64,000 bases of DNA from Gammaproteobacteria bacterium (lineage in GTDB: Bacteria; Pseudomonadota; Gammaproteobacteria; G965277405): contig OZ255726.1 of NCBI GenBank assembly GCA_965277405.1, forward strand, positions 1,696,001 to 1,760,000, given 5' to 3'. A model generated the notes under the pieces. That model saw nothing but the letters and a program-made list of their open reading frames with translations, had not been told where the DNA came from and ran no database searches. The translations under genes and the position numbers were made by a program. Shown here one piece after another: positions 1-64,000 of this stretch (its first letter is position 1; each line of letters opens with the position of its first letter).

Positions 1-16
1 TCTTATAGACAGTACA

Positions 17-703
17 ATGTTCACATTACAAATTTCAATTTTACGCTGGGGGGTTGCACACACTGCCGTTGTTATAACAATGCTGTTAGGCGCAACCGTA
101 TCGCGGGCAGCAAATATTGAAGGTGCGGTAGAGAATGTCGGTGGCGGTATTGCGGTTGTTGCCTCACATAGCGCAGCTGGGTTGAGCAATACAGGTTTCC
201 CAACACATCTTTTCATCCAGGGTGCTAATAATTTAATACGGGTGGAATATTTAAAGTATGGTACATATTCCAGTACGGCTAGTGCCAGCACAGATTATCA
301 AAACGAAGCAGTACTGGGGTATGCAAACTTTGAATATTTATTGCGTGCGCGTAGAGGCTCAATTTTGGGGAGAACAAAACTGTATGGATCGGTTGGTCTT
401 GGGCTATTTCGTTCTACAGTAACAAACTTTAGTTCTACAGCAGTAAACCCTGGGCTAATTAACTTCTCAAATGTCCAGCACAATAAATCAGATTATAATA
501 TTGGTTTTACTGTTGCAGGCGGTATGCGTTATTTTCTTGACCCGAAATTTTTTATTGGTGGTGAAATAAAATATTTGAATGCATACATTCAATATGATAA
601 AGGAACTGTGTCAAAACGTGATATTGGCGGAATATTCTTCAATGTATTACTCGGCTACCGGTTATCAAGCAGTGCTGATGTCAGTCAAAAAGTTGATACG
701 TAA
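17..703 (+). CDS. Outer-membrane beta-barrel protein (OmpA/OMP_b-brl-like)
   Basis: Signal peptide ending ASRA-like; alternating amphipathic strands (LYGSVGLG, AGGMRYF, FIGGEIKY, NVLLGYRL). Confidence 0.6.
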   Translation: MFTLQISILRWGVAHTAVVITMLLGATVSRAANIEGAVENVGGGIAVVASHSAAGLSNTGFPTHLFIQGANNLIRVEYLKYGTYSSTASASTDYQNEAVLGYANFEYLLRARRGSILGRTKLYGSVGLGLFRSTVTNFSSTAVNPGLINFSNVQHNKSDYNIGFTVAGGMRYFLDPKFFIGGEIKYLNAYIQYDKGTVSKRDIGGIFFNVLLGYRLSSSADVSQKVDT

Positions 704-763
704 CATTAAGCAGTACATCCATACAATGCTGGTATCATCCATCCATCGTACAGTTCTTGTAGC

Positions 764-2218
764 ATGCAGCGACGCATCCGTCGAGTAGCGAGTCATAAGT
801 TTATTGGTGATCTAGATACCGCGCTGACATCGTATATTAAAATAGCGAATACCAAGAACAGCTTTATATTTGAATCGTTGCAAGGTGGCGAGTTATGGGG
901 ACGGTATTCATTTATAGGTCTGCCCAGCAGTGAATTTATTACGGTTACCTGCGGCGTACTCAACCATCAAGCTGGAACACAAACTGTGTATGCAGGCAAG
1001 CACAATGATCCCTTTGCATACATCGAAAAATTCATAGATAGTTGGGTTATAGAAACTGATGAAGCGCTGCCAAAGTTTGCTGGCGGGCTTGTTGGCTATA
1101 TTGGCTACGACTGCATCGGTTATATAGAAAAAAAATTACTCAGCCAACTGCAAAAACCTGACACGGTTGGCGTGCCTGATATTTTTTTGCTGGTGTGTGA
1201 AGAGTTATTGGTTATTGATAACATCAGCCATACACATCAGTTCATAAAATTATATAACCCTGAGTTGATAGATCATAGTCAAGCGGCAGCAACCTTGCAT
1301 GGATATGAAGCGCAAATGGTCAAAAGCTCGGTTTGCTACACTGATTTTGCTACCTTGCAATATAGTAATGCCAGCATTTCACCAGAAGATGTACACGCGA
1401 CCAGCGATTTTAGTGAACATGACTATAAAGCGGCGGTCGAAATAATAAAAAAACACATTCAAGCTGGTGATGTAATGCAAGGGCTACCATCACAGCGGAT
1501 GGCAATTCCATGGCGTACCAATCCCATTCAGTTATACCGTGCATTGCGATTTATCAACCCATCACCGTATATGTATTACATCAACTTTGGTGATTTTAGC
1601 GTTGTTGGTGCAACACCTGAAGTATTGGTGCGTTGTCAAGATAATCAGGTGGTGATTCGCCCCATTGCAGGCACAAGACCGCGTGGTGCAACTCCAGCCG
1701 CAGATATAGCTATGGAACAAGAGTTATTGGCAGACCCCAAGGAGCTTGCTGAACATACTATGCTGATTGATTTAGCTCGTAACGATGTTGGCAAGGTCGC
1801 AAAGATAGGTAGCGTGCTGGTGACTGACACCATGTTCATCGAGCGCTATTCGCATGTGATGCATATTGTCTCAAGTGTTAGCGGTAGATTACGGGCAGAT
1901 ACTTCGACGATAGCTGTGTTGCAAGCGGCATTTCCAGCAGGAACGCTGAGCGGTACTCCTAAAGTCCGTGCGATGGAAATCATCAATGAAATTGAACCAT
2001 ATAAACGCGGTATCTATGGTGGTTGTGTTGGCTTTTTAGGGTGGAATCAGAGCCTGGAGATGGCAATTGCAATTCGTACTGCGATTATTAAAGACGGTAT
2101 GTTATATATTCAAGCAGGCGGTGGGATTGTTGCAGATTCTGACGCTGAAAATGAATGGCAAGAAACCTTAAACAAACGCAAAGCGATGTTTCAAGCTGTG
2201 AAAATGTGTAATTTTTAA
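764..2218 (+). CDS. trpE: Anthranilate synthase component I
   Basis: ESLQGGELWGRYSFIG, NPSPYMYY, RPIAGTRPRG, EHTMLIDLARND, IERYSHVMHI, AIAIRT, QAGGGIVADS motifs. Confidence 0.92.
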   Translation: MQRRIRRVASHKFIGDLDTALTSYIKIANTKNSFIFESLQGGELWGRYSFIGLPSSEFITVTCGVLNHQAGTQTVYAGKHNDPFAYIEKFIDSWVIETDEALPKFAGGLVGYIGYDCIGYIEKKLLSQLQKPDTVGVPDIFLLVCEELLVIDNISHTHQFIKLYNPELIDHSQAAATLHGYEAQMVKSSVCYTDFATLQYSNASISPEDVHATSDFSEHDYKAAVEIIKKHIQAGDVMQGLPSQRMAIPWRTNPIQLYRALRFINPSPYMYYINFGDFSVVGATPEVLVRCQDNQVVIRPIAGTRPRGATPAADIAMEQELLADPKELAEHTMLIDLARNDVGKVAKIGSVLVTDTMFIERYSHVMHIVSSVSGRLRADTSTIAVLQAAFPAGTLSGTPKVRAMEIINEIEPYKRGIYGGCVGFLGWNQSLEMAIAIRTAIIKDGMLYIQAGGGIVADSDAENEWQETLNKRKAMFQAVKMCNF

Positions 2219-2240
2219 GAATGCAGACAGTTATGCCTAA

Positions 2241-2533
2241 GGAAGCTCTGATTAACTCGCTGATGGAGCGAGTTTGCCTGCAATTGTTGATGATTGCAAG
2301 GCGCAAACCTCTAAGCGCATGCCGTAGCATATACGCCAAAGGATGCAACACAGCAAGTACTGCTGCAGCAAACCCAAAGTATATTCAGCACAACGACTGG
2401 AAAAAAGCGGTACTAACGTCGTTGCAGCACTTGGCAGCACCCACAAGACCACCAATATTATCTGCGCACTGCGTCTAGTTATCATCAGCGTTTTTTCTCC
2501 GTCTCGCCCGTCATGGACTTAATCAGAGATTCC
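2241..2533 (+). mobile_element. MITE-like palindromic element, long copy 1 (293 bp)
   Basis: TIRs GGAAGCTCTGATTAA / TTAATCAGAGATTCC; CTAA direct repeat on both sides (2237-2240, 2534-2537); similar to copies at 31789 and 46849. Confidence 0.9.
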
Positions 2534-2575
2534 CTAACGCTAGCACGTGTTGCTATTGCGCGTATTACTATCTGG

Positions 2576-3148
2576 TTATAAATGACTTGCGACAAAATCC
2601 CAATCTATTAAATTCCAAAACGCCTGGATGTACAAAGGACGAGCATTGCGGTAATCAATGTAGTAGGCGTGCTCCCAAACATCACAAGCAATAAGTACCG
2701 TATGGTTGTGTTTGATTGGCGTATCAGCATTACTGGTGCTGGTTATTTTTAACTTGCCGTCTTCTTCAATCAACCATACCCACCCTGAACCAAAAACGGT
2801 AATGGCTGTATTGTTGAATTGTTCCTTAAATTGTTCAAACGAGCCAAATTCAGTTGCTATGCGCTTAGCAAAAATCCCTGTTGGCGCGCCGCCGCCAGCT
2901 GGGCTGAGACAATGCCAATAAAATGCATGGTTCCACATTTGTGCAGCGTTGTTAAATAAGCCGCCATCGGCCTTGTGGATGATGGCTTCAAGGGTGAGAT
3001 GCTCGTCATCAGACCCAGCAACGAGTTTGTTGAGATTGTTGACGTATGTTTGGTGATGTTTGCCATAATGATAATCTAGAGTTTCGGTAGAAATATGCGG
3101 TTGTAATGCATCTCGGCTGTAAGGAAGTGGGGGGAGTGTAAAAGCCAT
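2576..3148 (-). CDS. sodB: Fe superoxide dismutase
   Basis: HYGKHHQTYV, FNNAAQMWNH, FGSGWVWL, DVWEHAYYIDYRN. Confidence 0.93.
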   Translation of the reverse strand: MAFTLPPLPYSRDALQPHISTETLDYHYGKHHQTYVNNLNKLVAGSDDEHLTLEAIIHKADGGLFNNAAQMWNHAFYWHCLSPAGGGAPTGIFAKRIATEFGSFEQFKEQFNNTAITVFGSGWVWLIEEDGKLKITSTSNADTPIKHNHTVLIACDVWEHAYYIDYRNARPLYIQAFWNLIDWDFVASHL

Positions 3149-3252
3149 GATTAATCCTAAGTTACAGTGGTAAATGTGCCAACATTAACCCAATGTGGCA
3201 GGTGTACAGTATACAATCGTTGTGAATTTGCTCATCCTCTTGTTACTGTATT

Positions 3253-4041
3253 ATGACTAGACCAACAATCAACCCAGCTGGAGACAATACCTCGTTACGT
3301 CCAGCACCTCGGCAAACGAAAACAACATCAACTGGGGGCAATATTTTTCTATTTTTATTGATTATTGCGCTAGGTATTGTTGCTGTTTGGCAATATCTAC
3401 AGCTTGATGCTTATCGGTTGAGTAATGAGCGACGCAATCTCGTGTATGAAGTCAATCTTAACAGAATATTAGATGGATTAAAAATTACTGGTAAAAGTTT
3501 TGATGAAATAGGACAAGAACGCCGTACGCGCAGTGATTTTATTGATGATGAAATCCGTAAATTGTGGGCAGTCGCCAATAAACGCAATAAAGGCAACATA
3601 GCCTTGCTACAAAAATCCATAACTCGGCTTGATGCTGAAAATGCGCAGCAAAGTGATGATTTTTTTAAAAAAATAAACGCCGTGTTGGCACAAACCAAGG
3701 CTAATACAAAGTCAATAACCGGCCTGGGTGAAATCACGGCAAATAACACCACCACATTAACCGATAACTTGTTGACGATTCGCAGCGAGGCAGAAGCTGA
3801 TAGAAATGAGTTACGCCTGTTAGTTGTTGAAAATTCCAAGTTAATCTCAAAAGTGCAGTCATTAGATAGGGTCAATGAGCATATCGCAAAAATGCAAAAA
3901 TCGGTTGATTCAGTCAACGCGCAGCGCCGGTCAAGTAATAGCAGAATTATCGAATTGCGCCAAGAAGTAACGTTGCTAAAGGCGCGGCTGAATGCTATAG
4001 AAAATTCACAACCATTTCCCAGTGTGAATGTAGCGCAATAA
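3253..4041 (+). CDS. Membrane-anchored coiled-coil hypothetical protein
   Basis: One N-terminal TM helix (IFLFLLIIALGIVAVW) followed by a heptad-rich domain; 262 aa. Confidence 0.65.
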   Translation: MTRPTINPAGDNTSLRPAPRQTKTTSTGGNIFLFLLIIALGIVAVWQYLQLDAYRLSNERRNLVYEVNLNRILDGLKITGKSFDEIGQERRTRSDFIDDEIRKLWAVANKRNKGNIALLQKSITRLDAENAQQSDDFFKKINAVLAQTKANTKSITGLGEITANNTTTLTDNLLTIRSEAEADRNELRLLVVENSKLISKVQSLDRVNEHIAKMQKSVDSVNAQRRSSNSRIIELRQEVTLLKARLNAIENSQPFPSVNVAQ

Positions 4042-4061
4042 ATAATACGGCAAAGAAAAAA

Positions 4062-4862
4062 TTATTCGTTGCCAAATACAGAAGCAACGTTATGAATAAT
4101 CATCGGGTCTGGTTTTTGCAACAGTTCTTCATTTTTATTGGAATACGGCAAGCGTGTCAGTAAGTCACGCATACAGTTTATTCTGGCGCGTTTTTTATCA
4201 TCAGATTTGACAACAATCCAAGGTGCTTTTTCAGTGTCTGTTTGATGAAATAACGCCTCTTTGGCTTGGGTATATTTATCCCATAGTCTGATTGAGCTTT
4301 TATCAATATCACTCAATTTCCATTGTTTCAATGGATCATCAGCGCGTTTTTGAAACCGTTCCGCTTGTTCTTGTTTGGTTACTGAGAACCAATATTTGTA
4401 AATACGAATACCTGAATCAACCCACATTTCTTCAATTATCGCAACTGTCGACATAAATTGTTGGTGTTCTTCGTCGGTACAAAAGCCCATAACTCGCTCT
4501 ACCCCAGCGCGGTTATACCATGAACGGTCAAATAATACTATTTCCCCGCTAGTTGGGAAGTGTTGTACATAGCGTTGAAAATACCATTGATTGCGTTCTG
4601 AGGTTGTCGGTACATTTAAGGCAATAACTCGGGCAAAACGCGGGTTGAGGTGTTCTGTAAAGCGTTTAATCGTCCCCCCTTTTCCAGCAGCATCGCGACC
4701 TTCAAACACCAGAATCAGCTTTTGGCCACTTGAGCGCACCCATTTTTGCATTTTCAATAGCTCAACTTGCAGCTTGGCTTTTTCGCTTTCGTATTCCTTC
4801 TTACCCATTTTTTTGTGATAAGGATACGTAGAGTTAGTGAAGTGATTGTATTGAGTTGTCAT
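4062..4862 (-). CDS. ppk2: Polyphosphate kinase 2 (class I-like, single domain)
   Basis: FEGRDAAGKGG P-loop, QWYFQRY, FDRSWYNRAGVERVMGF, DPLKQWKLS, DDKKRARIN. Confidence 0.95.
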   Translation of the reverse strand: MTTQYNHFTNSTYPYHKKMGKKEYESEKAKLQVELLKMQKWVRSSGQKLILVFEGRDAAGKGGTIKRFTEHLNPRFARVIALNVPTTSERNQWYFQRYVQHFPTSGEIVLFDRSWYNRAGVERVMGFCTDEEHQQFMSTVAIIEEMWVDSGIRIYKYWFSVTKQEQAERFQKRADDPLKQWKLSDIDKSSIRLWDKYTQAKEALFHQTDTEKAPWIVVKSDDKKRARINCMRDLLTRLPYSNKNEELLQKPDPMIIHNVASVFGNE

Positions 4863-4890
4863 AATATATCAGCGGCTTCACTTAATTCAT

Positions 4891-5145
4891 TCATATTATC
4901 TTGACGCGAATCGTATTAAATTTATTCAAGAGTTGTTGCTTGGTTTCGCTATGATTTTTATTCGTTTCGATACATGCTACAGGGCACACTTCCATGCACT
5001 GTGGTTGATCAAAATGACCAATACATTCGGTGCACAGATTCGGATCAATTTCATAAATGAGGGCACCAGGATAAATTGCTAAATTCGGGCATTCTGGCTC
5101 ACAGACATCACAGTTAATACACTCGTTTGTGATTGCTAGCGCCAT
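4891..5145 (-). CDS. YfhL-family 2x[4Fe-4S] ferredoxin
   Basis: CINCDVCEPECP and CTECIGHFDQPQCMEVCP. Confidence 0.92.
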   Translation of the reverse strand: MALAITNECINCDVCEPECPNLAIYPGALIYEIDPNLCTECIGHFDQPQCMEVCPVACIETNKNHSETKQQLLNKFNTIRVKII

Positions 5146-5147
5146 AA

Positions 5148-6374
5148 TTACTCTTTATGATTATTCTTACGTTGTATGAGTTTTAGGATATCAATGTGCG
5201 CTGGAACATCATTGTCACTGGTGCTGGTATTGTCTGTATCAACTGGTATTGGGGTATTGTTATGAATGGTAGCCGTTGCAGGTATAGGAGTTGATGTACC
5301 TGAGTCTTTGTTGGTTGCAGATACTGCCTTGGGTGGAATAACTTGGTGAGATATTGATTGATCGACACCAGTTGCGATCACTGTCACGCGGAGAGTTTCA
5401 CCGAGTGATTCGTCGATTGACATGCCAATAATTCGACTGCTGTCTTTGTCTTTTGATGCAAACTCTTCAACAGCACGCAAAACAGTTGTGCAATCATCTA
5501 ACTTTAAGTTACTGCTGCCTGTAAGATTTAGCAGCACACCCTTGGATTCTGAAATGTCAATGTCAGATAACAGTGGATTTTCTATAGCAATCTTCATGGC
5601 TTCATGTGCAGCATTCGATTGCGAACTTGACTCGCCACTGCCTATGATACTAACCCCTGCGTTCGCAAGACTTGATTTCACATCAGCAAAGTCAAGCTTA
5701 ATTAATCCTGGAGCGGTAATCAGACTGGATATATCACGCACAGCATTTTTTAGTACATCATTGGCACGGTCAAATGCTTCAATGAGGGTGATATCTGTTG
5801 TGTTAATTCCGAGCTTATCATTGGGGATGATAATGAGGGTATCAATATATTCGAGAAGCTGGGTTATTCCAGCAGCTGCAACTTGGTTGCGTTTACCCCC
5901 TTCAAATAAAAAAGGTTTGGTGACAACCCCAACTGTCAAGATGTTTTGTTCTTTGGCAATTTGTGCAACAACAGGAGCAGCACCTGTTCCAGTCCCGCCA
6001 CCCATTCCTGCTGTGATGAAAATCATGTCACAATCTTTGAGCAAGTTCTCGATTTTTTTCTTATCCTCAAGAGCAGCGTTGCGTCCAATGTCTGGATTTG
6101 ATCCTGCGCCAAATCCCTTTGTCAATACGCTGCCAATTTGTATTTTTTTGACACTGTTTGGTAAGCCATTAAAGGCTTGAACATCTGTGTTGAGTGCGAT
6201 CATTTCTACGACTTCAATCTCGCTCTTTGCCATATACGCAACAGCATTACCACCACCACCACCAATGCCTATAACCTTGATTGAAGTGTTACACTGGATG
6301 TTGTTCTCTTCTGATGCAGAAAAGCGCATATTGTTGGTATCTTCAGTAATATCTAGAGGTGAAATATCATTCAT
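5148..6374 (-). CDS. ftsZ: Cell division GTPase FtsZ
   Basis: IKVIGIGGGGGNAV, AGMGGGTGTGAAP, PFLFEG, IPNDKL, LDFADV, VTVIATG. Confidence 0.96.
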   Translation of the reverse strand: MNDISPLDITEDTNNMRFSASEENNIQCNTSIKVIGIGGGGGNAVAYMAKSEIEVVEMIALNTDVQAFNGLPNSVKKIQIGSVLTKGFGAGSNPDIGRNAALEDKKKIENLLKDCDMIFITAGMGGGTGTGAAPVVAQIAKEQNILTVGVVTKPFLFEGGKRNQVAAAGITQLLEYIDTLIIIPNDKLGINTTDITLIEAFDRANDVLKNAVRDISSLITAPGLIKLDFADVKSSLANAGVSIIGSGESSSQSNAAHEAMKIAIENPLLSDIDISESKGVLLNLTGSSNLKLDDCTTVLRAVEEFASKDKDSSRIIGMSIDESLGETLRVTVIATGVDQSISHQVIPPKAVSATNKDSGTSTPIPATATIHNNTPIPVDTDNTSTSDNDVPAHIDILKLIQRKNNHKE

Positions 6375-6396
6375 AACTGATTGATTTCCTGTGTTT

Positions 6397-7659
6397 TTAA
6401 AACCCTGTTATCCAATTTACTAATCGCTGTGTAATAGGTTGTTTTTTCTTTTGGTAAGTTTGAGGATTTTGCTGATCTGGCGTCAGATGCGTAAGCAGTT
6501 GTTTTGAAGGTTTTTGTTTCAGAGCATACAATAATAAACCAACAGCGGTAGCATATATTGGATTCTTAAACTCATCATCCAGTCCAGTAATCCCACCTGG
6601 AATTCCTAAACGTACCGGCAAATCGAAAATATCTTTTGCAAGCGTATTAGCACCTTCGATTTTTGATGCGCCGCCAGTGATTATAATCCCAGCGCCAAGC
6701 TTGTTATCGTCGATAAATAATTGCATACTTTTTTTCGCCAAACGAAAAATTTCTTCATAGCGCGATTCAACAATTTCCACAAGTGAACCGCGGTGTAGCT
6801 GAATCGTATCGTGCTCTGGGGTTGCAGGCACATTGATTATCTCCTTATAGCTAGTCCCAGCGCTAACGGCACTTGCATGTTTCATTTTAATCTCTTCAGC
6901 ATGGCTATGGTTAAGGCGTAGCCCTATCGCAATGTCATTCGTCACTGTATGCCCAGCGACTTCAATCGAAGTGGTGTATTGAATACAATTGTTGGCAAAC
7001 AAGGCAATGTCAGCAGAGCCACCGCCAATATCAATTAAGCCAATGCCACGCATGCGATCATTTTGATTAAGCACTGCATAGCTAGATGCGAATTGCTCTA
7101 ATACTATACTGACAATTTGTAGACCAGCGCCATTAACACATTTTGTGATATTTAACCAAACATTCGTTGAGCAATGGACTATGTGGACACCAACTTCTAG
7201 CAGTGAACCACTCATATGGAGTGGATTTATAATGTCACGTTGATCGTCAACGATAAAATTTTGGGTGAGCACGTGCAGCAAGGTTTGTCCTTCTGGTCTG
7301 CTGATTGCTTTGGCAGACTCAACAGCACGGTTCATATCGTCTTGAGTGACTGCAGTGCCAGTCAAATTCACTTTCCCATTACTATCCTTACTAGATGTAT
7401 GATTGCCAGCAATACCAACATATACATGCGATACTTGGATTCCAGACATCAATTGCGCTGCCGCTACTGAACGCCTAATTGCTGCTGTTGTTTGTTCAAT
7501 ATCAGCAATGATACCGTTTTTCATACCATTTGATTGCACGCGACCAAGACCTTTAATACGCAGCCTCTCTCCACCTTGTTTTTCTGCGATAAGAGTAACA
7601 ATTTTAGAGGTGCCAATATCAAGAGCCACGATAATATTATTTGTTTGTTGGATGTTCAT
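6397..7659 (-). CDS. ftsA: Cell division protein FtsA
   Basis: ALDIGTSKI, LIDIGGG, IIITGGAS, YATAVGLL; dcw position. Confidence 0.95.
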   Translation of the reverse strand: MNIQQTNNIIVALDIGTSKIVTLIAEKQGGERLRIKGLGRVQSNGMKNGIIADIEQTTAAIRRSVAAAQLMSGIQVSHVYVGIAGNHTSSKDSNGKVNLTGTAVTQDDMNRAVESAKAISRPEGQTLLHVLTQNFIVDDQRDIINPLHMSGSLLEVGVHIVHCSTNVWLNITKCVNGAGLQIVSIVLEQFASSYAVLNQNDRMRGIGLIDIGGGSADIALFANNCIQYTTSIEVAGHTVTNDIAIGLRLNHSHAEEIKMKHASAVSAGTSYKEIINVPATPEHDTIQLHRGSLVEIVESRYEEIFRLAKKSMQLFIDDNKLGAGIIITGGASKIEGANTLAKDIFDLPVRLGIPGGITGLDDEFKNPIYATAVGLLLYALKQKPSKQLLTHLTPDQQNPQTYQKKKQPITQRLVNWITGF

Positions 7660-7687
7660 ATATGTGTATCTTTAAGAAAATAGTTGT

Positions 7688-8395
7688 TCATTGCGCGAGA
7701 GCGATAACGATGCCGTGTGGATTTCTTAAATCAATTCTGACAATGTTTTTATCGTTTGTTTTTCTGAAAAAAGCAACAGCGTGTTGCATCTTAGCAAAAG
7801 AGTTTTCCCACGGTGGCAGACCAAGGTTAATTTGAATGTTTGGTTGCACCCAAACATGCCAAGATCCGTAGTTTGATATTGAGATAACTGTAGGCGTGAG
7901 AGCATATTTTCGCATCATTTCCTCAAAACCACGTTGATGTTGTAAAAAAAGCGGAATATTTTTAGGGTTGGTTTGTAAATTTATCAACGCTGAAAATGTT
8001 TCTGGATTGGTAATAGGATGGATACCACCTGCTGTATCAAGATATTGGTCATGATTAAAGCGAACCAACGGATGGGTGCGAGTAATAGCCAATGCAATAC
8101 TACCATTCCATTGAAATGAACTGCTGACGTGCTCAACCCAGGGTAAAGCCAATACAGTAGCATTGATTGTATCAAACTCGATAGACCAGCGCTTGCGAGT
8201 GCCAATGTCCCGCTCAATAGCTTGTAGACTGTGTATTTCACTAATTGAAAGAGGCAATTCCGCAGTAAATCCGCGGGCATCACGCAACATCCACAACCAA
8301 AATAAAATGAAAAACACACCAATACAACCAGACACAGCAAGCCAATGTGGATGCGTGTTAGCAAGCAAATGGTTTTTTTTCACAAGATTATCCAT
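7688..8395 (-). CDS. ftsQ: Cell division protein FtsQ (divergent; start probably ATG 8395)
   Basis: One TM helix, POTRA-like LALPWVEHV, C-terminal RIDLRNPHGIV; lies between ddl and ftsA. Confidence 0.8.
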   Translation of the reverse strand: MDNLVKKNHLLANTHPHWLAVSGCIGVFFILFWLWMLRDARGFTAELPLSISEIHSLQAIERDIGTRKRWSIEFDTINATVLALPWVEHVSSSFQWNGSIALAITRTHPLVRFNHDQYLDTAGGIHPITNPETFSALINLQTNPKNIPLFLQHQRGFEEMMRKYALTPTVISISNYGSWHVWVQPNIQINLGLPPWENSFAKMQHAVAFFRKTNDKNIVRIDLRNPHGIVIALAQ

Positions 8396-9365
8396 GGCTA
8401 CGCTGCCAGCCAAACCACAGTAAAAGATGAATGAGTTGTGGGTATGATATACCTGCATATTGCGCAGCAGCAGGGACTAATGAATGATCAGTCATACCTG
8501 GAATAGTATTAATTTCTAATACAAACCATTTGCCATCAGCCGTGCGCATGCAATCAACACGCCCCCAAATGGAGCAACGGGTGATACTAAATGCTTTGCT
8601 GGAAAGTTGTTGGATATATCTTTCATCCGCAGCGTCAAGCTGCGATGGCAGTTCAAGTACAGTTGCTGTTGATGTGTATTTTGCTGCGTAATCATACAGC
8701 CCTGATGCAGTACGGATGTGGACTACGGGCAGTGCTGTGTCTGCCACAATGCCGATAGTGTATTCTTCTCCTATGATTTGTTCTTCAACCAATATTTCGC
8801 CATATTGCTGCAATAATGCGGGGATTGCTGTATGAAATGCCGTGCTGTTAGCAAGTGGAGCAGTGCCCAAGCTTGACCCGCTGTTATTCGGTTTTACAAA
8901 CCACGGCAACGCCCCAATGTCCTGTTGACATTGTGCTTCAAGCTGCGCAGGCGAGAGACCATCTTGCTTGCGCAATAGCACTCCTTTTGTCACAGGGATA
9001 CCAACACTTGCCAATAATGTCTTGCAGGTATACTTGTCCATGGTCAGTGCGGATGCCGCCATAGCGCTTGCACAATATGGCAGGTCAAAAGCGTCAAGTA
9101 AACCTGCCACAGTACCGTCTTCTCCAGCGCCGCCATGCAGAATATTAAAGACCATATCTGTTTGTAATTGGGCAATTTGCGCCCCAATGTTGGCACCACA
9201 ATCAAGCGGTTGCACAGTATAGCCAAGCTCAGTAATTGCTTGTATTACCAGCTTTGCAGATGCACAAGAAACACGACGTTCTGCGCTGATGCCACCAAAT
9301 AGCACGGCGATATCGCGGATGCCAGATATTTTTTTCTTGAGGATTAAGTCTTGGAGGTTTTGCAT
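8388..9365 (-). CDS. ddl: D-alanine--D-alanine ligase
   Basis: AVLFGGISAER, LHGGAGEDG, VKPNNSGSS, LEINTIPGMTDHSLVP. Confidence 0.95.
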   Translation of the reverse strand: MQNLQDLILKKKISGIRDIAVLFGGISAERRVSCASAKLVIQAITELGYTVQPLDCGANIGAQIAQLQTDMVFNILHGGAGEDGTVAGLLDAFDLPYCASAMAASALTMDKYTCKTLLASVGIPVTKGVLLRKQDGLSPAQLEAQCQQDIGALPWFVKPNNSGSSLGTAPLANSTAFHTAIPALLQQYGEILVEEQIIGEEYTIGIVADTALPVVHIRTASGLYDYAAKYTSTATVLELPSQLDAADERYIQQLSSKAFSITRCSIWGRVDCMRTADGKWFVLEINTIPGMTDHSLVPAAAQYAGISYPQLIHLLLWFGWQRSHG

Positions 9366-10798
9366 GTTGTGTTCGGGGTAAATTTTTGCGCTAATTCTTT
9401 GGCAATAGCACTAACATTGCCAGCGCCTTGAGTGAGAAGTAGGTCTCCAGGCAAAACTGTTTGTTGTAAAATATCAATCAACGTAGCGATTTCGCCGACA
9501 TATACTGGGTCGATTAAGCCACGTCTACGGATTGAACCTGCGAGCGACTTACTATCTGCGCCGACAATAGGTTTTTCATCTGCTGGATACACTTCCAAAA
9601 GTATTAAGTTATCAAGACTGTCAAATGCGCTGACAAAATCCTCATATAAATCACGCGTCCTTGTATATCGGTGCGGCTGAAAAACCATCACCACCCGCCT
9701 GGCTGGCCAGACTTGACGTGCAGCAGCTAATGTTGCTGCAATTTCTTTAGGGTGGTGCCCGTAGTCATCGACTAACGTCACGTCACCTGCTGGCATGCTC
9801 CACGTACGGATCGTTTCAAAGCGGCGGGTTACTCCAGGAAATTGTAGCAATGCTGTTTGAATTGGCACATCGTCTATCCCTTCATCGGTTGCCACCGCAA
9901 TGACTGCTAAGGCGTTTAATATATTATGCTCACCAGGAATATTGAGGGTGATTTCAAGCGGTGGCTGGTTTTCAGGGCGGACTACAGTAAACATTGAACG
10001 ATGCCCATGGCTGCTAATTTTTGTTGCCTTAAAGTCGCAGTTGCTATGGATGCCATACGTCAGGATGCGCCGTTGCACTTTGTCAAGCATTGCCATGACC
10101 CCAGGGTCATCAAGACATGCGACTAGGGTGCCATAAAAAGGCAGGTTATGGATGAATGACAAAAACGCCGCATTCATATTTTCTGGGTCGTTGTCATAAT
10201 GGGTTAAGTGATCAATATCGATGTTGGTGATGACAGTCACCATCGGTTGCAGGTGTAAAAAAGACGCGTCGCTTTCATCAGCTTCGGCGATTAAATAGCC
10301 AAATTCTCCAACTCTGGCATTGGCAACCTGATCAACAATACGCCCACCGATAATATATGTTGGGTCATATTTTGCCTCAGTAAATACATCAACCATTAAA
10401 CTGGTTGTTGTTGTTTTACCGTGGGTCCCAGCTACAGCAATACCAAATTGATTGCGCATAATCTCTGCCAGCATTGCCGCACGTTGCACGGTCGGTATTT
10501 TGTGTGCGCGGGCGTATTGAATTTCTGGGTTGTTTTCATCTATTGCGCTTGAAACAACCAGCAGGTCAGCATTGAGCACGTTATTTGCTTGATGACCAAT
10601 ATATATAGTCATGCCAAGCGAGCGCAGCCGTTGAATTGTTGAGTTTTCGTTGATATCGGAACCACTAATCATATGACCAAGATGAAGAAACACTTCGGCG
10701 ATTCCACACATGCCAACGCCACCAATTCCAACAAAGTGAATACATTTAATCCTCTCCATTGCTGGGCGAATGAATGGTCTGTCTCTAGGTTGAACCAT
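9344..10798 (-). CDS. murC: UDP-N-acetylmuramate--L-alanine ligase (start probably ATG 10798, not 11011)
   Basis: IHFVGIGGVGM, AGTHGKTTT, EADESD, DDYGHHP, FQPHRYTRT. Confidence 0.95.
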   Translation of the reverse strand: MVQPRDRPFIRPAMERIKCIHFVGIGGVGMCGIAEVFLHLGHMISGSDINENSTIQRLRSLGMTIYIGHQANNVLNADLLVVSSAIDENNPEIQYARAHKIPTVQRAAMLAEIMRNQFGIAVAGTHGKTTTTSLMVDVFTEAKYDPTYIIGGRIVDQVANARVGEFGYLIAEADESDASFLHLQPMVTVITNIDIDHLTHYDNDPENMNAAFLSFIHNLPFYGTLVACLDDPGVMAMLDKVQRRILTYGIHSNCDFKATKISSHGHRSMFTVVRPENQPPLEITLNIPGEHNILNALAVIAVATDEGIDDVPIQTALLQFPGVTRRFETIRTWSMPAGDVTLVDDYGHHPKEIAATLAAARQVWPARRVVMVFQPHRYTRTRDLYEDFVSAFDSLDNLILLEVYPADEKPIVGADSKSLAGSIRRRGLIDPVYVGEIATLIDILQQTVLPGDLLLTQGAGNVSAIAKELAQKFTPNTTCKTSKT

Positions 10799-11894
10799 TG
10801 CTTCCCTCATCAATGTTAAGCACATGATTGGTAAACCGCTTTGTTGCATCAAGCGTGGCAATCTCCTGTAAATGCGCCGCTTTGTGGTTGAGCAATTCAA
10901 TGGCTTTAGGGTAGTTTGGCTTGGCGTGGGTCTGTAACCATTCGCATATATACGCCACGGTGAATAGCTGTTGTCTGCAAATCCAAGCGCCACTGCCGGC
11001 CATCGACGCATTCAAAAATTGGTGGTCATCAATAGCATGTGGAAACGGCACAAACAGGCTGGGAATTGCCATAGCGATCATTTCACAAACCGATGCAGCA
11101 CCTGAGCGTACTATCGCAATATCTGCTTGTTTCCATACAGTCTCCATAGTGTTGGTAAACTCAATGACTTCAACTTCGATATTGGCAACTTGTAGGTATT
11201 GCTTTTTGGTGAATTCATACGCGCCTTTGCCGCAAAGGTGGATAATTTTTATTGATTCAAGCCCTGCGACTGCAAGTGCTTGTGGCACCAACGTGTTAAA
11301 AATATCCGCGCCTTGGCTGCCGCCAGAAACAACGAGTGTAAATTGAGTTTTTTTGGACTTTCCATTGCGTTTTTTTTGTGCGGCAACAACGATTTGTCGC
11401 CGCAACGGCATGCCAATGTGCACCATGTTGCGGTGTGGTGGCACGGTGTTAGCAAAGGTTGTTAGCAGCGAATGCGCCAGTGGTGCTAGTATGCGATTTG
11501 CAGTACCGACGATCGCATTCTGTTCATGCAAATACAACGGAACACTGCGCATCCAGGCAACGATTCCAGCAGGAACGCTCACATAGCCGCCAAAACTAAT
11601 AACTATATCTGGCTGAATGCGGCTAAATAATTGCCATATTCGAAAAAAAGATAGCTTCATTTGTATAATAGCAATCAACTTATTTTTTAATGATCTGCCG
11701 CGTATTCCAGAAACTTTAACGGTATGCAGCGGTATTCCAGATTGAGGAATGATTTCCGTTTCCATTTTTCCTTCAACGCCTAGCCAGCGGCACCAAGCCA
11801 AGTTTTTTTGTTCTAAGTGAACAGCCATAGCCAGTGCTGGCATGATGTGCCCACCAGTTCCCCCAGCAACAATCAATACCTTTGGTGTGCTCAT
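10785..11894 (-). CDS. murG: Lipid II GlcNAc transferase
   Basis: AGGTGGHIMP, FGGYVS, HEQNA, GGSQGA, RSGA, DHQFLNA. Confidence 0.95.
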   Translation of the reverse strand: MSTPKVLIVAGGTGGHIMPALAMAVHLEQKNLAWCRWLGVEGKMETEIIPQSGIPLHTVKVSGIRGRSLKNKLIAIIQMKLSFFRIWQLFSRIQPDIVISFGGYVSVPAGIVAWMRSVPLYLHEQNAIVGTANRILAPLAHSLLTTFANTVPPHRNMVHIGMPLRRQIVVAAQKKRNGKSKKTQFTLVVSGGSQGADIFNTLVPQALAVAGLESIKIIHLCGKGAYEFTKKQYLQVANIEVEVIEFTNTMETVWKQADIAIVRSGAASVCEMIAMAIPSLFVPFPHAIDDHQFLNASMAGSGAWICRQQLFTVAYICEWLQTHAKPNYPKAIELLNHKAAHLQEIATLDATKRFTNHVLNIDEGSNGST

Positions 11895-13072
11895 GATGAT
11901 GTTTGAATAATGCTTGGAGGAATGATATCGCTATTGGACTGCAGCGTATTCTTGTGAGCATGCTCAGCAACTTCTGATTGTACTCGTAATGCTATAGCTG
12001 CAAGTACCATCCATGTCACCATGCTGGTGCCGCCATAGCTGACAAACGGCAATGGAATTCCAGTAGTCGGTAACATTGCTACACTTACACCAAGGTTGAC
12101 AATGGTTTGCAGTGCAAATAATGTGGCGATGCCATACACCAACATTGCATGAAATACCAAGCGATGGGTATATGCTTGATATGCAATTAAAAAAAGGCGC
12201 CAAAGTACAAACGCAAAGCCAAGCAGCAACAACGCCCCACCAACAACGCCGAGCTCTTCAATAAACACAGCATATAAAAAATCTGTGTGCGCTTCGGGTA
12301 AATAATAAAATTTCTGCACGCTTTGCCCCAAACCTTCACCCCACCAACTACCCCGCCCGATTGCAATCAATGCTTGCGTCAATTGATAGCCTGTATTAAA
12401 CGGATCAAGCCACGGGTTTGCAACAGTAAGAATGCGTTTTACCCGATACGGCTCGAGTATAACTAATGAACAGATCATGGTAATCCCAGCTAAAAACACC
12501 GAGCAAATTATGATCCAGCGAATGCCTGCGATAAAAAACATAGCACCAATGGTGACGAGAATAACCATGAGCGAACCAAAATCAGGTTGCAACAACACTA
12601 ATAAACTGAATACTGTAATAACTATTGACGGCTGTACGAGCGGCTGCCACGAAGCAACAACACGATCAATGTGCTTGTCAAGGAAACCTGCAAAATAAAT
12701 AATTACAAAAATCTTGCACAATTCTAATGGTTGAAACGCAATAACCCCAAGATTGATCCAGCGCGTGGATCCATTAACCGTTTTTCCAATACCAGGAATC
12801 AGCACCAGCGTCAGCATCCCCATAACGGTTAATAATGCTAAAAACCGCGTGCGCTTGAGAAACTCAATTGGCATGTTTAAAAATAATGATGCCAGCAAAG
12901 CTCCACAGACAAAATACAGTAAGTGGCGCATAAACAAAAAAGATGAAGAGCCATAATTTTGTTCTGCTATCTCTGTTGATGCCGATGCGACCATGACGAT
13001 ACCTGTGAGCAGCAGCAATAGTATTGAGAAAACAAGATATGGATCAAATTGAAAAGGGGCGTTATTGTTCAC
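11891..13072 (-). CDS. ftsW: SEDS peptidoglycan polymerase FtsW
   Basis: NGSTRWI, QPDFGS, YLPEAHTDF, EELG, LPFVSYGGTS. Confidence 0.94.
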   Translation of the reverse strand: MNNNAPFQFDPYLVFSILLLLLTGIVMVASASTEIAEQNYGSSSFLFMRHLLYFVCGALLASLFLNMPIEFLKRTRFLALLTVMGMLTLVLIPGIGKTVNGSTRWINLGVIAFQPLELCKIFVIIYFAGFLDKHIDRVVASWQPLVQPSIVITVFSLLVLLQPDFGSLMVILVTIGAMFFIAGIRWIIICSVFLAGITMICSLVILEPYRVKRILTVANPWLDPFNTGYQLTQALIAIGRGSWWGEGLGQSVQKFYYLPEAHTDFLYAVFIEELGVVGGALLLLGFAFVLWRLFLIAYQAYTHRLVFHAMLVYGIATLFALQTIVNLGVSVAMLPTTGIPLPFVSYGGTSMVTWMVLAAIALRVQSEVAEHAHKNTLQSNSDIIPPSIIQTSS

Positions 13073-14481
13073 TGTGCATGCACCACTGTTGCGCTATGAG
13101 CAGCTACTAATGTGCAAAACACATCGCCGCGGTGTGCAAAATTATCAAACTGATCGAGACTCGAACAGGAAGGCGAAAGCAATAGCGACTCGTTGGCAGC
13201 AATATGTTGTATTGCTTGGGTGACTGCAATTTCTAAGGTATTGCAAGGATATACTGGCACTATCGGGCTGAATGTATTTTCGATGAGCTTGGCGTCTTTG
13301 CCAATTGCATATATTGCTTTTGTTGTCGCGGCAATGATAGTCGCCATGTTTTGTAAATTTGCGCCTTTGGCGTCCCCACCTAAAATTAAATGCACTGAAT
13401 TTGGCGCATCGCAAAAGCGCTGCAATGCAGCTATAGTTGACGCTGGATTGGTCGCCTTGGAATCATTAATATAATGTGCTCCAGCAATCTGAGCGACATA
13501 TTGACCGCGATGGCGCAAGCCCTTGAAACTGCAAATATGTTTAGCAAATTCAACAGGACTGTGTCCAAGCCCTTGAGCTAATGCCAAAACTGCTAACGCA
13601 TTCAGCAGGTTATGTTCGCCAGCAACGGCAATTGCATTGGTTGGCAGTAGACGCGTGCTGCCATAAGCAAAGTCAGCAGCAGCCGGGGGCGATGGTAATA
13701 TACCGAATTGCTGAAGATCACCTTGGCTGCTACCAAAACTTACGATTTTAGTTGTGTTGTTCGCTTGGGTCAAAAATACTGAGGTTAGCGGGTCATCTCT
13801 ATTTTCGATAGCCCATTGTGTCTGTAAGTGTACACGTTGCTTGGTTTCGTGATATTGGAACATGCTCGAATATCTATCAGTATGGTCGGATGTTACGTTG
13901 AGCACAACCGATACTAAACTGTGTAATGGCTGGCATATCTCTAGCTGAAAGCTAGATAATTCAATCACAGCACAAGCGATTTCTCCTCGCATATGCATCT
14001 GTATTATATCAAGCACTGGCATGCCATAGTTTCCGCCAGCCATAGTTATTGTGCCCGCGTTGTGCAGCGATTCTTGCAACCATGCAGTCACGGTTGATTT
14101 GCCATTGCTCCCAGTAACTGCTGCCCATGGCAGGTGATGTTGTCGCGCGTAAGCTGAAAAAATATCAATATCATTGGTCAGTAACGCCCCTGATGCTACC
14201 GCCTTCACAATTTGCGGAGTTAATTTAGATAAGCCAGGGCTTAAGTAAATATGGCTTGCAGTATTGAGTATACGTTGGTCAAGATTGCCAAGGACGATGG
14301 CATGCTCAGCTGGGTGTGAGGCAATCCAGCGCTGCCATTGGCGCAACTGTGGCGGTTCAGCACGTGAGTCAACGATGCTAAAACGCTGCTGCTGTTGGGC
14401 TAGATATTTGGCAATACTGAGTCCAGTAACACCTAAGCCCGCGATAACTGGTCGATAGTCAGATGATATCTGGTTGTTCAT
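13069..14481 (-). CDS. murD: UDP-MurNAc-L-Ala--D-glutamate ligase
   Basis: VTGSNGKSTV, ELSSFQLE, NDSKATN, LLSPSCSSLDQF. Confidence 0.94.
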   Translation of the reverse strand: MNNQISSDYRPVIAGLGVTGLSIAKYLAQQQQRFSIVDSRAEPPQLRQWQRWIASHPAEHAIVLGNLDQRILNTASHIYLSPGLSKLTPQIVKAVASGALLTNDIDIFSAYARQHHLPWAAVTGSNGKSTVTAWLQESLHNAGTITMAGGNYGMPVLDIIQMHMRGEIACAVIELSSFQLEICQPLHSLVSVVLNVTSDHTDRYSSMFQYHETKQRVHLQTQWAIENRDDPLTSVFLTQANNTTKIVSFGSSQGDLQQFGILPSPPAAADFAYGSTRLLPTNAIAVAGEHNLLNALAVLALAQGLGHSPVEFAKHICSFKGLRHRGQYVAQIAGAHYINDSKATNPASTIAALQRFCDAPNSVHLILGGDAKGANLQNMATIIAATTKAIYAIGKDAKLIENTFSPIVPVYPCNTLEIAVTQAIQHIAANESLLLSPSCSSLDQFDNFAHRGDVFCTLVAAHSATVVHAQ

Positions 14482-14552
14482 AAGCTCAATCTCAGGCTAA
14501 CCCACCGCTGCTGTATTGTTGTTGTCATGTTGCTATTCATTGTTGTTATGGC

Positions 14553-15638
14553 TTAGCGCAGCTTGAGGGTAGCAAGCCCTATTGCCACTAAGACGATGGT
14601 GATAATCCAAAAGCGGACTATGATTTTTGGTTCGGCCCAGCCGACTAACTCAAAATGATGATGAATCGGCGCCATTCTAAAAATACGCTGACCGCGCGTT
14701 TGAAAGGAAGCGACTTGCAGCATCACAGACAATGTTTCGATGACAAACATGCCGCTAATAAACAAGAAAATGATTTCTTCTCGAATAATCACAGCGCAGA
14801 CCGCCAACAACGCCCCAAGCGCTAGCGAGCCAACGTCACCCATAAAAATATCCGCTGGATATGTATTGAACCATAGAAAGCCCAGACCAACGCCAATCAT
14901 ACTTGCCAAAACGACGACCAATTCGCTCGTGCCCCGTAGGTAGGCAATATTTAAGTAGTTGCTAATTTGAATATTGCCGTGTGCATAGGCGAACACCCCT
15001 AAAGCGCCAGCAATCAGAATGCACGGCACTATTGCCAAACCATCAAGCCCATCGGTAATGTTTACCGCATTACTGGCGCCAACAATCGTAAAGTATCCTA
15101 ACACGATAAACACTAGGCCAAGGTCAACAGCAACTTCTTTGAAAAAAGGTACAAACAACTGTGTTTGTTGCGGTGTGTCGCTGGTTATGTAGAGATATGT
15201 TAATACCGCAATGGTGATTAACGACTGTGTGGCAAATTTCAAAAGGGCACTAATGCCATTTGGGTTTTTGAAAAAAATTTTAATCGAATCATCTACCATT
15301 CCAAGTATGCCAAAACCTACCATGCAAAACAAAATAACCCAGATATAGTGGTTTGAGAGATTACACCATAATAATGAATTCAGTCCAATCACCCCAAGAA
15401 TCAACAGCCCGCCCATCGATGGCGTACCCTCTTTAGCAAGATGGGACTGCGGACCATGACTGCGGATTGTTTGACCATATTGGTTTCTACGCATGAAACG
15501 AATAATCATAGGTCCAAGTGACAAGGCTAATATAAGCGCAGAAAGTGTGCTGATAACAGCGCGGAACGTGAGGAATTGAAAGACATAAAACCCTGGGTCA
15601 ACTGTTTCACCCAGCCAACCAAACAGCTCTAATAGCAT
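14553..15638 (-). CDS. mraY: Phospho-MurNAc-pentapeptide transferase
   Basis: GTPSMGG, NAVNITDGLDGLA, IFMGDVGS, MAPIHHHFE. Confidence 0.96.
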   Translation of the reverse strand: MLLELFGWLGETVDPGFYVFQFLTFRAVISTLSALILALSLGPMIIRFMRRNQYGQTIRSHGPQSHLAKEGTPSMGGLLILGVIGLNSLLWCNLSNHYIWVILFCMVGFGILGMVDDSIKIFFKNPNGISALLKFATQSLITIAVLTYLYITSDTPQQTQLFVPFFKEVAVDLGLVFIVLGYFTIVGASNAVNITDGLDGLAIVPCILIAGALGVFAYAHGNIQISNYLNIAYLRGTSELVVVLASMIGVGLGFLWFNTYPADIFMGDVGSLALGALLAVCAVIIREEIIFLFISGMFVIETLSVMLQVASFQTRGQRIFRMAPIHHHFELVGWAEPKIIVRFWIITIVLVAIGLATLKLR

Positions 15639-17041
15639 TGTTTTTGAACTCCTAGTTGTAAAAGTTTTTTAACAATTTTTTCCATTTTCATATCGCGACT
15701 TCCTTTAACAAGCACTTCACATTGTGCAGGGTATTGCTGTAATAACTGCTGGACTAATTCGAATGCTTCGTCAATAAGTCGGCAATGCACTGCTGGTGTA
15801 TCGCCGTGTTTATAGTTGTATGCAATAACCGCATCCATCATTTGTTCACCATAGCAAATAAGCTGCACGCCACATTCGTACGCAAATACGCCAATTGATG
15901 CATGCCAGAATTGGCGCTGTTCCCCGAGTTCGGCCATATCACCTAATATTGCGATTTTATGTTGGTGTTCACTGCTGGCAAGGGTGGCAAGAGCAGCTCG
16001 CATAGATGCAGGATTGGCATTGTAACTGTCATCAATAATGCGCTCACCACTTGCCAGTTCATGAACACGTTGGCGGCCTGATGGCGGCACAAAATTGCGA
16101 ATGTCGCTGATGATTTGCTGAATATTCAACCCGCACTTTTCGCTAATCAGCAACAGCGGTGCAATTGCATATTGCAAGACAGAAGACCGTGTTGGCAAGG
16201 GGATCATGTAGAGGTGATTGGCTATTATAAACGTTGCGCTGCTATGATTTACATCTTTGATGACACACGATAATGGCAAATTATGACTGTTGTCTGTTGC
16301 TACACCGTAGCATTCTAGCGCAACTTTATTCAGGGAGAGTTGCCGCCAAGAGGCGAAGAAGGCACCATCAGCAGCGTTCAAGAATACCGTTTTTTTGGTG
16401 TAACTAATTAATTCACCTTTGGTTGCAGCTATGGCTGCGATTGTGCCAAACGTTGCAATGTGGGAAAAGTTAATATTGGTGATGATGCTGTAATGCGGCA
16501 TTGCCAAAGCAGCACTTTGGGCGATATCACCTTGATAGCGGGCGCCAAGTTCAATAACGACAATATCAGTGTGCGCTGGGATGCTCAGCAGGGTATAGCA
16601 AACACCAAATGGATTATTATCATTCTCAGTCGTGGCATGAACAGTGCGTTGTTTGGCAAACGTTGTCGCTATCATGGCTTTGAGCGTGGTTTTGCCGGTA
16701 CTGCCTGTAATAGCAATCACCGTTCCTCTGAAAGACTCTCTATTATAACGGGCCAGCGCAGCGAGTGCTTGAAAGGTGTCTGCAACATAAATAACGGCTT
16801 GGTTTGGCAAGGGTTGATAGCTTTTATCACTGACTATTAACACCTGGGCTACGACATCTGCTAAAAAATCATGCGCGTCATATTTATCTCCAACCAAGGC
16901 AATAAAAATATCGCAACCGCTACAGCGGCTATCGCAGTAAATTGTTTGCAACGGTGTTGTTGCTGCGCTTTGATTCGATGCAGCAGTTCCTGCCACAATG
17001 TGCAGCAGTTGGAAAAAAGAGACTGTATTATTTAGCTGCAT
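15629..17041 (-). CDS. murF: UDP-MurNAc-tripeptide--D-Ala-D-Ala ligase
   Basis: ITGSTGKTT, DDSYNANPASM, LGDMAELG, VLVKGSR. Confidence 0.93.
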   Translation of the reverse strand: MQLNNTVSFFQLLHIVAGTAASNQSAATTPLQTIYCDSRCSGCDIFIALVGDKYDAHDFLADVVAQVLIVSDKSYQPLPNQAVIYVADTFQALAALARYNRESFRGTVIAITGSTGKTTLKAMIATTFAKQRTVHATTENDNNPFGVCYTLLSIPAHTDIVVIELGARYQGDIAQSAALAMPHYSIITNINFSHIATFGTIAAIAATKGELISYTKKTVFLNAADGAFFASWRQLSLNKVALECYGVATDNSHNLPLSCVIKDVNHSSATFIIANHLYMIPLPTRSSVLQYAIAPLLLISEKCGLNIQQIISDIRNFVPPSGRQRVHELASGERIIDDSYNANPASMRAALATLASSEHQHKIAILGDMAELGEQRQFWHASIGVFAYECGVQLICYGEQMMDAVIAYNYKHGDTPAVHCRLIDEAFELVQQLLQQYPAQCEVLVKGSRDMKMEKIVKKLLQLGVQKQCY

Positions 17042-18482
17042 TATTCATCACCTGTTGCGCGACGCATACATCGTTAAAATCGCTTGAAGTAGCGCCGATA
17101 ATTTGTGTTTTCTCATGGCCTTTGCCCGCAATTAAGATTGCGTCAGTAGCTTGTGCATGACTGATTGCATAGCGAATTGCCGCGCCACGGTCGATGAGTA
17201 TTTTCGTTGGTGTATTGCTGCCGATCATTCCTCTTTGAATGTCATCAATAATTGATATTGGTGACTCACTGCGGGGATTATCGCTGGTGATAACAACCAT
17301 ATCGGCATCGCGACAAGCAGCAGCTCCCATCATTGCACGTTTCCCTCTGTCTCTGTCACCTCCGCAGCCAAACACTACAAAAATTGTGTTGTGTCCATGG
17401 TGGCGAAGAGCTTGCAATGCAGTGGTCAGAGCAGCTGGAGTATGTGCATAGTCCACATATACATACGGGGCTGTGCCAACACGCTGCATCCGCCCGGCAA
17501 TGGTTAATGGTTGCTGCAATACTGTCGCAATTGTTACAAAATCGTAGCCAAGGCTGGTAAGTATTGCAGCTGCAGCAAGTAAGTTTTCGACACTGTGTTT
17601 CCCAATTAAAGAAGTAGTGCAACGTTGTTGTGCTGCGTGATAGTGCAGGTTAAATGTGATTGATGTTGGGTGAAATTCAATGTTATCTGCCCAAAAATCA
17701 GCACTATTGCTGCAACCATAGCTAATGAGCTTCCCTGTTTGATGGCGGTAAAAAGCATCAATCATCTGCTGTGAATAGCGGTCATCACGGTAGATAACCG
17801 CATTCCGGCATGCGTATTGTATAAATAACTGTGATTTAGCTGCGGCGTATTGATGCATTGACTGGTGATAGTCAAGATGGTCACGGCTAAGATTGGTAAA
17901 CACAGCGGTATGGATGCAACTGTTTTTTGCAAAGCGCTGTTGCTCAAGTGCATGTGATGAAAGTTCAAAACAAACTGTGTGGGTGTTATTGGCAACAAAC
18001 CACGCCAGTGATCGATACAGTGTTGGCGCGTCTGGCGTAGTGAGTGAGGATGAAAACCATTTTTTTTTCGCGCCCCATCCAGTGGTAGCAATACAGCCAG
18101 CTGCAACACCAATGTGTTCAAGCATTTGGGTAACAATAGTGACTATTGATGTTTTACCATTGGTGCCTGTGACCGCAACGAGGTCTAATTGATGATCTGG
18201 CATTGCGTAAAACCGTTGCGCAATATGCGCGGCATTGTCGCGTAGTTGTTGATCAACTACGGTCATCACATGGTGACGACCGTTGTTTGAACAATAGTCA
18301 TCTGCGATGACTACATTGGCTCCGTTTTGGAGTGCTGCTGGGATGTAGCGCTTCCCGTCAGTCTTTGTGCCTTGATACGCTAAAAAAACATAGCCAGGCA
18401 GTGCGTGTCTGCTGTCTGAACACACGCCAGTTATGACCACATCTGTATCAAGCGGTGTTTGAATGAGTTGAGATAGTCTCAT
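17028..18482 (-). CDS. murE: UDP-MurNAc-dipeptide--meso-DAP ligase
   Basis: VTGTNGKTS, TNLSRDHLDYH, VDYAHTP, FGCGGDRD, DNPR (meso-DAP type), AGKGHE. Confidence 0.95.
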   Translation of the reverse strand: MRLSQLIQTPLDTDVVITGVCSDSRHALPGYVFLAYQGTKTDGKRYIPAALQNGANVVIADDYCSNNGRHHVMTVVDQQLRDNAAHIAQRFYAMPDHQLDLVAVTGTNGKTSIVTIVTQMLEHIGVAAGCIATTGWGAKKKWFSSSLTTPDAPTLYRSLAWFVANNTHTVCFELSSHALEQQRFAKNSCIHTAVFTNLSRDHLDYHQSMHQYAAAKSQLFIQYACRNAVIYRDDRYSQQMIDAFYRHQTGKLISYGCSNSADFWADNIEFHPTSITFNLHYHAAQQRCTTSLIGKHSVENLLAAAAILTSLGYDFVTIATVLQQPLTIAGRMQRVGTAPYVYVDYAHTPAALTTALQALRHHGHNTIFVVFGCGGDRDRGKRAMMGAAACRDADMVVITSDNPRSESPISIIDDIQRGMIGSNTPTKILIDRGAAIRYAISHAQATDAILIAGKGHEKTQIIGATSSDFNDVCVAQQVMNNAAK

Positions 18483-20158
18483 ATTGCTGGGTAAACACGA
18501 AATATTTTTAATGCTTTATTCATAACCTCCGCGAACACTGGCGCGGCTACTTCTCCGCCATAATAGGTATTGCCATTCGGCTCATCTATAGACACGACAG
18601 CGACAAAGATAGGGTTGTCTGCAGGCACAATTCCTACGAATGTTGATCGGTAGTTGTAGCGGTATTTACCGTCGACAACTTTATGCGTTGTGCCTGTTTT
18701 TCCCGCTACTTGATAACCTGGTATTGCAGCACTTGTGCCTGTGCCACCTGGTTGCGTTACTTTTTTTAATGCCGTAAGCACTGCATTGGCAACGCTTGGG
18801 GACATTACTTTAATTTTCTGATGTGGCGTATTAATTTTTATCAGAGAGATTGGGATGTCATAGCCGCCACGTCCAAAAATAGCATACGCTCTGGCAAGAT
18901 TGGCAACTGATGTTGTCAGTCCATAGCCATAACTTAACGCACCGATATTGACTGTATTTGTTAATTCTGTAGGTAACATGGACGATGGCTCACCTGGGAA
19001 CATGCTTCCTGAGTTGTGATTAAAACCATATTTGCTCAACGCAGTTGCCAGCCGTTTTCCCCCAAGTTCAAGCCCTAACCGCACTGCACCTACATTACTT
19101 GATTTGGTGAGGATATGCTCAATGCTAATAATGCCATTGGCACTTGCATCATGAATGGTATACGGTCCGAGTTTCATTCTGCCATTTCCCGTATTGATGA
19201 GGTCATGAATGTTATGTCCATGGTGAAGTGCTATGGCAACAGTAAATGCTTTCATAGTCGAACCAGGTTCAAACAAGTCAACAAATACAGCATTTCGCGT
19301 ACGGGTGTAGTCGATAAACTTGCGATAATTTGGATTATATGACGGATAATTGGCGACGGCCAGCGCCTCACCTGTGTCGATTTTTAAGATAATCATCGAG
19401 GCGGCGGTTGCTTTGCTCCGCACTACCATCCGTTTGATAGATTGGAATGTAAAATCTTGAATGCGGACATCAATTGAGGAGCGGACGCTATTGCCTGGTA
19501 TTGCGCGGTAGACGACGCCAAGTTCACGAATCACTTCACCATGTCCATTTATCAGCACCATTTTTTTTCCAGATTTGGCGCGCAGTGCTTCATTAAAAGT
19601 TTTTTCTAACCCGGAGATCCCGTTGCTTGAATCACTACCAGTTCCATCAAAGCCTTTGTCGGTGAGGCCTATCAACTGTGCAGCAGCTTCCTGTGTTGGA
19701 TAAAAGCGTTGATATTTTTTACTGACATGAACCCCAGTTATGTTGAGCGCTTGGAGTTGCTGAGCTGCTGCTGGGGTAAGGTTGCTTTGTATCCTTACAT
19801 ATTTTGAATGTTCGTTTTTTACCAGCATTCTGCGCAAATAGCTTGGGTTGATGCCAGAAACTAATGCCAGCGCCTGTAAAGCCCTTGGCTTTCTTTTAAA
19901 TTGAGAGGCATCAATAAACCAGTCGTATACTTCTGCGCTTATTGCTAGCGGTTTGCCATTGCGGTCAAGAATATCGCCGCGATATGTTGATATATGTTGT
20001 GCGCGTACAGATCTTGCATCTGCTTGCTGTTGCAAAAACACATTATTTTTAAGCTGCAAATAGCCGATGCGTACTAGTATTCCACCGAAGAGTAATAATA
20101 AAAATATTAATAGAACGTAATGCCTACGATGAAAAAATATTGTTGATTCTGTTTTCAT
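18479..20158 (-). CDS. ftsI: Penicillin-binding protein 3
   Basis: RGDILDRNG, EPGSTMK (SxxK), KSSNVG (SxN), GKTGT. Confidence 0.94.
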   Translation of the reverse strand: MKTESTIFFHRRHYVLLIFLLLLFGGILVRIGYLQLKNNVFLQQQADARSVRAQHISTYRGDILDRNGKPLAISAEVYDWFIDASQFKRKPRALQALALVSGINPSYLRRMLVKNEHSKYVRIQSNLTPAAAQQLQALNITGVHVSKKYQRFYPTQEAAAQLIGLTDKGFDGTGSDSSNGISGLEKTFNEALRAKSGKKMVLINGHGEVIRELGVVYRAIPGNSVRSSIDVRIQDFTFQSIKRMVVRSKATAASMIILKIDTGEALAVANYPSYNPNYRKFIDYTRTRNAVFVDLFEPGSTMKAFTVAIALHHGHNIHDLINTGNGRMKLGPYTIHDASANGIISIEHILTKSSNVGAVRLGLELGGKRLATALSKYGFNHNSGSMFPGEPSSMLPTELTNTVNIGALSYGYGLTTSVANLARAYAIFGRGGYDIPISLIKINTPHQKIKVMSPSVANAVLTALKKVTQPGGTGTSAAIPGYQVAGKTGTTHKVVDGKYRYNYRSTFVGIVPADNPIFVAVVSIDEPNGNTYYGGEVAAPVFAEVMNKALKIFRVYPAI

Positions 20159-20184
20159 TGTTATTTTGTTTCATTGTTATTTTG
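20153..20184. repeat. Perfect 16-bp tandem duplication at the ftsL/ftsI junction
   Basis: TTTCATTGTTATTTTG x2 (20153-20168, 20169-20184). Confidence 0.9.
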
Positions 20185-20464
20185 TGATATAAATAATTTG
20201 TTTTTTTTGAGGCTGCTGTAACCCCATTTCTACTGCACGCTGTTCGATATAACTTGGGTTAGCGAAAGTGTTTTCTTCTAGTAATAGGCTGTTTTGATCA
20301 AGCTCTAGTCGTTCATATTCCATTATTAACTGTTGTTTGTTAATAGTGATAGACCGAGCATTGTGGCTCAAAAAAATCACAGAAAGAGCGCTAAACATCA
20401 CACTAAAAACCAGCACGTTATTGACAATGCCATGTTGCTGCAACAGTTGTTTAAGTGCTTGCAT
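20177..20464 (-). CDS. ftsL: Cell division protein FtsL (start probably ATG 20464)
   Basis: TM helix plus leucine-zipper region (LLLEENTF..IEQRA); between rsmH and ftsI. Confidence 0.8.
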   Translation of the reverse strand: MQALKQLLQQHGIVNNVLVFSVMFSALSVIFLSHNARSITINKQQLIMEYERLELDQNSLLLEENTFANPSYIEQRAVEMGLQQPQKKQIIYITK

Positions 20465-21371
20465 ACTGCACCTTTTCTGCCACACGCAACACCGCGCTGC
20501 GTGCACGTGGATTGCTGTCTACTTCCTGTTGACTGGCGGTTATTCTCGAGATCTTTTTCAACCTAGCTGCGCGGAGCAGGGTGCCGGCAGCAAAATTCTT
20601 GTGCGCAAACTCTGGCGTAGCTTCGTCACGAATAAACCGCTTTACAATACGGTCTTCCAACGAATGAAAACTGATGCATGCAAGGCGTGAATGCGGTGTT
20701 AGCCAATCAATTATTGTTTGCAGCATTGCCGTCAATTGATCAAGTTCGTCATTAATAGCAATGCGAATCGCTTGGAATACCCGTGTTGCCGGGTGCTTGT
20801 GCTTATCAATGCGAGGTTGTGCTTGGCGAATGACATTGACCAACGCTGCAGTCGTGTGTATTGGCTGCCTTGCCCTAGTCGTTGCTATTGCAGTGGCAAT
20901 GCGCTTGGCAAAACGTTCTTCGCCATATTTTTTGAACACGCAGGACATTTCGTCAACACTCGATGTGGCAATCCAGTCTTTCGCGGATTGACCCTGTGTT
21001 TGGTTCATCCGCATATCAAGCTCTGCATTTTGCATAAATGAAAATCCACGCGCTGCTTGATTGATTTGCATCGAAGAAACACCAAGGTCAAACCATGCCC
21101 CATCAATCGATGTAATGTTTTTTTTTCTCAATATTTCAGGAAAATTAGCAAAATGTGCGTGATACAGGGACAGCCGCGCATCGTCATTGCTATTCGCGCG
21201 TATCGCCTCTGCATCGCAATCAATCGCAATGATTCTGCCTTCCGGGTCTAGTTTATCAAGTACTGCGCGCGCGTGGCCGCCAGCGCCAAAGGTGCCGTCA
21301 AGATACAGACCCTTCGGATTAGTAACCACTGCGGCCACCAAAGGTTCGAGCAAAACGGGAATATGATTCAT
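20451..21371 (-). CDS. rsmH: 16S rRNA m4C1402 methyltransferase
   Basis: HIPVLL, DGTFGAGGH, DLGVSSMQ, LDMRM, ISFHSLEDRIVK, NPRARSA. Confidence 0.96.
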   Translation of the reverse strand: MNHIPVLLEPLVAAVVTNPKGLYLDGTFGAGGHARAVLDKLDPEGRIIAIDCDAEAIRANSNDDARLSLYHAHFANFPEILRKKNITSIDGAWFDLGVSSMQINQAARGFSFMQNAELDMRMNQTQGQSAKDWIATSSVDEMSCVFKKYGEERFAKRIATAIATTRARQPIHTTAALVNVIRQAQPRIDKHKHPATRVFQAIRIAINDELDQLTAMLQTIIDWLTPHSRLACISFHSLEDRIVKRFIRDEATPEFAHKNFAAGTLLRAARLKKISRITASQQEVDSNPRARSAVLRVAEKVQYAST

Positions 21372-21838
21372 GATAAAGGCAAATTCTTGTAGTCATCATT
21401 TTCGTACAGCTCCTCGACATCTATTGGCTGCTTATCCCATTGTTCGTGATGTTTTTTGCTCCAAATTTCAAAAACATCACCGGTGCCAACGAGAGAAATA
21501 TCGTGGTGTAATTCGGCATACTCACGCAGCGGCTGCGGAATAAGAATTCTACCGCTGCCATCTAAATCTATTTCATCTGCATTGCCAACAACTTGGCGGC
21601 GCAGCGCTTGGGTGAGCGGTTTATTTTGTGGCAGCTTACTGATTTGTTGCACGAGCTGCTGCCAAGGCAGTAACGGGTATAGGACTAAAAATGGCGCAGC
21701 CGCATTCACCCCGCGTGTTGCCACGAGTGTGTTGTTAGATTCTGATTGCAGCACGTCACGATACTTGGTTGGTATGGCTAGGCGACTTTGCGAATCAAGC
21801 TTGACCAGTTTGGTCCCTGTAAACTGCCCGATAGACAC
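21368..21838 (-). CDS. mraZ: Transcriptional regulator MraZ (start probably GTG 21838)
   Basis: LDSQSRLAIP and LDGSGRILIP DxxxR motifs, FEIWS; first gene of dcw. Confidence 0.9.
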   Translation of the reverse strand: MSIGQFTGTKLVKLDSQSRLAIPTKYRDVLQSESNNTLVATRGVNAAAPFLVLYPLLPWQQLVQQISKLPQNKPLTQALRRQVVGNADEIDLDGSGRILIPQPLREYAELHHDISLVGTGDVFEIWSKKHHEQWDKQPIDVEELYENDDYKNLPLS

Positions 21839-21843
21839 ATTGT

Positions 21844-21888
21844 TCCCAATTAATCCCAGATAGCTGCATATTACTCCATTTAACTCCA
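21844..21888 (-). promoter_or_regulatory. MraZ operator: five pentamer boxes at 10-bp period
   Basis: Minus strand TGGAG-n5-TGGAG-n5-TGCAG-n5-TGGGA-n5-TGGGA immediately upstream of mraZ, resembling the known TGGGN direct repeats. Confidence 0.82.
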
Positions 21889-22156
21889 TTTTAAAAGAGC
21901 TATACGCATAAATCTGGTTTTGGATGCAGCTAATCCCAAATTCATCATGCCAACAATCAAAATCTAGGAGACAGTTAAATTCTAGGCGGATGCGCTGCTG
22001 CAATTATGTCGAGCCGGGTAATCCACCGCCTACCCACAAACTTTGCGCAATATCATTGCGCCGCAGCGGTGTTTTGCAGGAGCAGTTGCAACGTTGAGCT
22101 CGCAATGCTTACGCGGATGTAACAGGGTGAAAACTTCCATTTGAGCTTGCTTAATG

Positions 22157-22184
22157 CTTGAAATCACGAAGAGAAACCGCATTT
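22157..22184 (+). promoter_or_regulatory. Sigma-32 (RpoH) promoter of htpG
   Basis: CTTGAAA-13 nt-CCGCATTT versus consensus CTTGAAA-N13/14-CCCCATNT, about 50 nt upstream of the htpG ATG. Confidence 0.8.
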
Positions 22185-22233
22185 AGCAGCAGCGTTGCCC
22201 ACACTTTTTAACTTTTTATATACAAACATAACT

Positions 22234-24120
22234 ATGAGCGAAAAATTCGGATATCAAACTGAGGTCAAGCAGCTATTGCACTTGGTCATACATTCGTTGT
22301 ACTCAGATAAAGAAATATTTTTGCGCGAGCTGGTGTCAAATGCTGCGGATGCGATTGATAAATTACGCTTTGCCGCGTTAAGCGATGCCAAACTGACAAA
22401 AGGTGATAGTGAGTTGCGAATTCGCGTGGAATGCGATGCGCAGAAAAAACAAATTAGCATTATTGATAATGGCATCGGCATGTCGCGTGAGGAAGTCATT
22501 AGCAACTTAGGAACTATAGCAAAATCAGGAACCGCAGATTTTTTGGCAAAGCTGAATGATGATCAGAAAAAAAATGCTGAATTAATCGGTCAATTTGGCG
22601 TTGGTTTTTATTCTTCTTTCATTGTCGCTGATAATGTCGAGGTATTTACTCGGCGCGCAGACTTGCCCGCAGACCAAGGAGTGCATTGGCAGAGCAATGG
22701 TGCCGATGGCTATGAGTTAGACACGTGGCTTGGCGAGCAACGCGGTACAACCGTGGTGTTGCATTTAAATAAAGAGCAAAAAGATTTTGCTGAAGAATAT
22801 AAACTGCGCAGCATTATAAAAAAATACTCAGACCATTTGTCAGTGCCCGTTCAGCTCCCTAAAAAAGATGATGATGGCAAAGTTGTTAAAGGTGAGTTTG
22901 AAACAGTGAATCAAGCAAAGTCATTGTGGACACGTGGAAAAACTGAAATAAGCAACGATGAATATCAGGAGTTTTATAAGCATATTTCCCATGATTTTGA
23001 AAATGCGCTGACGTGGTCACATAACAAAAAAGAGGGCAAACTAGAGTATACCTTCTTACTGTATATTCCCAAACGCGCTCCATTTGATTTGTATGACCGA
23101 TCAGCACCGCGAGGGCTGCAGTTGTATGTGCAACGTGTATTTATTTTGGATAACGCAGAGCAGTTTTTGCCACTATACCTGCGCTTTGTCCGCGGGGTTG
23201 TCGACTCGAGTGACTTATCGCTGAATATTTCTCGTGAAATTTTGCAGCAAGACAAAAGCGTCGACACCATGAAAGCCGCTATCACCAAAGCGGCGCTTGA
23301 CGTTTTGAACAAATTGGCAAAAAAATCCGCTGATGACTATCAAGTGTTTTGGGAAACGTTTGGGCAAGTGTTCAAAGAAGGCATCGGCGAAGACTTTACC
23401 AATAAAGAAAAAATATCTGCACTGTTACGATTTTCCAGCACAGCAGCAAACAACGCGACCAATACTGTGGCGCTTGAGCAATACGTTGACCGCATGACAA
23501 GCGACCAACAACATATTTATTATTTGGTTGGTGATTCTTGGAATGCAGTGAAAAGCAGTCCGTTGCTTGAAGTCTTTCGCAAAAACGACATCGAAGTGTT
23601 GCTGCTGAATCAGCCAATAGACGAATGGATGATGGGACAAATGCCTGAATTTGCTGATAAAAAATTCAAAGATATCTCTAAAGGTGATACTGAATTAACC
23701 AAGAACAGCAAAGACGAACAGAGTAGCACAGCAGAAGATGACAGCAGTAAAGATGCAAAAAAAGAGCTGCTGGAGCGCATTAAAACCGTGTTGGCTGATC
23801 AAGTTGAGGAGGTGAAATCAACTAATAGACTTGTTGATTCTCCAGCATGTTTGTTGATTCCTGAGCATGCAATGGGTGAACAAATGCGTCGGTTGATGGC
23901 AGCGTCTGGTCAAGTAGTGCCAAAATCCAAGCCAATTTTAGAAATTAACGACGAGCACCAACTCATACGGCATTTACACGCAACCACAGAAGACGAGCAA
24001 TTTGCCACGTTAGCCAATATTGTTTTCGACCAAGCAACGCTGGCCAGTGGTCGTCAGCTTGATGACCCAGTGCGTTATGTGAACCGCATCAATGAATACA
24101 TGGTGAAAGGTTTATCTTAG
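22234..24120 (+). CDS. htpG: Chaperone HtpG (Hsp90); start probably ATG 22234
   Basis: YSDKEIFLRELVSNAADA, DNGIGM, IGQFGVGFYS, LNISREILQ. Confidence 0.97.
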   Translation: MSEKFGYQTEVKQLLHLVIHSLYSDKEIFLRELVSNAADAIDKLRFAALSDAKLTKGDSELRIRVECDAQKKQISIIDNGIGMSREEVISNLGTIAKSGTADFLAKLNDDQKKNAELIGQFGVGFYSSFIVADNVEVFTRRADLPADQGVHWQSNGADGYELDTWLGEQRGTTVVLHLNKEQKDFAEEYKLRSIIKKYSDHLSVPVQLPKKDDDGKVVKGEFETVNQAKSLWTRGKTEISNDEYQEFYKHISHDFENALTWSHNKKEGKLEYTFLLYIPKRAPFDLYDRSAPRGLQLYVQRVFILDNAEQFLPLYLRFVRGVVDSSDLSLNISREILQQDKSVDTMKAAITKAALDVLNKLAKKSADDYQVFWETFGQVFKEGIGEDFTNKEKISALLRFSSTAANNATNTVALEQYVDRMTSDQQHIYYLVGDSWNAVKSSPLLEVFRKNDIEVLLLNQPIDEWMMGQMPEFADKKFKDISKGDTELTKNSKDEQSSTAEDDSSKDAKKELLERIKTVLADQVEEVKSTNRLVDSPACLLIPEHAMGEQMRRLMAASGQVVPKSKPILEINDEHQLIRHLHATTEDEQFATLANIVFDQATLASGRQLDDPVRYVNRINEYMVKGLS

Positions 24121-24172
24121 CAAGTTCTGAATAGATCCCTGAAGGAACTTCCCTAATCCACGGGCGTCGATA

Positions 24173-25408
24173 TTACTGGTCGGTACTTGCTGTAAGAAAT
24201 ACGACCAGCTGTGCTTGTTGAACCCGTTCACTGGAATAATGAAATAGCCAGCCAAGCAGTGGGATATCAGCAAACCACGGTACTTTTTTATCTTCGCTGA
24301 TATACATTGCTTGGAAGACGCCGCCGATGCTGAGGGTTTCTTGATTGTTGACAATCACCTCTGTCATTAATTTGTTTGAATCGACGCTCGGCACTGTGTT
24401 ATAAACTGTGCCGACAGTGTCTTGGTTAATTTGTAGCATCAAGTGAATCCTGCCATTGGCGAGCAATGTTGGGGTGACTTCAAGCGCGAGTGCTGCTTCT
24501 TTAAATGTAACATTAGTATCCGCCTCGGTGCTGACCACATAGGCAATTTCTGTTCCTGTGGATATACGCGCGGTAGCTCCAGACTGCGTTTTAATATGAG
24601 GTTGGGCTAATACTTTAACAGTGCCAGTGCTTTGTAACGCGCTAATTTGTAAAGCTAGCAGATTATTTGCGGAACTATATGCAGTTGTGATGGCAGCGAT
24701 GGGGTTGGAGATACCAAGATCCAGCACTGTATTGGAGTTATTCGCACCACTCAAAGCCACACCGCCACTGCGGATATTGGCGTTCAGCGTATTCCCAAGA
24801 GCCTCAACAATATCAACACGCCCCAAGACAATCCGTGCTTGAATTATAATTGTTGGCGGTTGCGTATCGAGCATCTCGAATAATTGCCGCAGTGCTTGGT
24901 GCTGTGAGACTGCGGTTAATAGCCAAACTTGCTGATGACCGACGAGAACGACCGCTGTTGTTATTGGTTGAATAATTTTTGCAAATGCAGCTGCTGTAAG
25001 CGCTTGCGGGTGGTAGACCATCCACAGCGCTGGATTTTTTTGTGGCTTGTGCGCCGCTATTGTATTTGATTGTATCGGTTTTGGCTTGCGCAAATACCAA
25101 ACATCATTGTGACGGTGTAGCGTTAAACCTGCTGCGCTGGCAAGTGCTGCTAATACTTTTGGCCACGGCATTGGAGGAATATTGATGCTAATATACACGT
25201 CATCAGCAGCAGCAACATGCATCGTTTGTTGGGTACGTGAGCTGAGCAATGCTAGTGCTTCACTCAGACGGATATGCTTAAAATTCATCGATGACTGCTC
25301 GTCTGCGCTAACAGCAGTCGCCAATTGCATAACAAATAGACATAACATCAGTTGTGCACATGTTTGCAGCAGCTCCCAAGCGGCTTGAATTGCCTTACTT
25401 GGCTGCAA
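24173..25408 (-). CDS. Short type IV pilus/competence secretin (HofQ/ComE/PilQ-like)
   Basis: IIIQARIV, GTEIAY, FKEAALALEVTP, LSIGGVF, KVPWFADIPLLGWLF; 411 aa, too short for AMIN domains. Confidence 0.85.
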   Translation of the reverse strand: MQPSKAIQAAWELLQTCAQLMLCLFVMQLATAVSADEQSSMNFKHIRLSEALALLSSRTQQTMHVAAADDVYISINIPPMPWPKVLAALASAAGLTLHRHNDVWYLRKPKPIQSNTIAAHKPQKNPALWMVYHPQALTAAAFAKIIQPITTAVVLVGHQQVWLLTAVSQHQALRQLFEMLDTQPPTIIIQARIVLGRVDIVEALGNTLNANIRSGGVALSGANNSNTVLDLGISNPIAAITTAYSSANNLLALQISALQSTGTVKVLAQPHIKTQSGATARISTGTEIAYVVSTEADTNVTFKEAALALEVTPTLLANGRIHLMLQINQDTVGTVYNTVPSVDSNKLMTEVIVNNQETLSIGGVFQAMYISEDKKVPWFADIPLLGWLFHYSSERVQQAQLVVFLTASTDQ

Positions 25409-25838
25409 TTACTTCGCCAGGTAAGTATGGTAGCCCGTCAACTTCAATGGCAGCAGTTGCGGTATTGATGATGCGAGCAACATCACCAGAGGTAAGTAGC
25501 TGATGCCTGCCACCAAAGTCAAACAGTAATTGCATATCAGTTTTCCACAGAAACATCCCTTGATAGCGTGCCCCGATGAGTGTATTTACATGAGCTGGTG
25601 CTGGCTTTTTGGCGAGAAAAAAAGGCGAAAGCAGTTGCTGTGGTTGGCGGATTTCCAAGGGTGCAGTCTTGGTTACCAGCGGCTGTGCCGCAACGAGTGT
25701 GGCTGGTTCAAAAGTGCATCCAACTTGCAAACTGAGAGAAAACAGCCATGCTAGGCGATGGCAGCAACATAGCAGCAGTCGTTGCCAATCATTAGCCGGT
25801 ACTGTGGTTTGCGCCTTGTTTACCAGTTGCACCCGCAT
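25395..25838 (-). CDS. Putative PilP/HofP-like protein
   Basis: Directly upstream of the secretin; SPF motif then YQGM beta region; very divergent. Confidence 0.4.
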   Translation of the reverse strand: MRVQLVNKAQTTVPANDWQRLLLCCCHRLAWLFSLSLQVGCTFEPATLVAAQPLVTKTAPLEIRQPQQLLSPFFLAKKPAPAHVNTLIGARYQGMFLWKTDMQLLFDFGGRHQLLTSGDVARIINTATAAIEVDGLPYLPGEVIAAK

Positions 25839-25844
25839 CGGTGT

Positions 25845-26384
25845 TCAGTACCCATTATGCAGATCAGTTAATTGCTCCGCAGTTACAGGCGTATCTTGCT
25901 GCAAGGGTTGCAACAGATACATTACAAGATCAATGTGAATGTCCGCACCAACAGCTTGCAACTGGTAGCGTTCAAGCAATATTGCTGGGTGCTGCAATAC
26001 GTGATACAACAACTTGGCAGCTGCTGCAAAGGGCATTGAGAAACGGGCATGGGCGCGTTGCCAGCGTATTTGCTGTAGTACTTGCAACTGCTCAAATTGC
26101 ACTTGCTCAGCTTGTTGTAATATCTTCGTTTGCTCGGTAGCGCTTGATTGCAACGACTTAACCACTGCGCGTTGCGTTGCTTGTTGCTGCTTAAGTTGTG
26201 TCAAGGTGTGCACTGCCATATGCCAGTCATGTTGGATGTTGCTCACTGCTTGGCGGTGTTGGGCGTAAACAATAGTTGTGGTGATTATCAGCATCAGCAC
26301 TAAAAATATTGTTGGAATTGCCACAATAGCTAGCCAGCGTGACCAGATGATTGACCAGAACAGGCGCTGTAGCGGCAATAACAT
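25845..26384 (-). CDS. Putative PilO/HofO-like protein
   Basis: N-terminal TM helix, coiled coil, operon position. Confidence 0.4.
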   Translation of the reverse strand: MLLPLQRLFWSIIWSRWLAIVAIPTIFLVLMLIITTTIVYAQHRQAVSNIQHDWHMAVHTLTQLKQQQATQRAVVKSLQSSATEQTKILQQAEQVQFEQLQVLQQIRWQRAHARFSMPFAAAAKLLYHVLQHPAILLERYQLQAVGADIHIDLVMYLLQPLQQDTPVTAEQLTDLHNGY

Positions 26385-26415
26385 TTCAAGTAGCTTGCAG
26401 CTTTAGCAAAACCGC

Positions 26416-27000
26416 TTAGCGAAAAGAAAGCAAAAATTGCGAATCTTGCATCGAATCGATTTGGCTTTCCTGAATATATTGCTGTTGCCGCATCCAATCC
26501 CTCAACACAGTTGGGGTATTTGCTTGGCTGCGCACATGCCAAATAGCGCTGCTACCATCGCTTGTGGCTTGGGTTAGATGATATTGCTGCCGCAGTTGCG
26601 AAGCTGCGGCTAAATCAAGCAACACCTGCCAACTGGCTGTGTTAAAACGATGGTGTTTGAGTGCAGTATTTAACTCGGCATTGTGTTGCCGCTGTATGGC
26701 GGCAATATGCCGTTGTATAGTTACTATCGATGCGCTGTTTGCCGCGTTGGCATCAATACTGTTGGCATGCAGTTGCATGGTAGTGATGGCTACGCAGCAT
26801 GTTACTGCAAGTACTGCCATTGCTGTAGCACAGCAATGGCGTTTGATGATGCGGTTATATCCACCAAATTGATGGGTTGCTGGGAGGATGGGTGCCGCGC
26901 TATTTTTTTTCTGAAAAACTGGTGCGAAACGCAGCTTTAAGCTTGATGTTAGGGTCCGTATATGGACCTGCAATGGTGTATTCTGCGCTGGTGAATGCAT
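26416..27000 (-). CDS. Putative PilN/HofN-like protein (start uncertain)
   Basis: Hydrophobic helix plus coiled coil; operon position; longest ORF overlaps yhdP by about 100 nt. Confidence 0.35.
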   Translation of the reverse strand: MHSPAQNTPLQVHIRTLTSSLKLRFAPVFQKKNSAAPILPATHQFGGYNRIIKRHCCATAMAVLAVTCCVAITTMQLHANSIDANAANSASIVTIQRHIAAIQRQHNAELNTALKHHRFNTASWQVLLDLAAASQLRQQYHLTQATSDGSSAIWHVRSQANTPTVLRDWMRQQQYIQESQIDSMQDSQFLLSFR

Positions 27001-30000
27001 CGAGTGGGCTATTTTGAAAAAGGCTCAGCAATAATACCGACAAAACGGTTATCGGAGCTGCACCTGCTAATACCGTTACTAATGGCAGCGATTTGCGGAT
27101 TGATACAGTCAAAATTATATCATGGTCGAGGGTTTGATTGACGATATCTGTTATCCCCTGGCCGAGTACTTTGAGCGTTGGTCCATTAAAGAAATATGGT
27201 GATGTCGACGTCAGGTAGCCGCCACTAATATCAAATTCCGATTTAATTTGTGTAAAAGGTAATGTTTGGTTTTTTTCGATCAAGTCGAGTTTAAAATTCA
27301 ATGCTAAGAACTCAAGGTTGAGGAAGCCAAGTAATTTAAACAATGGGTTATCAAATAGTTTTTCATGGACACTTCCATCAGCAAATTGCAAGTTCACGGA
27401 GCCTTCGACATTGCCAGGTTGTAGGTTGATAGGTGAACCTGGCCAGCTAATATTTGCAGATAAAACACCAGATTTTGCCGATATTACCCCAGCAAAATTA
27501 GCAATATCACTACCATGCATGTGCATGTCAAAACCACTGGCAGTCTGTCGACCATTGGAGAGCCAATACCCATCAGCATACAAATAAACCATATCTTTAT
27601 GCATTTTCAATGATTTTACCACGAAGCCATCAGCTGTTGGTTGCGACGCTAGCTGCAATTCGCCAAAATCAGCGCCATTGATAAATAAGCGGTCAATATT
27701 TATTTTGGTGGTAGGGAGTATGCTGGGGTTGAAGGATGCCAATGGGTCGGTGTCTGGTGTGGTTATAGATGCGTCTGCTGCAGTTTCGGCAAAATTCAAG
27801 TGTAGTTTTTTAAAGTCGATGCGCAAATCATGCGTTGTTGCAAAGTCCCACGTTAGATCAGCGTTGACATCAGGTGACGCAATACTGGCATTGAAGCGTT
27901 CAGCGTGATAGTGGTGTAACAAGGAAATGTCGTTGAAGACAAGTGAGCCGATATCAAGCACACCAACATCGATTGCTATCGTGCTAAATACGTTGGTAGC
28001 GGCGCGCAGTGCTTGCTCAGGTGTATTCGCAGTATTTAGCAAGGCGCCTGGAAAATTGGTGTTTGACCACTGTATCAGTTCTGGAAGTAGCAGCGATGAC
28101 ACGCTAATATCGATGTCTGCTTGTTGATTTTCTGAGGTAAAATCGCCATCAAATAGTTGCTGCGGGAAGACGCCGAGGACACGAATATGATGTTCCGCTG
28201 CAAGGGTAACGGCGTATTTGGCGTCGGGTTGTTTGGCGATGGAGATGAACGTCGCCAGCGTGCTTTGCGGTGACTTCCCCCAATCATTGGGGAATAACAA
28301 CTCGCTCCCTTGCAAGTCTGTTTGCAGCAATGCGCTGCTGAATTCGCCTGCTGTATGTTGGATATCTGCAGTAAAACGACTGGTACCTGTAATAATGTTA
28401 TTGACTAGATCAAGGTTGAATGTGGAAAATAACGCAGGGCTAAACGTGCCTTCTATATGCAATGTATTGCGAGCATCCCTAGCTGATTGTTGGACGACGT
28501 TACTCACAACAATGGCATTGCCTGCAATATCTAGAGAAATTGGCGTAGTGGTAGTAACTCCGTGCGTGTCGATATGGATTGTGCCAGTGGCATTGCTAAA
28601 GGTAACAGCGTTGCCAATGAGGGCGGCTGCTACGCCATCCAGCTTTGAGTCGACGGTGAACTTTGCATGCTCTGGCGCATTGATATCAAGCGTTAAGTCA
28701 AGCTGTGTGTCGATATTCCCTGCGGTTTGTGTTAAGCGCGGTAGTTTTTTTGCCGAAAATTCATTGGCGATATCTAATAAATGTGATAACGGCGCCTTTG
28801 TTGTTGCATGCGCGGTCATCTGCCCATTATAAAGAAAACTAAATTGCTCGATTTGCGCGGCTGCGTTTGCATAACTAGCATTTCCTTGCTCGATAAACAC
28901 CCCGTTAGGGCGTAGCGATACCTCAGCCGACTTAACAGTTAGCGGACGCATAAATTTTGTGGTTACCAGCCCTTGTTGCACCCTCCAATCGCCATCAAAG
29001 ATAAACGATCGCAAGTTTTTGCCATATTTGCCGTATTGCAACATGAAACAGCCTGCAAAATTTCCTTTGGTAAGCGACGCTTGCATCCAATCTCCTGCTG
29101 TTGTATTGATGACAAGATATGGAATCAGGTTGTGGGTTTGCGTGATTGATAATTGCGGGTGGCAGGTTTTAAAATATGTTTGGTGGATGCCGTTAGCTAA
29201 GCCAAGAAAATCAACTGCAATGTATATGTTTTTGTGCTCATTTTCAAGATAGCCACTGCCTTGAACGAGGAGGAATGGATCGGTATTTCGGTCAGGCAAC
29301 AGCGTATCAAGGTCAATAGTGAAAGCCCCATTGCCATTGCTCAGATACATAGGTTTTGTATAGAGTCTGGTGTCGATAAACGACCATTGCTGCATTGGAT
29401 AGGCAATGGTCGCCAGGTTGTTTTTCAGCTCGATGCGTGAAGTAATATGTTCCAGTTTGACGGTTTTATACTGCATTGATACATTGGCTATTGTTGCATG
29501 ACCGTGCGCACACTGGCGTTGGCGATCCCATACCAATATAGCATCGACTACATGACCAGCAGAAATTGTTAGCGCGGAGAGATCTGCGTCCGTCACCAGT
29601 CCACATATATGTGGACAAAGCATGCCTATATCAACCAAGGATATTTTGGGAATCATGACAGCGTATGCAGCAGCATCGGCATACGCGGAGATAGCAGCGA
29701 TTGCAACAACTGTGTCGTTGATGCGCACCCGCTGCGGGGACATGGCGATATACAGCGCATTATTTTTGTATACGCCGTTGATGACTGATGAAAACGCTGC
29801 CATCAATGTTGGTGTTTGCAGGCGTGTTGTATTGGCTTGTACTCGAAACTGCAAGGTTTCTGCTGCAAGGTCTCCAGTTGCAGCAACAACAATATTACTG
29901 CTGAGTTGTGTTTTGCCATCTTGTTGGGGCTGGTAGTTATCTAGTTGCAACTTGAGGTTGATGGCAGCAGTGCCAAATTTGTCGATTTGTGCGCTACCAT

Positions 30001-30607
30001 CCCATTTGATTTGCTGGCCGTGGAGATGCCCTTGAATCGTGCTTTTCAGCACACCTTGTTCGTCTGTTTGGATGAGTAAGTTGGCAATTTGAACGGCTGG
30101 TAAATCAAAAATCTTGACACTGGTATTGGTGATGGCCAGGTCGGAGAGTGCGGACGCTACTTTTTCTGATTCCAGCACATTTTGGAATATTTGGATTGGA
30201 CGCTGTCCAGATTTTTTTTGCAGCAACAATGCCTTGATAACGATTTCTGTACCATCAACGCGGAGCCGCTGGATATGCAATTTTTTCTCAGCAATTGATT
30301 TTGGAATATCAACGACAATACGTATGTAAGGAATCCGCACAATAAATTTGTTATTTACACTATCACCAGTCGAAGCAATAACCACGTTGCGCAGCACTAT
30401 GCTTGGCGCATTAAGACTCATTTGCAGCTGAATTTGTCCATAGCGGACTTCAGCAGGCCATGTGGTTTCGATAAAGCGTTTGCTGTTGGCGTCGATATAC
30501 CAGCGAATTGCCACCAGCATTACAATAAACAAGACACATATGGTGGATATTATAAGACTTGCATAGTAGAGCAAGTTGACAGAAAATTTTATGCTGCGTG
30601 ATTGCAT
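26900..30607 (-). CDS. YhdP-like AsmA-family lipid-bridge protein
   Basis: 1235 aa, N-terminal TM, beta-rich; TDLQGS..FP..WGK, ISWPGSP and C-terminal YTIAGPYTDPNI typical of YhdP. Confidence 0.8.
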   Translation of the reverse strand: MQSRSIKFSVNLLYYASLIISTICVLFIVMLVAIRWYIDANSKRFIETTWPAEVRYGQIQLQMSLNAPSIVLRNVVIASTGDSVNNKFIVRIPYIRIVVDIPKSIAEKKLHIQRLRVDGTEIVIKALLLQKKSGQRPIQIFQNVLESEKVASALSDLAITNTSVKIFDLPAVQIANLLIQTDEQGVLKSTIQGHLHGQQIKWDGSAQIDKFGTAAINLKLQLDNYQPQQDGKTQLSSNIVVAATGDLAAETLQFRVQANTTRLQTPTLMAAFSSVINGVYKNNALYIAMSPQRVRINDTVVAIAAISAYADAAAYAVMIPKISLVDIGMLCPHICGLVTDADLSALTISAGHVVDAILVWDRQRQCAHGHATIANVSMQYKTVKLEHITSRIELKNNLATIAYPMQQWSFIDTRLYTKPMYLSNGNGAFTIDLDTLLPDRNTDPFLLVQGSGYLENEHKNIYIAVDFLGLANGIHQTYFKTCHPQLSITQTHNLIPYLVINTTAGDWMQASLTKGNFAGCFMLQYGKYGKNLRSFIFDGDWRVQQGLVTTKFMRPLTVKSAEVSLRPNGVFIEQGNASYANAAAQIEQFSFLYNGQMTAHATTKAPLSHLLDIANEFSAKKLPRLTQTAGNIDTQLDLTLDINAPEHAKFTVDSKLDGVAAALIGNAVTFSNATGTIHIDTHGVTTTTPISLDIAGNAIVVSNVVQQSARDARNTLHIEGTFSPALFSTFNLDLVNNIITGTSRFTADIQHTAGEFSSALLQTDLQGSELLFPNDWGKSPQSTLATFISIAKQPDAKYAVTLAAEHHIRVLGVFPQQLFDGDFTSENQQADIDISVSSLLLPELIQWSNTNFPGALLNTANTPEQALRAATNVFSTIAIDVGVLDIGSLVFNDISLLHHYHAERFNASIASPDVNADLTWDFATTHDLRIDFKKLHLNFAETAADASITTPDTDPLASFNPSILPTTKINIDRLFINGADFGELQLASQPTADGFVVKSLKMHKDMVYLYADGYWLSNGRQTASGFDMHMHGSDIANFAGVISAKSGVLSANISWPGSPINLQPGNVEGSVNLQFADGSVHEKLFDNPLFKLLGFLNLEFLALNFKLDLIEKNQTLPFTQIKSEFDISGGYLTSTSPYFFNGPTLKVLGQGITDIVNQTLDHDIILTVSIRKSLPLVTVLAGAAPITVLSVLLLSLFQNSPLDAFTSAEYTIAGPYTDPNIKLKAAFRTSFSEKK

Positions 30608-30688
30608 GTAGTATACATTATAATAATAGATTTATTGTATGCAGTATCAGTGCAACATGGTAATGCATTCTGAGATTCGCAGGTAGAC

Positions 30689-30976
30689 ATGATTGAACGT
30701 ATGAAAAACATCCAGTGGGAATATGCTGAATTAATATGGGAAAAAAACCACGATATTTTATTATGGAGCGAACCACCATGGATTATTCAACACCGGCGCG
30801 GCAAACGCTACAAGAATTGGTATGAAATATGGTATGAGATTGGTCAAAGTGGCTGGGAGTTAATAACAAACCATAATTCAATTGATGGAGTGTATTATTA
30901 TTTTAAGCGACAAACGTTGCAAGGAATTGCAGCAGATGGCTATCTACCGCATCCGCAACAAGGTAAATTATTCTAA
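30689..30976 (+). CDS. Small hypothetical protein, DUF4177-like
   Basis: WEY...GQSGWELI...YYFKR pattern. Confidence 0.55.
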   Translation: MIERMKNIQWEYAELIWEKNHDILLWSEPPWIIQHRRGKRYKNWYEIWYEIGQSGWELITNHNSIDGVYYYFKRQTLQGIAADGYLPHPQQGKLF

Positions 30977-31023
30977 GGAACCTCTGATTAACTCGCTGCT
31001 GGAGCGAGTTAATCAGAGGTTCC
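30977..31023. mobile_element. 47-bp perfect palindrome, minimal copy of the MITE family
   Basis: GGAACCTCTGATTAACTCGCT-GCTGG-AGCGAGTTAATCAGAGGTTCC; flanked by CTAA and ATAA. Confidence 0.9.
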
Positions 31024-31085
31024 ATAAGCGCAATCCGTATGCTGCTGGTCGATAAGTTTCTTGATACCATGGTTTTAGCTAGCGT

Positions 31086-31799
31086 ATGACCACAGCAAGG
31101 CGGCGCATTGTCGTATTAACTGGCGCAGGGGTATCTGCTGAGTCTGGCTTGAAAACATTCCGCGCAGCTGATGGGCTATGGGAAAATCACCGTGTAGAAG
31201 ATGTGGCAAGTATGCAAGGGTTTTTGCGAAATCCGCAATTGGTGCAGGAATTTTATAACCAACGCAGAAAACAGCTCCTGCACGCAGCAGTCCAACCCAA
31301 TCCCGCCCATATTGCTCTTGCGGAATTGGCTGCGCAACCCGATATTCAACTCACCTTAATCACCCAGAACATCGATGATTTACACGAGCGCGGTGGCAGT
31401 AACAATGTGCTGCATATGCATGGTGAATTATTGCAAGCACGTTGCCAACAGTGCCAGCAAATTGCAGCTTGGCGCACAGATATAACCAGTAGTTCCGTAT
31501 GCAAAAATTGTAAGAAGGTTGCAACATTGCGCCCAAATATAGTATGGTTTGGCGAAATGCCATTGTATCTTGATACAATTGACGTAGCGCTGGATAATGC
31601 CACAGTTTTTGTTGCAATTGGCACAGCGGGGAATGTCTGTCCCGCTGCTCAGTTTGTCCAGATTGCCAACGCACGTGGTATTGAAACACTTGAGCTGAAC
31701 ATAGCAATAACAACTAGTAGCAATCTGTTTCGCAATGGAATGTACGGGTCAGCGAGCAAAATTGTGCCACATTGGGTTAAGCAGTTAAGGAACCTCTGA
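31086..31799 (+). CDS. cobB: NAD-dependent protein deacylase (class III sirtuin)
   Basis: GAGVSAESGLKTFR, FYNQRR, TQNIDDLHER, HMHGEL, two CxxC, RPNIVWFGE. Confidence 0.93.
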   Translation: MTTARRRIVVLTGAGVSAESGLKTFRAADGLWENHRVEDVASMQGFLRNPQLVQEFYNQRRKQLLHAAVQPNPAHIALAELAAQPDIQLTLITQNIDDLHERGGSNNVLHMHGELLQARCQQCQQIAAWRTDITSSSVCKNCKKVATLRPNIVWFGEMPLYLDTIDVALDNATVFVAIGTAGNVCPAAQFVQIANARGIETLELNIAITTSSNLFRNGMYGSASKIVPHWVKQLRNL

Positions 31800-32073
31800 T
31801 TAACTCGCTGATGGAGCGAGTTTGCCTGCAATTGCTGATGATTGCAAGGCGCATTCCGCAGGCGTATGCCGTAGCATATACGCCAAGGGATGCAACACAG
31901 CAAGTACCGCTTGTAGGCAAACCATCATATATTCAACAGAAGGACTGGAAAAAACGCTGCGCTAAGGTCGTTGCAGCACTTGATAATACCACCAGTATTA
32001 TCTGCGTACTGCGCTTAAGTTTCATCAGCGTTTTTTCTCCGTCTCGCCCATCATGGAATTAATCAGAGCTTTC
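31789..32073 (+). mobile_element. MITE-like palindromic element, long copy 2 (285 bp)
   Basis: TIRs GGAACCTCTGATTAA / TTAATCAGAGCTTTC; TTAA direct repeat on both sides. Confidence 0.9.
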
Positions 32074-32084
32074 TTAAGTACTAT

Positions 32085-33479
32085 ATGAAGTCGAATGAAC
32101 CGCACAATGGGCAAGAGAACATCAACATTCAGCAGTCCCTGTTTGAGCCAATGACAACAACAGCACAATCAAAACAAAGCACTTTTGTAACCAACAACCA
32201 CAGGGTTTTGCAAAAAACCGTGTTGGCAGCGTGTTTGTTTTTTTCCCTTGGCATGGTATGGCTGTATAACGAATTTGGACTGCCACAGCGATTCAATACC
32301 ATTTATGAAATTGTCAACATTGCTCATGCCAACACAACTGTCGCAGGCGTTCAGCCAGTAGAGAATGCGTATCGTGTGGTCGACCATGTAATTAAAAAAA
32401 ACGAAGTCATTAGCACGATCGCTGAACAACATGATGCGCTGATTGCTCACTTATACCCAGTGCTGCAACGCAGTCCTGCGCTTGCATATTTAACCAATAA
32501 CCTGCGTGCTGGGCTATCAATACACCTGCATATCGATAGTGAAAATAAGCTGCAAAAAATAATATATCCGTTTTCGCCAGCAGAAACATTCCGTTTAGAG
32601 CTCAATGCCGGTGAGTATATCGCAACGGTCGATACCGTGCAGTATGACAAGACATTGGCTTATTATGAAGGCACATTAGCAACAGTGCTGTACCTTGATG
32701 CAAAAAAGAATGGGATGTCTGATGATTTGATTATGCGTTTTGCCAATATTTTCGCATGGGACATTGATTTGAATAGTGAGCTACGTACAGGTGCAAGATT
32801 CTCGTTAATGTATGAAAAACTATCGTTAAATGGCGAGTATATTCGCGATGGTATTATCCGTATGGCACGCTTGGTCAACGCAGGCGAAGTATATGAAGCG
32901 GTATATTTTGCTACTGAACGCGATACCAATGGCAGGGCAATCCAAGAAGGATTTTACAGCAAAACTGGGCAGAGTATGCGCAAGCGCTTTCTGCGGATGC
33001 CAGTTAAATTTGGCTATATATCATCGTCTTTTAACTTGGTAAGGGTGCACCCGATCTTCAAAACTATTCGTCCGCATTTGGGTACCGATTATGCCGCCAA
33101 GCGTGGCACACCAATTCATAGCGTCGGCAAGGGTGTGATTACTACATACGGTTGGATGAAAGGATATGGGCGTGTGGCGATTATCGACCATGGCAATGGC
33201 TATACGACGTTATACGCACATATGAATAGTTTTCGTAAAGGTTTTAAACGCGGCAAGCGGGTGCGCCAAGGTCAGATAATAGGCTATGTTGGCACGAGTG
33301 GCTATTCGACAGGGCCGCATGTTCACTATGAGTTTCGCATCAACGGGGTGGCAAAAAATTCAGTGCGCGTGCGGCTGCCTGGTGCTCCGCCAATTGGCAA
33401 AGAGCAAATCAAAGAATTTACAGTGGTGCATGAACAAACAGCAAAAGTGTTCAATGTTTTCGAGCGCCAGCATGGATAA
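32085..33479 (+). CDS. M23 peptidoglycan DD-endopeptidase (MepM/OapA-like)
   Basis: FAWDID, RPHLGTDYAA (HxxxD), YAHM, STGPHVHYEF (HxH). Confidence 0.9.
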   Translation: MKSNEPHNGQENINIQQSLFEPMTTTAQSKQSTFVTNNHRVLQKTVLAACLFFSLGMVWLYNEFGLPQRFNTIYEIVNIAHANTTVAGVQPVENAYRVVDHVIKKNEVISTIAEQHDALIAHLYPVLQRSPALAYLTNNLRAGLSIHLHIDSENKLQKIIYPFSPAETFRLELNAGEYIATVDTVQYDKTLAYYEGTLATVLYLDAKKNGMSDDLIMRFANIFAWDIDLNSELRTGARFSLMYEKLSLNGEYIRDGIIRMARLVNAGEVYEAVYFATERDTNGRAIQEGFYSKTGQSMRKRFLRMPVKFGYISSSFNLVRVHPIFKTIRPHLGTDYAAKRGTPIHSVGKGVITTYGWMKGYGRVAIIDHGNGYTTLYAHMNSFRKGFKRGKRVRQGQIIGYVGTSGYSTGPHVHYEFRINGVAKNSVRVRLPGAPPIGKEQIKEFTVVHEQTAKVFNVFERQHG

Positions 33480-33491
33480 TACTGCTGCCAA

Positions 33492-36400
33492 TTACGCTTT
33501 ATCAAAAAAATTATACGTGACTTTAATTTGCACCTGCGGTAACCGGATTTTGCATTCATTGGCAAACATTTGATCAAAGCAAATGCTGACATTATTGGCT
33601 AACTGTATCTTGGTTTGGAGGTTATTGTGGTATAGCGTAAGTAGTACTTTGTGGCCAGCTGGGTCATGGTATTTATCAAGAATTTCTTCGATTTTTGGTA
33701 GTAGCTCGATGGTTTCAGCAGTCAACACCATTTGAATTGACTCGCAATAGCGCCTGCGAGCAACGTCAATTGGAAAGAAATCCTCAACGATGATTTTAAT
33801 GTCTTCAGATTTCCACATAGTGGATACCGATACTAGAAATAACAATATTTTTTTTTCTTGCAGCGCAGCTGCATGCGGAGAATTATCATACAGATCAGTG
33901 GGGATGGACAAGTCGAACATTGAGCTTTGGTCGTCGCATGCACAGATGATGCGTTGTTTATTTTGCTGATTGGTGAATTTTTTTATGCCATGGACGACAG
34001 CTGGTAATATCCGTTTTTCGCCATTTGGATTGAGCGATAACAGCTCAACATAATTGAGAACATGCAACTGTTTTAGCTCTATTGCATGGGCGCCTAGCGG
34101 GTGGTCTGTTAAATAAAATCCATATACTTCATGCTCATTGTTTAATGTTTTTTGTGTGCTCCACGGTTGCACAGTAGTGCGTAAAACATGTGATTGTGTG
34201 AGGGTGTTGCCGAACATATCTGCCAAACCAAGTTGCGCATTTTCATACTGTTGTTTGCTCGAGTGCTGGCTTAAATCGATGTCAGCTTGCAGTTGGGCTC
34301 GATGTTCTGCTAGACCATCACAGGCGCCCGCATTCACGAGTTTTTCGAGCACAGTTTTGGGCAGAATATTTGGTGGAGTGACCCGCGAGCATACATCAAG
34401 CAAACTGGTAAACGCTCCTGCTTTACGTGCCGCAACGATTGCAGCAATTGGGACTTCACCAACACCTCGAATCATACCTAAACCGCAGATAATTTTGTTT
34501 TTTGCGTTGGTGCAGTTAAACATGCTCTGGTTGATATGTGGTGGTACGACAACAATGTTGCGTTGCCGGGCGATGTGGATTAACGTGATGACTTTACGCG
34601 CACTATGAAACTCAAAGTTCATCGATGTGCTTAGAAACTCAACAGGATAATGTTGTTTCAACCATGCAGTCTGATAGGAAATAATGGCGTAGCTGGCAGC
34701 GTGGGCTTTGTTAAACCCATACGAAGCAAATTTCTCTAGGTATTCAAATGTGCGTATTGCGGCTTGTTGATGCAGCCCAGATTTCATTGCCCCCGCAATA
34801 AATCTATCGCGGTGCTTGTCCATGTCACCAGCCTTTTTTTTGCTCATCGCCCGGCGCAGGTCGTCGGCTTGTCCTAAACTAAAACCACCGAGTTTTTGCG
34901 CTATCTGCAGCACTTGTTCTTGATACACCGCAATCCCGTACGTTTCTTTTAAGATGTCTGCAACGTCTGCGTGTGGGTAGGTTATGTTGCTTGGATCGCG
35001 TTTGCGTGCTATAAAATCTGGGATATTGTCCATTGGACCTGGACGAAACAACGCGACTAATGCGATTAAATCTTCGATGCGGCTAATCCTAACTTTCCTT
35101 AAATTATGGCGCATCCCAGGAGATTCTAATTGAAACACCCCATCAGTATCGCCTTTGCTCAGCAGTGTTAACGTTGGCTGGTCGTTTAAAGGTAACGTAT
35201 CAAGGTCAATTTTAGTGCCGTGGTTGACCAAAATATCTCGGCATGTTTCTGCTAGTATAGTGAGGGTTTTTAAACCGAGAATATCGAATTTAACTAAACC
35301 GACTTTTTCTGCATCGTCTTTGTCAAACTGCACCATCGGTTGTTCGCCATTGTCCTCAGCATACACTGGGGCAAAATTGACGATATCATCTGCTGCGATA
35401 ACTATTCCTGCAGCGTGTTTGCCGATACCGCGTATTAACCCTTCTAGCTTGCGCGCTTGAACGAGTATTTCAGCGGCATCTGTATCGCTGTTTTCAATCT
35501 CTTGTAACGCTGGATTAGCCGCAAACGCTGCACTGAGGGTAATGTTTAGTGTTGCGGGTATTTCTTTGGCTATTTTGTCGCCTGCGTTGTATGGCTTGCC
35601 TAACACACGGGAGACGTCACGGACAACTGCTTTGGCATTCATGGCATTAAAGGTGATGATTTGTGCCACATGGCTTTGCCCATACGATGAAAATATATCT
35701 TCAATCACCTCATTGCGTCGATGCACGCAAAAGTCAATGTCAAAGTCTGGCAGATTGGCGCGGTCAATGTTTAAAAACCGTTCGAATAGCAGACCATATT
35801 GAATCGGGTTAATATTGGTAATATGCAGCGAATACGCAACCAAAGAAGCAGTGCCTGAACCACGGCCAAGACCGACAGGAATTCCTTTAGCAAGCGCGGT
35901 GCTGATGAAGCGATGGACAATTAAAAAATATGCGTCAAACCCCATTCGGTGGATGATATCAAGCTCATACCGCAGTCTGTCAAGATATATCTGGTGCTCT
36001 GCCGTCGGGATGCGTTGTAAATGCACAGCCAGACCTTGTTTGGCTAAGGTTGCTAATTCTTGTTTTGGCGTAATACCATTGGGCAGTTGAATGCGCGGCA
36101 GGGTCGGCTTGCGCAGAACTTTTGTAACGCTGCAGCGTTGGGCAATCGCCCAAGTGTTTGCAAGCGCCTGTGGCAGATCGGCAAACAACTCGGTCATTTC
36201 TTGCTGTGAGCGAAAATATTGCTGTTTTGTATAGTTCTTGTCACGATTTGCGTCAGTAATCAGCTCACGCCGCGACACACATACGCGTAATTCATGACTA
36301 TAGAAATCCTGTTTAGCAAGAAAGCGTACATCGTTGGTGGCAACAACAGGAATTTGGAATAATTCAGCAAACATGACGGCGTTACTAATATAAGTCTCCT

Positions 36401-36935
36401 CGCGGTCGCGACCAAGCCGCTGCAGCTCAATATACCAGCGCGCTGGAAACAACCTTTGCCAAAACTCGGCACAATGCTTGGCAGCATCTATTGCTCCGTT
36501 GCCAAGATAGTGGCCGCATTCACCAAGCTGACCACCAGACAGCGCGATGAGTCCTTCGCCATATTGCTCAAGCCAACGCAATTGCAATACTTTATAGTTG
36601 TCTGCAGTTGCGCTTGAATCAGTATAGATGAGCGTGGCAAGTTGCATTAAGTGTAAAAAACCTTGGTTGGTTGCAGCCAATAATGTCACGCGGTATAACT
36701 TATTTGCTGTAGCGATACCAAAGTGATTGAACTCACAGCCAATAATTGGTTTGATTCCGCGTTGGTGTGCCGCGCTAATGAACTTTACTGTGGCAAATAA
36801 ATTAGCTTCATCGGTGAGCGCCACCGCCGGCTGGTCATCGTGTTGTGCGGCAGCTATCAATTGTGGAACTTTGATGATTCCATCGATAATTGAATAGTCT
36901 GAGTGGGCTTTAAGATGGACGAACGGCAGTGTCAT
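33492..36935 (-). CDS. dnaE: DNA polymerase III alpha subunit
   Basis: PHP HSDYS, GRGSG, LFERFLN, PDFDIDF, KFDILGL, FQLES, YGFNKAHA. Confidence 0.95.
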   Translation of the reverse strand: MTLPFVHLKAHSDYSIIDGIIKVPQLIAAAQHDDQPAVALTDEANLFATVKFISAAHQRGIKPIIGCEFNHFGIATANKLYRVTLLAATNQGFLHLMQLATLIYTDSSATADNYKVLQLRWLEQYGEGLIALSGGQLGECGHYLGNGAIDAAKHCAEFWQRLFPARWYIELQRLGRDREETYISNAVMFAELFQIPVVATNDVRFLAKQDFYSHELRVCVSRRELITDANRDKNYTKQQYFRSQQEMTELFADLPQALANTWAIAQRCSVTKVLRKPTLPRIQLPNGITPKQELATLAKQGLAVHLQRIPTAEHQIYLDRLRYELDIIHRMGFDAYFLIVHRFISTALAKGIPVGLGRGSGTASLVAYSLHITNINPIQYGLLFERFLNIDRANLPDFDIDFCVHRRNEVIEDIFSSYGQSHVAQIITFNAMNAKAVVRDVSRVLGKPYNAGDKIAKEIPATLNITLSAAFAANPALQEIENSDTDAAEILVQARKLEGLIRGIGKHAAGIVIAADDIVNFAPVYAEDNGEQPMVQFDKDDAEKVGLVKFDILGLKTLTILAETCRDILVNHGTKIDLDTLPLNDQPTLTLLSKGDTDGVFQLESPGMRHNLRKVRISRIEDLIALVALFRPGPMDNIPDFIARKRDPSNITYPHADVADILKETYGIAVYQEQVLQIAQKLGGFSLGQADDLRRAMSKKKAGDMDKHRDRFIAGAMKSGLHQQAAIRTFEYLEKFASYGFNKAHAASYAIISYQTAWLKQHYPVEFLSTSMNFEFHSARKVITLIHIARQRNIVVVPPHINQSMFNCTNAKNKIICGLGMIRGVGEVPIAAIVAARKAGAFTSLLDVCSRVTPPNILPKTVLEKLVNAGACDGLAEHRAQLQADIDLSQHSSKQQYENAQLGLADMFGNTLTQSHVLRTTVQPWSTQKTLNNEHEVYGFYLTDHPLGAHAIELKQLHVLNYVELLSLNPNGEKRILPAVVHGIKKFTNQQNKQRIICACDDQSSMFDLSIPTDLYDNSPHAAALQEKKILLFLVSVSTMWKSEDIKIIVEDFFPIDVARRRYCESIQMVLTAETIELLPKIEEILDKYHDPAGHKVLLTLYHNNLQTKIQLANNVSICFDQMFANECKIRLPQVQIKVTYNFFDKA

Positions 36936-37111
36936 GCAAGATAAAATTTGTTACAGAATTTGATACTATACGATTCAATTTGCTGCGTGCGGCTGGATTT
37001 CATTATAAGGTTGCCGCTAGCACTGCAAGCGGTTGAATAACCAACGACACAAACAGATATTCATGCAACAACGCATAGCAGTTTTATACTATTTCTGTAA
37101 AGATAACCACC

Positions 37112-38071
37112 ATGATAACGCAACCAGCACAGTTAATTATTGGGATTTCTTCGCGGGCATTATTCGACTTACGAACAAGTCACGATGTTTTTGCAACACA
37201 GGGATTGGAAAAATACCGTGAATACCAAATTGCTCATGAGCAGGACGTACTTACGCCTGGACCATCGTTTGCATTTGTCCAAAAACTATTGGCGTTAAAT
37301 ACCCATGCAGCGGTTGATGAGCCTATCGTCGAGGTGATTTTATTATCCAGGAATAGCTCAGATACTGGGCTGCGTGTGTTTAATTCTATTGAGCATCACC
37401 AGCTCAAGATAACCCGCGCAGTTTTTTGTTCTGGTGCCAGCCCGTATCCATATATGCAGCCATTTGGCTGCCATCTGTTTTTGTCTGTTGACGCAGCTGA
37501 CGTGTGCATGGCATTACGCCATGGCGTTGCCGCTGCAACCATTATTCAGCAACCCGTGACGGCGACAACACAACAGCAATTGCGGATAGCCTTCGATGGT
37601 GATGCAGTGATATTTAGTGACCAAGCTGAACAAATTAATGTTAAAGACGGGCTAGCAGCATTTAATGCAAGCGAGCGGCAAGCTGCAAATATACCGTTAC
37701 AACATGGGCCGTTCTCGCGATTTATTCACGCGGTCGAGTTAATTCAACGCGGTTTTGTCGGCAAGACATCACCGCTTAGAACAGCGTTGGTGACTGCGCG
37801 TGGTGCGCCTGCGCACAAGCGAGTAATTTTGACCTTGCGGTCATGGGGCCTGCAAATTGATGAAGCAATTTTTTTGTCAGGGTTAGAAAAAAACACATTC
37901 ATTGAACAGTTTGGTGCAGATATTTATTTTGATGATCGCATGCATCATGTGCAACAAGCGAGCGAAAAAACTACAGCAGCCCATGTGCCTGATGGTGTTT
38001 GCAATCAAGGGTCGGAGCTTGCCAGCGCCAGCAGTGTTGACTCAAATCATCACGCCGATACGCGAGACTGA
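37112..38071 (+). CDS. 5'-nucleotidase (cN-I-like family)
   Basis: IGISSRALFDL, LRIAFDGDAV, TALVTARGAPAH, YFDD. Confidence 0.9.
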   Translation: MITQPAQLIIGISSRALFDLRTSHDVFATQGLEKYREYQIAHEQDVLTPGPSFAFVQKLLALNTHAAVDEPIVEVILLSRNSSDTGLRVFNSIEHHQLKITRAVFCSGASPYPYMQPFGCHLFLSVDAADVCMALRHGVAAATIIQQPVTATTQQQLRIAFDGDAVIFSDQAEQINVKDGLAAFNASERQAANIPLQHGPFSRFIHAVELIQRGFVGKTSPLRTALVTARGAPAHKRVILTLRSWGLQIDEAIFLSGLEKNTFIEQFGADIYFDDRMHHVQQASEKTTAAHVPDGVCNQGSELASASSVDSNHHADTRD

Positions 38072-38079
38072 GGATAATC

Positions 38080-40482
38080 GTGAGTCCATTGCAAGTACGC
38101 ACGGCATATGGTATTGCATATACTGCTGCATTGCTGCTGTCATTGCTTATCCATGCAGCCGATGTCGTGAACATTGACCAGACCCGCAGCACCGTTGCCA
38201 ATAATCCTTATCACCGTTTAGGTTGGGTGCCAAAAAACCTCGTCGATGCCGATGTAATCGAGCGTCAACCGCTTGCATGCTCAGGAATATATACTACCAA
38301 CTTGCCAACAAAAATTAGTGGGCAAGGTGAAAGCAACGGTGTAGCAATGCTAGGAGATTCAGTTGTCAACACTGCTGATACGGTCACCATCACTGGGAAT
38401 GTCGAATTGCTTATAGATGGGGTAAAGGTATTTGCAGACAAAATTGTGGTGACTGACGGGGTGCAATTTGCAATAACTGGGAATGTGCGGATGCATACTG
38501 CACGACAAAATTTTGTGATGGAAGAGTTGTTGTATAACAAACAGACACATGTGGCAACGAGCAACAAAGCCGCAGCGATTCAAATAGATATCCATGGGTA
38601 TTACACCGTCAGTAGCATTCAACAACGTGGTGATGGGGTGGTGATACTCGGGGAAGGGACGTTTTCACTTTGCGAACCGCATGCGCAGGCATGGAGTATG
38701 TACGGTAGCCGTTACACACTCGACCGCAACATCGGCTGGGGCGAAATTGATAACTTTATCTTGCGGCTTGGCACCATACCGATTTTTTACTTACCTTATT
38801 TCCGTTTTCCCCTGGATGGCAGACGATTAACAGGGCTGCTGTATCCTGATATCCAAAGCAATCAACAAAATGGATATGTGTTTTCTCAGCCAATCTATCT
38901 TAACCTTCATCCGCAGATGGACGATACGTTGACGGTCGCAGCGTACAGTAATAACGGCTTGCTACTTGCAAATGAATTTCGGGTGCTGACAGCTGCGCAT
39001 CAAGCGAGTTTTGGCTATGCTTGGATTCGTGATCGCCAGGCAGCTGAGAGTGTTGCCAAGCCAGATGCTCAGCGCAGTGAAATGTCTGTGGTGTATGCAG
39101 GTGGCCGCAACCGTCCATGGTCAACAAGCATTGATTATACGCAGTCGAGTGATCGATATTTTTATGAGGATTTGAATCGAGCCAGCCCCAGCGGCCACCA
39201 ATACCTGATTCAGCGTGCCGATGCTGGGTATATCACCGCAAACACCTCAATTTCAGCAAGTGTGCAAAAATCACAACCGCTGCAACAAACAGCGAAGTCG
39301 TATGAACGTGTTCCCGAAATAACGCTGCACTGGGGCCGCTCGTTTGCTGGAATGTCGTTGGCATGGATGTCGCAGTACACTGCTTTTGACCGCGGCATCG
39401 ACCCAACAGCAGCGCAGCTAGCAAGTGGCTATGATACAAAAGTCAAGCGCACAGTGCAGTATGGATACGTCAACCTGCCGCTGTATTCACGACCATGGTT
39501 GCATATGAACGCCATTATTGATGGCTATCAACGGCAATATAACTATACAGACAGACCCGCGTTACAACAGCAAGCAGCAACCACCTTCATCCCGCGTTAT
39601 TCGCTGACGTCAACGGTCACTTTAGACCGAAAAATTGCATATAAAACAAATCAATATTTGGTGTCAATTCAACCAGAAATCACCTATTTATACGTCCCGG
39701 CTGTTGACCAAAATGGAATTGTACGGATGGATGCTAGCGAGCCGATTTTCCGCAATGCAGCGTTGTTTACCCGCAATCGGTTTCAAGGAATCGATGTAAT
39801 TGGTGACACCAACCAAGCCTCTTTTTCTGTAACATCACGAGTGTTTAGCGAAAATGGTGACGAGCTGGTGGTTGCCCGCGCAGGATTTCTAGAATATTTT
39901 GCTGACCGCAAGACGACGCTCATCGCCAATAACAGCGCACAACAGCGGTCGCTTGACTACACGCGCCAGCGCTCGCCATTTGCGTATGAATTGCAGTTGC
40001 GGCTCTTAGACAAAACAACAATCAACGCTGAATTTATTCATGACCCACGCCGCAATACATTGCGGTATACCTCATTGCGGATGCAAACATGGTTAGACGC
40101 GCGGAGTGTGGTAAATGCTGGTTTTTTGCAGGATACAACGTCTGCTGTTGATGCACAAACCCAAACAATCGATATCTCTGGATTCGTGCAAGTTTCATCA
40201 CAATGGAGTGTGTATGGGCGCAGTTATTATGACGTGCTTGCACAACGCTTTGATGAAAATTTATTTGGAGTTGAATACGCAGGTTGCTGCTGGGTATTTC
40301 GAGTTGCAGGGCTCAAGCGCCAGGCAACGAGCACAGTTGCTGCAGAAAACGTGGTGATGGTGTCGTATGAGTTTAAACGGCTTGGCAGGGTGGAAGGTAA
40401 AATCGGCAAATACAGTGTGGACTTACACGAAAAGCTCAGAACCAGTATCGCGGGATTCGACCGTCGCGCCGTGTTTGAATAG
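38080..40482 (+). CDS. lptD: LPS assembly protein LptD
   Basis: FSLCEP, PIFYLPYFRFP..RLTGLLYP, LFTRNRFQGID, EYAGCCW. Confidence 0.88.
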   Translation: MSPLQVRTAYGIAYTAALLLSLLIHAADVVNIDQTRSTVANNPYHRLGWVPKNLVDADVIERQPLACSGIYTTNLPTKISGQGESNGVAMLGDSVVNTADTVTITGNVELLIDGVKVFADKIVVTDGVQFAITGNVRMHTARQNFVMEELLYNKQTHVATSNKAAAIQIDIHGYYTVSSIQQRGDGVVILGEGTFSLCEPHAQAWSMYGSRYTLDRNIGWGEIDNFILRLGTIPIFYLPYFRFPLDGRRLTGLLYPDIQSNQQNGYVFSQPIYLNLHPQMDDTLTVAAYSNNGLLLANEFRVLTAAHQASFGYAWIRDRQAAESVAKPDAQRSEMSVVYAGGRNRPWSTSIDYTQSSDRYFYEDLNRASPSGHQYLIQRADAGYITANTSISASVQKSQPLQQTAKSYERVPEITLHWGRSFAGMSLAWMSQYTAFDRGIDPTAAQLASGYDTKVKRTVQYGYVNLPLYSRPWLHMNAIIDGYQRQYNYTDRPALQQQAATTFIPRYSLTSTVTLDRKIAYKTNQYLVSIQPEITYLYVPAVDQNGIVRMDASEPIFRNAALFTRNRFQGIDVIGDTNQASFSVTSRVFSENGDELVVARAGFLEYFADRKTTLIANNSAQQRSLDYTRQRSPFAYELQLRLLDKTTINAEFIHDPRRNTLRYTSLRMQTWLDARSVVNAGFLQDTTSAVDAQTQTIDISGFVQVSSQWSVYGRSYYDVLAQRFDENLFGVEYAGCCWVFRVAGLKRQATSTVAAENVVMVSYEFKRLGRVEGKIGKYSVDLHEKLRTSIAGFDRRAVFE

Positions 40483-40602
40483 CAATTGAAATCCGCCTAT
40501 CATTGCGTTACATTGCAACCAGCTAATCAATTTGCTGTGTTGTTATGTGTTGTTAGCAACTAGGCGTTGGTGTTCTAAGGATTCTTTTGCAGGAGTTGTT
40601 CC

Positions 40603-41994
40603 ATGTTGTATCCCATTATTAACTTAGTGGTTTTTTCTTTGTTAATCGTGCTGTTGTTTAAACAGCAACAATCACAAAAAACGTTATCTGCTCGCGTGTT
40701 TACTGGTTTAGGGCTAGGTGTTGGCTTTGGTATGGCATTGCAGTTGTTGTATGGCGTTGGCAGTGCTGAGTCAACAGTGACGTTAGAATATGTGAATATC
40801 GTCGGTTCAGGCTACGTTAGCTTGCTGAAGATGATTATTATGCCGCTGATTCTCGTGTCTATTATTGGTGCAATTATTAAGGTGAAAGACACTGGGTCAT
40901 TAGGCAAGATGTCGGGTTTTATTATCGGTATTTTGCTGGCGACTACAGCTGTCTCTGCATTGATCGGGGTGTTTGTTAGTAATTTGTTCGGTTTATCTGC
41001 TGATGGAATCGTCCAAGGCGCTCGTGAAATGGCACGAGGTGTCGTGTTAGAAACCCGTTTGGACGGCTTGGCTGATGTGTCTTTTGCCGACATGATTCGA
41101 TCTTTCTTTCCAGGCAATCCTTTCGCAGACCTTGCTGGTAGCCGCCCAACGTCGACGATTGCCGTGGTGATTTTTGCGGCGTTTGTGGGCGTTGCAGCGG
41201 TAACTGTTGCGCGTACGTCGCCAGCAATTGGCGCAAGATTTGAGAGTTTCGTCGATGTAGCGCAAGCTATTGTGCGTAGATTGGTCGATATGGTGTTGAG
41301 TTTGACTCCGTATGGTATTTTAGCGTTGATGACACAAGTCGTTGCGGCTTCCAATGTGGCTGATATTTTAACGCTGCTAAATTTTGTTGTGGCATCGTAT
41401 GTGGGGTTGGCGCTGATTGTTGTTATGCATTTGTGTTTGCTGGCGTGCAATGGCATTGCTCCGCTTCGTTATGTTAAAAAAGTCCTGCCGGTATTATTGT
41501 TTGCGTTCACTTCGCGGTCGAGTGCAGCAACGATTCCATTAAATATCGATACGCAGGTCAAGAGTTTGGGGAATGGTGCGGGCGAAGCTAATTTCTCTGC
41601 ATCGTTTGGTGCGACCATTGGACAAAACGGCTGTGCTGGATTATACCCTGCGATGTTGGCGGTAATGATTGCGCCGAGCATGGGTATCAACCCGCTTGAC
41701 CCTAGTTTTATTATTTCACTAATTGCCATTGTGACGATCAGTTCTTTTGGAATCGCGGGGATTGGTGGCGGAGCCACTTTTGCTGCTTTGATCGTATTGT
41801 CTGCGTTAGACATGCCAGTGGCGTTAGCTGGTTTGCTGATTTCGATTGAGCCTTTAATCGACATGGGGCGTACGGCTGTTAATGTGAATGGTGCAATGAC
41901 AGCAGGGAGTATTACGTCTAAGTGGCTTGGTCATTCCGCTGTGAATACGTTTGCACAAGATGGAACGGCGCGGGTTGATCCGCAAAACAGTTGA
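40603..41994 (+). CDS. tcyP: L-cystine transporter (DAACS family)
   Basis: FAFTSRSSAATIP, GATIGQNGCAG, GIGGGATFAA, IEPLIDMGRT. Confidence 0.9.
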   Translation: MLYPIINLVVFSLLIVLLFKQQQSQKTLSARVFTGLGLGVGFGMALQLLYGVGSAESTVTLEYVNIVGSGYVSLLKMIIMPLILVSIIGAIIKVKDTGSLGKMSGFIIGILLATTAVSALIGVFVSNLFGLSADGIVQGAREMARGVVLETRLDGLADVSFADMIRSFFPGNPFADLAGSRPTSTIAVVIFAAFVGVAAVTVARTSPAIGARFESFVDVAQAIVRRLVDMVLSLTPYGILALMTQVVAASNVADILTLLNFVVASYVGLALIVVMHLCLLACNGIAPLRYVKKVLPVLLFAFTSRSSAATIPLNIDTQVKSLGNGAGEANFSASFGATIGQNGCAGLYPAMLAVMIAPSMGINPLDPSFIISLIAIVTISSFGIAGIGGGATFAALIVLSALDMPVALAGLLISIEPLIDMGRTAVNVNGAMTAGSITSKWLGHSAVNTFAQDGTARVDPQNS

Positions 41995-42140
41995 CAATAA
42001 TGTTGTGATGAGCGGGCGTATTTAAAGCCATTCCGGTGGCTTATTGTTTTTGCAATACGCGCGAAAAGCGATGTTGTTAACGCTGCAATTGTTACGGAGA
42101 AAATGGGGTTACTCCGCATCAATTATACCATACACGCAGC

Positions 42141-42740
42141 CTACACCATAGATGCAACAAGCGCGCGGGCTTGGCGCTGGTAGTCGGCGTTGATTTGTCG
42201 TGATACAATGATTCCAAGCAGTTGCTCAAGCGCTTGAGCGATAGTGGTATTGACGACAAGGTAGTCAGCTTGGCTTGTTTTGCCAATATCGAGCGTCGCT
42301 TCTTGCAGGCGGATGCGTTGCTGTGCTGCGCTATCGCTATTTCTTCCTTGTAAGCGTTGCGCCAACACTGCCAGCGACGGCGGGATAATGCCAATCAGCG
42401 TTGCCTGCGGAAACGCAGCACGGACTTGAAATGCTCCTTGCCAGTCGATTTCTAACACTGGGCTCTTGCCTTGTAAGTGAATCCGAGTAATTTCACTTGT
42501 ATGGGTACCATAGTAATGGTTAAACACTACAGCATGCTCAGCCAATGCATCCGCAGCAATCAACTGCTTAAACTGTTGCTTGGTGGTAAAATAATAATCG
42601 ACACCGTCTTGCTCGTTGCGGCGCATTGGTCTGGTGGTGTGTGATATAGCCAACCTAACGGTTGCGGTTGCGGTGCGCAACGCGCGCACCAATGTTGTTT
42701 TGCCAGTTCCAGATGGTGCGTAAATAACAAATAAATCCAT
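42141..42740 (-). CDS. gmk: Guanylate kinase (start ATG 42740)
   Basis: APSGTGKTT, SHTTRPMRRNEQDGVDYYF, YYGT, LEIDWQGA, IPPS. Confidence 0.93.
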   Translation of the reverse strand: MDLFVIYAPSGTGKTTLVRALRTATATVRLAISHTTRPMRRNEQDGVDYYFTTKQQFKQLIAADALAEHAVVFNHYYGTHTSEITRIHLQGKSPVLEIDWQGAFQVRAAFPQATLIGIIPPSLAVLAQRLQGRNSDSAAQQRIRLQEATLDIGKTSQADYLVVNTTIAQALEQLLGIIVSRQINADYQRQARALVASMV

Positions 42741-42743
42741 TAA

Positions 42744-42936
42744 GGCACCTCTGAATAACGCGTTGATGGCTCGAGTTTGTCGGCAAATTCTGCCGATTAC
42801 CAAGCACACACCATAGCTTATATAGCACTGGGCGCAATATCACAAGCAGCGCGTTTACCGTAAACCATATAATATCGCTAGTGTTAGCTGCGTACTTTGC
42901 TACGACTCACCCATCATGGCATTATGCACGGGTGTT
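42744..42936 (+). mobile_element. Degenerate MITE-family copy (about 193 bp)
   Basis: Left end GGCACCTCTGAATAACGCGTTGATGGCTCGAGTTTG and right end CTCACCCATCATGGCATTATGCACGGGTGTT align to the ends of the long copies; flanked by TTAA and ATAA. Confidence 0.7.
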
Positions 42937-43396
42937 ATAACACTACTCAGCAGATAGAGCTGAACGCTCCAATTGACAATACTCATCGATACATTTCAGT
43001 CATTATCACAGCAGCTGTGGCCAGCAGCAGCACTGCTCGTAAGGGATTCAGGGGCAAAACAACGTTCAGCTATAACACTCAATTGCTGCCAAACCGTAGC
43101 CGATATTCGCAGCGGAGCATTGCATGGCGTTGCCGCTGTGAACCTCGACATCTGAGGTCGAGCCAATGAGCAAGAGTTACATTATTTTGGTTGAATACAG
43201 GGCTGAATGGTGCAGCTATACATATGTCTAACAACATCTGTCATCGCGGCTAAAAAGGACTGTTGCATACACGATTGTTAGCACTACGAACACGAGATGA
43301 TTATTGGGTTAATCCTGCGTTATTTTTTAATGCGATAGAGTTGCTTTTGTGCGGGGAGTGTCGGCGCAAACGAGCGATTACGCACAGTAAAAAAAC

Positions 43397-43432
43397 TTGA
43401 CAATAGCATTCGCTGTATACACAATGAATGCT
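43397..43432 (+). promoter_or_regulatory. Sigma-70 promoter with overlapping palindromic operator for the TA pair
   Basis: TTGACA-17 nt-CACAAT; imperfect palindrome AGCATTCgcTGTaTAcACAatGAATGCT (43405-43432). Confidence 0.7.
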
Positions 43433-43723
43433 GTGAGCAAAATTATAAGATGGGACATAAAAAAATCTACGTGGTTAAGGGGAAGCTCTGCAAGAGGAGG
43501 TATTGGCTTTGAAGAGTGTGTTGTTCTCATAGAGGCAGGACAGATACTTGATAGTATTGATAATCCTAGTGCGAACCATTCATGCCAAAAAGTTTTTGTA
43601 CTGGATATTGATAGTTATGTATATTTAGTCCCGTATGTCGAGACCGATGCAGAAATATTCCTCAAAACCCTGTATCCAAGCCGCAAGCATACCGCTATTT
43701 ATTTAAGTAAGGAAAAAACATGA
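43424..43723 (+). CDS. BrnT-like (RelE-fold) toxin; start ATG 43424 or GTG 43433
   Basis: WDIKKS..L...RGGIGFEE, YVYLVPYVE..IFLKTLYPSRK; ATGA overlap with the partner gene. Confidence 0.8.
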   Translation: MNAVSKIIRWDIKKSTWLRGSSARGGIGFEECVVLIEAGQILDSIDNPSANHSCQKVFVLDIDSYVYLVPYVETDAEIFLKTLYPSRKHTAIYLSKEKT

Positions 43724-44013
43724 AAAAAGAACCCTATGTAACAGACTACTACGACGATGAGGAAAAAGACCTTATCGAAAACATGGAAAATGCTATCAAC
43801 AAAGATGATTACGCTCCGCTGAGCAATCTCACGGCTGAACGTTTAGAGGGCTTGCGTGAAGTTGCAAAAAACACATTGAACGAAAAAACAACGCAAATTA
43901 CGTTGAGAGTACCCCATACTGACCTTGTGCGCTTGAAGGCACAGGCTATGCGTGAAGGCATACCCTATCAAACTTGGATGAAATCTATTTTGCATAAATC
44001 AGTATCTTCTTGA
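43720..44013 (+). CDS. BrnA/CopG-like ribbon-helix-helix antitoxin
   Basis: Acidic N-terminus DDEEKDLIE; ITLRV..DL..LK..A.REGIPYQT..KSILHK. Confidence 0.82.
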   Translation: MKKEPYVTDYYDDEEKDLIENMENAINKDDYAPLSNLTAERLEGLREVAKNTLNEKTTQITLRVPHTDLVRLKAQAMREGIPYQTWMKSILHKSVSS

Positions 44014-44379
44014 AAATTAAAAACAACTCATTTACAGATTAGAATAATTATAGTTAACAGGTTATATAGTAAGTTTTATTTTTTGTAGACCTACAGTCAG
44101 AGCGCAGCTGCAGCAAAGAATCTTCAGCTGACTGGGTTTTAACGTGGCTCAAAACCTACATCGCCAGCACAATGGTTTGTTCCTTTGGGGAAATATCAAC
44201 CACCTAATCAATGTTGTGATTTGTGCAATTCTCAAGTTAGCTGAATGACTGTTACTCTCGTTAATACCATACGGTCAAAGCAAACGGAGTTATATAAGGT
44301 GAATGACCAGTGATTATAAGTGATTATAAACGCAGCAATCTTATCAGCTGGGTCTGGATTGTCACATGAGATATATTGC

Positions 44380-45177
44380 TCATTGCAGTTGTAGCGGTAG
44401 CCCGGTGATTGTTTGTGCTGGCAGTCGCCATGACGATGGGTAGCCGGTTTGTAAAAAATACAGCCCGTTCGCTGCAATTGTAGGAATACGTTGGTCGCGA
44501 ATTCCAGTTTTGAATATCGTTAGTGCTCGGTCGATGGTGAGTGTGGCGCAGCCAACAGCGAGCAGCATGCCGATGAGGATACGAATCATATTATGCAAGA
44601 AAGCGTCTGCTTGAATATCGACTGCGAGCCAGTTGTCTTGTTTGATGATGTTGATGTAGTGAATATTACGCACGGAGATATGCGATTGACAACTACTCGA
44701 GCGCATCGCCGCCCAATCTTGGCTGCCAAGTAGGGCGTTGGCAAGCGTTTGCATTGTTGCGATGTCAAGCGCTTGGCGCCGCCAGAGTGTGTGCTGTTGC
44801 CAGAGTGCATTTGGTACAGGAGCATGCCATATTAGGTATGCGTAACGGCGGTGAATTGCGCTAAAGCGCGCATGAAAGTTTGCATCAATAGCCACAATCC
44901 AATTGATGCAAATATCGTTGGGAAGGACTGCGTTGCAGCCACGCAGCAAGGTGTTGCTGTCGATAGGTCGGCAGTCAAAGTGAATAATTTGATTGAGCGC
45001 GTGGACCCCAGCGTCGGTGCGTCCAGATGCGGTTGCCAGGACCGCTTGGTTGGTAATTTGGCTGAGCGATTTGCTGATATGCGCGGCAATATTTGTTACA
45101 TTTGGTTGAATTTGCCAGCCATGGTAGCCACTACCATCGTAGCTGATAGATGCGCAATAACGTTGAGTTTCATTCAT
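44380..45177 (-). CDS. truA: tRNA pseudouridine(38-40) synthase
   Basis: YDGSGYHGWQ, SGRTDAGVHA, FHARFSA, AFLHNMIR. Confidence 0.94.
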   Translation of the reverse strand: MNETQRYCASISYDGSGYHGWQIQPNVTNIAAHISKSLSQITNQAVLATASGRTDAGVHALNQIIHFDCRPIDSNTLLRGCNAVLPNDICINWIVAIDANFHARFSAIHRRYAYLIWHAPVPNALWQQHTLWRRQALDIATMQTLANALLGSQDWAAMRSSSCQSHISVRNIHYINIIKQDNWLAVDIQADAFLHNMIRILIGMLLAVGCATLTIDRALTIFKTGIRDQRIPTIAANGLYFLQTGYPSSWRLPAQTITGLPLQLQ

Positions 45178-45302
45178 TGGCTTGTTATATTTTGGTTGGG
45201 AATGGTTGCAACAACAGGGTTACAGAAAAACATGGTAAATTAGTTCCACAAGCGGCGGGACTGCATACAATGCCGCGCATTCGCATAAGGCAGACACAGC
45301 GC

Positions 45303-45405
45303 ATGCATACATGTATTTATGTATACATGTATTTATGCATACATGTATTTATGCATACATGTATTTATGCATACATGTATTTATGCATACATGTATTTAT
45401 GCATA
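45303..45405. repeat. 16-bp tandem repeat, about 6.4 copies
   Basis: ATGCATACATGTATTT x6 (one copy with C>T) plus ATGCATA. Confidence 0.95.
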
Positions 45406-45417
45406 AAAGCGCACATA

Positions 45418-45492
45418 TATTATAAAGCAACCATAATTCTACTATTATAAAGCAACCATAACTCTACTATTTTAAAGTAAACATAACGCTAC
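45418..45492 (+). repeat. 25-bp tandem repeat x3 abutting the nqrA ATG
   Basis: TATTATAAAGCAACCATAATTCTAC / TATTATAAAGCAACCATAACTCTAC / TATTTTAAAGTAAACATAACGCTAC. Confidence 0.9.
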
Positions 45493-46848
45493 ATGCATAT
45501 TAAAAATGGTCTGGATATTCCGCTAACAGGGCATCCACAACAAACGATAGTCGTCACCAAAAGCACGAATACTGTCGGGGTAGTTGCTGCTGATTTTCAC
45601 GGGGTCAAGCCTGCGATGGCAGTGGGTGTGGGTGACAAGGTTAAACAAGGGCAAGTGCTGTATCGCGATAAGCGCAACTCGAAAATCACTATCAATGCGC
45701 CGGCTAGTGGTGTGGTGAGTGCTGTTAACCGCGGTCTGCGTCGGGTGTTACAAGCGGTGGTGATTGATGTTGATAAGAGCGTTGCGCCACTTGAATTTGC
45801 AAAAATGAATGCGACAGCACTTGCCAAAGCTGCGCAGCCGCCAGTGCGTCAAGTATTATTAGATTCTGGGCAATGGGCAGCGCTGCGCACCCGTCCATTT
45901 AGCCAAACTCCCGATCCTGCAACGCAGCCGCAAGCTATATTTGTTACGGCGATGGACAGCCAACCGCTGGCTGCAAACCCGCAAGTTATTCTTGAATATG
46001 GCGAAAACACCGCAATGTTTGCGCTTGGTTTGCAAGTGATGCAAGCAATCAGCACCGCGCCAATTTTTGTTGTCCATGCTGCTGAAAACACGGATTTTCC
46101 GATTACCCCGCTAAATAGGGTGCAATACCATAGCTTTAGCGGTAAACACCCGGCGGGGAATGTTGGTACGCATATGCATTTTTTAGCGCCAGTTAATAGA
46201 AATGGTGAGAATTGGCATATTGACTATCAAGATGTGATTGCCTGGGGTTATTTATTTAATTACGGTCACACGTCAAGGCAGAGATGTGTTGCCATTTCTG
46301 GACCTGTTGCGCTGAATCCATGTATTGTTGAAACTGTTCGGGGTGCGGATTTATATACGCTTTGCGCAGATGAAATGAAAGATACAGACAATGCTAGAAT
46401 CATCTCAGGTTCTGTGCTTGCTGGTCGAACCGCGACACGCGAAGCGGGCTACTTAGGGCAATTTCATAACCAAGTGACTTGCCTTGGTCACAATGATGCT
46501 CGTGAATTGTTTCACTATCTGCGGGCAGGTATCAATAAGTTTTCTGTAACCAATGCGTATATTTCTAAGCTCATAAAAAACAAAAAATTTGCGATGACGA
46601 CCAGCACCAATGGCTCTGAACGCGCGATGATGCCAATCGGCAATTATGAAAAAGTGATGCCCCTTGATATTATGCCAACTCAATTATTGCGAGCGCTGAT
46701 TGTGGGTGATATAGATACTGCGGAACAGCTTGGCTGCCTTGAGCTAGACGAAGAAGACTTGGCGCTTTGCACATTTGTATGCCCAGGAAAATATGAATAT
46801 GGGCCAATTTTGCGTGATGCCCTGCACACTATTCAAGTTGAAGGGTAA
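45493..46848 (+). CDS. nqrA: Na+-translocating NADH:quinone reductase subunit A
   Basis: IKNGLDIP, RTRPFS, HPAGNVG, ELDEEDLALCTFVCPGKYEYG. Confidence 0.95.
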   Translation: MHIKNGLDIPLTGHPQQTIVVTKSTNTVGVVAADFHGVKPAMAVGVGDKVKQGQVLYRDKRNSKITINAPASGVVSAVNRGLRRVLQAVVIDVDKSVAPLEFAKMNATALAKAAQPPVRQVLLDSGQWAALRTRPFSQTPDPATQPQAIFVTAMDSQPLAANPQVILEYGENTAMFALGLQVMQAISTAPIFVVHAAENTDFPITPLNRVQYHSFSGKHPAGNVGTHMHFLAPVNRNGENWHIDYQDVIAWGYLFNYGHTSRQRCVAISGPVALNPCIVETVRGADLYTLCADEMKDTDNARIISGSVLAGRTATREAGYLGQFHNQVTCLGHNDARELFHYLRAGINKFSVTNAYISKLIKNKKFAMTTSTNGSERAMMPIGNYEKVMPLDIMPTQLLRALIVGDIDTAEQLGCLELDEEDLALCTFVCPGKYEYGPILRDALHTIQVEG

Positions 46849-47134
46849 GGAACATCTGATCAAGTCCATGATGGGCGAGACGGAGAAAAAACGCTGATGA
46901 TAACTAGACGCAGTGCGCAGATAATACTGGTGGTATTATCAAGTGCTGCAACGACGTTAGCGCAGCGTTTTTTCCCGGCCTTCTATTGAATATATGATGG
47001 TTTGCCTACAAGCGGTACTTGCTGTGTTGCATCCCTTGGCGTATATGCTACGGCATGCGCTTAGCGGTTTGCGCCTTGCAATCATCAGCAATTGCAGGCA
47101 AACTCGCTCCATCAGCGACTTAATCAGAGGTTCC
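46849..47134 (-). mobile_element. MITE-like palindromic element, long copy 3 (286 bp, inverted)
   Basis: GGAACATCTGATCAA ... TTAATCAGAGGTTCC; reverse complement of copies 1 and 2; flanked by GTAA and ATAA. Confidence 0.9.
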
Positions 47135-47138
47135 ATAA

Positions 47139-47153
47139 GGAACATCTGATGAA
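47139..47153 (+). mobile_element. Solo terminal repeat next to copy 3
   Basis: GGAACATCTGATGAA directly after the ATAA target. Confidence 0.65.
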
Positions 47154-47182
47154 TTACGCACATTAATATCTAGGAATCTTAC

Positions 47183-48409
47183 ATGATCCGCAAAATACTG
47201 GATTCAATCCAACCACATGTCGTAACAGGCGGTAAGCATCAAAGATGGTATGCGTTGTATGAAGCCGTCGACACTATTTTTTATGCACCTGCAGACGTAA
47301 CAAAAACCACAAGCCATGTTCGTGATGCGATTGATTTGAAACGAATTATGATCGCCGTCTGGCTGTGTGCCTTCCCCGCGATGTTTTGGGGAATGTATAA
47401 CATTGGCTGGCAGGCATTGTCATTTATGGATGCCCACTCAAGCGCAACGCTTGATAATTGGCAGGGCTATGTTATCGGTGCGTTGAGCAGCTACGACGCC
47501 AATAGCATTTGGGATTGCATGGTCTACGGTGCGATGTATGTTGTCCCAATCTATGCCGTCGTGTTTATTGTTGGTGGATTTTGGGAAGTATTGTTTGCCA
47601 GTATTCGTGGACATGAAATCAATGAAGGTTTTTTTGTTACCTCAATATTGTTTACCTTGACGATGCCGCCAACAGTGCCGTTATGGCAGGCCGCGCTAGG
47701 AATTAGCTTTGGGGTGGTTATTGGCAAAGAAGTATTTGGCGGCACAGGTAAAAACTTTTTGAATCCTGCGCTGGTAGGCAGAGCATTTTTGTTTTTTGCC
47801 TACCCTGCACAAATGAGTGGCGATACAATATGGGTAGCTAGCGATGCATATAGCGGTGCCACCTTGCTATCACTCGGCTCTCAAGGCGGGGTTAATGCTA
47901 TTACCGACCACGGCTATTCATGGGCTGATGCATTTTTAGGATTTATTCCAGGTTCGAATGGTGAAGTCTCGGCATTAATGATTTTGCTTGGCGGTTTGGT
48001 GTTGTTAATTATGGGAATTGCCTCATGGCGTATCGTGCTGGGGATGTTTCTTGGGATGGTAGTGATGAGCCTGGTGTTCAATTTTATAGGTTCTAGTAGC
48101 AATGCGATGTTCGCAATGCCGCCACATTGGCATTTGGTGTTGGGTGGTTTTGCATTTGGTATGATGTTCATGGCAACAGACCCTGTCAGCGCCTCGATGA
48201 CACAAATAGGTAGGTATGTCTTCGGTGCGTTGATTGGCGTTATGGTCGTGCTGATTCGCGTCGTCAACCCTGCGTATCCCGAGGGCGTGATGTTAGCGAT
48301 ATTATTTGGTAATATTTTTGCCCCAACGATTGATAGTTTTGTGGTTCAGGCGCATGTACGCAGGCGTAATCGTCGTATTGCGTTCATTCAATCAACAATT
48401 GAGCAATGA
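47183..48409 (+). CDS. nqrB: Na+-NQR subunit B
   Basis: [22 protein letters not shown] flavinylation site, MATDPVS. Confidence 0.96.
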
Positions 48410-49209
48410 AAAACGAATCTTTTCTTAGAGTAGTCACCGTCGCGCTGGCTGTGTGTGTGGTTTGCGCGCTATGTGTTTCTATGGCGGCAATAGTGCTGCG
48501 TCCACAACAACAGCGTAACGCCAAAATCGAGCGCGATTATAACATTCTTACCGCAGCGGGTATTATCGACAGCAGCGATCCAGACGGCAAAAAACTTGTG
48601 CCTGAGCGCATTAGTCAAGTGCAGGCAAGGCTGGTTGATCTTGATACTGGGGAGCTACTTGAGCAAGCAATGATCCATAGGTTGGGGCTGGATAACTACC
48701 AACAGCGCAAAGCGGAAAAAGACCCAACCCTCTCAAGAGCGCTTGCAGCGGACGAAGATATTGCCAGTATCAAACGCCGTGAACGCTATTCCTGGGTGTA
48801 TACGGTTACGGTGGATAACGCGCTTAAAACGCTGATTTTGCCGATTCGCGGGTATGGGCTGTGGTCAACAATGCGTGGCTTTATTGCGCTTGAAGGCGAC
48901 TTGAACACCGTTGTTGGTTTTGGTTTTTTTGAGCAGGGTGAAACCCCAGGGCTGGGTGGCGAAGTAGATAATCCGCAGTGGAAAGCGCAATGGCTTGGAA
49001 AAAAACTGTACAATGACCGCAACCAATTAGCGATTGGCTTGGTTAAAAACCTAACGGCTGCAAACCCTGAGTATCAGCACAAAGTCGACGCGCTCAGCGG
49101 CGCAAGTTTAACGACACAAGGGGTAAATAATCTATTGCAATACTGGTTGGCAGATGCAGGGTTTGGGGTATTCCTTGATAATATTCGTAATGGAAAGGTA
49201 AGAATATGA
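48406..49209 (+). CDS. nqrC: Na+-NQR subunit C
   Basis: [26 protein letters not shown]. Confidence 0.94.
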
Positions 49210-49862
49210 GCACAAAGCAAACATTAGTCGACCCGATTTTTGACAATAACCCGATTGCGCTGCAAGTTTTGGGGATTTGCTCGGCGCTTGCTGTGACTTC
49301 AAAAATGAGTACAACAATGGTCATGGCGATTGCAGTGACTGTTGTTACTGGGCTTTCTAGTATGTTTATTTCGATGATTCGCAAGCAAATCCCGTCGAGT
49401 ATTCGCATTATCGTGCAAATGACCATTATCTCGTCATTAGTGATTATTGCTGACCAAATGATCAAAGCGTATGCGTTTGACATCAGCAAACAGCTTTCTG
49501 TGTTTGTCGGGTTGATTATCACCAACTGCATCGTGATGGGGCGCGCAGAAGGATATGCGATGCAAAATCCGCCAATTTCAAGTTTTATCGACGGCATTGG
49601 CAATGGTATTGGCTATAGCATGCTGTTGTTGATTGTTGGTACAATCCGTGAGATAATAGGAAACGGTACTTTTTTTGGCTTCACTGTGTTGCCAAGCATC
49701 AATGACGGCGGCTGGTATTACAAAAATGGTTTGTTGTTGTTACCACCAAGCGCGTTCTTTTTGATTGGATTCCTTATTTGGGGGCTGCGGGCATGGAAAA
49801 AAGCACAACAAGAGGCTACCGAATTCAAAATCCAGTCTAACTCACGACCAGTTCAAGCGTAG
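49206..49862 (+). CDS. nqrD: Na+-NQR subunit D
   Basis: [32 protein letters not shown]. Confidence 0.96.
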
Positions 49863-49872
49863 GAGTAGTAAA

Positions 49873-50484
49873 ATGTTAGAGCATGTTTTGAGTTTATTTG
49901 TTCGCTCAATTTTTATCGAAAATATGGCGCTTTCCTTCTTTTTAGGAATGTGCACGTTTATTGCGTTATCAAAAAAAATAACGACGGCGATCGGTTTAGG
50001 AATTGCTGTAGTGGTGATTTTGTCGATTACTGTGCCGTTGAATAATTTAATTTTAGATTTTGTGCTCAAAGAAAATGCATTGGCATGGCTTGGGCTGCCT
50101 AGGATTGATTTAACCTATTTAGGCTTTATTAGCTACATCGGGGTGATCGCCGCGGTTGTGCAAATACTCGAGATGTTCTTAGACAAATTTGTCCCAGTGC
50201 TCTATAACGCGTTGGGAGTGTTTCTACCATTGATAACAGTCAATTGTGCGATTATGGGTGCGGTGTTGTTTATGGTTGAACGCGACTATAACTTTGTAGA
50301 ATCAGTGGTGTTTGGCGTTGGTTCTGGCGTTGGTTGGATGCTTGCCGTTGTTGCGCTTGCAGGAATACGTGAGAAATTAAAATATTCAGACGTGCCCGAT
50401 GGACTACAAGGTCTCGGAATTACATTTATTACAGTTGGGTTAATGTCGCTTGGCTTTATGTCTTTTTCAGGCATCCAGCTATAA
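49873..50484 (+). CDS. nqrE: Na+-NQR subunit E
   Basis: [24 protein letters not shown]; AGGAG upstream of ATG 49873. Confidence 0.96.
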
Positions 50485-50494
50485 CGGAACGCAG

Positions 50495-51721
50495 ATGTTT
50501 GCTGAAATTATTATTGGTGTCGCATTTTTTTGCATAACCGTATTACTGCTGGTTTTTATTATTCTCTCTGCGCGCAGCAGCCTGGTAGCGACAGGGAATG
50601 TGGTAATCGACATCAATAACGACGCCACAAATACCGTAAATACCCCCGCAGGTGGCAAGCTATTGAGCGTGCTTGCAGACCAAGGTCTTTTCCTGTCGTC
50701 AGCATGCGGTGGTGGCGGAACATGTGGACAATGCCGTTGCATAATCGATTCAGGGGGTGGGTCAATATTGCCTACAGAAGAACCGCAATTCACCAAAGCC
50801 GAACGCCGTGAAGGCTGGCGCTTATCGTGCCAAGTTCCAGTCAAGCAAAATATGAAAATCCACGTGCCAGAAGAAGTATTTGGCGTCAAAAAATGGGAAT
50901 GTACTGTCGCAGCCAACAATAACGTCGCAACGTTTATTAAAGAACTCGTGCTCAAACTCCCAGCAGGAGAAAGCGTGCCATTTAAAGCAGGCGGGTATGT
51001 GCAGTTAGAAATACCACCACATACGGTTCATTATAAAAACTTTGACATTGGGGAAGAATTTCGTGGCGACTGGGATGCGCTGGATATGTGGCAATACACC
51101 TCTAAAGTTGAAGAAGCTGTTATCCGCGCGTATTCAATGGCGAATTATCCAGAAGAAAAAGGCATTGTAAAATTCAATATTCGTGTGGCTAACCCACCTC
51201 CTGGTACCAATCACCCGCCTGGAAAAATGTCTTCATACGTGTTTAGTTTGCAACCAGGCGATACGGTGACAGTATACGGACCGTTTGGTGAGTTTTTTGT
51301 TAAAGAGACCGCAGCCGAAATGGTGTATATCGGTGGTGGTGCTGGCATGGCACCGCTGCGTTCGCATATTTTTGATTTGCTCAAACGTGTTCATTCAAAG
51401 CGTAAAATTTCATATTGGTACGGTGCGCGGAGTAAACGTGAAATTTTTTATTTTGAGGAATTTGCAAAACTAGCAGCGGAAAATGACAACTTTGATTTTC
51501 ATATTGCCTTGTCTGACCCGCTACCAGAAGATAATTGGGACGGTTTTACAGGGTTTATTCACAATGTTGTTGCACAGCAATATCTTAACAACCATCCGAA
51601 TCCAGAAGATATCGAATACTACATGTGTGGGCCACCAATGATGTCGACTTGTGTTAAAACTATGTTGACAAACCTCGGTGTAGAACCAGAAAACATTGCC
51701 TTTGATGATTTTGGCATATAG
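50495..51721 (+). CDS. nqrF: Na+-NQR subunit F
   Basis: [40 protein letters not shown]. Confidence 0.96.
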
Positions 51722-52772
51722 CCGCCACCAGTATCGGTCGTTTATAGCGCTTGGTATTGTCTGTAGAGCCACTGCAATAATTGCAGTATTGTTGCTAGCA
51801 ATATTGTTGGTTGGCTGCACAGACCAACCAACAGTGTTCGATGGCAAAACATTTGGCACGTCATACCATATTGTTGTTGCCGATGACCTTGCAGAGCCAG
51901 CCCAAGTCCATCACGCCATCAAGCAACGCTTAGTCGAGATTGATGCAGTATTTTCCACATGGAAAGTTGATTCTGCAATTTCACGGTTGAATGCAAACCC
52001 AACGCTCGGTGAATGGATACCGACAACAGCAGAACTTGTTGATTTGCTCGTGCGCGGTAAGCAAATAAGTGAGCAAACGGATGGTGCGTTTGAGCAAACA
52101 ATCGCTCCATTAGTCAGGTTATGGGGGTTTGGCAGTAGCAAAGTAGCAATCGATGGAAGCAACGCGCCAACGCTGCAGCAAATTAACGCAGCAAAATCAA
52201 TCATTGGCAGTGAGATGTATATGCTGCAACAACACGGAAGTTTTGTTAAAAAACTGAAGCCAGTGGTGTTTGACCTCAGCGCAATAGCCAAGGGCTATGC
52301 GGTTGACGAAATTTCTACAGTACTTATCGAGTTTGCTGCTCCCAACCATTTGGTGGAAATTGGTGGCGAAATAGTCGCCAGAGGCAGTAAATTCGGCAGC
52401 GCGTGGCGAGTAGCAATCGAACAACCTGAAGCCAGCAACAGAGAAATCCAAGTTGTTGTCCCGCTTACAAACACGGCAATGGCGACATCAGGCGATTATC
52501 GCAATTATTACGTTCGTGATGGTGAACGCTACAGCCATATTATCGACCCGCGCAGCGGCAGGCCTATACATCATCGACTGGCATCTGTTACAGTACTGGC
52601 AGAAACATGTTGGCAGGCAGATGCATTAGCGACGGCATTCATGGTGCTTGGGGTTGAAAAAAGCCGACAAATAGCCAACCAACTCAACGTAGGTATATAT
52701 ATGCTTGAGCATGATGGTGATATAATGCGGAGCACGCAGAACAAGCGTTTTGCGGAATTAACTAGTGATTGA
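51705..52772 (+). CDS. apbE: FAD:protein FMN transferase (lipoprotein); start uncertain
   Basis: Lipobox [41 protein letters not shown]. Confidence 0.93.
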
Positions 52773-52773
52773 T

Positions 52774-52965
52774 ATGGAATTTCTCGCAGCGTTTATAGTG
52801 TTCGCTACCGTAGTAGCGTTGATGGCTGTTGGGGTGATGTTTAAACGTTCACCAATCCAAGGCAGCTGTGGTGGTATTTCATCATTCAGCGGCGGAAAAT
52901 GCGATTTCTGTGGCGGCGCAAGCGTTGACGCATGCGATACCAAACTTCTTCGCCAAGCAAAATGA
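52774..52965 (+). CDS. nqrM: Na+-NQR maturation factor
   Basis: TM helix, MAVGV..IQGSCGG..CDFC..C; follows apbE. Confidence 0.88.
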   Translation: MEFLAAFIVFATVVALMAVGVMFKRSPIQGSCGGISSFSGGKCDFCGGASVDACDTKLLRQAK

Positions 52966-53321
52966 ACATTGCAGTTGCCACGTTTGATCCAACGCTCGCG
53001 CCAACAGCGCTGCATATTACCCAAGCAGCAAAAACCCGTCTCGCACGGCTGGATGCAAACGGTAAGAAATATTTTCGTGTATACATCACCGGCGGCGGTT
53101 GCTCAGGCTTTCAATACGGCTTTCAATTTGACGAATCAAGCCAAGATGATGATACCAATGTTGCCTGTGGCGATATTTCTGTAGTTATCGACGCGCTGAG
53201 CATTCAATACCTTAAAGGTGCGGAACTTGATTACAAAGAAGAGCTGATGGGTTCACGGTTTTTGGTGAGTAACCCCAACGCGTCAACGACATGTAGCTGC
53301 GGAGCGTCGTTTTCTGTCTAA
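52962..53321 (+). CDS. erpA: Fe-S cluster insertion protein ErpA
   Basis: RVYITGGGCSGFQYGF, NPNASTTCSCGASF. Confidence 0.9.
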   Translation: MNIAVATFDPTLAPTALHITQAAKTRLARLDANGKKYFRVYITGGGCSGFQYGFQFDESSQDDDTNVACGDISVVIDALSIQYLKGAELDYKEELMGSRFLVSNPNASTTCSCGASFSV

Positions 53322-53345
53322 CATGCAATTGATTGCGCGTAGCAG

Positions 53346-53753
53346 GTGAACATATGCCCCGAGCAAATCATTGGTAAGCTGCGCGCGCTACTACCTATTG
53401 CATATGTACCATATTCGACGATTCAAGTTGCCGCTGCGGTAGTCTGGCAACAAGACGGGGTTGAGCAGCTTGATGTTGGTATTAATGTTGAAAATGTCTC
53501 GTATGGGCTGACTAATTGTGGCGAACGTACCGCAGTGTTTAGCGCTGTAACCAAAGGCATGCGGCAAATTACCGCAGTGTATGTGATGTCGAACCTGCCT
53601 AAACCGGTGCTGCCATGCGGTGGCTGCCGCCAAGTATTGTTAGAGTTTGCCAGCAGTGGCGATATGCCGATTACTTGTCTCAACCAGCAAGGTCACCAGC
53701 AACAATACACCCTCAACCAACTGCTGCCGCACGCATTTAACGCACGGTTGTAA
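53346..53753 (+). CDS. cdd: Cytidine deaminase (short, homotetrameric type)
   Basis: PYS, NVENVSYGLTNCGER, PCGGCRQ, LLPHAF. Confidence 0.88.
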   Translation: MNICPEQIIGKLRALLPIAYVPYSTIQVAAAVVWQQDGVEQLDVGINVENVSYGLTNCGERTAVFSAVTKGMRQITAVYVMSNLPKPVLPCGGCRQVLLEFASSGDMPITCLNQQGHQQQYTLNQLLPHAFNARL

Positions 53754-53834
53754 CGGCTTTAATTTGGTATGTGTTCGTAAACCGCGCTACAGTCGCGGCC
53801 GGTGTTGAAAATCTAACAGCCCTAGCACAAAATA

Positions 53835-54516
53835 TTAACCCGCCATCCGTACGCCAAAGGCTATAAATGCGCAGCCTACGCTGGTGTTCAGCACAGCTGA
53901 GAGTTTGCTACGGTTGGAAAAAAAGCGCACCAGCCAGTTGCTAGTGCAGATTATGGTTGATAAATACACCAAACTAGCACATTGAAAAATCGCCGCGAGA
54001 ATCAAAAAACTTAACCACGTGTGTTGGTAGCTGATGTCAATAAACTGGACAAAAAACGACATAAAAAACATAATCGCTTTGGGGTTGAGCAAACTGATGA
54101 CCAGCGCTTTTGTATATGTTGTGGCAAGCGTTGGCGCGCGCGCAGGTTTGCTTGGTGCTGCGTGGATTGCCTTGCTGTTGCAACCGTATTGGCGTTGTTG
54201 CTGTAGCCATTGGTGATAACTGTGCCAAAGGAATTGCAACCCCAGCCAGCTTAAATACACCGCCCCAACAATTTTAATCGATTGAAATAACAACGGATAG
54301 CGTTCGAGCACCGCCGCCGCGCCGAATACTGTTAACATCATCAACATAAAATCGCCACAAAACACCCCAGCAGTCCCAGCAAAGCCAGCCCTGCGACCAA
54401 AGCGGGCGGCAATCGATATCACATACAGCGAGTTCGGCCCAGGAATAAGCACAATCACAATCGCCCCGACTATATATAGCGTTATATAGCGTTAGGTCAG
54501 TAATCCCAAATATCAT
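53835..54516 (-). pseudogene. leuE: LeuE/LysE-family amino-acid exporter, frameshifted by a 10-bp duplication
   Basis: AGGAGG then ATG 54516 gives MIFGITDLTLY; removing one TATAGCGTTA copy (54475-54494) restores YIVGAIVIVLIPGPNSLYV...LLNPKAI. Confidence 0.85.
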
Positions 54517-54676
54517 CGCCCCTCCTATAGTCGGCTGGTTAATTGCTGTTGGTAAATTATGGGCTTGTAAGTAACTTGTAAGTAAAGTAAATAGCTGCAA
54601 ATGTAAACCCAAGCGCAAGCCAGCTCAATATAAATACGGATGATTATGCTATAGCAGCGCGCAATAATCCCAGCAA

Positions 54677-54695
54677 GGACTTAATCAGAGCTTCC
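54677..54695 (+). mobile_element. Solo right terminal repeat of the MITE family
   Basis: GGACTTAATCAGAGCTTCC followed by TTAG; no left end seen upstream. Confidence 0.8.
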
Positions 54696-55388
54696 TTAGC
54701 GTCGCCAGATGTTACTGGCGCGCCAAAGTCCGTATACTAGTGTGATGGAGTTTGCCCAGTATGCGAATCGTAAGGCTAGGTTGTCACTGGCGCTGTGCCA
54801 TGTTGTGTCGATGGTGGAGGTTGTTAGCAATATTCCAGTGATGGTTAACCACAGTAGCAGCGGTGTGCTGAGTAGGCTTAATACGGCATGGCGGGAGCGG
54901 GGGTAATGACTGCTAAATTGCAGGTAGTTGCTAAGCCCTAGCAGTATTTGCAGCAGTATCAGCCAAGTAAGACCTAGCGCGATCCAGCTGGTGGAAAAAA
55001 ATAGCCCAATATGCAATTGCTTGGCGATGTCATCGACAAGCACAACCTGATGTTGCACGGTGATAATTGCTCCAGTGTAGGGGTTTTGAGTGATCAGCCA
55101 ATCGCTATCTGCACCACGATACATGACTGCGTCTTGCGGAGCTTGCGGCCAAATAGTTGCATACACACCTTTAAACTGTTGTTGCTCGATGGTTTTTTCT
55201 CCGTAACTGGTGAGCGTGGTTTTGTCTAGTTGTTGCTGCTGTGGGCGCACGGTCAGCCAGTCGTGGTGAACGAGTCTGTCGATGTGAGCTGCAACAGTGA
55301 TGAATAAACCCGTACACAACAACCACAGTAGTGGTGCAATCACGCAAATAGCAAGGAGGTAGTGAATACGGTAGATAAGTCGTTGCAT
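54696..55388 (-). CDS. PepSY-associated TM helix protein (start probably ATG 55388)
   Basis: RIHYLLA..LCTG, NPYTGAI, QLHIGL, RHAVL..ITG. Confidence 0.75.
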   Translation of the reverse strand: MQRLIYRIHYLLAICVIAPLLWLLCTGLFITVAAHIDRLVHHDWLTVRPQQQQLDKTTLTSYGEKTIEQQQFKGVYATIWPQAPQDAVMYRGADSDWLITQNPYTGAIITVQHQVVLVDDIAKQLHIGLFFSTSWIALGLTWLILLQILLGLSNYLQFSSHYPRSRHAVLSLLSTPLLLWLTITGILLTTSTIDTTWHSASDNLALRFAYWANSITLVYGLWRASNIWRR

Positions 55389-55488
55389 GCTGACAGAATA
55401 GATAATTTTTTGAACTGCAATCCAGTAAATGGCTGCTGCTGTGTACAATGCAATCTACAATATTCAACGATAATTGCAGACTTACAAT

Positions 55489-57174
55489 ATGATAAACCCA
55501 ACCCGATACTTATACCTGCCCCAAGCTGGGACAACACTATTGGCGCAGCCATTGTTGAACAAAGGTAGCGCGTTTAGTGTGCAAGAGCGGATTGATTTTA
55601 ATTTGCATGGGTTAATACCACACACTGTCGAGACGATTGCCGACCAAGTTGATCGAGCGCATCAGCAGTTTGCTGATTTTAAAAAGCCACTCGATAAACA
55701 TATTTATTTGCGGGCGATTCAAGATAAAAACGAAACATTGTATTTTGCGTTATTGCGCAAATATTTAAAAGAAATGTTGCCAATAGTGTATACCCCGACA
55801 GTTGGCGCAGCCTGCAAGGCGTTTTCTAATATTTACCGCAGCAACCGTGGCTTGTTTTTGGACTATCCAAACCGCGATCATATGGAGCGGATGTTGCGCA
55901 ATGTCACCAAAAACAATATTCAAGTGATTGTAGTTACAGATGGCGAGCGGATTTTGGGGCTTGGTGATTTGGGGATTGGTGGCATGGGTATTTCGATTGG
56001 TAAATTATCGTTATATTCTCTTTGCGGTGGCATCAGTCCGGCGCATACGTTGCCGATAGTGCTGGATGTGGGGACTAATAATAAGGAATTATTGAATGAC
56101 AGCCGTTATATGGGCTGGCGCCACCTGCGCATTGAAGAGGCTAAATACCATGAGTTTATTGATTTGTTTATGAAAACCGTGCGCCAGGTGTGGCCGAAAT
56201 GTTTGATTCAATTTGAAGACTTTGCTTCCAAGCATGCGCAGCCGTTGCTGGAAAGGTATCGCAACCAAGCGCTCAGTTTTAATGATGATATTCAAGGGAC
56301 AGCATCCGTAACAGCAGGGGCATTGTTGACAGCGTGTGCGCGCACTACTATGGAATTGCAACAACATCGGTTTGTATTTGCAGGTGCAGGGAGTGCTGGT
56401 TGTGGGATTGCTGCGCAGTTGATATCGCACCTACAAGATGCTGGGTTAACGGCTGAACAAGCATTACAACGGGTATTTGTTGTCAATAGACGCGGGTTGC
56501 TCGATGAAACAATGGATTTATATGCATATCAACAGCGGTTTATCCATCCGCAAGCATGGCATAGCGATTGGGAACGCGCTAGCGCGCACTTTTCATTGAA
56601 AGAGGTTGTTTTACAGGCAAAGGCTACGGTGTTGATTGGCGTCTCTGGACAGTCTGGTGTGTTTGATGAATTATTGGTGAAAATGATGGCAAAACATGTG
56701 GAAAAACCAATTATTTTTCCACTCAGTAATCCAACAAGCCAAGCAGAAGCGCTGCCATCAGATTTATTACAGTGGACAAATGGAACAGCATTGATTGCAA
56801 CTGGCAGCCCTTTTGATCCTGTTGAATACGCTGGCAAAACATATGAAATTGCCCAATGTAATAATGTGTATATATTCCCAAGCATTGGTCTGGGAGCGTT
56901 GGCTTGTGGCGCAAATAAAATTACCGATGGCATGTTCAAAGTGGCGAGCGTCGCCTTGGCGCAGGCTGCACCAGTCACCAAAGATGGCAGCACACAGCTG
57001 TTACCAGACTTAGATGATATTGTGCTGGTGTGTAAAAAAATTGCGCTCGCGGTTGCCTTGCAAGCTGTTGCAGATGGCTGTGCTCCACCACAAAATGCTG
57101 AGCAACTACGCAACAATATAGCGCGGGTATTTTGGACACCGCAATACCGCAACTATCGCCGTACTGGGTATTGA
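55489..57174 (+). CDS. maeA: NAD-dependent malic enzyme
   Basis: LNKGSAFS, VTDGERILGLGD, QFEDF, FNDDIQGT, GAGSAG, PLSNPT, QCNN. Confidence 0.94.
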   Translation: MINPTRYLYLPQAGTTLLAQPLLNKGSAFSVQERIDFNLHGLIPHTVETIADQVDRAHQQFADFKKPLDKHIYLRAIQDKNETLYFALLRKYLKEMLPIVYTPTVGAACKAFSNIYRSNRGLFLDYPNRDHMERMLRNVTKNNIQVIVVTDGERILGLGDLGIGGMGISIGKLSLYSLCGGISPAHTLPIVLDVGTNNKELLNDSRYMGWRHLRIEEAKYHEFIDLFMKTVRQVWPKCLIQFEDFASKHAQPLLERYRNQALSFNDDIQGTASVTAGALLTACARTTMELQQHRFVFAGAGSAGCGIAAQLISHLQDAGLTAEQALQRVFVVNRRGLLDETMDLYAYQQRFIHPQAWHSDWERASAHFSLKEVVLQAKATVLIGVSGQSGVFDELLVKMMAKHVEKPIIFPLSNPTSQAEALPSDLLQWTNGTALIATGSPFDPVEYAGKTYEIAQCNNVYIFPSIGLGALACGANKITDGMFKVASVALAQAAPVTKDGSTQLLPDLDDIVLVCKKIALAVALQAVADGCAPPQNAEQLRNNIARVFWTPQYRNYRRTGY

Positions 57175-57233
57175 CTGCAAACGCGAAAGATGGACACGCA
57201 TGGCTGTTTTGAATATTATCACGGCGGGGTTTC

Positions 57234-59174
57234 TTGATAGCTATGCCACGTAACGACAGTGTTTTTGAAAGCGAGGTTGGTTATTCAACGCTTAAGAATG
57301 CGCGCATAGCGGTGAGCGTAGACGATGACGAGCGGCGGAAAATTGACAGCAAGCTAATTACGCCGTTGCCTGGGGTATACCGCATGTATGACACTGATGA
57401 TGCGCTGTTATATGTCGGTAAAGCTAAAAACTTGCGCAAGCGGGTGATGAGTTATTTTCAACACGGTGGCTTGGGTGCAAAAACCCAGGCGTTAGTAAAA
57501 AAAATCAACACAGTTGCAATCACGGTTACCCACAGCGAAGCAGAAGCACTGCTGCTCGAGCAAAATAGTATTAAGAGCTATCAACCGCCGTATAACATCT
57601 TGTTGCGCGATGATAAATCGTATCCATATTTGTTGTTTGCTGATGGCAATGGTTTTCCGTGGTTGAGTTTTCGCCGCAACAAAAATAAAAAAATAAAGGG
57701 CAGATATTATGGTCCGTTTCCAAATAGTACAGCAGTGCGCGCGGCAATTGTGGTGTTGCAAAAAGCATGTATGCTGCGTCAATGCAACGATGTTTTTTTT
57801 CGCAATCGCTCGCGACCGTGTTTGCAATATCAAATTAAGCGCTGCTCTGCACCTTGTGTTGGTCATATCGATGCGCAGACCTATCAGCGTGATGTCGCCC
57901 AAGCGCAAATGATTTTAGCCGGTCAAAGCAGCGAATTAGTTGCATCACTGACTAAGCTAATGACGGACTTTGCCAATACAGCGCAATATGAGCAGGCTGC
58001 GGTGATGCGTGATCGAATTATGGCGATTCGCAGTGTGCAAGCAGACCAATCTGTCACCCATGAACACGGCAATATTGATGCAATCGCAACAGTGCGCCAA
58101 CAGCATTTGCTATGTTTGGCGGTGGTACATGTGCGCAACGGTCAGGTATTGGGGAGCAATACGTTTTTTCCAGACAATGCAAATGAGGCACCGCTAGGTG
58201 CATTATTAGAGCAGTTTATTTGTCAATATTATTTACTGCAAGGCAAGCGGATGGACGCGCCACGTGGGATTGTTGTCGAAAACAATTTTGACAGCGCAAC
58301 GGTGTTGGGATTATTGCAACAAACGTATCCGCATCTGGAAATATATAGCAATGTCCGTAGCCAAAATAAAAAATGGTTGATGTTGGCGCAGACTAATGCC
58401 CAGCAAGCGCTGATGACGGCGCTCAGTCATAAGCGTTCTGTGCATGCGCGTACATTGGCATTACAAGAGCTGTTACAGCTTAACGTACTGCCGCAACGGA
58501 TGGAATGTTTCGATATCAGCCACACAATGGGCGAGGCAACGGTTGCTGCGTGTGTGGTCTTTGATGCATTGGGGCCTGTCAAAGCCGAATACCGCAAATT
58601 CAACATTACCTCGACCGCCAGCGGTGATGACTATCAAGCGATGCGTGAAGCATTGCAACGTCGCTATCAACGCGTGCTCGATGAGCAGCTGCCGCTGCCA
58701 GACATTATCTTTATTGACGGCGGTATCGGACAATTATCTGCTGCTGAGCAAATTCTTGCAGCGTTGCCATTGCACGATGTCTTGCTGGTTGGTGTTGCCA
58801 AAGGACTGGGGCGCAGGCCAGGTTTGGAAACATTGATCATCAGTCATTTTTTATACAAGCAACAGCAACAGACGTTGCGGGGACAAATTGACTTAGATAA
58901 TCGTGCGCCAGCATTGCATCTGATTCAGCATATTCGTGATGAAGCGCATCGGTTTGCGCTTACCAGCCATCGGGCCAAGCGTCAGAAAACACGCAGCCAT
59001 TCGTCGTTAGAAAATATCGCAGGGATTGGTCAGGCCAAACGTCAAACACTGTTATTGCATTTTGGGGGTATCCGTGGAATACGCAAAGCATCGGCGCGCG
59101 ACATTGCTCGGGTAAAAGGCATCAATAATGCACTTGCAAAGCGAGTTTATGACCAATTACACGCAGTTGGATGA
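57234..59174 (+). CDS. uvrC: Excinuclease ABC subunit C (true start may be GTG 57312)
   Basis: PGVYRM, YVGKAKNL, LRDDKSYP, ECFDISH, IDGG, RDEAHRFA, C-terminal HhH. Confidence 0.95.
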   Translation: MIAMPRNDSVFESEVGYSTLKNARIAVSVDDDERRKIDSKLITPLPGVYRMYDTDDALLYVGKAKNLRKRVMSYFQHGGLGAKTQALVKKINTVAITVTHSEAEALLLEQNSIKSYQPPYNILLRDDKSYPYLLFADGNGFPWLSFRRNKNKKIKGRYYGPFPNSTAVRAAIVVLQKACMLRQCNDVFFRNRSRPCLQYQIKRCSAPCVGHIDAQTYQRDVAQAQMILAGQSSELVASLTKLMTDFANTAQYEQAAVMRDRIMAIRSVQADQSVTHEHGNIDAIATVRQQHLLCLAVVHVRNGQVLGSNTFFPDNANEAPLGALLEQFICQYYLLQGKRMDAPRGIVVENNFDSATVLGLLQQTYPHLEIYSNVRSQNKKWLMLAQTNAQQALMTALSHKRSVHARTLALQELLQLNVLPQRMECFDISHTMGEATVAACVVFDALGPVKAEYRKFNITSTASGDDYQAMREALQRRYQRVLDEQLPLPDIIFIDGGIGQLSAAEQILAALPLHDVLLVGVAKGLGRRPGLETLIISHFLYKQQQQTLRGQIDLDNRAPALHLIQHIRDEAHRFALTSHRAKRQKTRSHSSLENIAGIGQAKRQTLLLHFGGIRGIRKASARDIARVKGINNALAKRVYDQLHAVG

Positions 59175-59460
59175 ATGCAACAACTCACATTTCAACACGA
59201 ATTGTTCAAATCTGGTTGTATTGCTCGCCGCCGGCATTACCCATTTGTTGATGATTCGTCGCGTAGCTGCTGATTTTGACTACAATAATAGCAATAATGA
59301 AAATAACGCAGCAATTGACAGCTAATATTGTTATTAAAACCAACGCTGATACAGTGCAAAACTCGTATAGTATTTTGTCGCGCAGCAGCGTTGTGACCAG
59401 CAATGCACCGCTGGTTTTGTGCGGTCGCGGCTGTGTTATTATTTTGATTGAAAGACTTTT

Positions 59461-60234
59461 ATGACTCCACCAGTAAAATTTAGAACATTCCAGCCAATTA
59501 TTGATGCGCTATATTTTTTGCAGAAAAACGGCAAGGTGTTTATTCCAATTTTGTTCATTTTGTTCGGTGTTGAATTGGTATACGAACTGTTGCTGCATGG
59601 TTCAACGCAAGAAGCGAGAGAGATATTTTTCAATGCGTATCAAACGCAGGACATGGCTGCGGTGCTGATGCAATTTCAAACAGCCGCTCCAACAATTATG
59701 TGGTATGAAGCAGGATTAGTGTTGATAGGCACATTGAATATTTTAATTTGTCTTGCGGCCTGCCACCAACTGGTATTGGGGTCACAGTTCAGTTGGTCAA
59801 GTATTCTGCTATTTGGGTTGGTAAAATTACCGATTGTTGTTGTCTTGACTGTGGTGACGTTGATTATTCAACTGCCGTTATACCTGCTATTTATTATCCC
59901 CGGGCTGTGGATGACTTCACGGTTGGTGTTAACTACAGCGATTTTGGCGCTTGAGCAAACGAGCATTCAACAAGCAATTGTGCGCAGCTTCGAGCGCACT
60001 GCTGGATATACTTGGATAATTCTCGTTAATTTTTTTGTGATGTTTCTTGGGATGGCAGTGTTTTCGGCAGTCCTCGACGGTGTTTTTTCTGCAGTTGGCG
60101 CTAGCAACGGTTATGTTGAGAATTTACTGGAAGATAAAATCCTTGGCGTTGTCATGGCGATTGTGTTTTCAGTGTGGGGATACCGCTTATATTCATTGCT
60201 GATGCCGCAGCCGATGAATGTCAGCGAAGATTGA
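59461..60234 (+). CDS. Integral membrane protein (YciC-like)
   Basis: About 6 TM helices; LFIIPGLW..RL, AIVRSFERT. Confidence 0.55.
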   Translation: MTPPVKFRTFQPIIDALYFLQKNGKVFIPILFILFGVELVYELLLHGSTQEAREIFFNAYQTQDMAAVLMQFQTAAPTIMWYEAGLVLIGTLNILICLAACHQLVLGSQFSWSSILLFGLVKLPIVVVLTVVTLIIQLPLYLLFIIPGLWMTSRLVLTTAILALEQTSIQQAIVRSFERTAGYTWIILVNFFVMFLGMAVFSAVLDGVFSAVGASNGYVENLLEDKILGVVMAIVFSVWGYRLYSLLMPQPMNVSED

Positions 60235-60778
60235 GCAAGACGTTCGCCGTGTCGCCTCGATTATTGTTGATGGCGGGGTTGTTGCCTACCCGACAGAAGC
60301 AGTGTGGGGAATTGGCTGCCGTGCCGATAATATGGCAGCAGTGCAACGAATATTGCGAATAAAACAGCGCGTCGCCACAAAAGGTTTGATTTGCATGGCG
60401 CATTCTTGGCGTCAAGTCGAGCAATACACTGCAGCGCTTTCGTCGCAGCAACAACAATTATGTGCTTCCGTCTGGCCTGGGTTTACCACGGTGGTGTTAG
60501 CTGCCGCTGCCAATGTTGTTCCTTTAGTTTGCGCGGCAGACGGTACCTTAGCGTTGCGGGTACCAAGCCATACCCCAACCCGTAATATTGTTGCAGCAAC
60601 AGGGAGCTTGTTGGTTTCTACTTCTGCAAATATTGCTGGTGCAGCTCCAGTGACAACCCTAGCAGAAATATTCAATCAATTTGGCAAGCTTGTCGATGTT
60701 ATTTACGACGCACCATTGGGGTATTACACACAACCTTCGCCGATAATTATTGGGGAAACAGGACAGCAGCTCCGATGA
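60218..60778 (+). CDS. tsaC: Threonylcarbamoyl-AMP synthase
   Basis: VAYPTEAVWGIGC, KQR..KGLI, WPG, LVSTSAN. Confidence 0.9.
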   Translation: MSAKIEQDVRRVASIIVDGGVVAYPTEAVWGIGCRADNMAAVQRILRIKQRVATKGLICMAHSWRQVEQYTAALSSQQQQLCASVWPGFTTVVLAAAANVVPLVCAADGTLALRVPSHTPTRNIVAATGSLLVSTSANIAGAAPVTTLAEIFNQFGKLVDVIYDAPLGYYTQPSPIIIGETGQQLR

Positions 60779-61692
60779 GTCACATTGCTGCAATCCGCAG
60801 CTATTTATTGCTGTTGCAATATTCGCTGTGTACGATTCTAGAACAGCTTGATGGTCAGCAGGTGTTTGTTGATGACCCGTGGCAGTCACATGAGAATTAT
60901 GGAATTACCCGAGTGTTGAGTGGTGGTGATGTCTTCAGCAAAGCAGCGGTTAATTATTCGCATATGCACGGAAACTCTTTGCCGTGTAGCGCCTCACAAC
61001 GGCATGCTGATATTGCGGGTAGGCCGTTTGCAGTGCTTGGTGTATCTGTGGTAATTCATCCGCGCAATCCATTTGTGCCAACCGCGCATTTGAATGTGCG
61101 CTACTTTCAAGTTAAAACTGACAATAATCTCGTTTGGTGGTTTGGTGGTGGCTTTGATTTAACGCCGTGTTATGGGTTTACTGAAGACTGTGTGCATTGG
61201 CATACAGTGGCGCGTGATGCCTGTGGGTGTTTGGATGGAAATACCACGTATCGACAGATGAAACAGCAATGCGATGACTATTTTTGGAATGTTCATCGCA
61301 ATGAACCACGCGGTGTTGGCGGGATATTTTTTGATGATCTCAATGCTCCTGATTTTGCTAGCTGCTTTGAATTTATGCAGGCAGTTGGCAATAATTTTGA
61401 ACGTGGCTATGCGCCAATTGTACATAGACGGCAGCAGCACCCATTTACTGATGCAGACGTTGCTTTTCAGCAGATACGTCGTGGACGGTATGTAGAATTT
61501 AACTTGGTATACGATCGTGGTACGCTGTTTGGCTTACAGAGTACAGGGCGAATTGAGTCGATTTTAGTTTCTATGCCAGACCATGCTAGCTGGGAGTACC
61601 AACATCAACCAACCACAGCTGCTCAGCGTGAGTTGACCGATTATTTTTTGCAAAACCGTGATTGGCTTGCAGAGCATGTTTTGCAGCCATGA
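60775..61692 (+). CDS. hemF: Oxygen-dependent coproporphyrinogen III oxidase
   Basis: HPRNPFVPTAHLNVR, WWFGGGFDLTP, RRGRYVEFNLVYDRGT. Confidence 0.96.
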   Translation: MSHIAAIRSYLLLLQYSLCTILEQLDGQQVFVDDPWQSHENYGITRVLSGGDVFSKAAVNYSHMHGNSLPCSASQRHADIAGRPFAVLGVSVVIHPRNPFVPTAHLNVRYFQVKTDNNLVWWFGGGFDLTPCYGFTEDCVHWHTVARDACGCLDGNTTYRQMKQQCDDYFWNVHRNEPRGVGGIFFDDLNAPDFASCFEFMQAVGNNFERGYAPIVHRRQQHPFTDADVAFQQIRRGRYVEFNLVYDRGTLFGLQSTGRIESILVSMPDHASWEYQHQPTTAAQRELTDYFLQNRDWLAEHVLQP

Positions 61693-62354
61693 ATCAGCAT
61701 ATTTGGGCATTTGTATTGATGGTGATTAGCGGTTCAGCCTTTGTTGTAATGCCGCATTTAGATTTGATGGTGAGCAATTGGTGGTATGTTGCATCGACAG
61801 GGTTTATTGGAAATGACTATGCGCTGGTGCGCTGGCTTGACTCACTTAATTGGCTGTTTTGGGTTGCTGCCTTGGCAATTTTAGCTGTAACACTTTGGTA
61901 TAACAGGCGCAAGTGGCTGCTGGAAAGCGGCTATTTGCTCACATGTTTAGTGGTTGGTCCTGGTGTGGTGGTGAACGTGGTTTTAAAGGATAACTGGGGG
62001 CGAGCGCGACCTGCGAATATTGTGGAATTTGGCGGTGATCAACAGTTTAGCCCGCCATGGATGATCAGTGATCAATGCGCTACCAATTGTTCGTTTGTCT
62101 CTGGACATGCCAGTAGCGGATTTTTTTTAATGGCGCTTGCGTTTATTCCAAGTCTGCGCAAGTGGCGGGATTGTTTATTGTACATTGGTTTGACGTCAGG
62201 ATTTGTGTCTGGCTTTGGCAGAGTGTTGCAAGGTCGGCATTTTATGAGTGATATTGTATTTAGTGGCGCGGTAGTGCTGTTGGTGTCTTGGGTGATGGCG
62301 CGCGTGTTTTTTAAAGAGCCTTGGTATTACTCCAACATTGAAGGGTCGCAATGA
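61689..62354 (+). CDS. PAP2 phosphatase, lipid A 4'-phosphatase (LpxF)-like
   Basis: KDNWGRARP, SFVSGH, RVLQGRHFMSD PAP2 motifs. Confidence 0.8.
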   Translation: MNQHIWAFVLMVISGSAFVVMPHLDLMVSNWWYVASTGFIGNDYALVRWLDSLNWLFWVAALAILAVTLWYNRRKWLLESGYLLTCLVVGPGVVVNVVLKDNWGRARPANIVEFGGDQQFSPPWMISDQCATNCSFVSGHASSGFFLMALAFIPSLRKWRDCLLYIGLTSGFVSGFGRVLQGRHFMSDIVFSGAVVLLVSWVMARVFFKEPWYYSNIEGSQ

Positions 62355-62456
62355 AACAGAACAAGCAGCGTATTCAGCCCTTCTATATACCGTTTTAATA
62401 TGATTAACAATATGCAGCAAAACCACTGGCTCATAATACGGGTTATTAAGGCATCT

Positions 62457-64000
62457 ATGGAATCTCTGAAAAACAGTTTATTGATAATGCTAGTGATGTT
62501 GTGTATTGCAAGTTGCGCGCAGCAGCCGTTAACAACTGGCGATATCAGCGCTAATATTGATAGTGATGTCAGTAATGACAGTGATGACAGCGATGTCAGC
62601 GATGTCAGTGATGACAGTGATGTTGTTGTGAGCAGAGCAGCGGTTGACAGCAAAGCTGATATATCTACAGATACAAGCACTAGTGAGTACACTGATTTAC
62701 TGGATAGGATTCGTGACAATATGCAATGGAAAGGCAAGTATTTGCATGAAAAGCGCGTGCAGAATGTCATTCAGTACTTTACCGAAGACCAAGCCTACTT
62801 TGACCGGGTGATGAAAGGGGCAATGCGATATTTGTTTTATACTTACGAGCGCATCGAACAGGAGGGTTTCCCAGCCGAGATTGCCTTGTTGCCTGTGGTG
62901 GAAAGTGGCTTTGACCCGTATGCGTATTCGTATGCGAAAGCAGCTGGGCTGTGGCAGTTTATCCCAAGTACTGCCGAGCATTTTGGTGTGCGTGAAGGGT
63001 GGTGGTATTCGGGTCGGCGTGATATCGTCGATTCAACAACCGCAGCAATATTATATTTAGACCAGTTGCGAGCATCATTCAATGGCGATTGGTTCCACGC
63101 GCTAGCATCATATAATGGCGGACCGGGCCGAGTCAGCAAGCAGATACGCCGCCATACAAAACGCAACTGGTCTACCAGTTATTGGGATCTTGATAAATTA
63201 CCGCAACAAACGAAAAGTTATGTGCCTTTATTGCTTGGCATCTGCGAAATAATTTTGCACCCTGATAAATATGGAATTGTATTGCCGAAAATTCCAAATA
63301 AACCGTATTTTAAAGAGCTTACCTTGGACTATGCAATGAACATCGAAGCTGTGAAGCGACTTGCGGCTGTGTCGAGTGAAGAGTTTGATTTTTTAAATTC
63401 TGGATTTAATCAGAAAATGCTCTACCCATTGCAGCGACCACGTGTTTTGCTCCCAGTCGAGCGTGTTGAACATTTTACGGCTGAATATAAAAAGTATCGT
63501 GACAGCACAGATTATGTACTGTGGATGGCGTACAAACTACAAGCTACAGATACATTGAAAACAATTGCCAAGAAATTTGACACTTCGGTGGCTGCGTTAA
63601 TGCGGTTAAATCAAATGCAAGCAAACGTGTTAAAGATGCCTTTTTCCATGGTAATTCCAATTTATGTCTCGGATTTTAATAAGTACAAGCAATATCAATA
63701 CGAGCCTCCCCGGCGCATCAATGTCCAAGTCGAGCTGGTTAAAAGGTATCGGCTCAAATCAGGAGATACCCTGTGGGGAGTATCACGGCAGTTCAAGGTA
63801 AAACTGCGCGACTTAATGAGTTGGAATGGCGTGAAGGCCAATACAATTTTGTATTCTGGTAAACAAATAGTTGTCGCACAATCTAGAGCAGTTGCCAAAG
63901 AACCCATCGTGCTACGCGGTGAGCACCGCCATACAATCATCCGCAACGTCTACTATCCAGCGCGCAGGGGCGACTCGCTATGGAGCATTGGTAATAAGTT
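62457..64000 (+). CDS. mltD: Lytic transglycosylase MltD with LysM domains (runs past window end; start could be 62400 or 62412)
   Basis: Translated by hand: lipobox IASC, LLPVVESGFDP, AAGLWQFIPST, RRDIVDST, LASYNGGPGRV, LysM GDTLWGVS and GDSLWSI. Confidence 0.9.
   Translation, partial: MESLKNSLLIMLVMLCIASCAQQPLTTGDISANIDSDVSNDSDDSDVSDVSDDSDVVVSRAAVDSKADISTDTSTSEYTDLLDRIRDNMQWKGKYLHEKRVQNVIQYFTEDQAYFDRVMKGAMRYLFYTYERIEQEGFPAEIALLPVVESGFDPYAYSYAKAAGLWQFIPSTAEHFGVREGWWYSGRRDIVDSTTAAILYLDQLRASFNGDWFHALASYNGGPGRVSKQIRRHTKRNWSTSYWDLDKLPQQTKSYVPLLLGICEIILHPDKYGIVLPKIPNKPYFKELTLDYAMNIEAVKRLAAVSSEEFDFLNSGFNQKMLYPLQRPRVLLPVERVEHFTAEYKKYRDSTDYVLWMAYKLQATDTLKTIAKKFDTSVAALMRLNQMQANVLKMPFSMVIPIYVSDFNKYKQYQYEPPRRINVQVELVKRYRLKSGDTLWGVSRQFKVKLRDLMSWNGVKANTILYSGKQIVVAQSRAVAKEPIVLRGEHRHTIIRNVYYPARRGDSLWSIGNK
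62562..62624 (+). repeat. 9-bp coding repeat x7 (Ser-Asp-Val/Asp linker in MltD)
   Basis: AG[TC][GA]ATG[TA][CT] x7. Confidence 0.8.

Follow-up and report, generated by a model that had tools for sequence, protein, structure and literature searches.

The window analysed here, a 64,000-nucleotide stretch of a gammaproteobacterial genome (assembly GCA_965277405.1, contig OZ255726.1, positions 1,696,001 to 1,760,000), harbours three copies of a short non-coding mobile element, a MITE. Copy 2 accommodates two nested stem-loop modules, one on each strand, which are enclosed by inverted repeats of their own. The features of this locus and of the other copies are listed below, P0 designating the closing stem, P1 the outer stem and P2 the inner hairpin.

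31789–32073, + strand: MITE copy 2, 285 bp, holding both modules; one of 169 full-length copies in the genome
31785–31788 and 32074–32077: TTAA, the 4-bp target duplication of copy 2
31789–31806, + strand: left terminal inverted repeat, GGAACCTCTGATTAACTC, the same 18-nt end as on a 1.23-kb insertion sequence (IS)
32056–32073, − strand: right terminal inverted repeat of copy 2
31820–31922, + strand: left-arm domain, with closing stem P0-A (31820–31831 with 31911–31922) around module A
31851–31893, + strand: module A, with P1 (31851–31857 with 31887–31893), GCA loop (31858–31860), P2 hairpin (31861–31884) and AA loop (31885–31886)
31949–32036, − strand: right-arm domain, with closing stem P0-B (A6CGCTG / CAGCGT6; 31949–31959 with 32026–32036)
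31973–32012, − strand: module B, with P1 (32012–32006 with 31979–31973), GCA loop (32005–32003), P2 hairpin (32002–31982) and AA loop (31981–31980)
2241–2533, + strand: MITE copy 1, 293 bp, CTAA duplication; its module A is the GCAAACC/GCTAA variant and its module B the long variant
46849–47134, − strand: MITE copy 3, 286 bp, inverted with respect to copies 1 and 2
30977–31023: 47-bp miniature form, in which a 4-nt loop separates the left end from its own reverse complement

The left terminal repeat of copy 2 contains the TGA stop (31797–31799) of an upstream Sir2/CobB-like ORF (31086–31799).

An IS5-group insertion sequence and its type II MITE

The host genome is 2.17 Mb in size, forms one contig and has a G+C content of 44.8%. 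Its 169 full-length MITE copies (83 on the + and 86 on the − strand) are 285–294 bp long and 70–100% identical to the window copy; partial copies are also numerous, and the MITE and the IS jointly occupy 5.3% of the genome. Every copy ends in the same 18 nt, GGAAS-CTCTGATTAAG-TC. Both ends were located in 165 copies, 65 of which have identical 4-nt flanks, and 196 of 330 flanks are of the YTAR type. These flanks are direct, not inverted, repeats, as CTAA/CTAA occurs 30 times and TTAG/TTAG 19 times versus 3 times for CTAA/TTAG and 5 times for TTAG/CTAA. All six frames of the consensus are closed by at least two stops each, an 83-aa ORF present in copy 2 matches nothing in Pfam, and the family is almost always intergenic, with 2 of 165 copies inside crude ORFs. 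In the 47-bp miniature form the left end makes up a perfect palindrome, and end pairs with a spacing of 40–59 bp number 14 in the genome. Three DNA contig sets yielded no empty insertion site; an exact 25-mer of the MITE found no match in the genome-contig collection, an exact 27-mer none in metagenome contigs, and the whole MITE none by BLAST against 40 genomes of the class.

The 1.23-kb element with the same 18-nt ends is present in 39 full copies. Its 315-aa product matches PF01609 (DDE_Tnp_1, 2.2e-30) and, N-terminally, PF05598 (DUF772, 2.5e-19), and the closest plasmid-borne relatives of this transposase, 51–53% identical, are annotated as IS5 family, ISPst7 or IS1384. A hallmark of the IS5 group is the 4-bp duplication of a YTAR target. 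Judged by its sequence, the 1.23-kb element qualifies as an insertion sequence of the IS5 family, IS5 group.

According to the part of PMC10969869 consulted here, MITEs are shorter than 500 bp, bear terminal inverted repeats and flanking direct repeats, are non-coding and give rise to stable stem-loop transcripts. The element of the window has the size, the terminal repeats and the target duplication, lacks coding capacity and possesses an autonomous partner with the same ends; as it resembles this IS at the ends only, it belongs to type II in the terms of the same text. The element is therefore a type II MITE of an IS5-group insertion sequence, an identity founded on the flanks, the closed frames and a resident 1.23-kb IS that has the same ends and IS5-annotated relatives. 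The resident IS5-group DDE transposase presumably moves the MITE in trans.

The modules and their variation within this genome

Both modules and their enclosing inverted repeats had been placed in a preliminary description of the sequence, and the letters confirm their positions as well as their folds. Module A reads GCATTCC-GCA-GGCGTAT..ATACGCC-AA-GGGATGC on the + strand and module B GCAGTAC-GCA-GATAATAC..GTATTATC-AA-GTGCTGC on the − strand, while P0-A has 11/12 pairs plus one G.T. The wobbles said to pair on one strand only are indeed present: module A has one T.G (31855 with 31889), and in module B 31977 with 32008 is C.A on the + strand and G.T on the − strand. As isolated RNAs, A(+) and B(−) adopt the described shape at −20.9 kcal/mol (z −3.83) and −18.3 kcal/mol (z −4.82), respectively, 0 of 200 shuffles being as good in either case; the folds of the opposite strands are weaker (A(−) −18.6 and B(+) −11.9 kcal/mol). 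The whole MITE folds with a z of −7.2 on either strand.

The consensus left half, aligned with the reverse complement of the right half after removal of the 20-nt termini, scores 33.5, compared with 500 shuffles that average 1.3 ± 8.3 and peak at 29.5. The two arms are therefore old inverted duplicates of each other, and this accounts for the presence of one module on each strand. The modules lie at equivalent arm positions, each reading inward from its own end. As anatomy, the earlier proposal that a transcript of either orientation carries one module is correct: each strand has one sense module, which always lies in the arm closest to the 5′ end of that strand.

Copy 2 is not typical of its family. 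A strict descriptor, requiring 7/7 outer pairs, the GCA/AA loop and 6/6 inner pairs, finds module A intact in 7 of 169 copies, module B in 51 and both in 4; a relaxed descriptor (at least 6/7 and 5/6 pairs) retrieves A in 46 copies and B in 93. The GCAAACC variant of A, found in 78–83 of ~145 copies, introduces two central P1 mismatches, A.A and A.G. The inner stem of A contains a C.A in 141 copies and the perfect T-A of the window in 13, and the view of A as the + strand module does not extend to the family: in most copies it is the − strand that gives its inner hairpin the better pairing. Module B exists as the long variant in about half of the copies, with a broken P2 and a 9-nt ACCCACAAG unit that is repeated in some of them. 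Nor is the GCA/AA loop constant among the copies: GCTAA replaces the GCA loop of A in ~75 of 169, and in 15 of 169 an identical complex change, present on at least seven haplotype backgrounds, makes the 3′ arm of B exactly complementary to the 5′ arm, creating a perfect palindrome and erasing the loop. The commonest haplotype (51/169) combines the damaged A variant with the long B variant. Lineages have thus spread in spite of damaged modules, so that spread in this genome does not strictly require either of them.

A genome-wide descriptor search recovered 63 modules, 62 of them inside the MITE and one outside, whereas the reversed genome yielded none; the module thus leads no existence of its own here. 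Of the 169 copies, 152 fold better as the − strand, and the consensus fold contains 10 G.U on the − strand versus 5 on the + strand, an asymmetry that alone is not significant.

The alignment of all genomic modules, put forward in the preliminary description as the way to detect covariation, fails in this role, as module pair variation over the 169 copies is one-sided only. Pair counts on 150 of 165 copies (every eleventh dropped) gave 78.7% paired cells versus 78.5% in shuffles and a covariation score of 0.048 versus 0.047, with 45 of 500 shuffles as high and slid controls equally high. RNAalifold on 38 copies (every fourth) proposed other helices, did not recover the modules and found 0 compensatory pairs. 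The sole within-genome covariation signal is the closing stem of module A: CCT is combined with AGG in 29 copies and ATG with CAT in 16, the mixed combinations numbering 2 and 0 (Fisher 1e-10, for copies that are not independent events).

Such a picture can be accommodated without any function, if common descent is coupled to template-switch (quasi-palindrome) mutation, in which one hairpin arm is copied onto the other and compensatory change is thereby mimicked. The absence of covariation and the extensive decay in this genome agree with this explanation, as do the exact complementarity acquired by the 3′ arm of B on several backgrounds, the 47-bp miniature that is a perfect palindrome of the left end, and closing-stem haplotypes that differ by a 3-nt block on both sides. 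Template switching is real here at a small scale.

The folded unit in other genomes

An end-motif scan of the species collection, which looked for two ends with 240–270 nt between them, found at least 91 stretches. Among the matches listed are 80 loci from ~31 assemblies, with Gallionella, Nitrotoga, Nitrosomonadales, Burkholderiales, Methylophilaceae and Steroidobacteraceae as the commonest hosts and Spongiibacteraceae, Saccharophagus and Acidobacteria (one acidobacterial genome) as further ones. The 81 same-ended elements extracted among these listed matches are 272–302 bp long; identical 4-nt flanks occur in 30 of the 79 for which both flanks are available and YTAR in 106 of 158 flanks, again among the matches listed. 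Past the first ~60 nt the arms of these elements are barely alignable with the window MITE by BLAST. They follow a common plan, ..AAGGC-[7 nt]-GCA-[hairpin]-AA-[7 nt]-AAC.., with quite different stems: P1 is, for instance, GCGGTGC/GCACCGC, GCAGTCC/GGGCTGT, ATGGACC/GGTTCAT or TCGGACC/GGTCCGT, and forms with tandem G.A/A.G, such as GCGAGGC/GCCGAGC, also occur. A C(UUCG)G apex was considered as a sign of RNA and discarded, being present in only 6 of the 81 elements among the matches listed.

Covariation across these elements was assessed on three alignments, whose rows are related, so that shuffle counts are not probabilities. The first comprises 42 unique GCA/AA modules with 20 distinct P1 5′ arms. 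Within it, P1 pairs at 5.45 of 7 positions with its own partner (6.55 counting G.A) versus 3.93 with that of another module, the corresponding values for P2 being 6.19 and 4.24, and the P0 duplex energy is −41.1 kcal/mol with the own partner versus −25.7 with the partners of other modules. MAFFT followed by RNAalifold recovered P1, the GCA/AA loop and P2, with compensatory changes in 11 of 13 pairs. Paired cells amount to 93.6% versus 73.5 ± 1.2 in shuffles, cells changed on both sides to 91 versus 23.6 ± 3.8, and the covariation score to 0.536 versus 0.184 (0 of 500 shuffles as high; slid controls 0.011–0.118). A covariance model, R2, built from this alignment gave 100 matches in the 80 listed loci plus the window, with at least one match in 68 of the 80 and none in the other 12. 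In the alignment of R2 matches, 90.0% of cells are paired versus 67.5 in shuffles, and 263 cells are changed on both sides versus 85.6 ± 12.1. Both sets lean towards structure, because the 42 modules were picked by a pairing-rewarding search and the R2 alignment is fitted to the model. The third alignment is unselected: both inward arms of 26 elements were taken at fixed offsets and aligned with MAFFT, and the pairs of copy 2 were then projected onto the alignment columns. RNAalifold returned no consensus at all for these 52 arms. Over P1 and the base of P2, they nevertheless have 69.9% paired cells versus 52.9 ± 1.4 in shuffles, 77 cells changed on both sides versus 32.3 ± 3.7, and a covariation score of 0.349 versus 0.144 (slid controls 0.015–0.059). 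The earlier suggestion that structure rather than sequence is conserved thus stands across genomes, where changes are compensatory, and does not hold among the copies of this genome, where the covariation score is close to that of shuffles.

Applied to the window, R2 matches module A of copy 2 at 31843–31901 (+, 45.9 bits) and module B at 31965–32020 (−, 44.7 bits). The partial decay of module A in copies 1 and 3, noticed beforehand, is corroborated. In copy 1 only module B is matched (2416–2480, −, 33.4 bits), module A not being found at E <= 0.01; copy 3 has matches at 46902–46957 (+, 56 bits) and 47021–47080 (−, 29 bits), the weaker one corresponding to A. In the first 50 copies of the genome, 83 of 100 arms are recognised at E <= 0.01 in a small search space, and 33 arms reach at least 40 bits.

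The R2 alignment, with 92 distinct rows, also reveals which strand folds. G.U cells outnumber A.C cells 40 to 8 (p 3e-6), which indicates that one strand is the folding one, and 87 cells are G.A. The 5′ loop is GCA in 52 rows and GAA in 19, the 3′ loop AA in 69 and GA in 13, and the 3′ tail AAC is conserved in the unit. As the G.U pairs and loop bases are mismatched on the complement, what is kept is the fold of the inward 5′-to-3′ strand, as opposed to a double-stranded site or a symmetric cruciform. Selection acting on the fold of the inward-read strand of each arm is indicated by three features together: compensatory changes, G.U in excess of A.C, and conserved purines that are either unpaired or in G.A pairs.

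It is against these data that an origin by template switching fares poorly. Such events erase asymmetry, as they did in the 15 copies with a palindromic B. Distant families nevertheless retain the GCA/AA (or GAA/GA) loop, the tandem G.A pairs and, in P2, a T.C mismatch that recurs. The ratio of G.U to A.C also speaks against it, and so does the distance of 49–51 nt between the closing stems, which is maintained between unrelated ends. As a full account of the modules, common descent with template switching and no function is improbable.

The unit is not restricted to elements with these ends. A sequence-heavy model of the left-arm domain, R1, had 0 matches in 150 genomes of the class; only the end-motif scan and the structure-rich R2 reached other genomes. 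Among 150 other genomes sampled evenly across the phylum, R2 found matches in 22, which cover 17 of 97 other genera and 14 of 36 genomes of one family. At 9 of 11 examined loci the match lies inside a 180–290-bp element whose terminal repeats are unlike the IS5-type ends described here, several of them beginning with CTAG or TAG (AGGGTCTGTTGACG.., CTAGTGCCCTGTCCC.., AGAACCTATCCCAG.., CTAGTACTCCGCC..). At nine of the examined loci a closing stem of 18–30 bp surrounds the module, with its arms 49–51 nt apart. The P0-P1-GCA/AA-P2 unit is shared by MITEs with at least ten unrelated kinds of ends in many Pseudomonadota, and the idea of the module as cargo is thereby upheld, for other genomes only.

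The proposed comparison with Rfam was carried out and gave no match: Rfam 15 returned nothing on the MITE at E <= 10 and nothing on the modules at E <= 0.1 (20 loci of other genomes). No description of the shared MITE core was found in the literature searched, which did not extend to supplementary lists. The IS5-type MITE is of a known kind; the shared covarying core is without description in Rfam 15 or in the literature searched.

Possible roles of the unit and comparison with known systems

Modules A and B, one in each arm of a foldback-shaped MITE, are probably inward-facing copies of a conserved folded unit of ~50 nt with an asymmetric, purine-rich internal loop, which would be a cis-acting signal that serves the element independently of any particular transposase. 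We infer that this signal acts in RNA rather than as single-stranded DNA, a tentative choice held with somewhat less than even confidence. A transcript arriving from a flanking gene on either side would meet the sense unit first, and the unit would then supply a structured 3′ region involved in processing, stability or termination, whatever the orientation of the insertion. Such a region would lower the cost of MITE insertion. The effect on neighbours would be independent of orientation because the unit of each arm reads inward. MITE transcripts are known to be processed or to modulate neighbouring genes, as stated in the part of PMC10969869 consulted.

The orientation of the copies is biased: the − strand is co-directional with flanking same-direction genes in 64 of 93 cases (64 vs 29; p 4e-4). 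Stricter ORF calls give 41 to 19, and the bias is present in both GC-skew regions. A promoter-like site, ATGATA-17-GATAAT, on the − strand of 120 of 169 copies was rejected as its cause, since the presence of the site is unrelated to orientation (44/64 vs 21/29). A terminator scan found no simple terminator in the MITE. The A6CGCTG...CAGCGT6 stem around module B is terminator-like, a feature that is not general in other families.

The fold may instead act as single-stranded DNA, recognised by a host or element protein that aids copying or movement, with exposure on the lagging-strand template, in a transposition intermediate or in transferred DNA. REP hairpins, IS200/IS605 ends and integron attC sites are all read as folded single strands. 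The strand-specific fold, the conserved unpaired bases and the conserved AAC 3′ tail would suit this mode of action, as would the symmetrical placement of the two units, reminiscent of transposon ends, and their association with many kinds of ends, most of which are flanked by CTAG or TAG as in IS5-type elements. The persistence of damaged modules after insertion is likewise expected if the unit matters only during movement. Several facts are at odds with it, however. The parent 1.23-kb IS has no such folded unit next to its own ends, the most numerous haplotype in this genome has both modules damaged, and the genome lacks a Y1/HUH transposase (PF01797) as well as a small GIY-YIG nuclease; furthermore, DDE transposases are not known to require folded single strands. 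Action as single-stranded DNA, although less likely than not, is nearly as probable as action in RNA.

A broader proposal encompasses both RNA and single-stranded DNA. The unit would be an exchangeable, selected cargo of a large MITE superfamily, a folded signal read by a conserved candidate factor, either cellular or borne by an element; moving from one transposon backbone to another, unrelated one, the unit would decide which MITEs invade a genome and persist there. This is speculative, and we regard it as possible but rather doubtful. To our knowledge, covariation, strand-specific wobbles and conserved non-Watson-Crick loops are normally found together only in functional RNAs or folded-DNA recombination sites. 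MITEs are usually treated as passive deletion products with an irrelevant interior, whereas here the interior carries a conserved unit of ~50 nt. If this pattern holds, it would suggest a cis-acting requirement or a host interaction common to many bacterial miniature transposons, for which a ready search model would be at hand.

The modules might alternatively be targets of a system already described: REP with RAYT, NTS/SRM with Ssn nucleases, or relatives of Rickettsia palindromic elements. REP/REPIN sequences are abundant intergenic hairpins, arranged as inverted doublets and read as folded single strands. Some P2 stems of other genomes, TCGTAG..CTACGA, recall the GTAG of REPs; unlike REP/REPIN with RAYT, the MITE has terminal inverted repeats and target duplications, and the Y1 transposase domain PF01797 has 0 matches in this genome, with 6 of 14 control genomes matching. 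NTS/SRM are oriented hairpin repeats with conserved flanking bases that are cut by Ssn nucleases and enriched in some symbionts (PMC11893778, in the part consulted). The unit resembles them in being an oriented hairpin repeat with conserved flanking bases and differs in its loop architecture. No small single-domain GIY-YIG gene of the Ssn type is present, the sole GIY-YIG match in the genome being a 646-aa UvrC, and the SRM pattern as given in that part of PMC11893778 matches the genome 4 times, with 0 matches in the MITE, versus 2–10 in Markov controls.

A resemblance to Rickettsia palindromic elements had been suggested. According to the part of PMC10969869 consulted, these are ~150 bp long, encode a conserved peptide and often lie in frame in genes. 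The MITE is set apart from them by the features described above, being about twice as long, at 285–294 bp, and almost always intergenic; given the stops in all six frames and the mere 2 of 165 copies within crude ORFs, no in-frame peptide like theirs is encoded, and the suggested likeness is abandoned. That the modules are targets of any of these systems is very improbable indeed, and for this genome the idea is largely refuted.

Integron attC sites are characterized by conservation of structure over sequence, a strand-specific fold, bases that are unpaired or extrahelical, and an apical part that varies. The unit would share these traits, and a similar size range, with them; it differs in lacking RYYYAAC...GTTRRRY core sites at its two ends and in residing inside MITEs, not beside cassettes.

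Among bacterial MITEs, Correia/NEMIS and ERIC give rise to transcripts with stable hairpins and act on their neighbours via promoters, RNase III or RNase E sites and IHF sites (PMC10969869, in the part consulted). The stable fold of the MITE (z −7.2) and its orientation bias (64 vs 29) are in keeping with these families. In that part of PMC10969869, the effects of Correia/NEMIS and ERIC are tied to terminal repeats or to the sequence motifs of one family, whereas the MITE of this genome has a sub-terminal covarying unit that recurs across families with unrelated ends. A close counterpart among the IS5-family MITEs, MITEPsy1 of Pseudomonas syringae pv. phaseolicola, is 100 nt long, duplicates 4 nt of target (CTAG or YTAA) and was captured in the course of transposition (PMC3189936, in the part consulted). 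Like the MITE of this genome it is short and non-coding, with ends resembling those of a resident IS5-family element, and the same part of PMC3189936 reports no conserved folded core for it. The MITE described here, in contrast, spans 285–294 bp and carries two folded units, whose core is common to elements with other ends.

Insertion of copy 2 between two reading frames

The second of the window's three copies of the MITE, an IS5-type element of 285-294 bp with 169 full copies in the genome, occupies the boundary between two ORFs.

31785-32087: insertion junction of MITE copy 2, between a Sir2/CobB-like ORF and an M23-peptidase ORF

When the element and one copy of its TTAA target duplication are deleted in silico, the TGA of the Sir2/CobB-like ORF overlaps the ATG of the M23-peptidase ORF (ATGA). 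This restored stop/start overlap argues that the insertion split a gene pair whose translational coupling is predicted from the sequence. The present stop codon of the upstream Sir2/CobB-like ORF (31797-31799) is provided by the left end of the element.

Promoter-like site and orientation of the element

The minus strand of the MITE carries a promoter-like site, recognized by sequence pattern: ATGATA or ATGAAA, followed after 16-17 nt by GATAAT.

32025-31997, MITE minus strand, with equivalents in other copies: promoter-like site

It is present at a constant position in 120 of the 169 copies, and its -10-like hexamer coincides with the 5' arm of the inner hairpin of module B, the folded unit of the right arm. 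Across the whole genome, including the window copies at 2241-2533, 31789-32073 and 46849-47134, of the 93 cases in which the flanking genes share one direction, 64 have the MITE minus strand co-directional with them (p = 4e-4), and stricter ORF calls gave a split of 41 versus 19. The bias is greatest where the downstream gene starts less than 60 nt away (29 versus 8) and is maintained in both GC-skew regions. Cumulative GC skew over the genome reaches its minimum at ~0.46 Mb and its maximum at ~2.15 Mb; replichores based on these extremes would measure ~1.7 and ~0.5 Mb, an inequality that suggests rearrangement in this repeat-rich genome.

Reduced forms and a tandem array

Two shortened derivatives of the MITE and an additional repeat are found in the window.

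30977-31023: 47-bp miniature form, in which a 4-nt loop separates the left end from its exact complement
42742-42925: old, decayed copy with an internal deletion, of which nothing but the left end and a few segments of the interior can be recognized
45287-45422: array in which a 16-nt unit (ATGCATACATGTATTT) is repeated in tandem, detected as 8-nt-spaced repeats

Genome-wide, 14 pairs of MITE ends lie 40-59 bp apart.

Variation inside module B

The loop of module B contains a 9-nt unit (ACCCACAAG or ACCCACAAT), which is single in approximately half of the MITE copies and is repeated in tandem, as 2-5 units, in a few.

2440-2462, and loci L024, L033, L036, L050 and L157: examples of the 9-nt unit
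L009, L010, L053 and L063: examples of module B palindromes

The palindromes are perfect and occur in 15 of the 169 copies, the 3' arm of the module having been exchanged for a sequence exactly complementary to the 5' arm. This change is complex and identical in all 15 copies, which represent at least seven haplotype backgrounds, and it resembles recurrent template-switch mutation or gene conversion.
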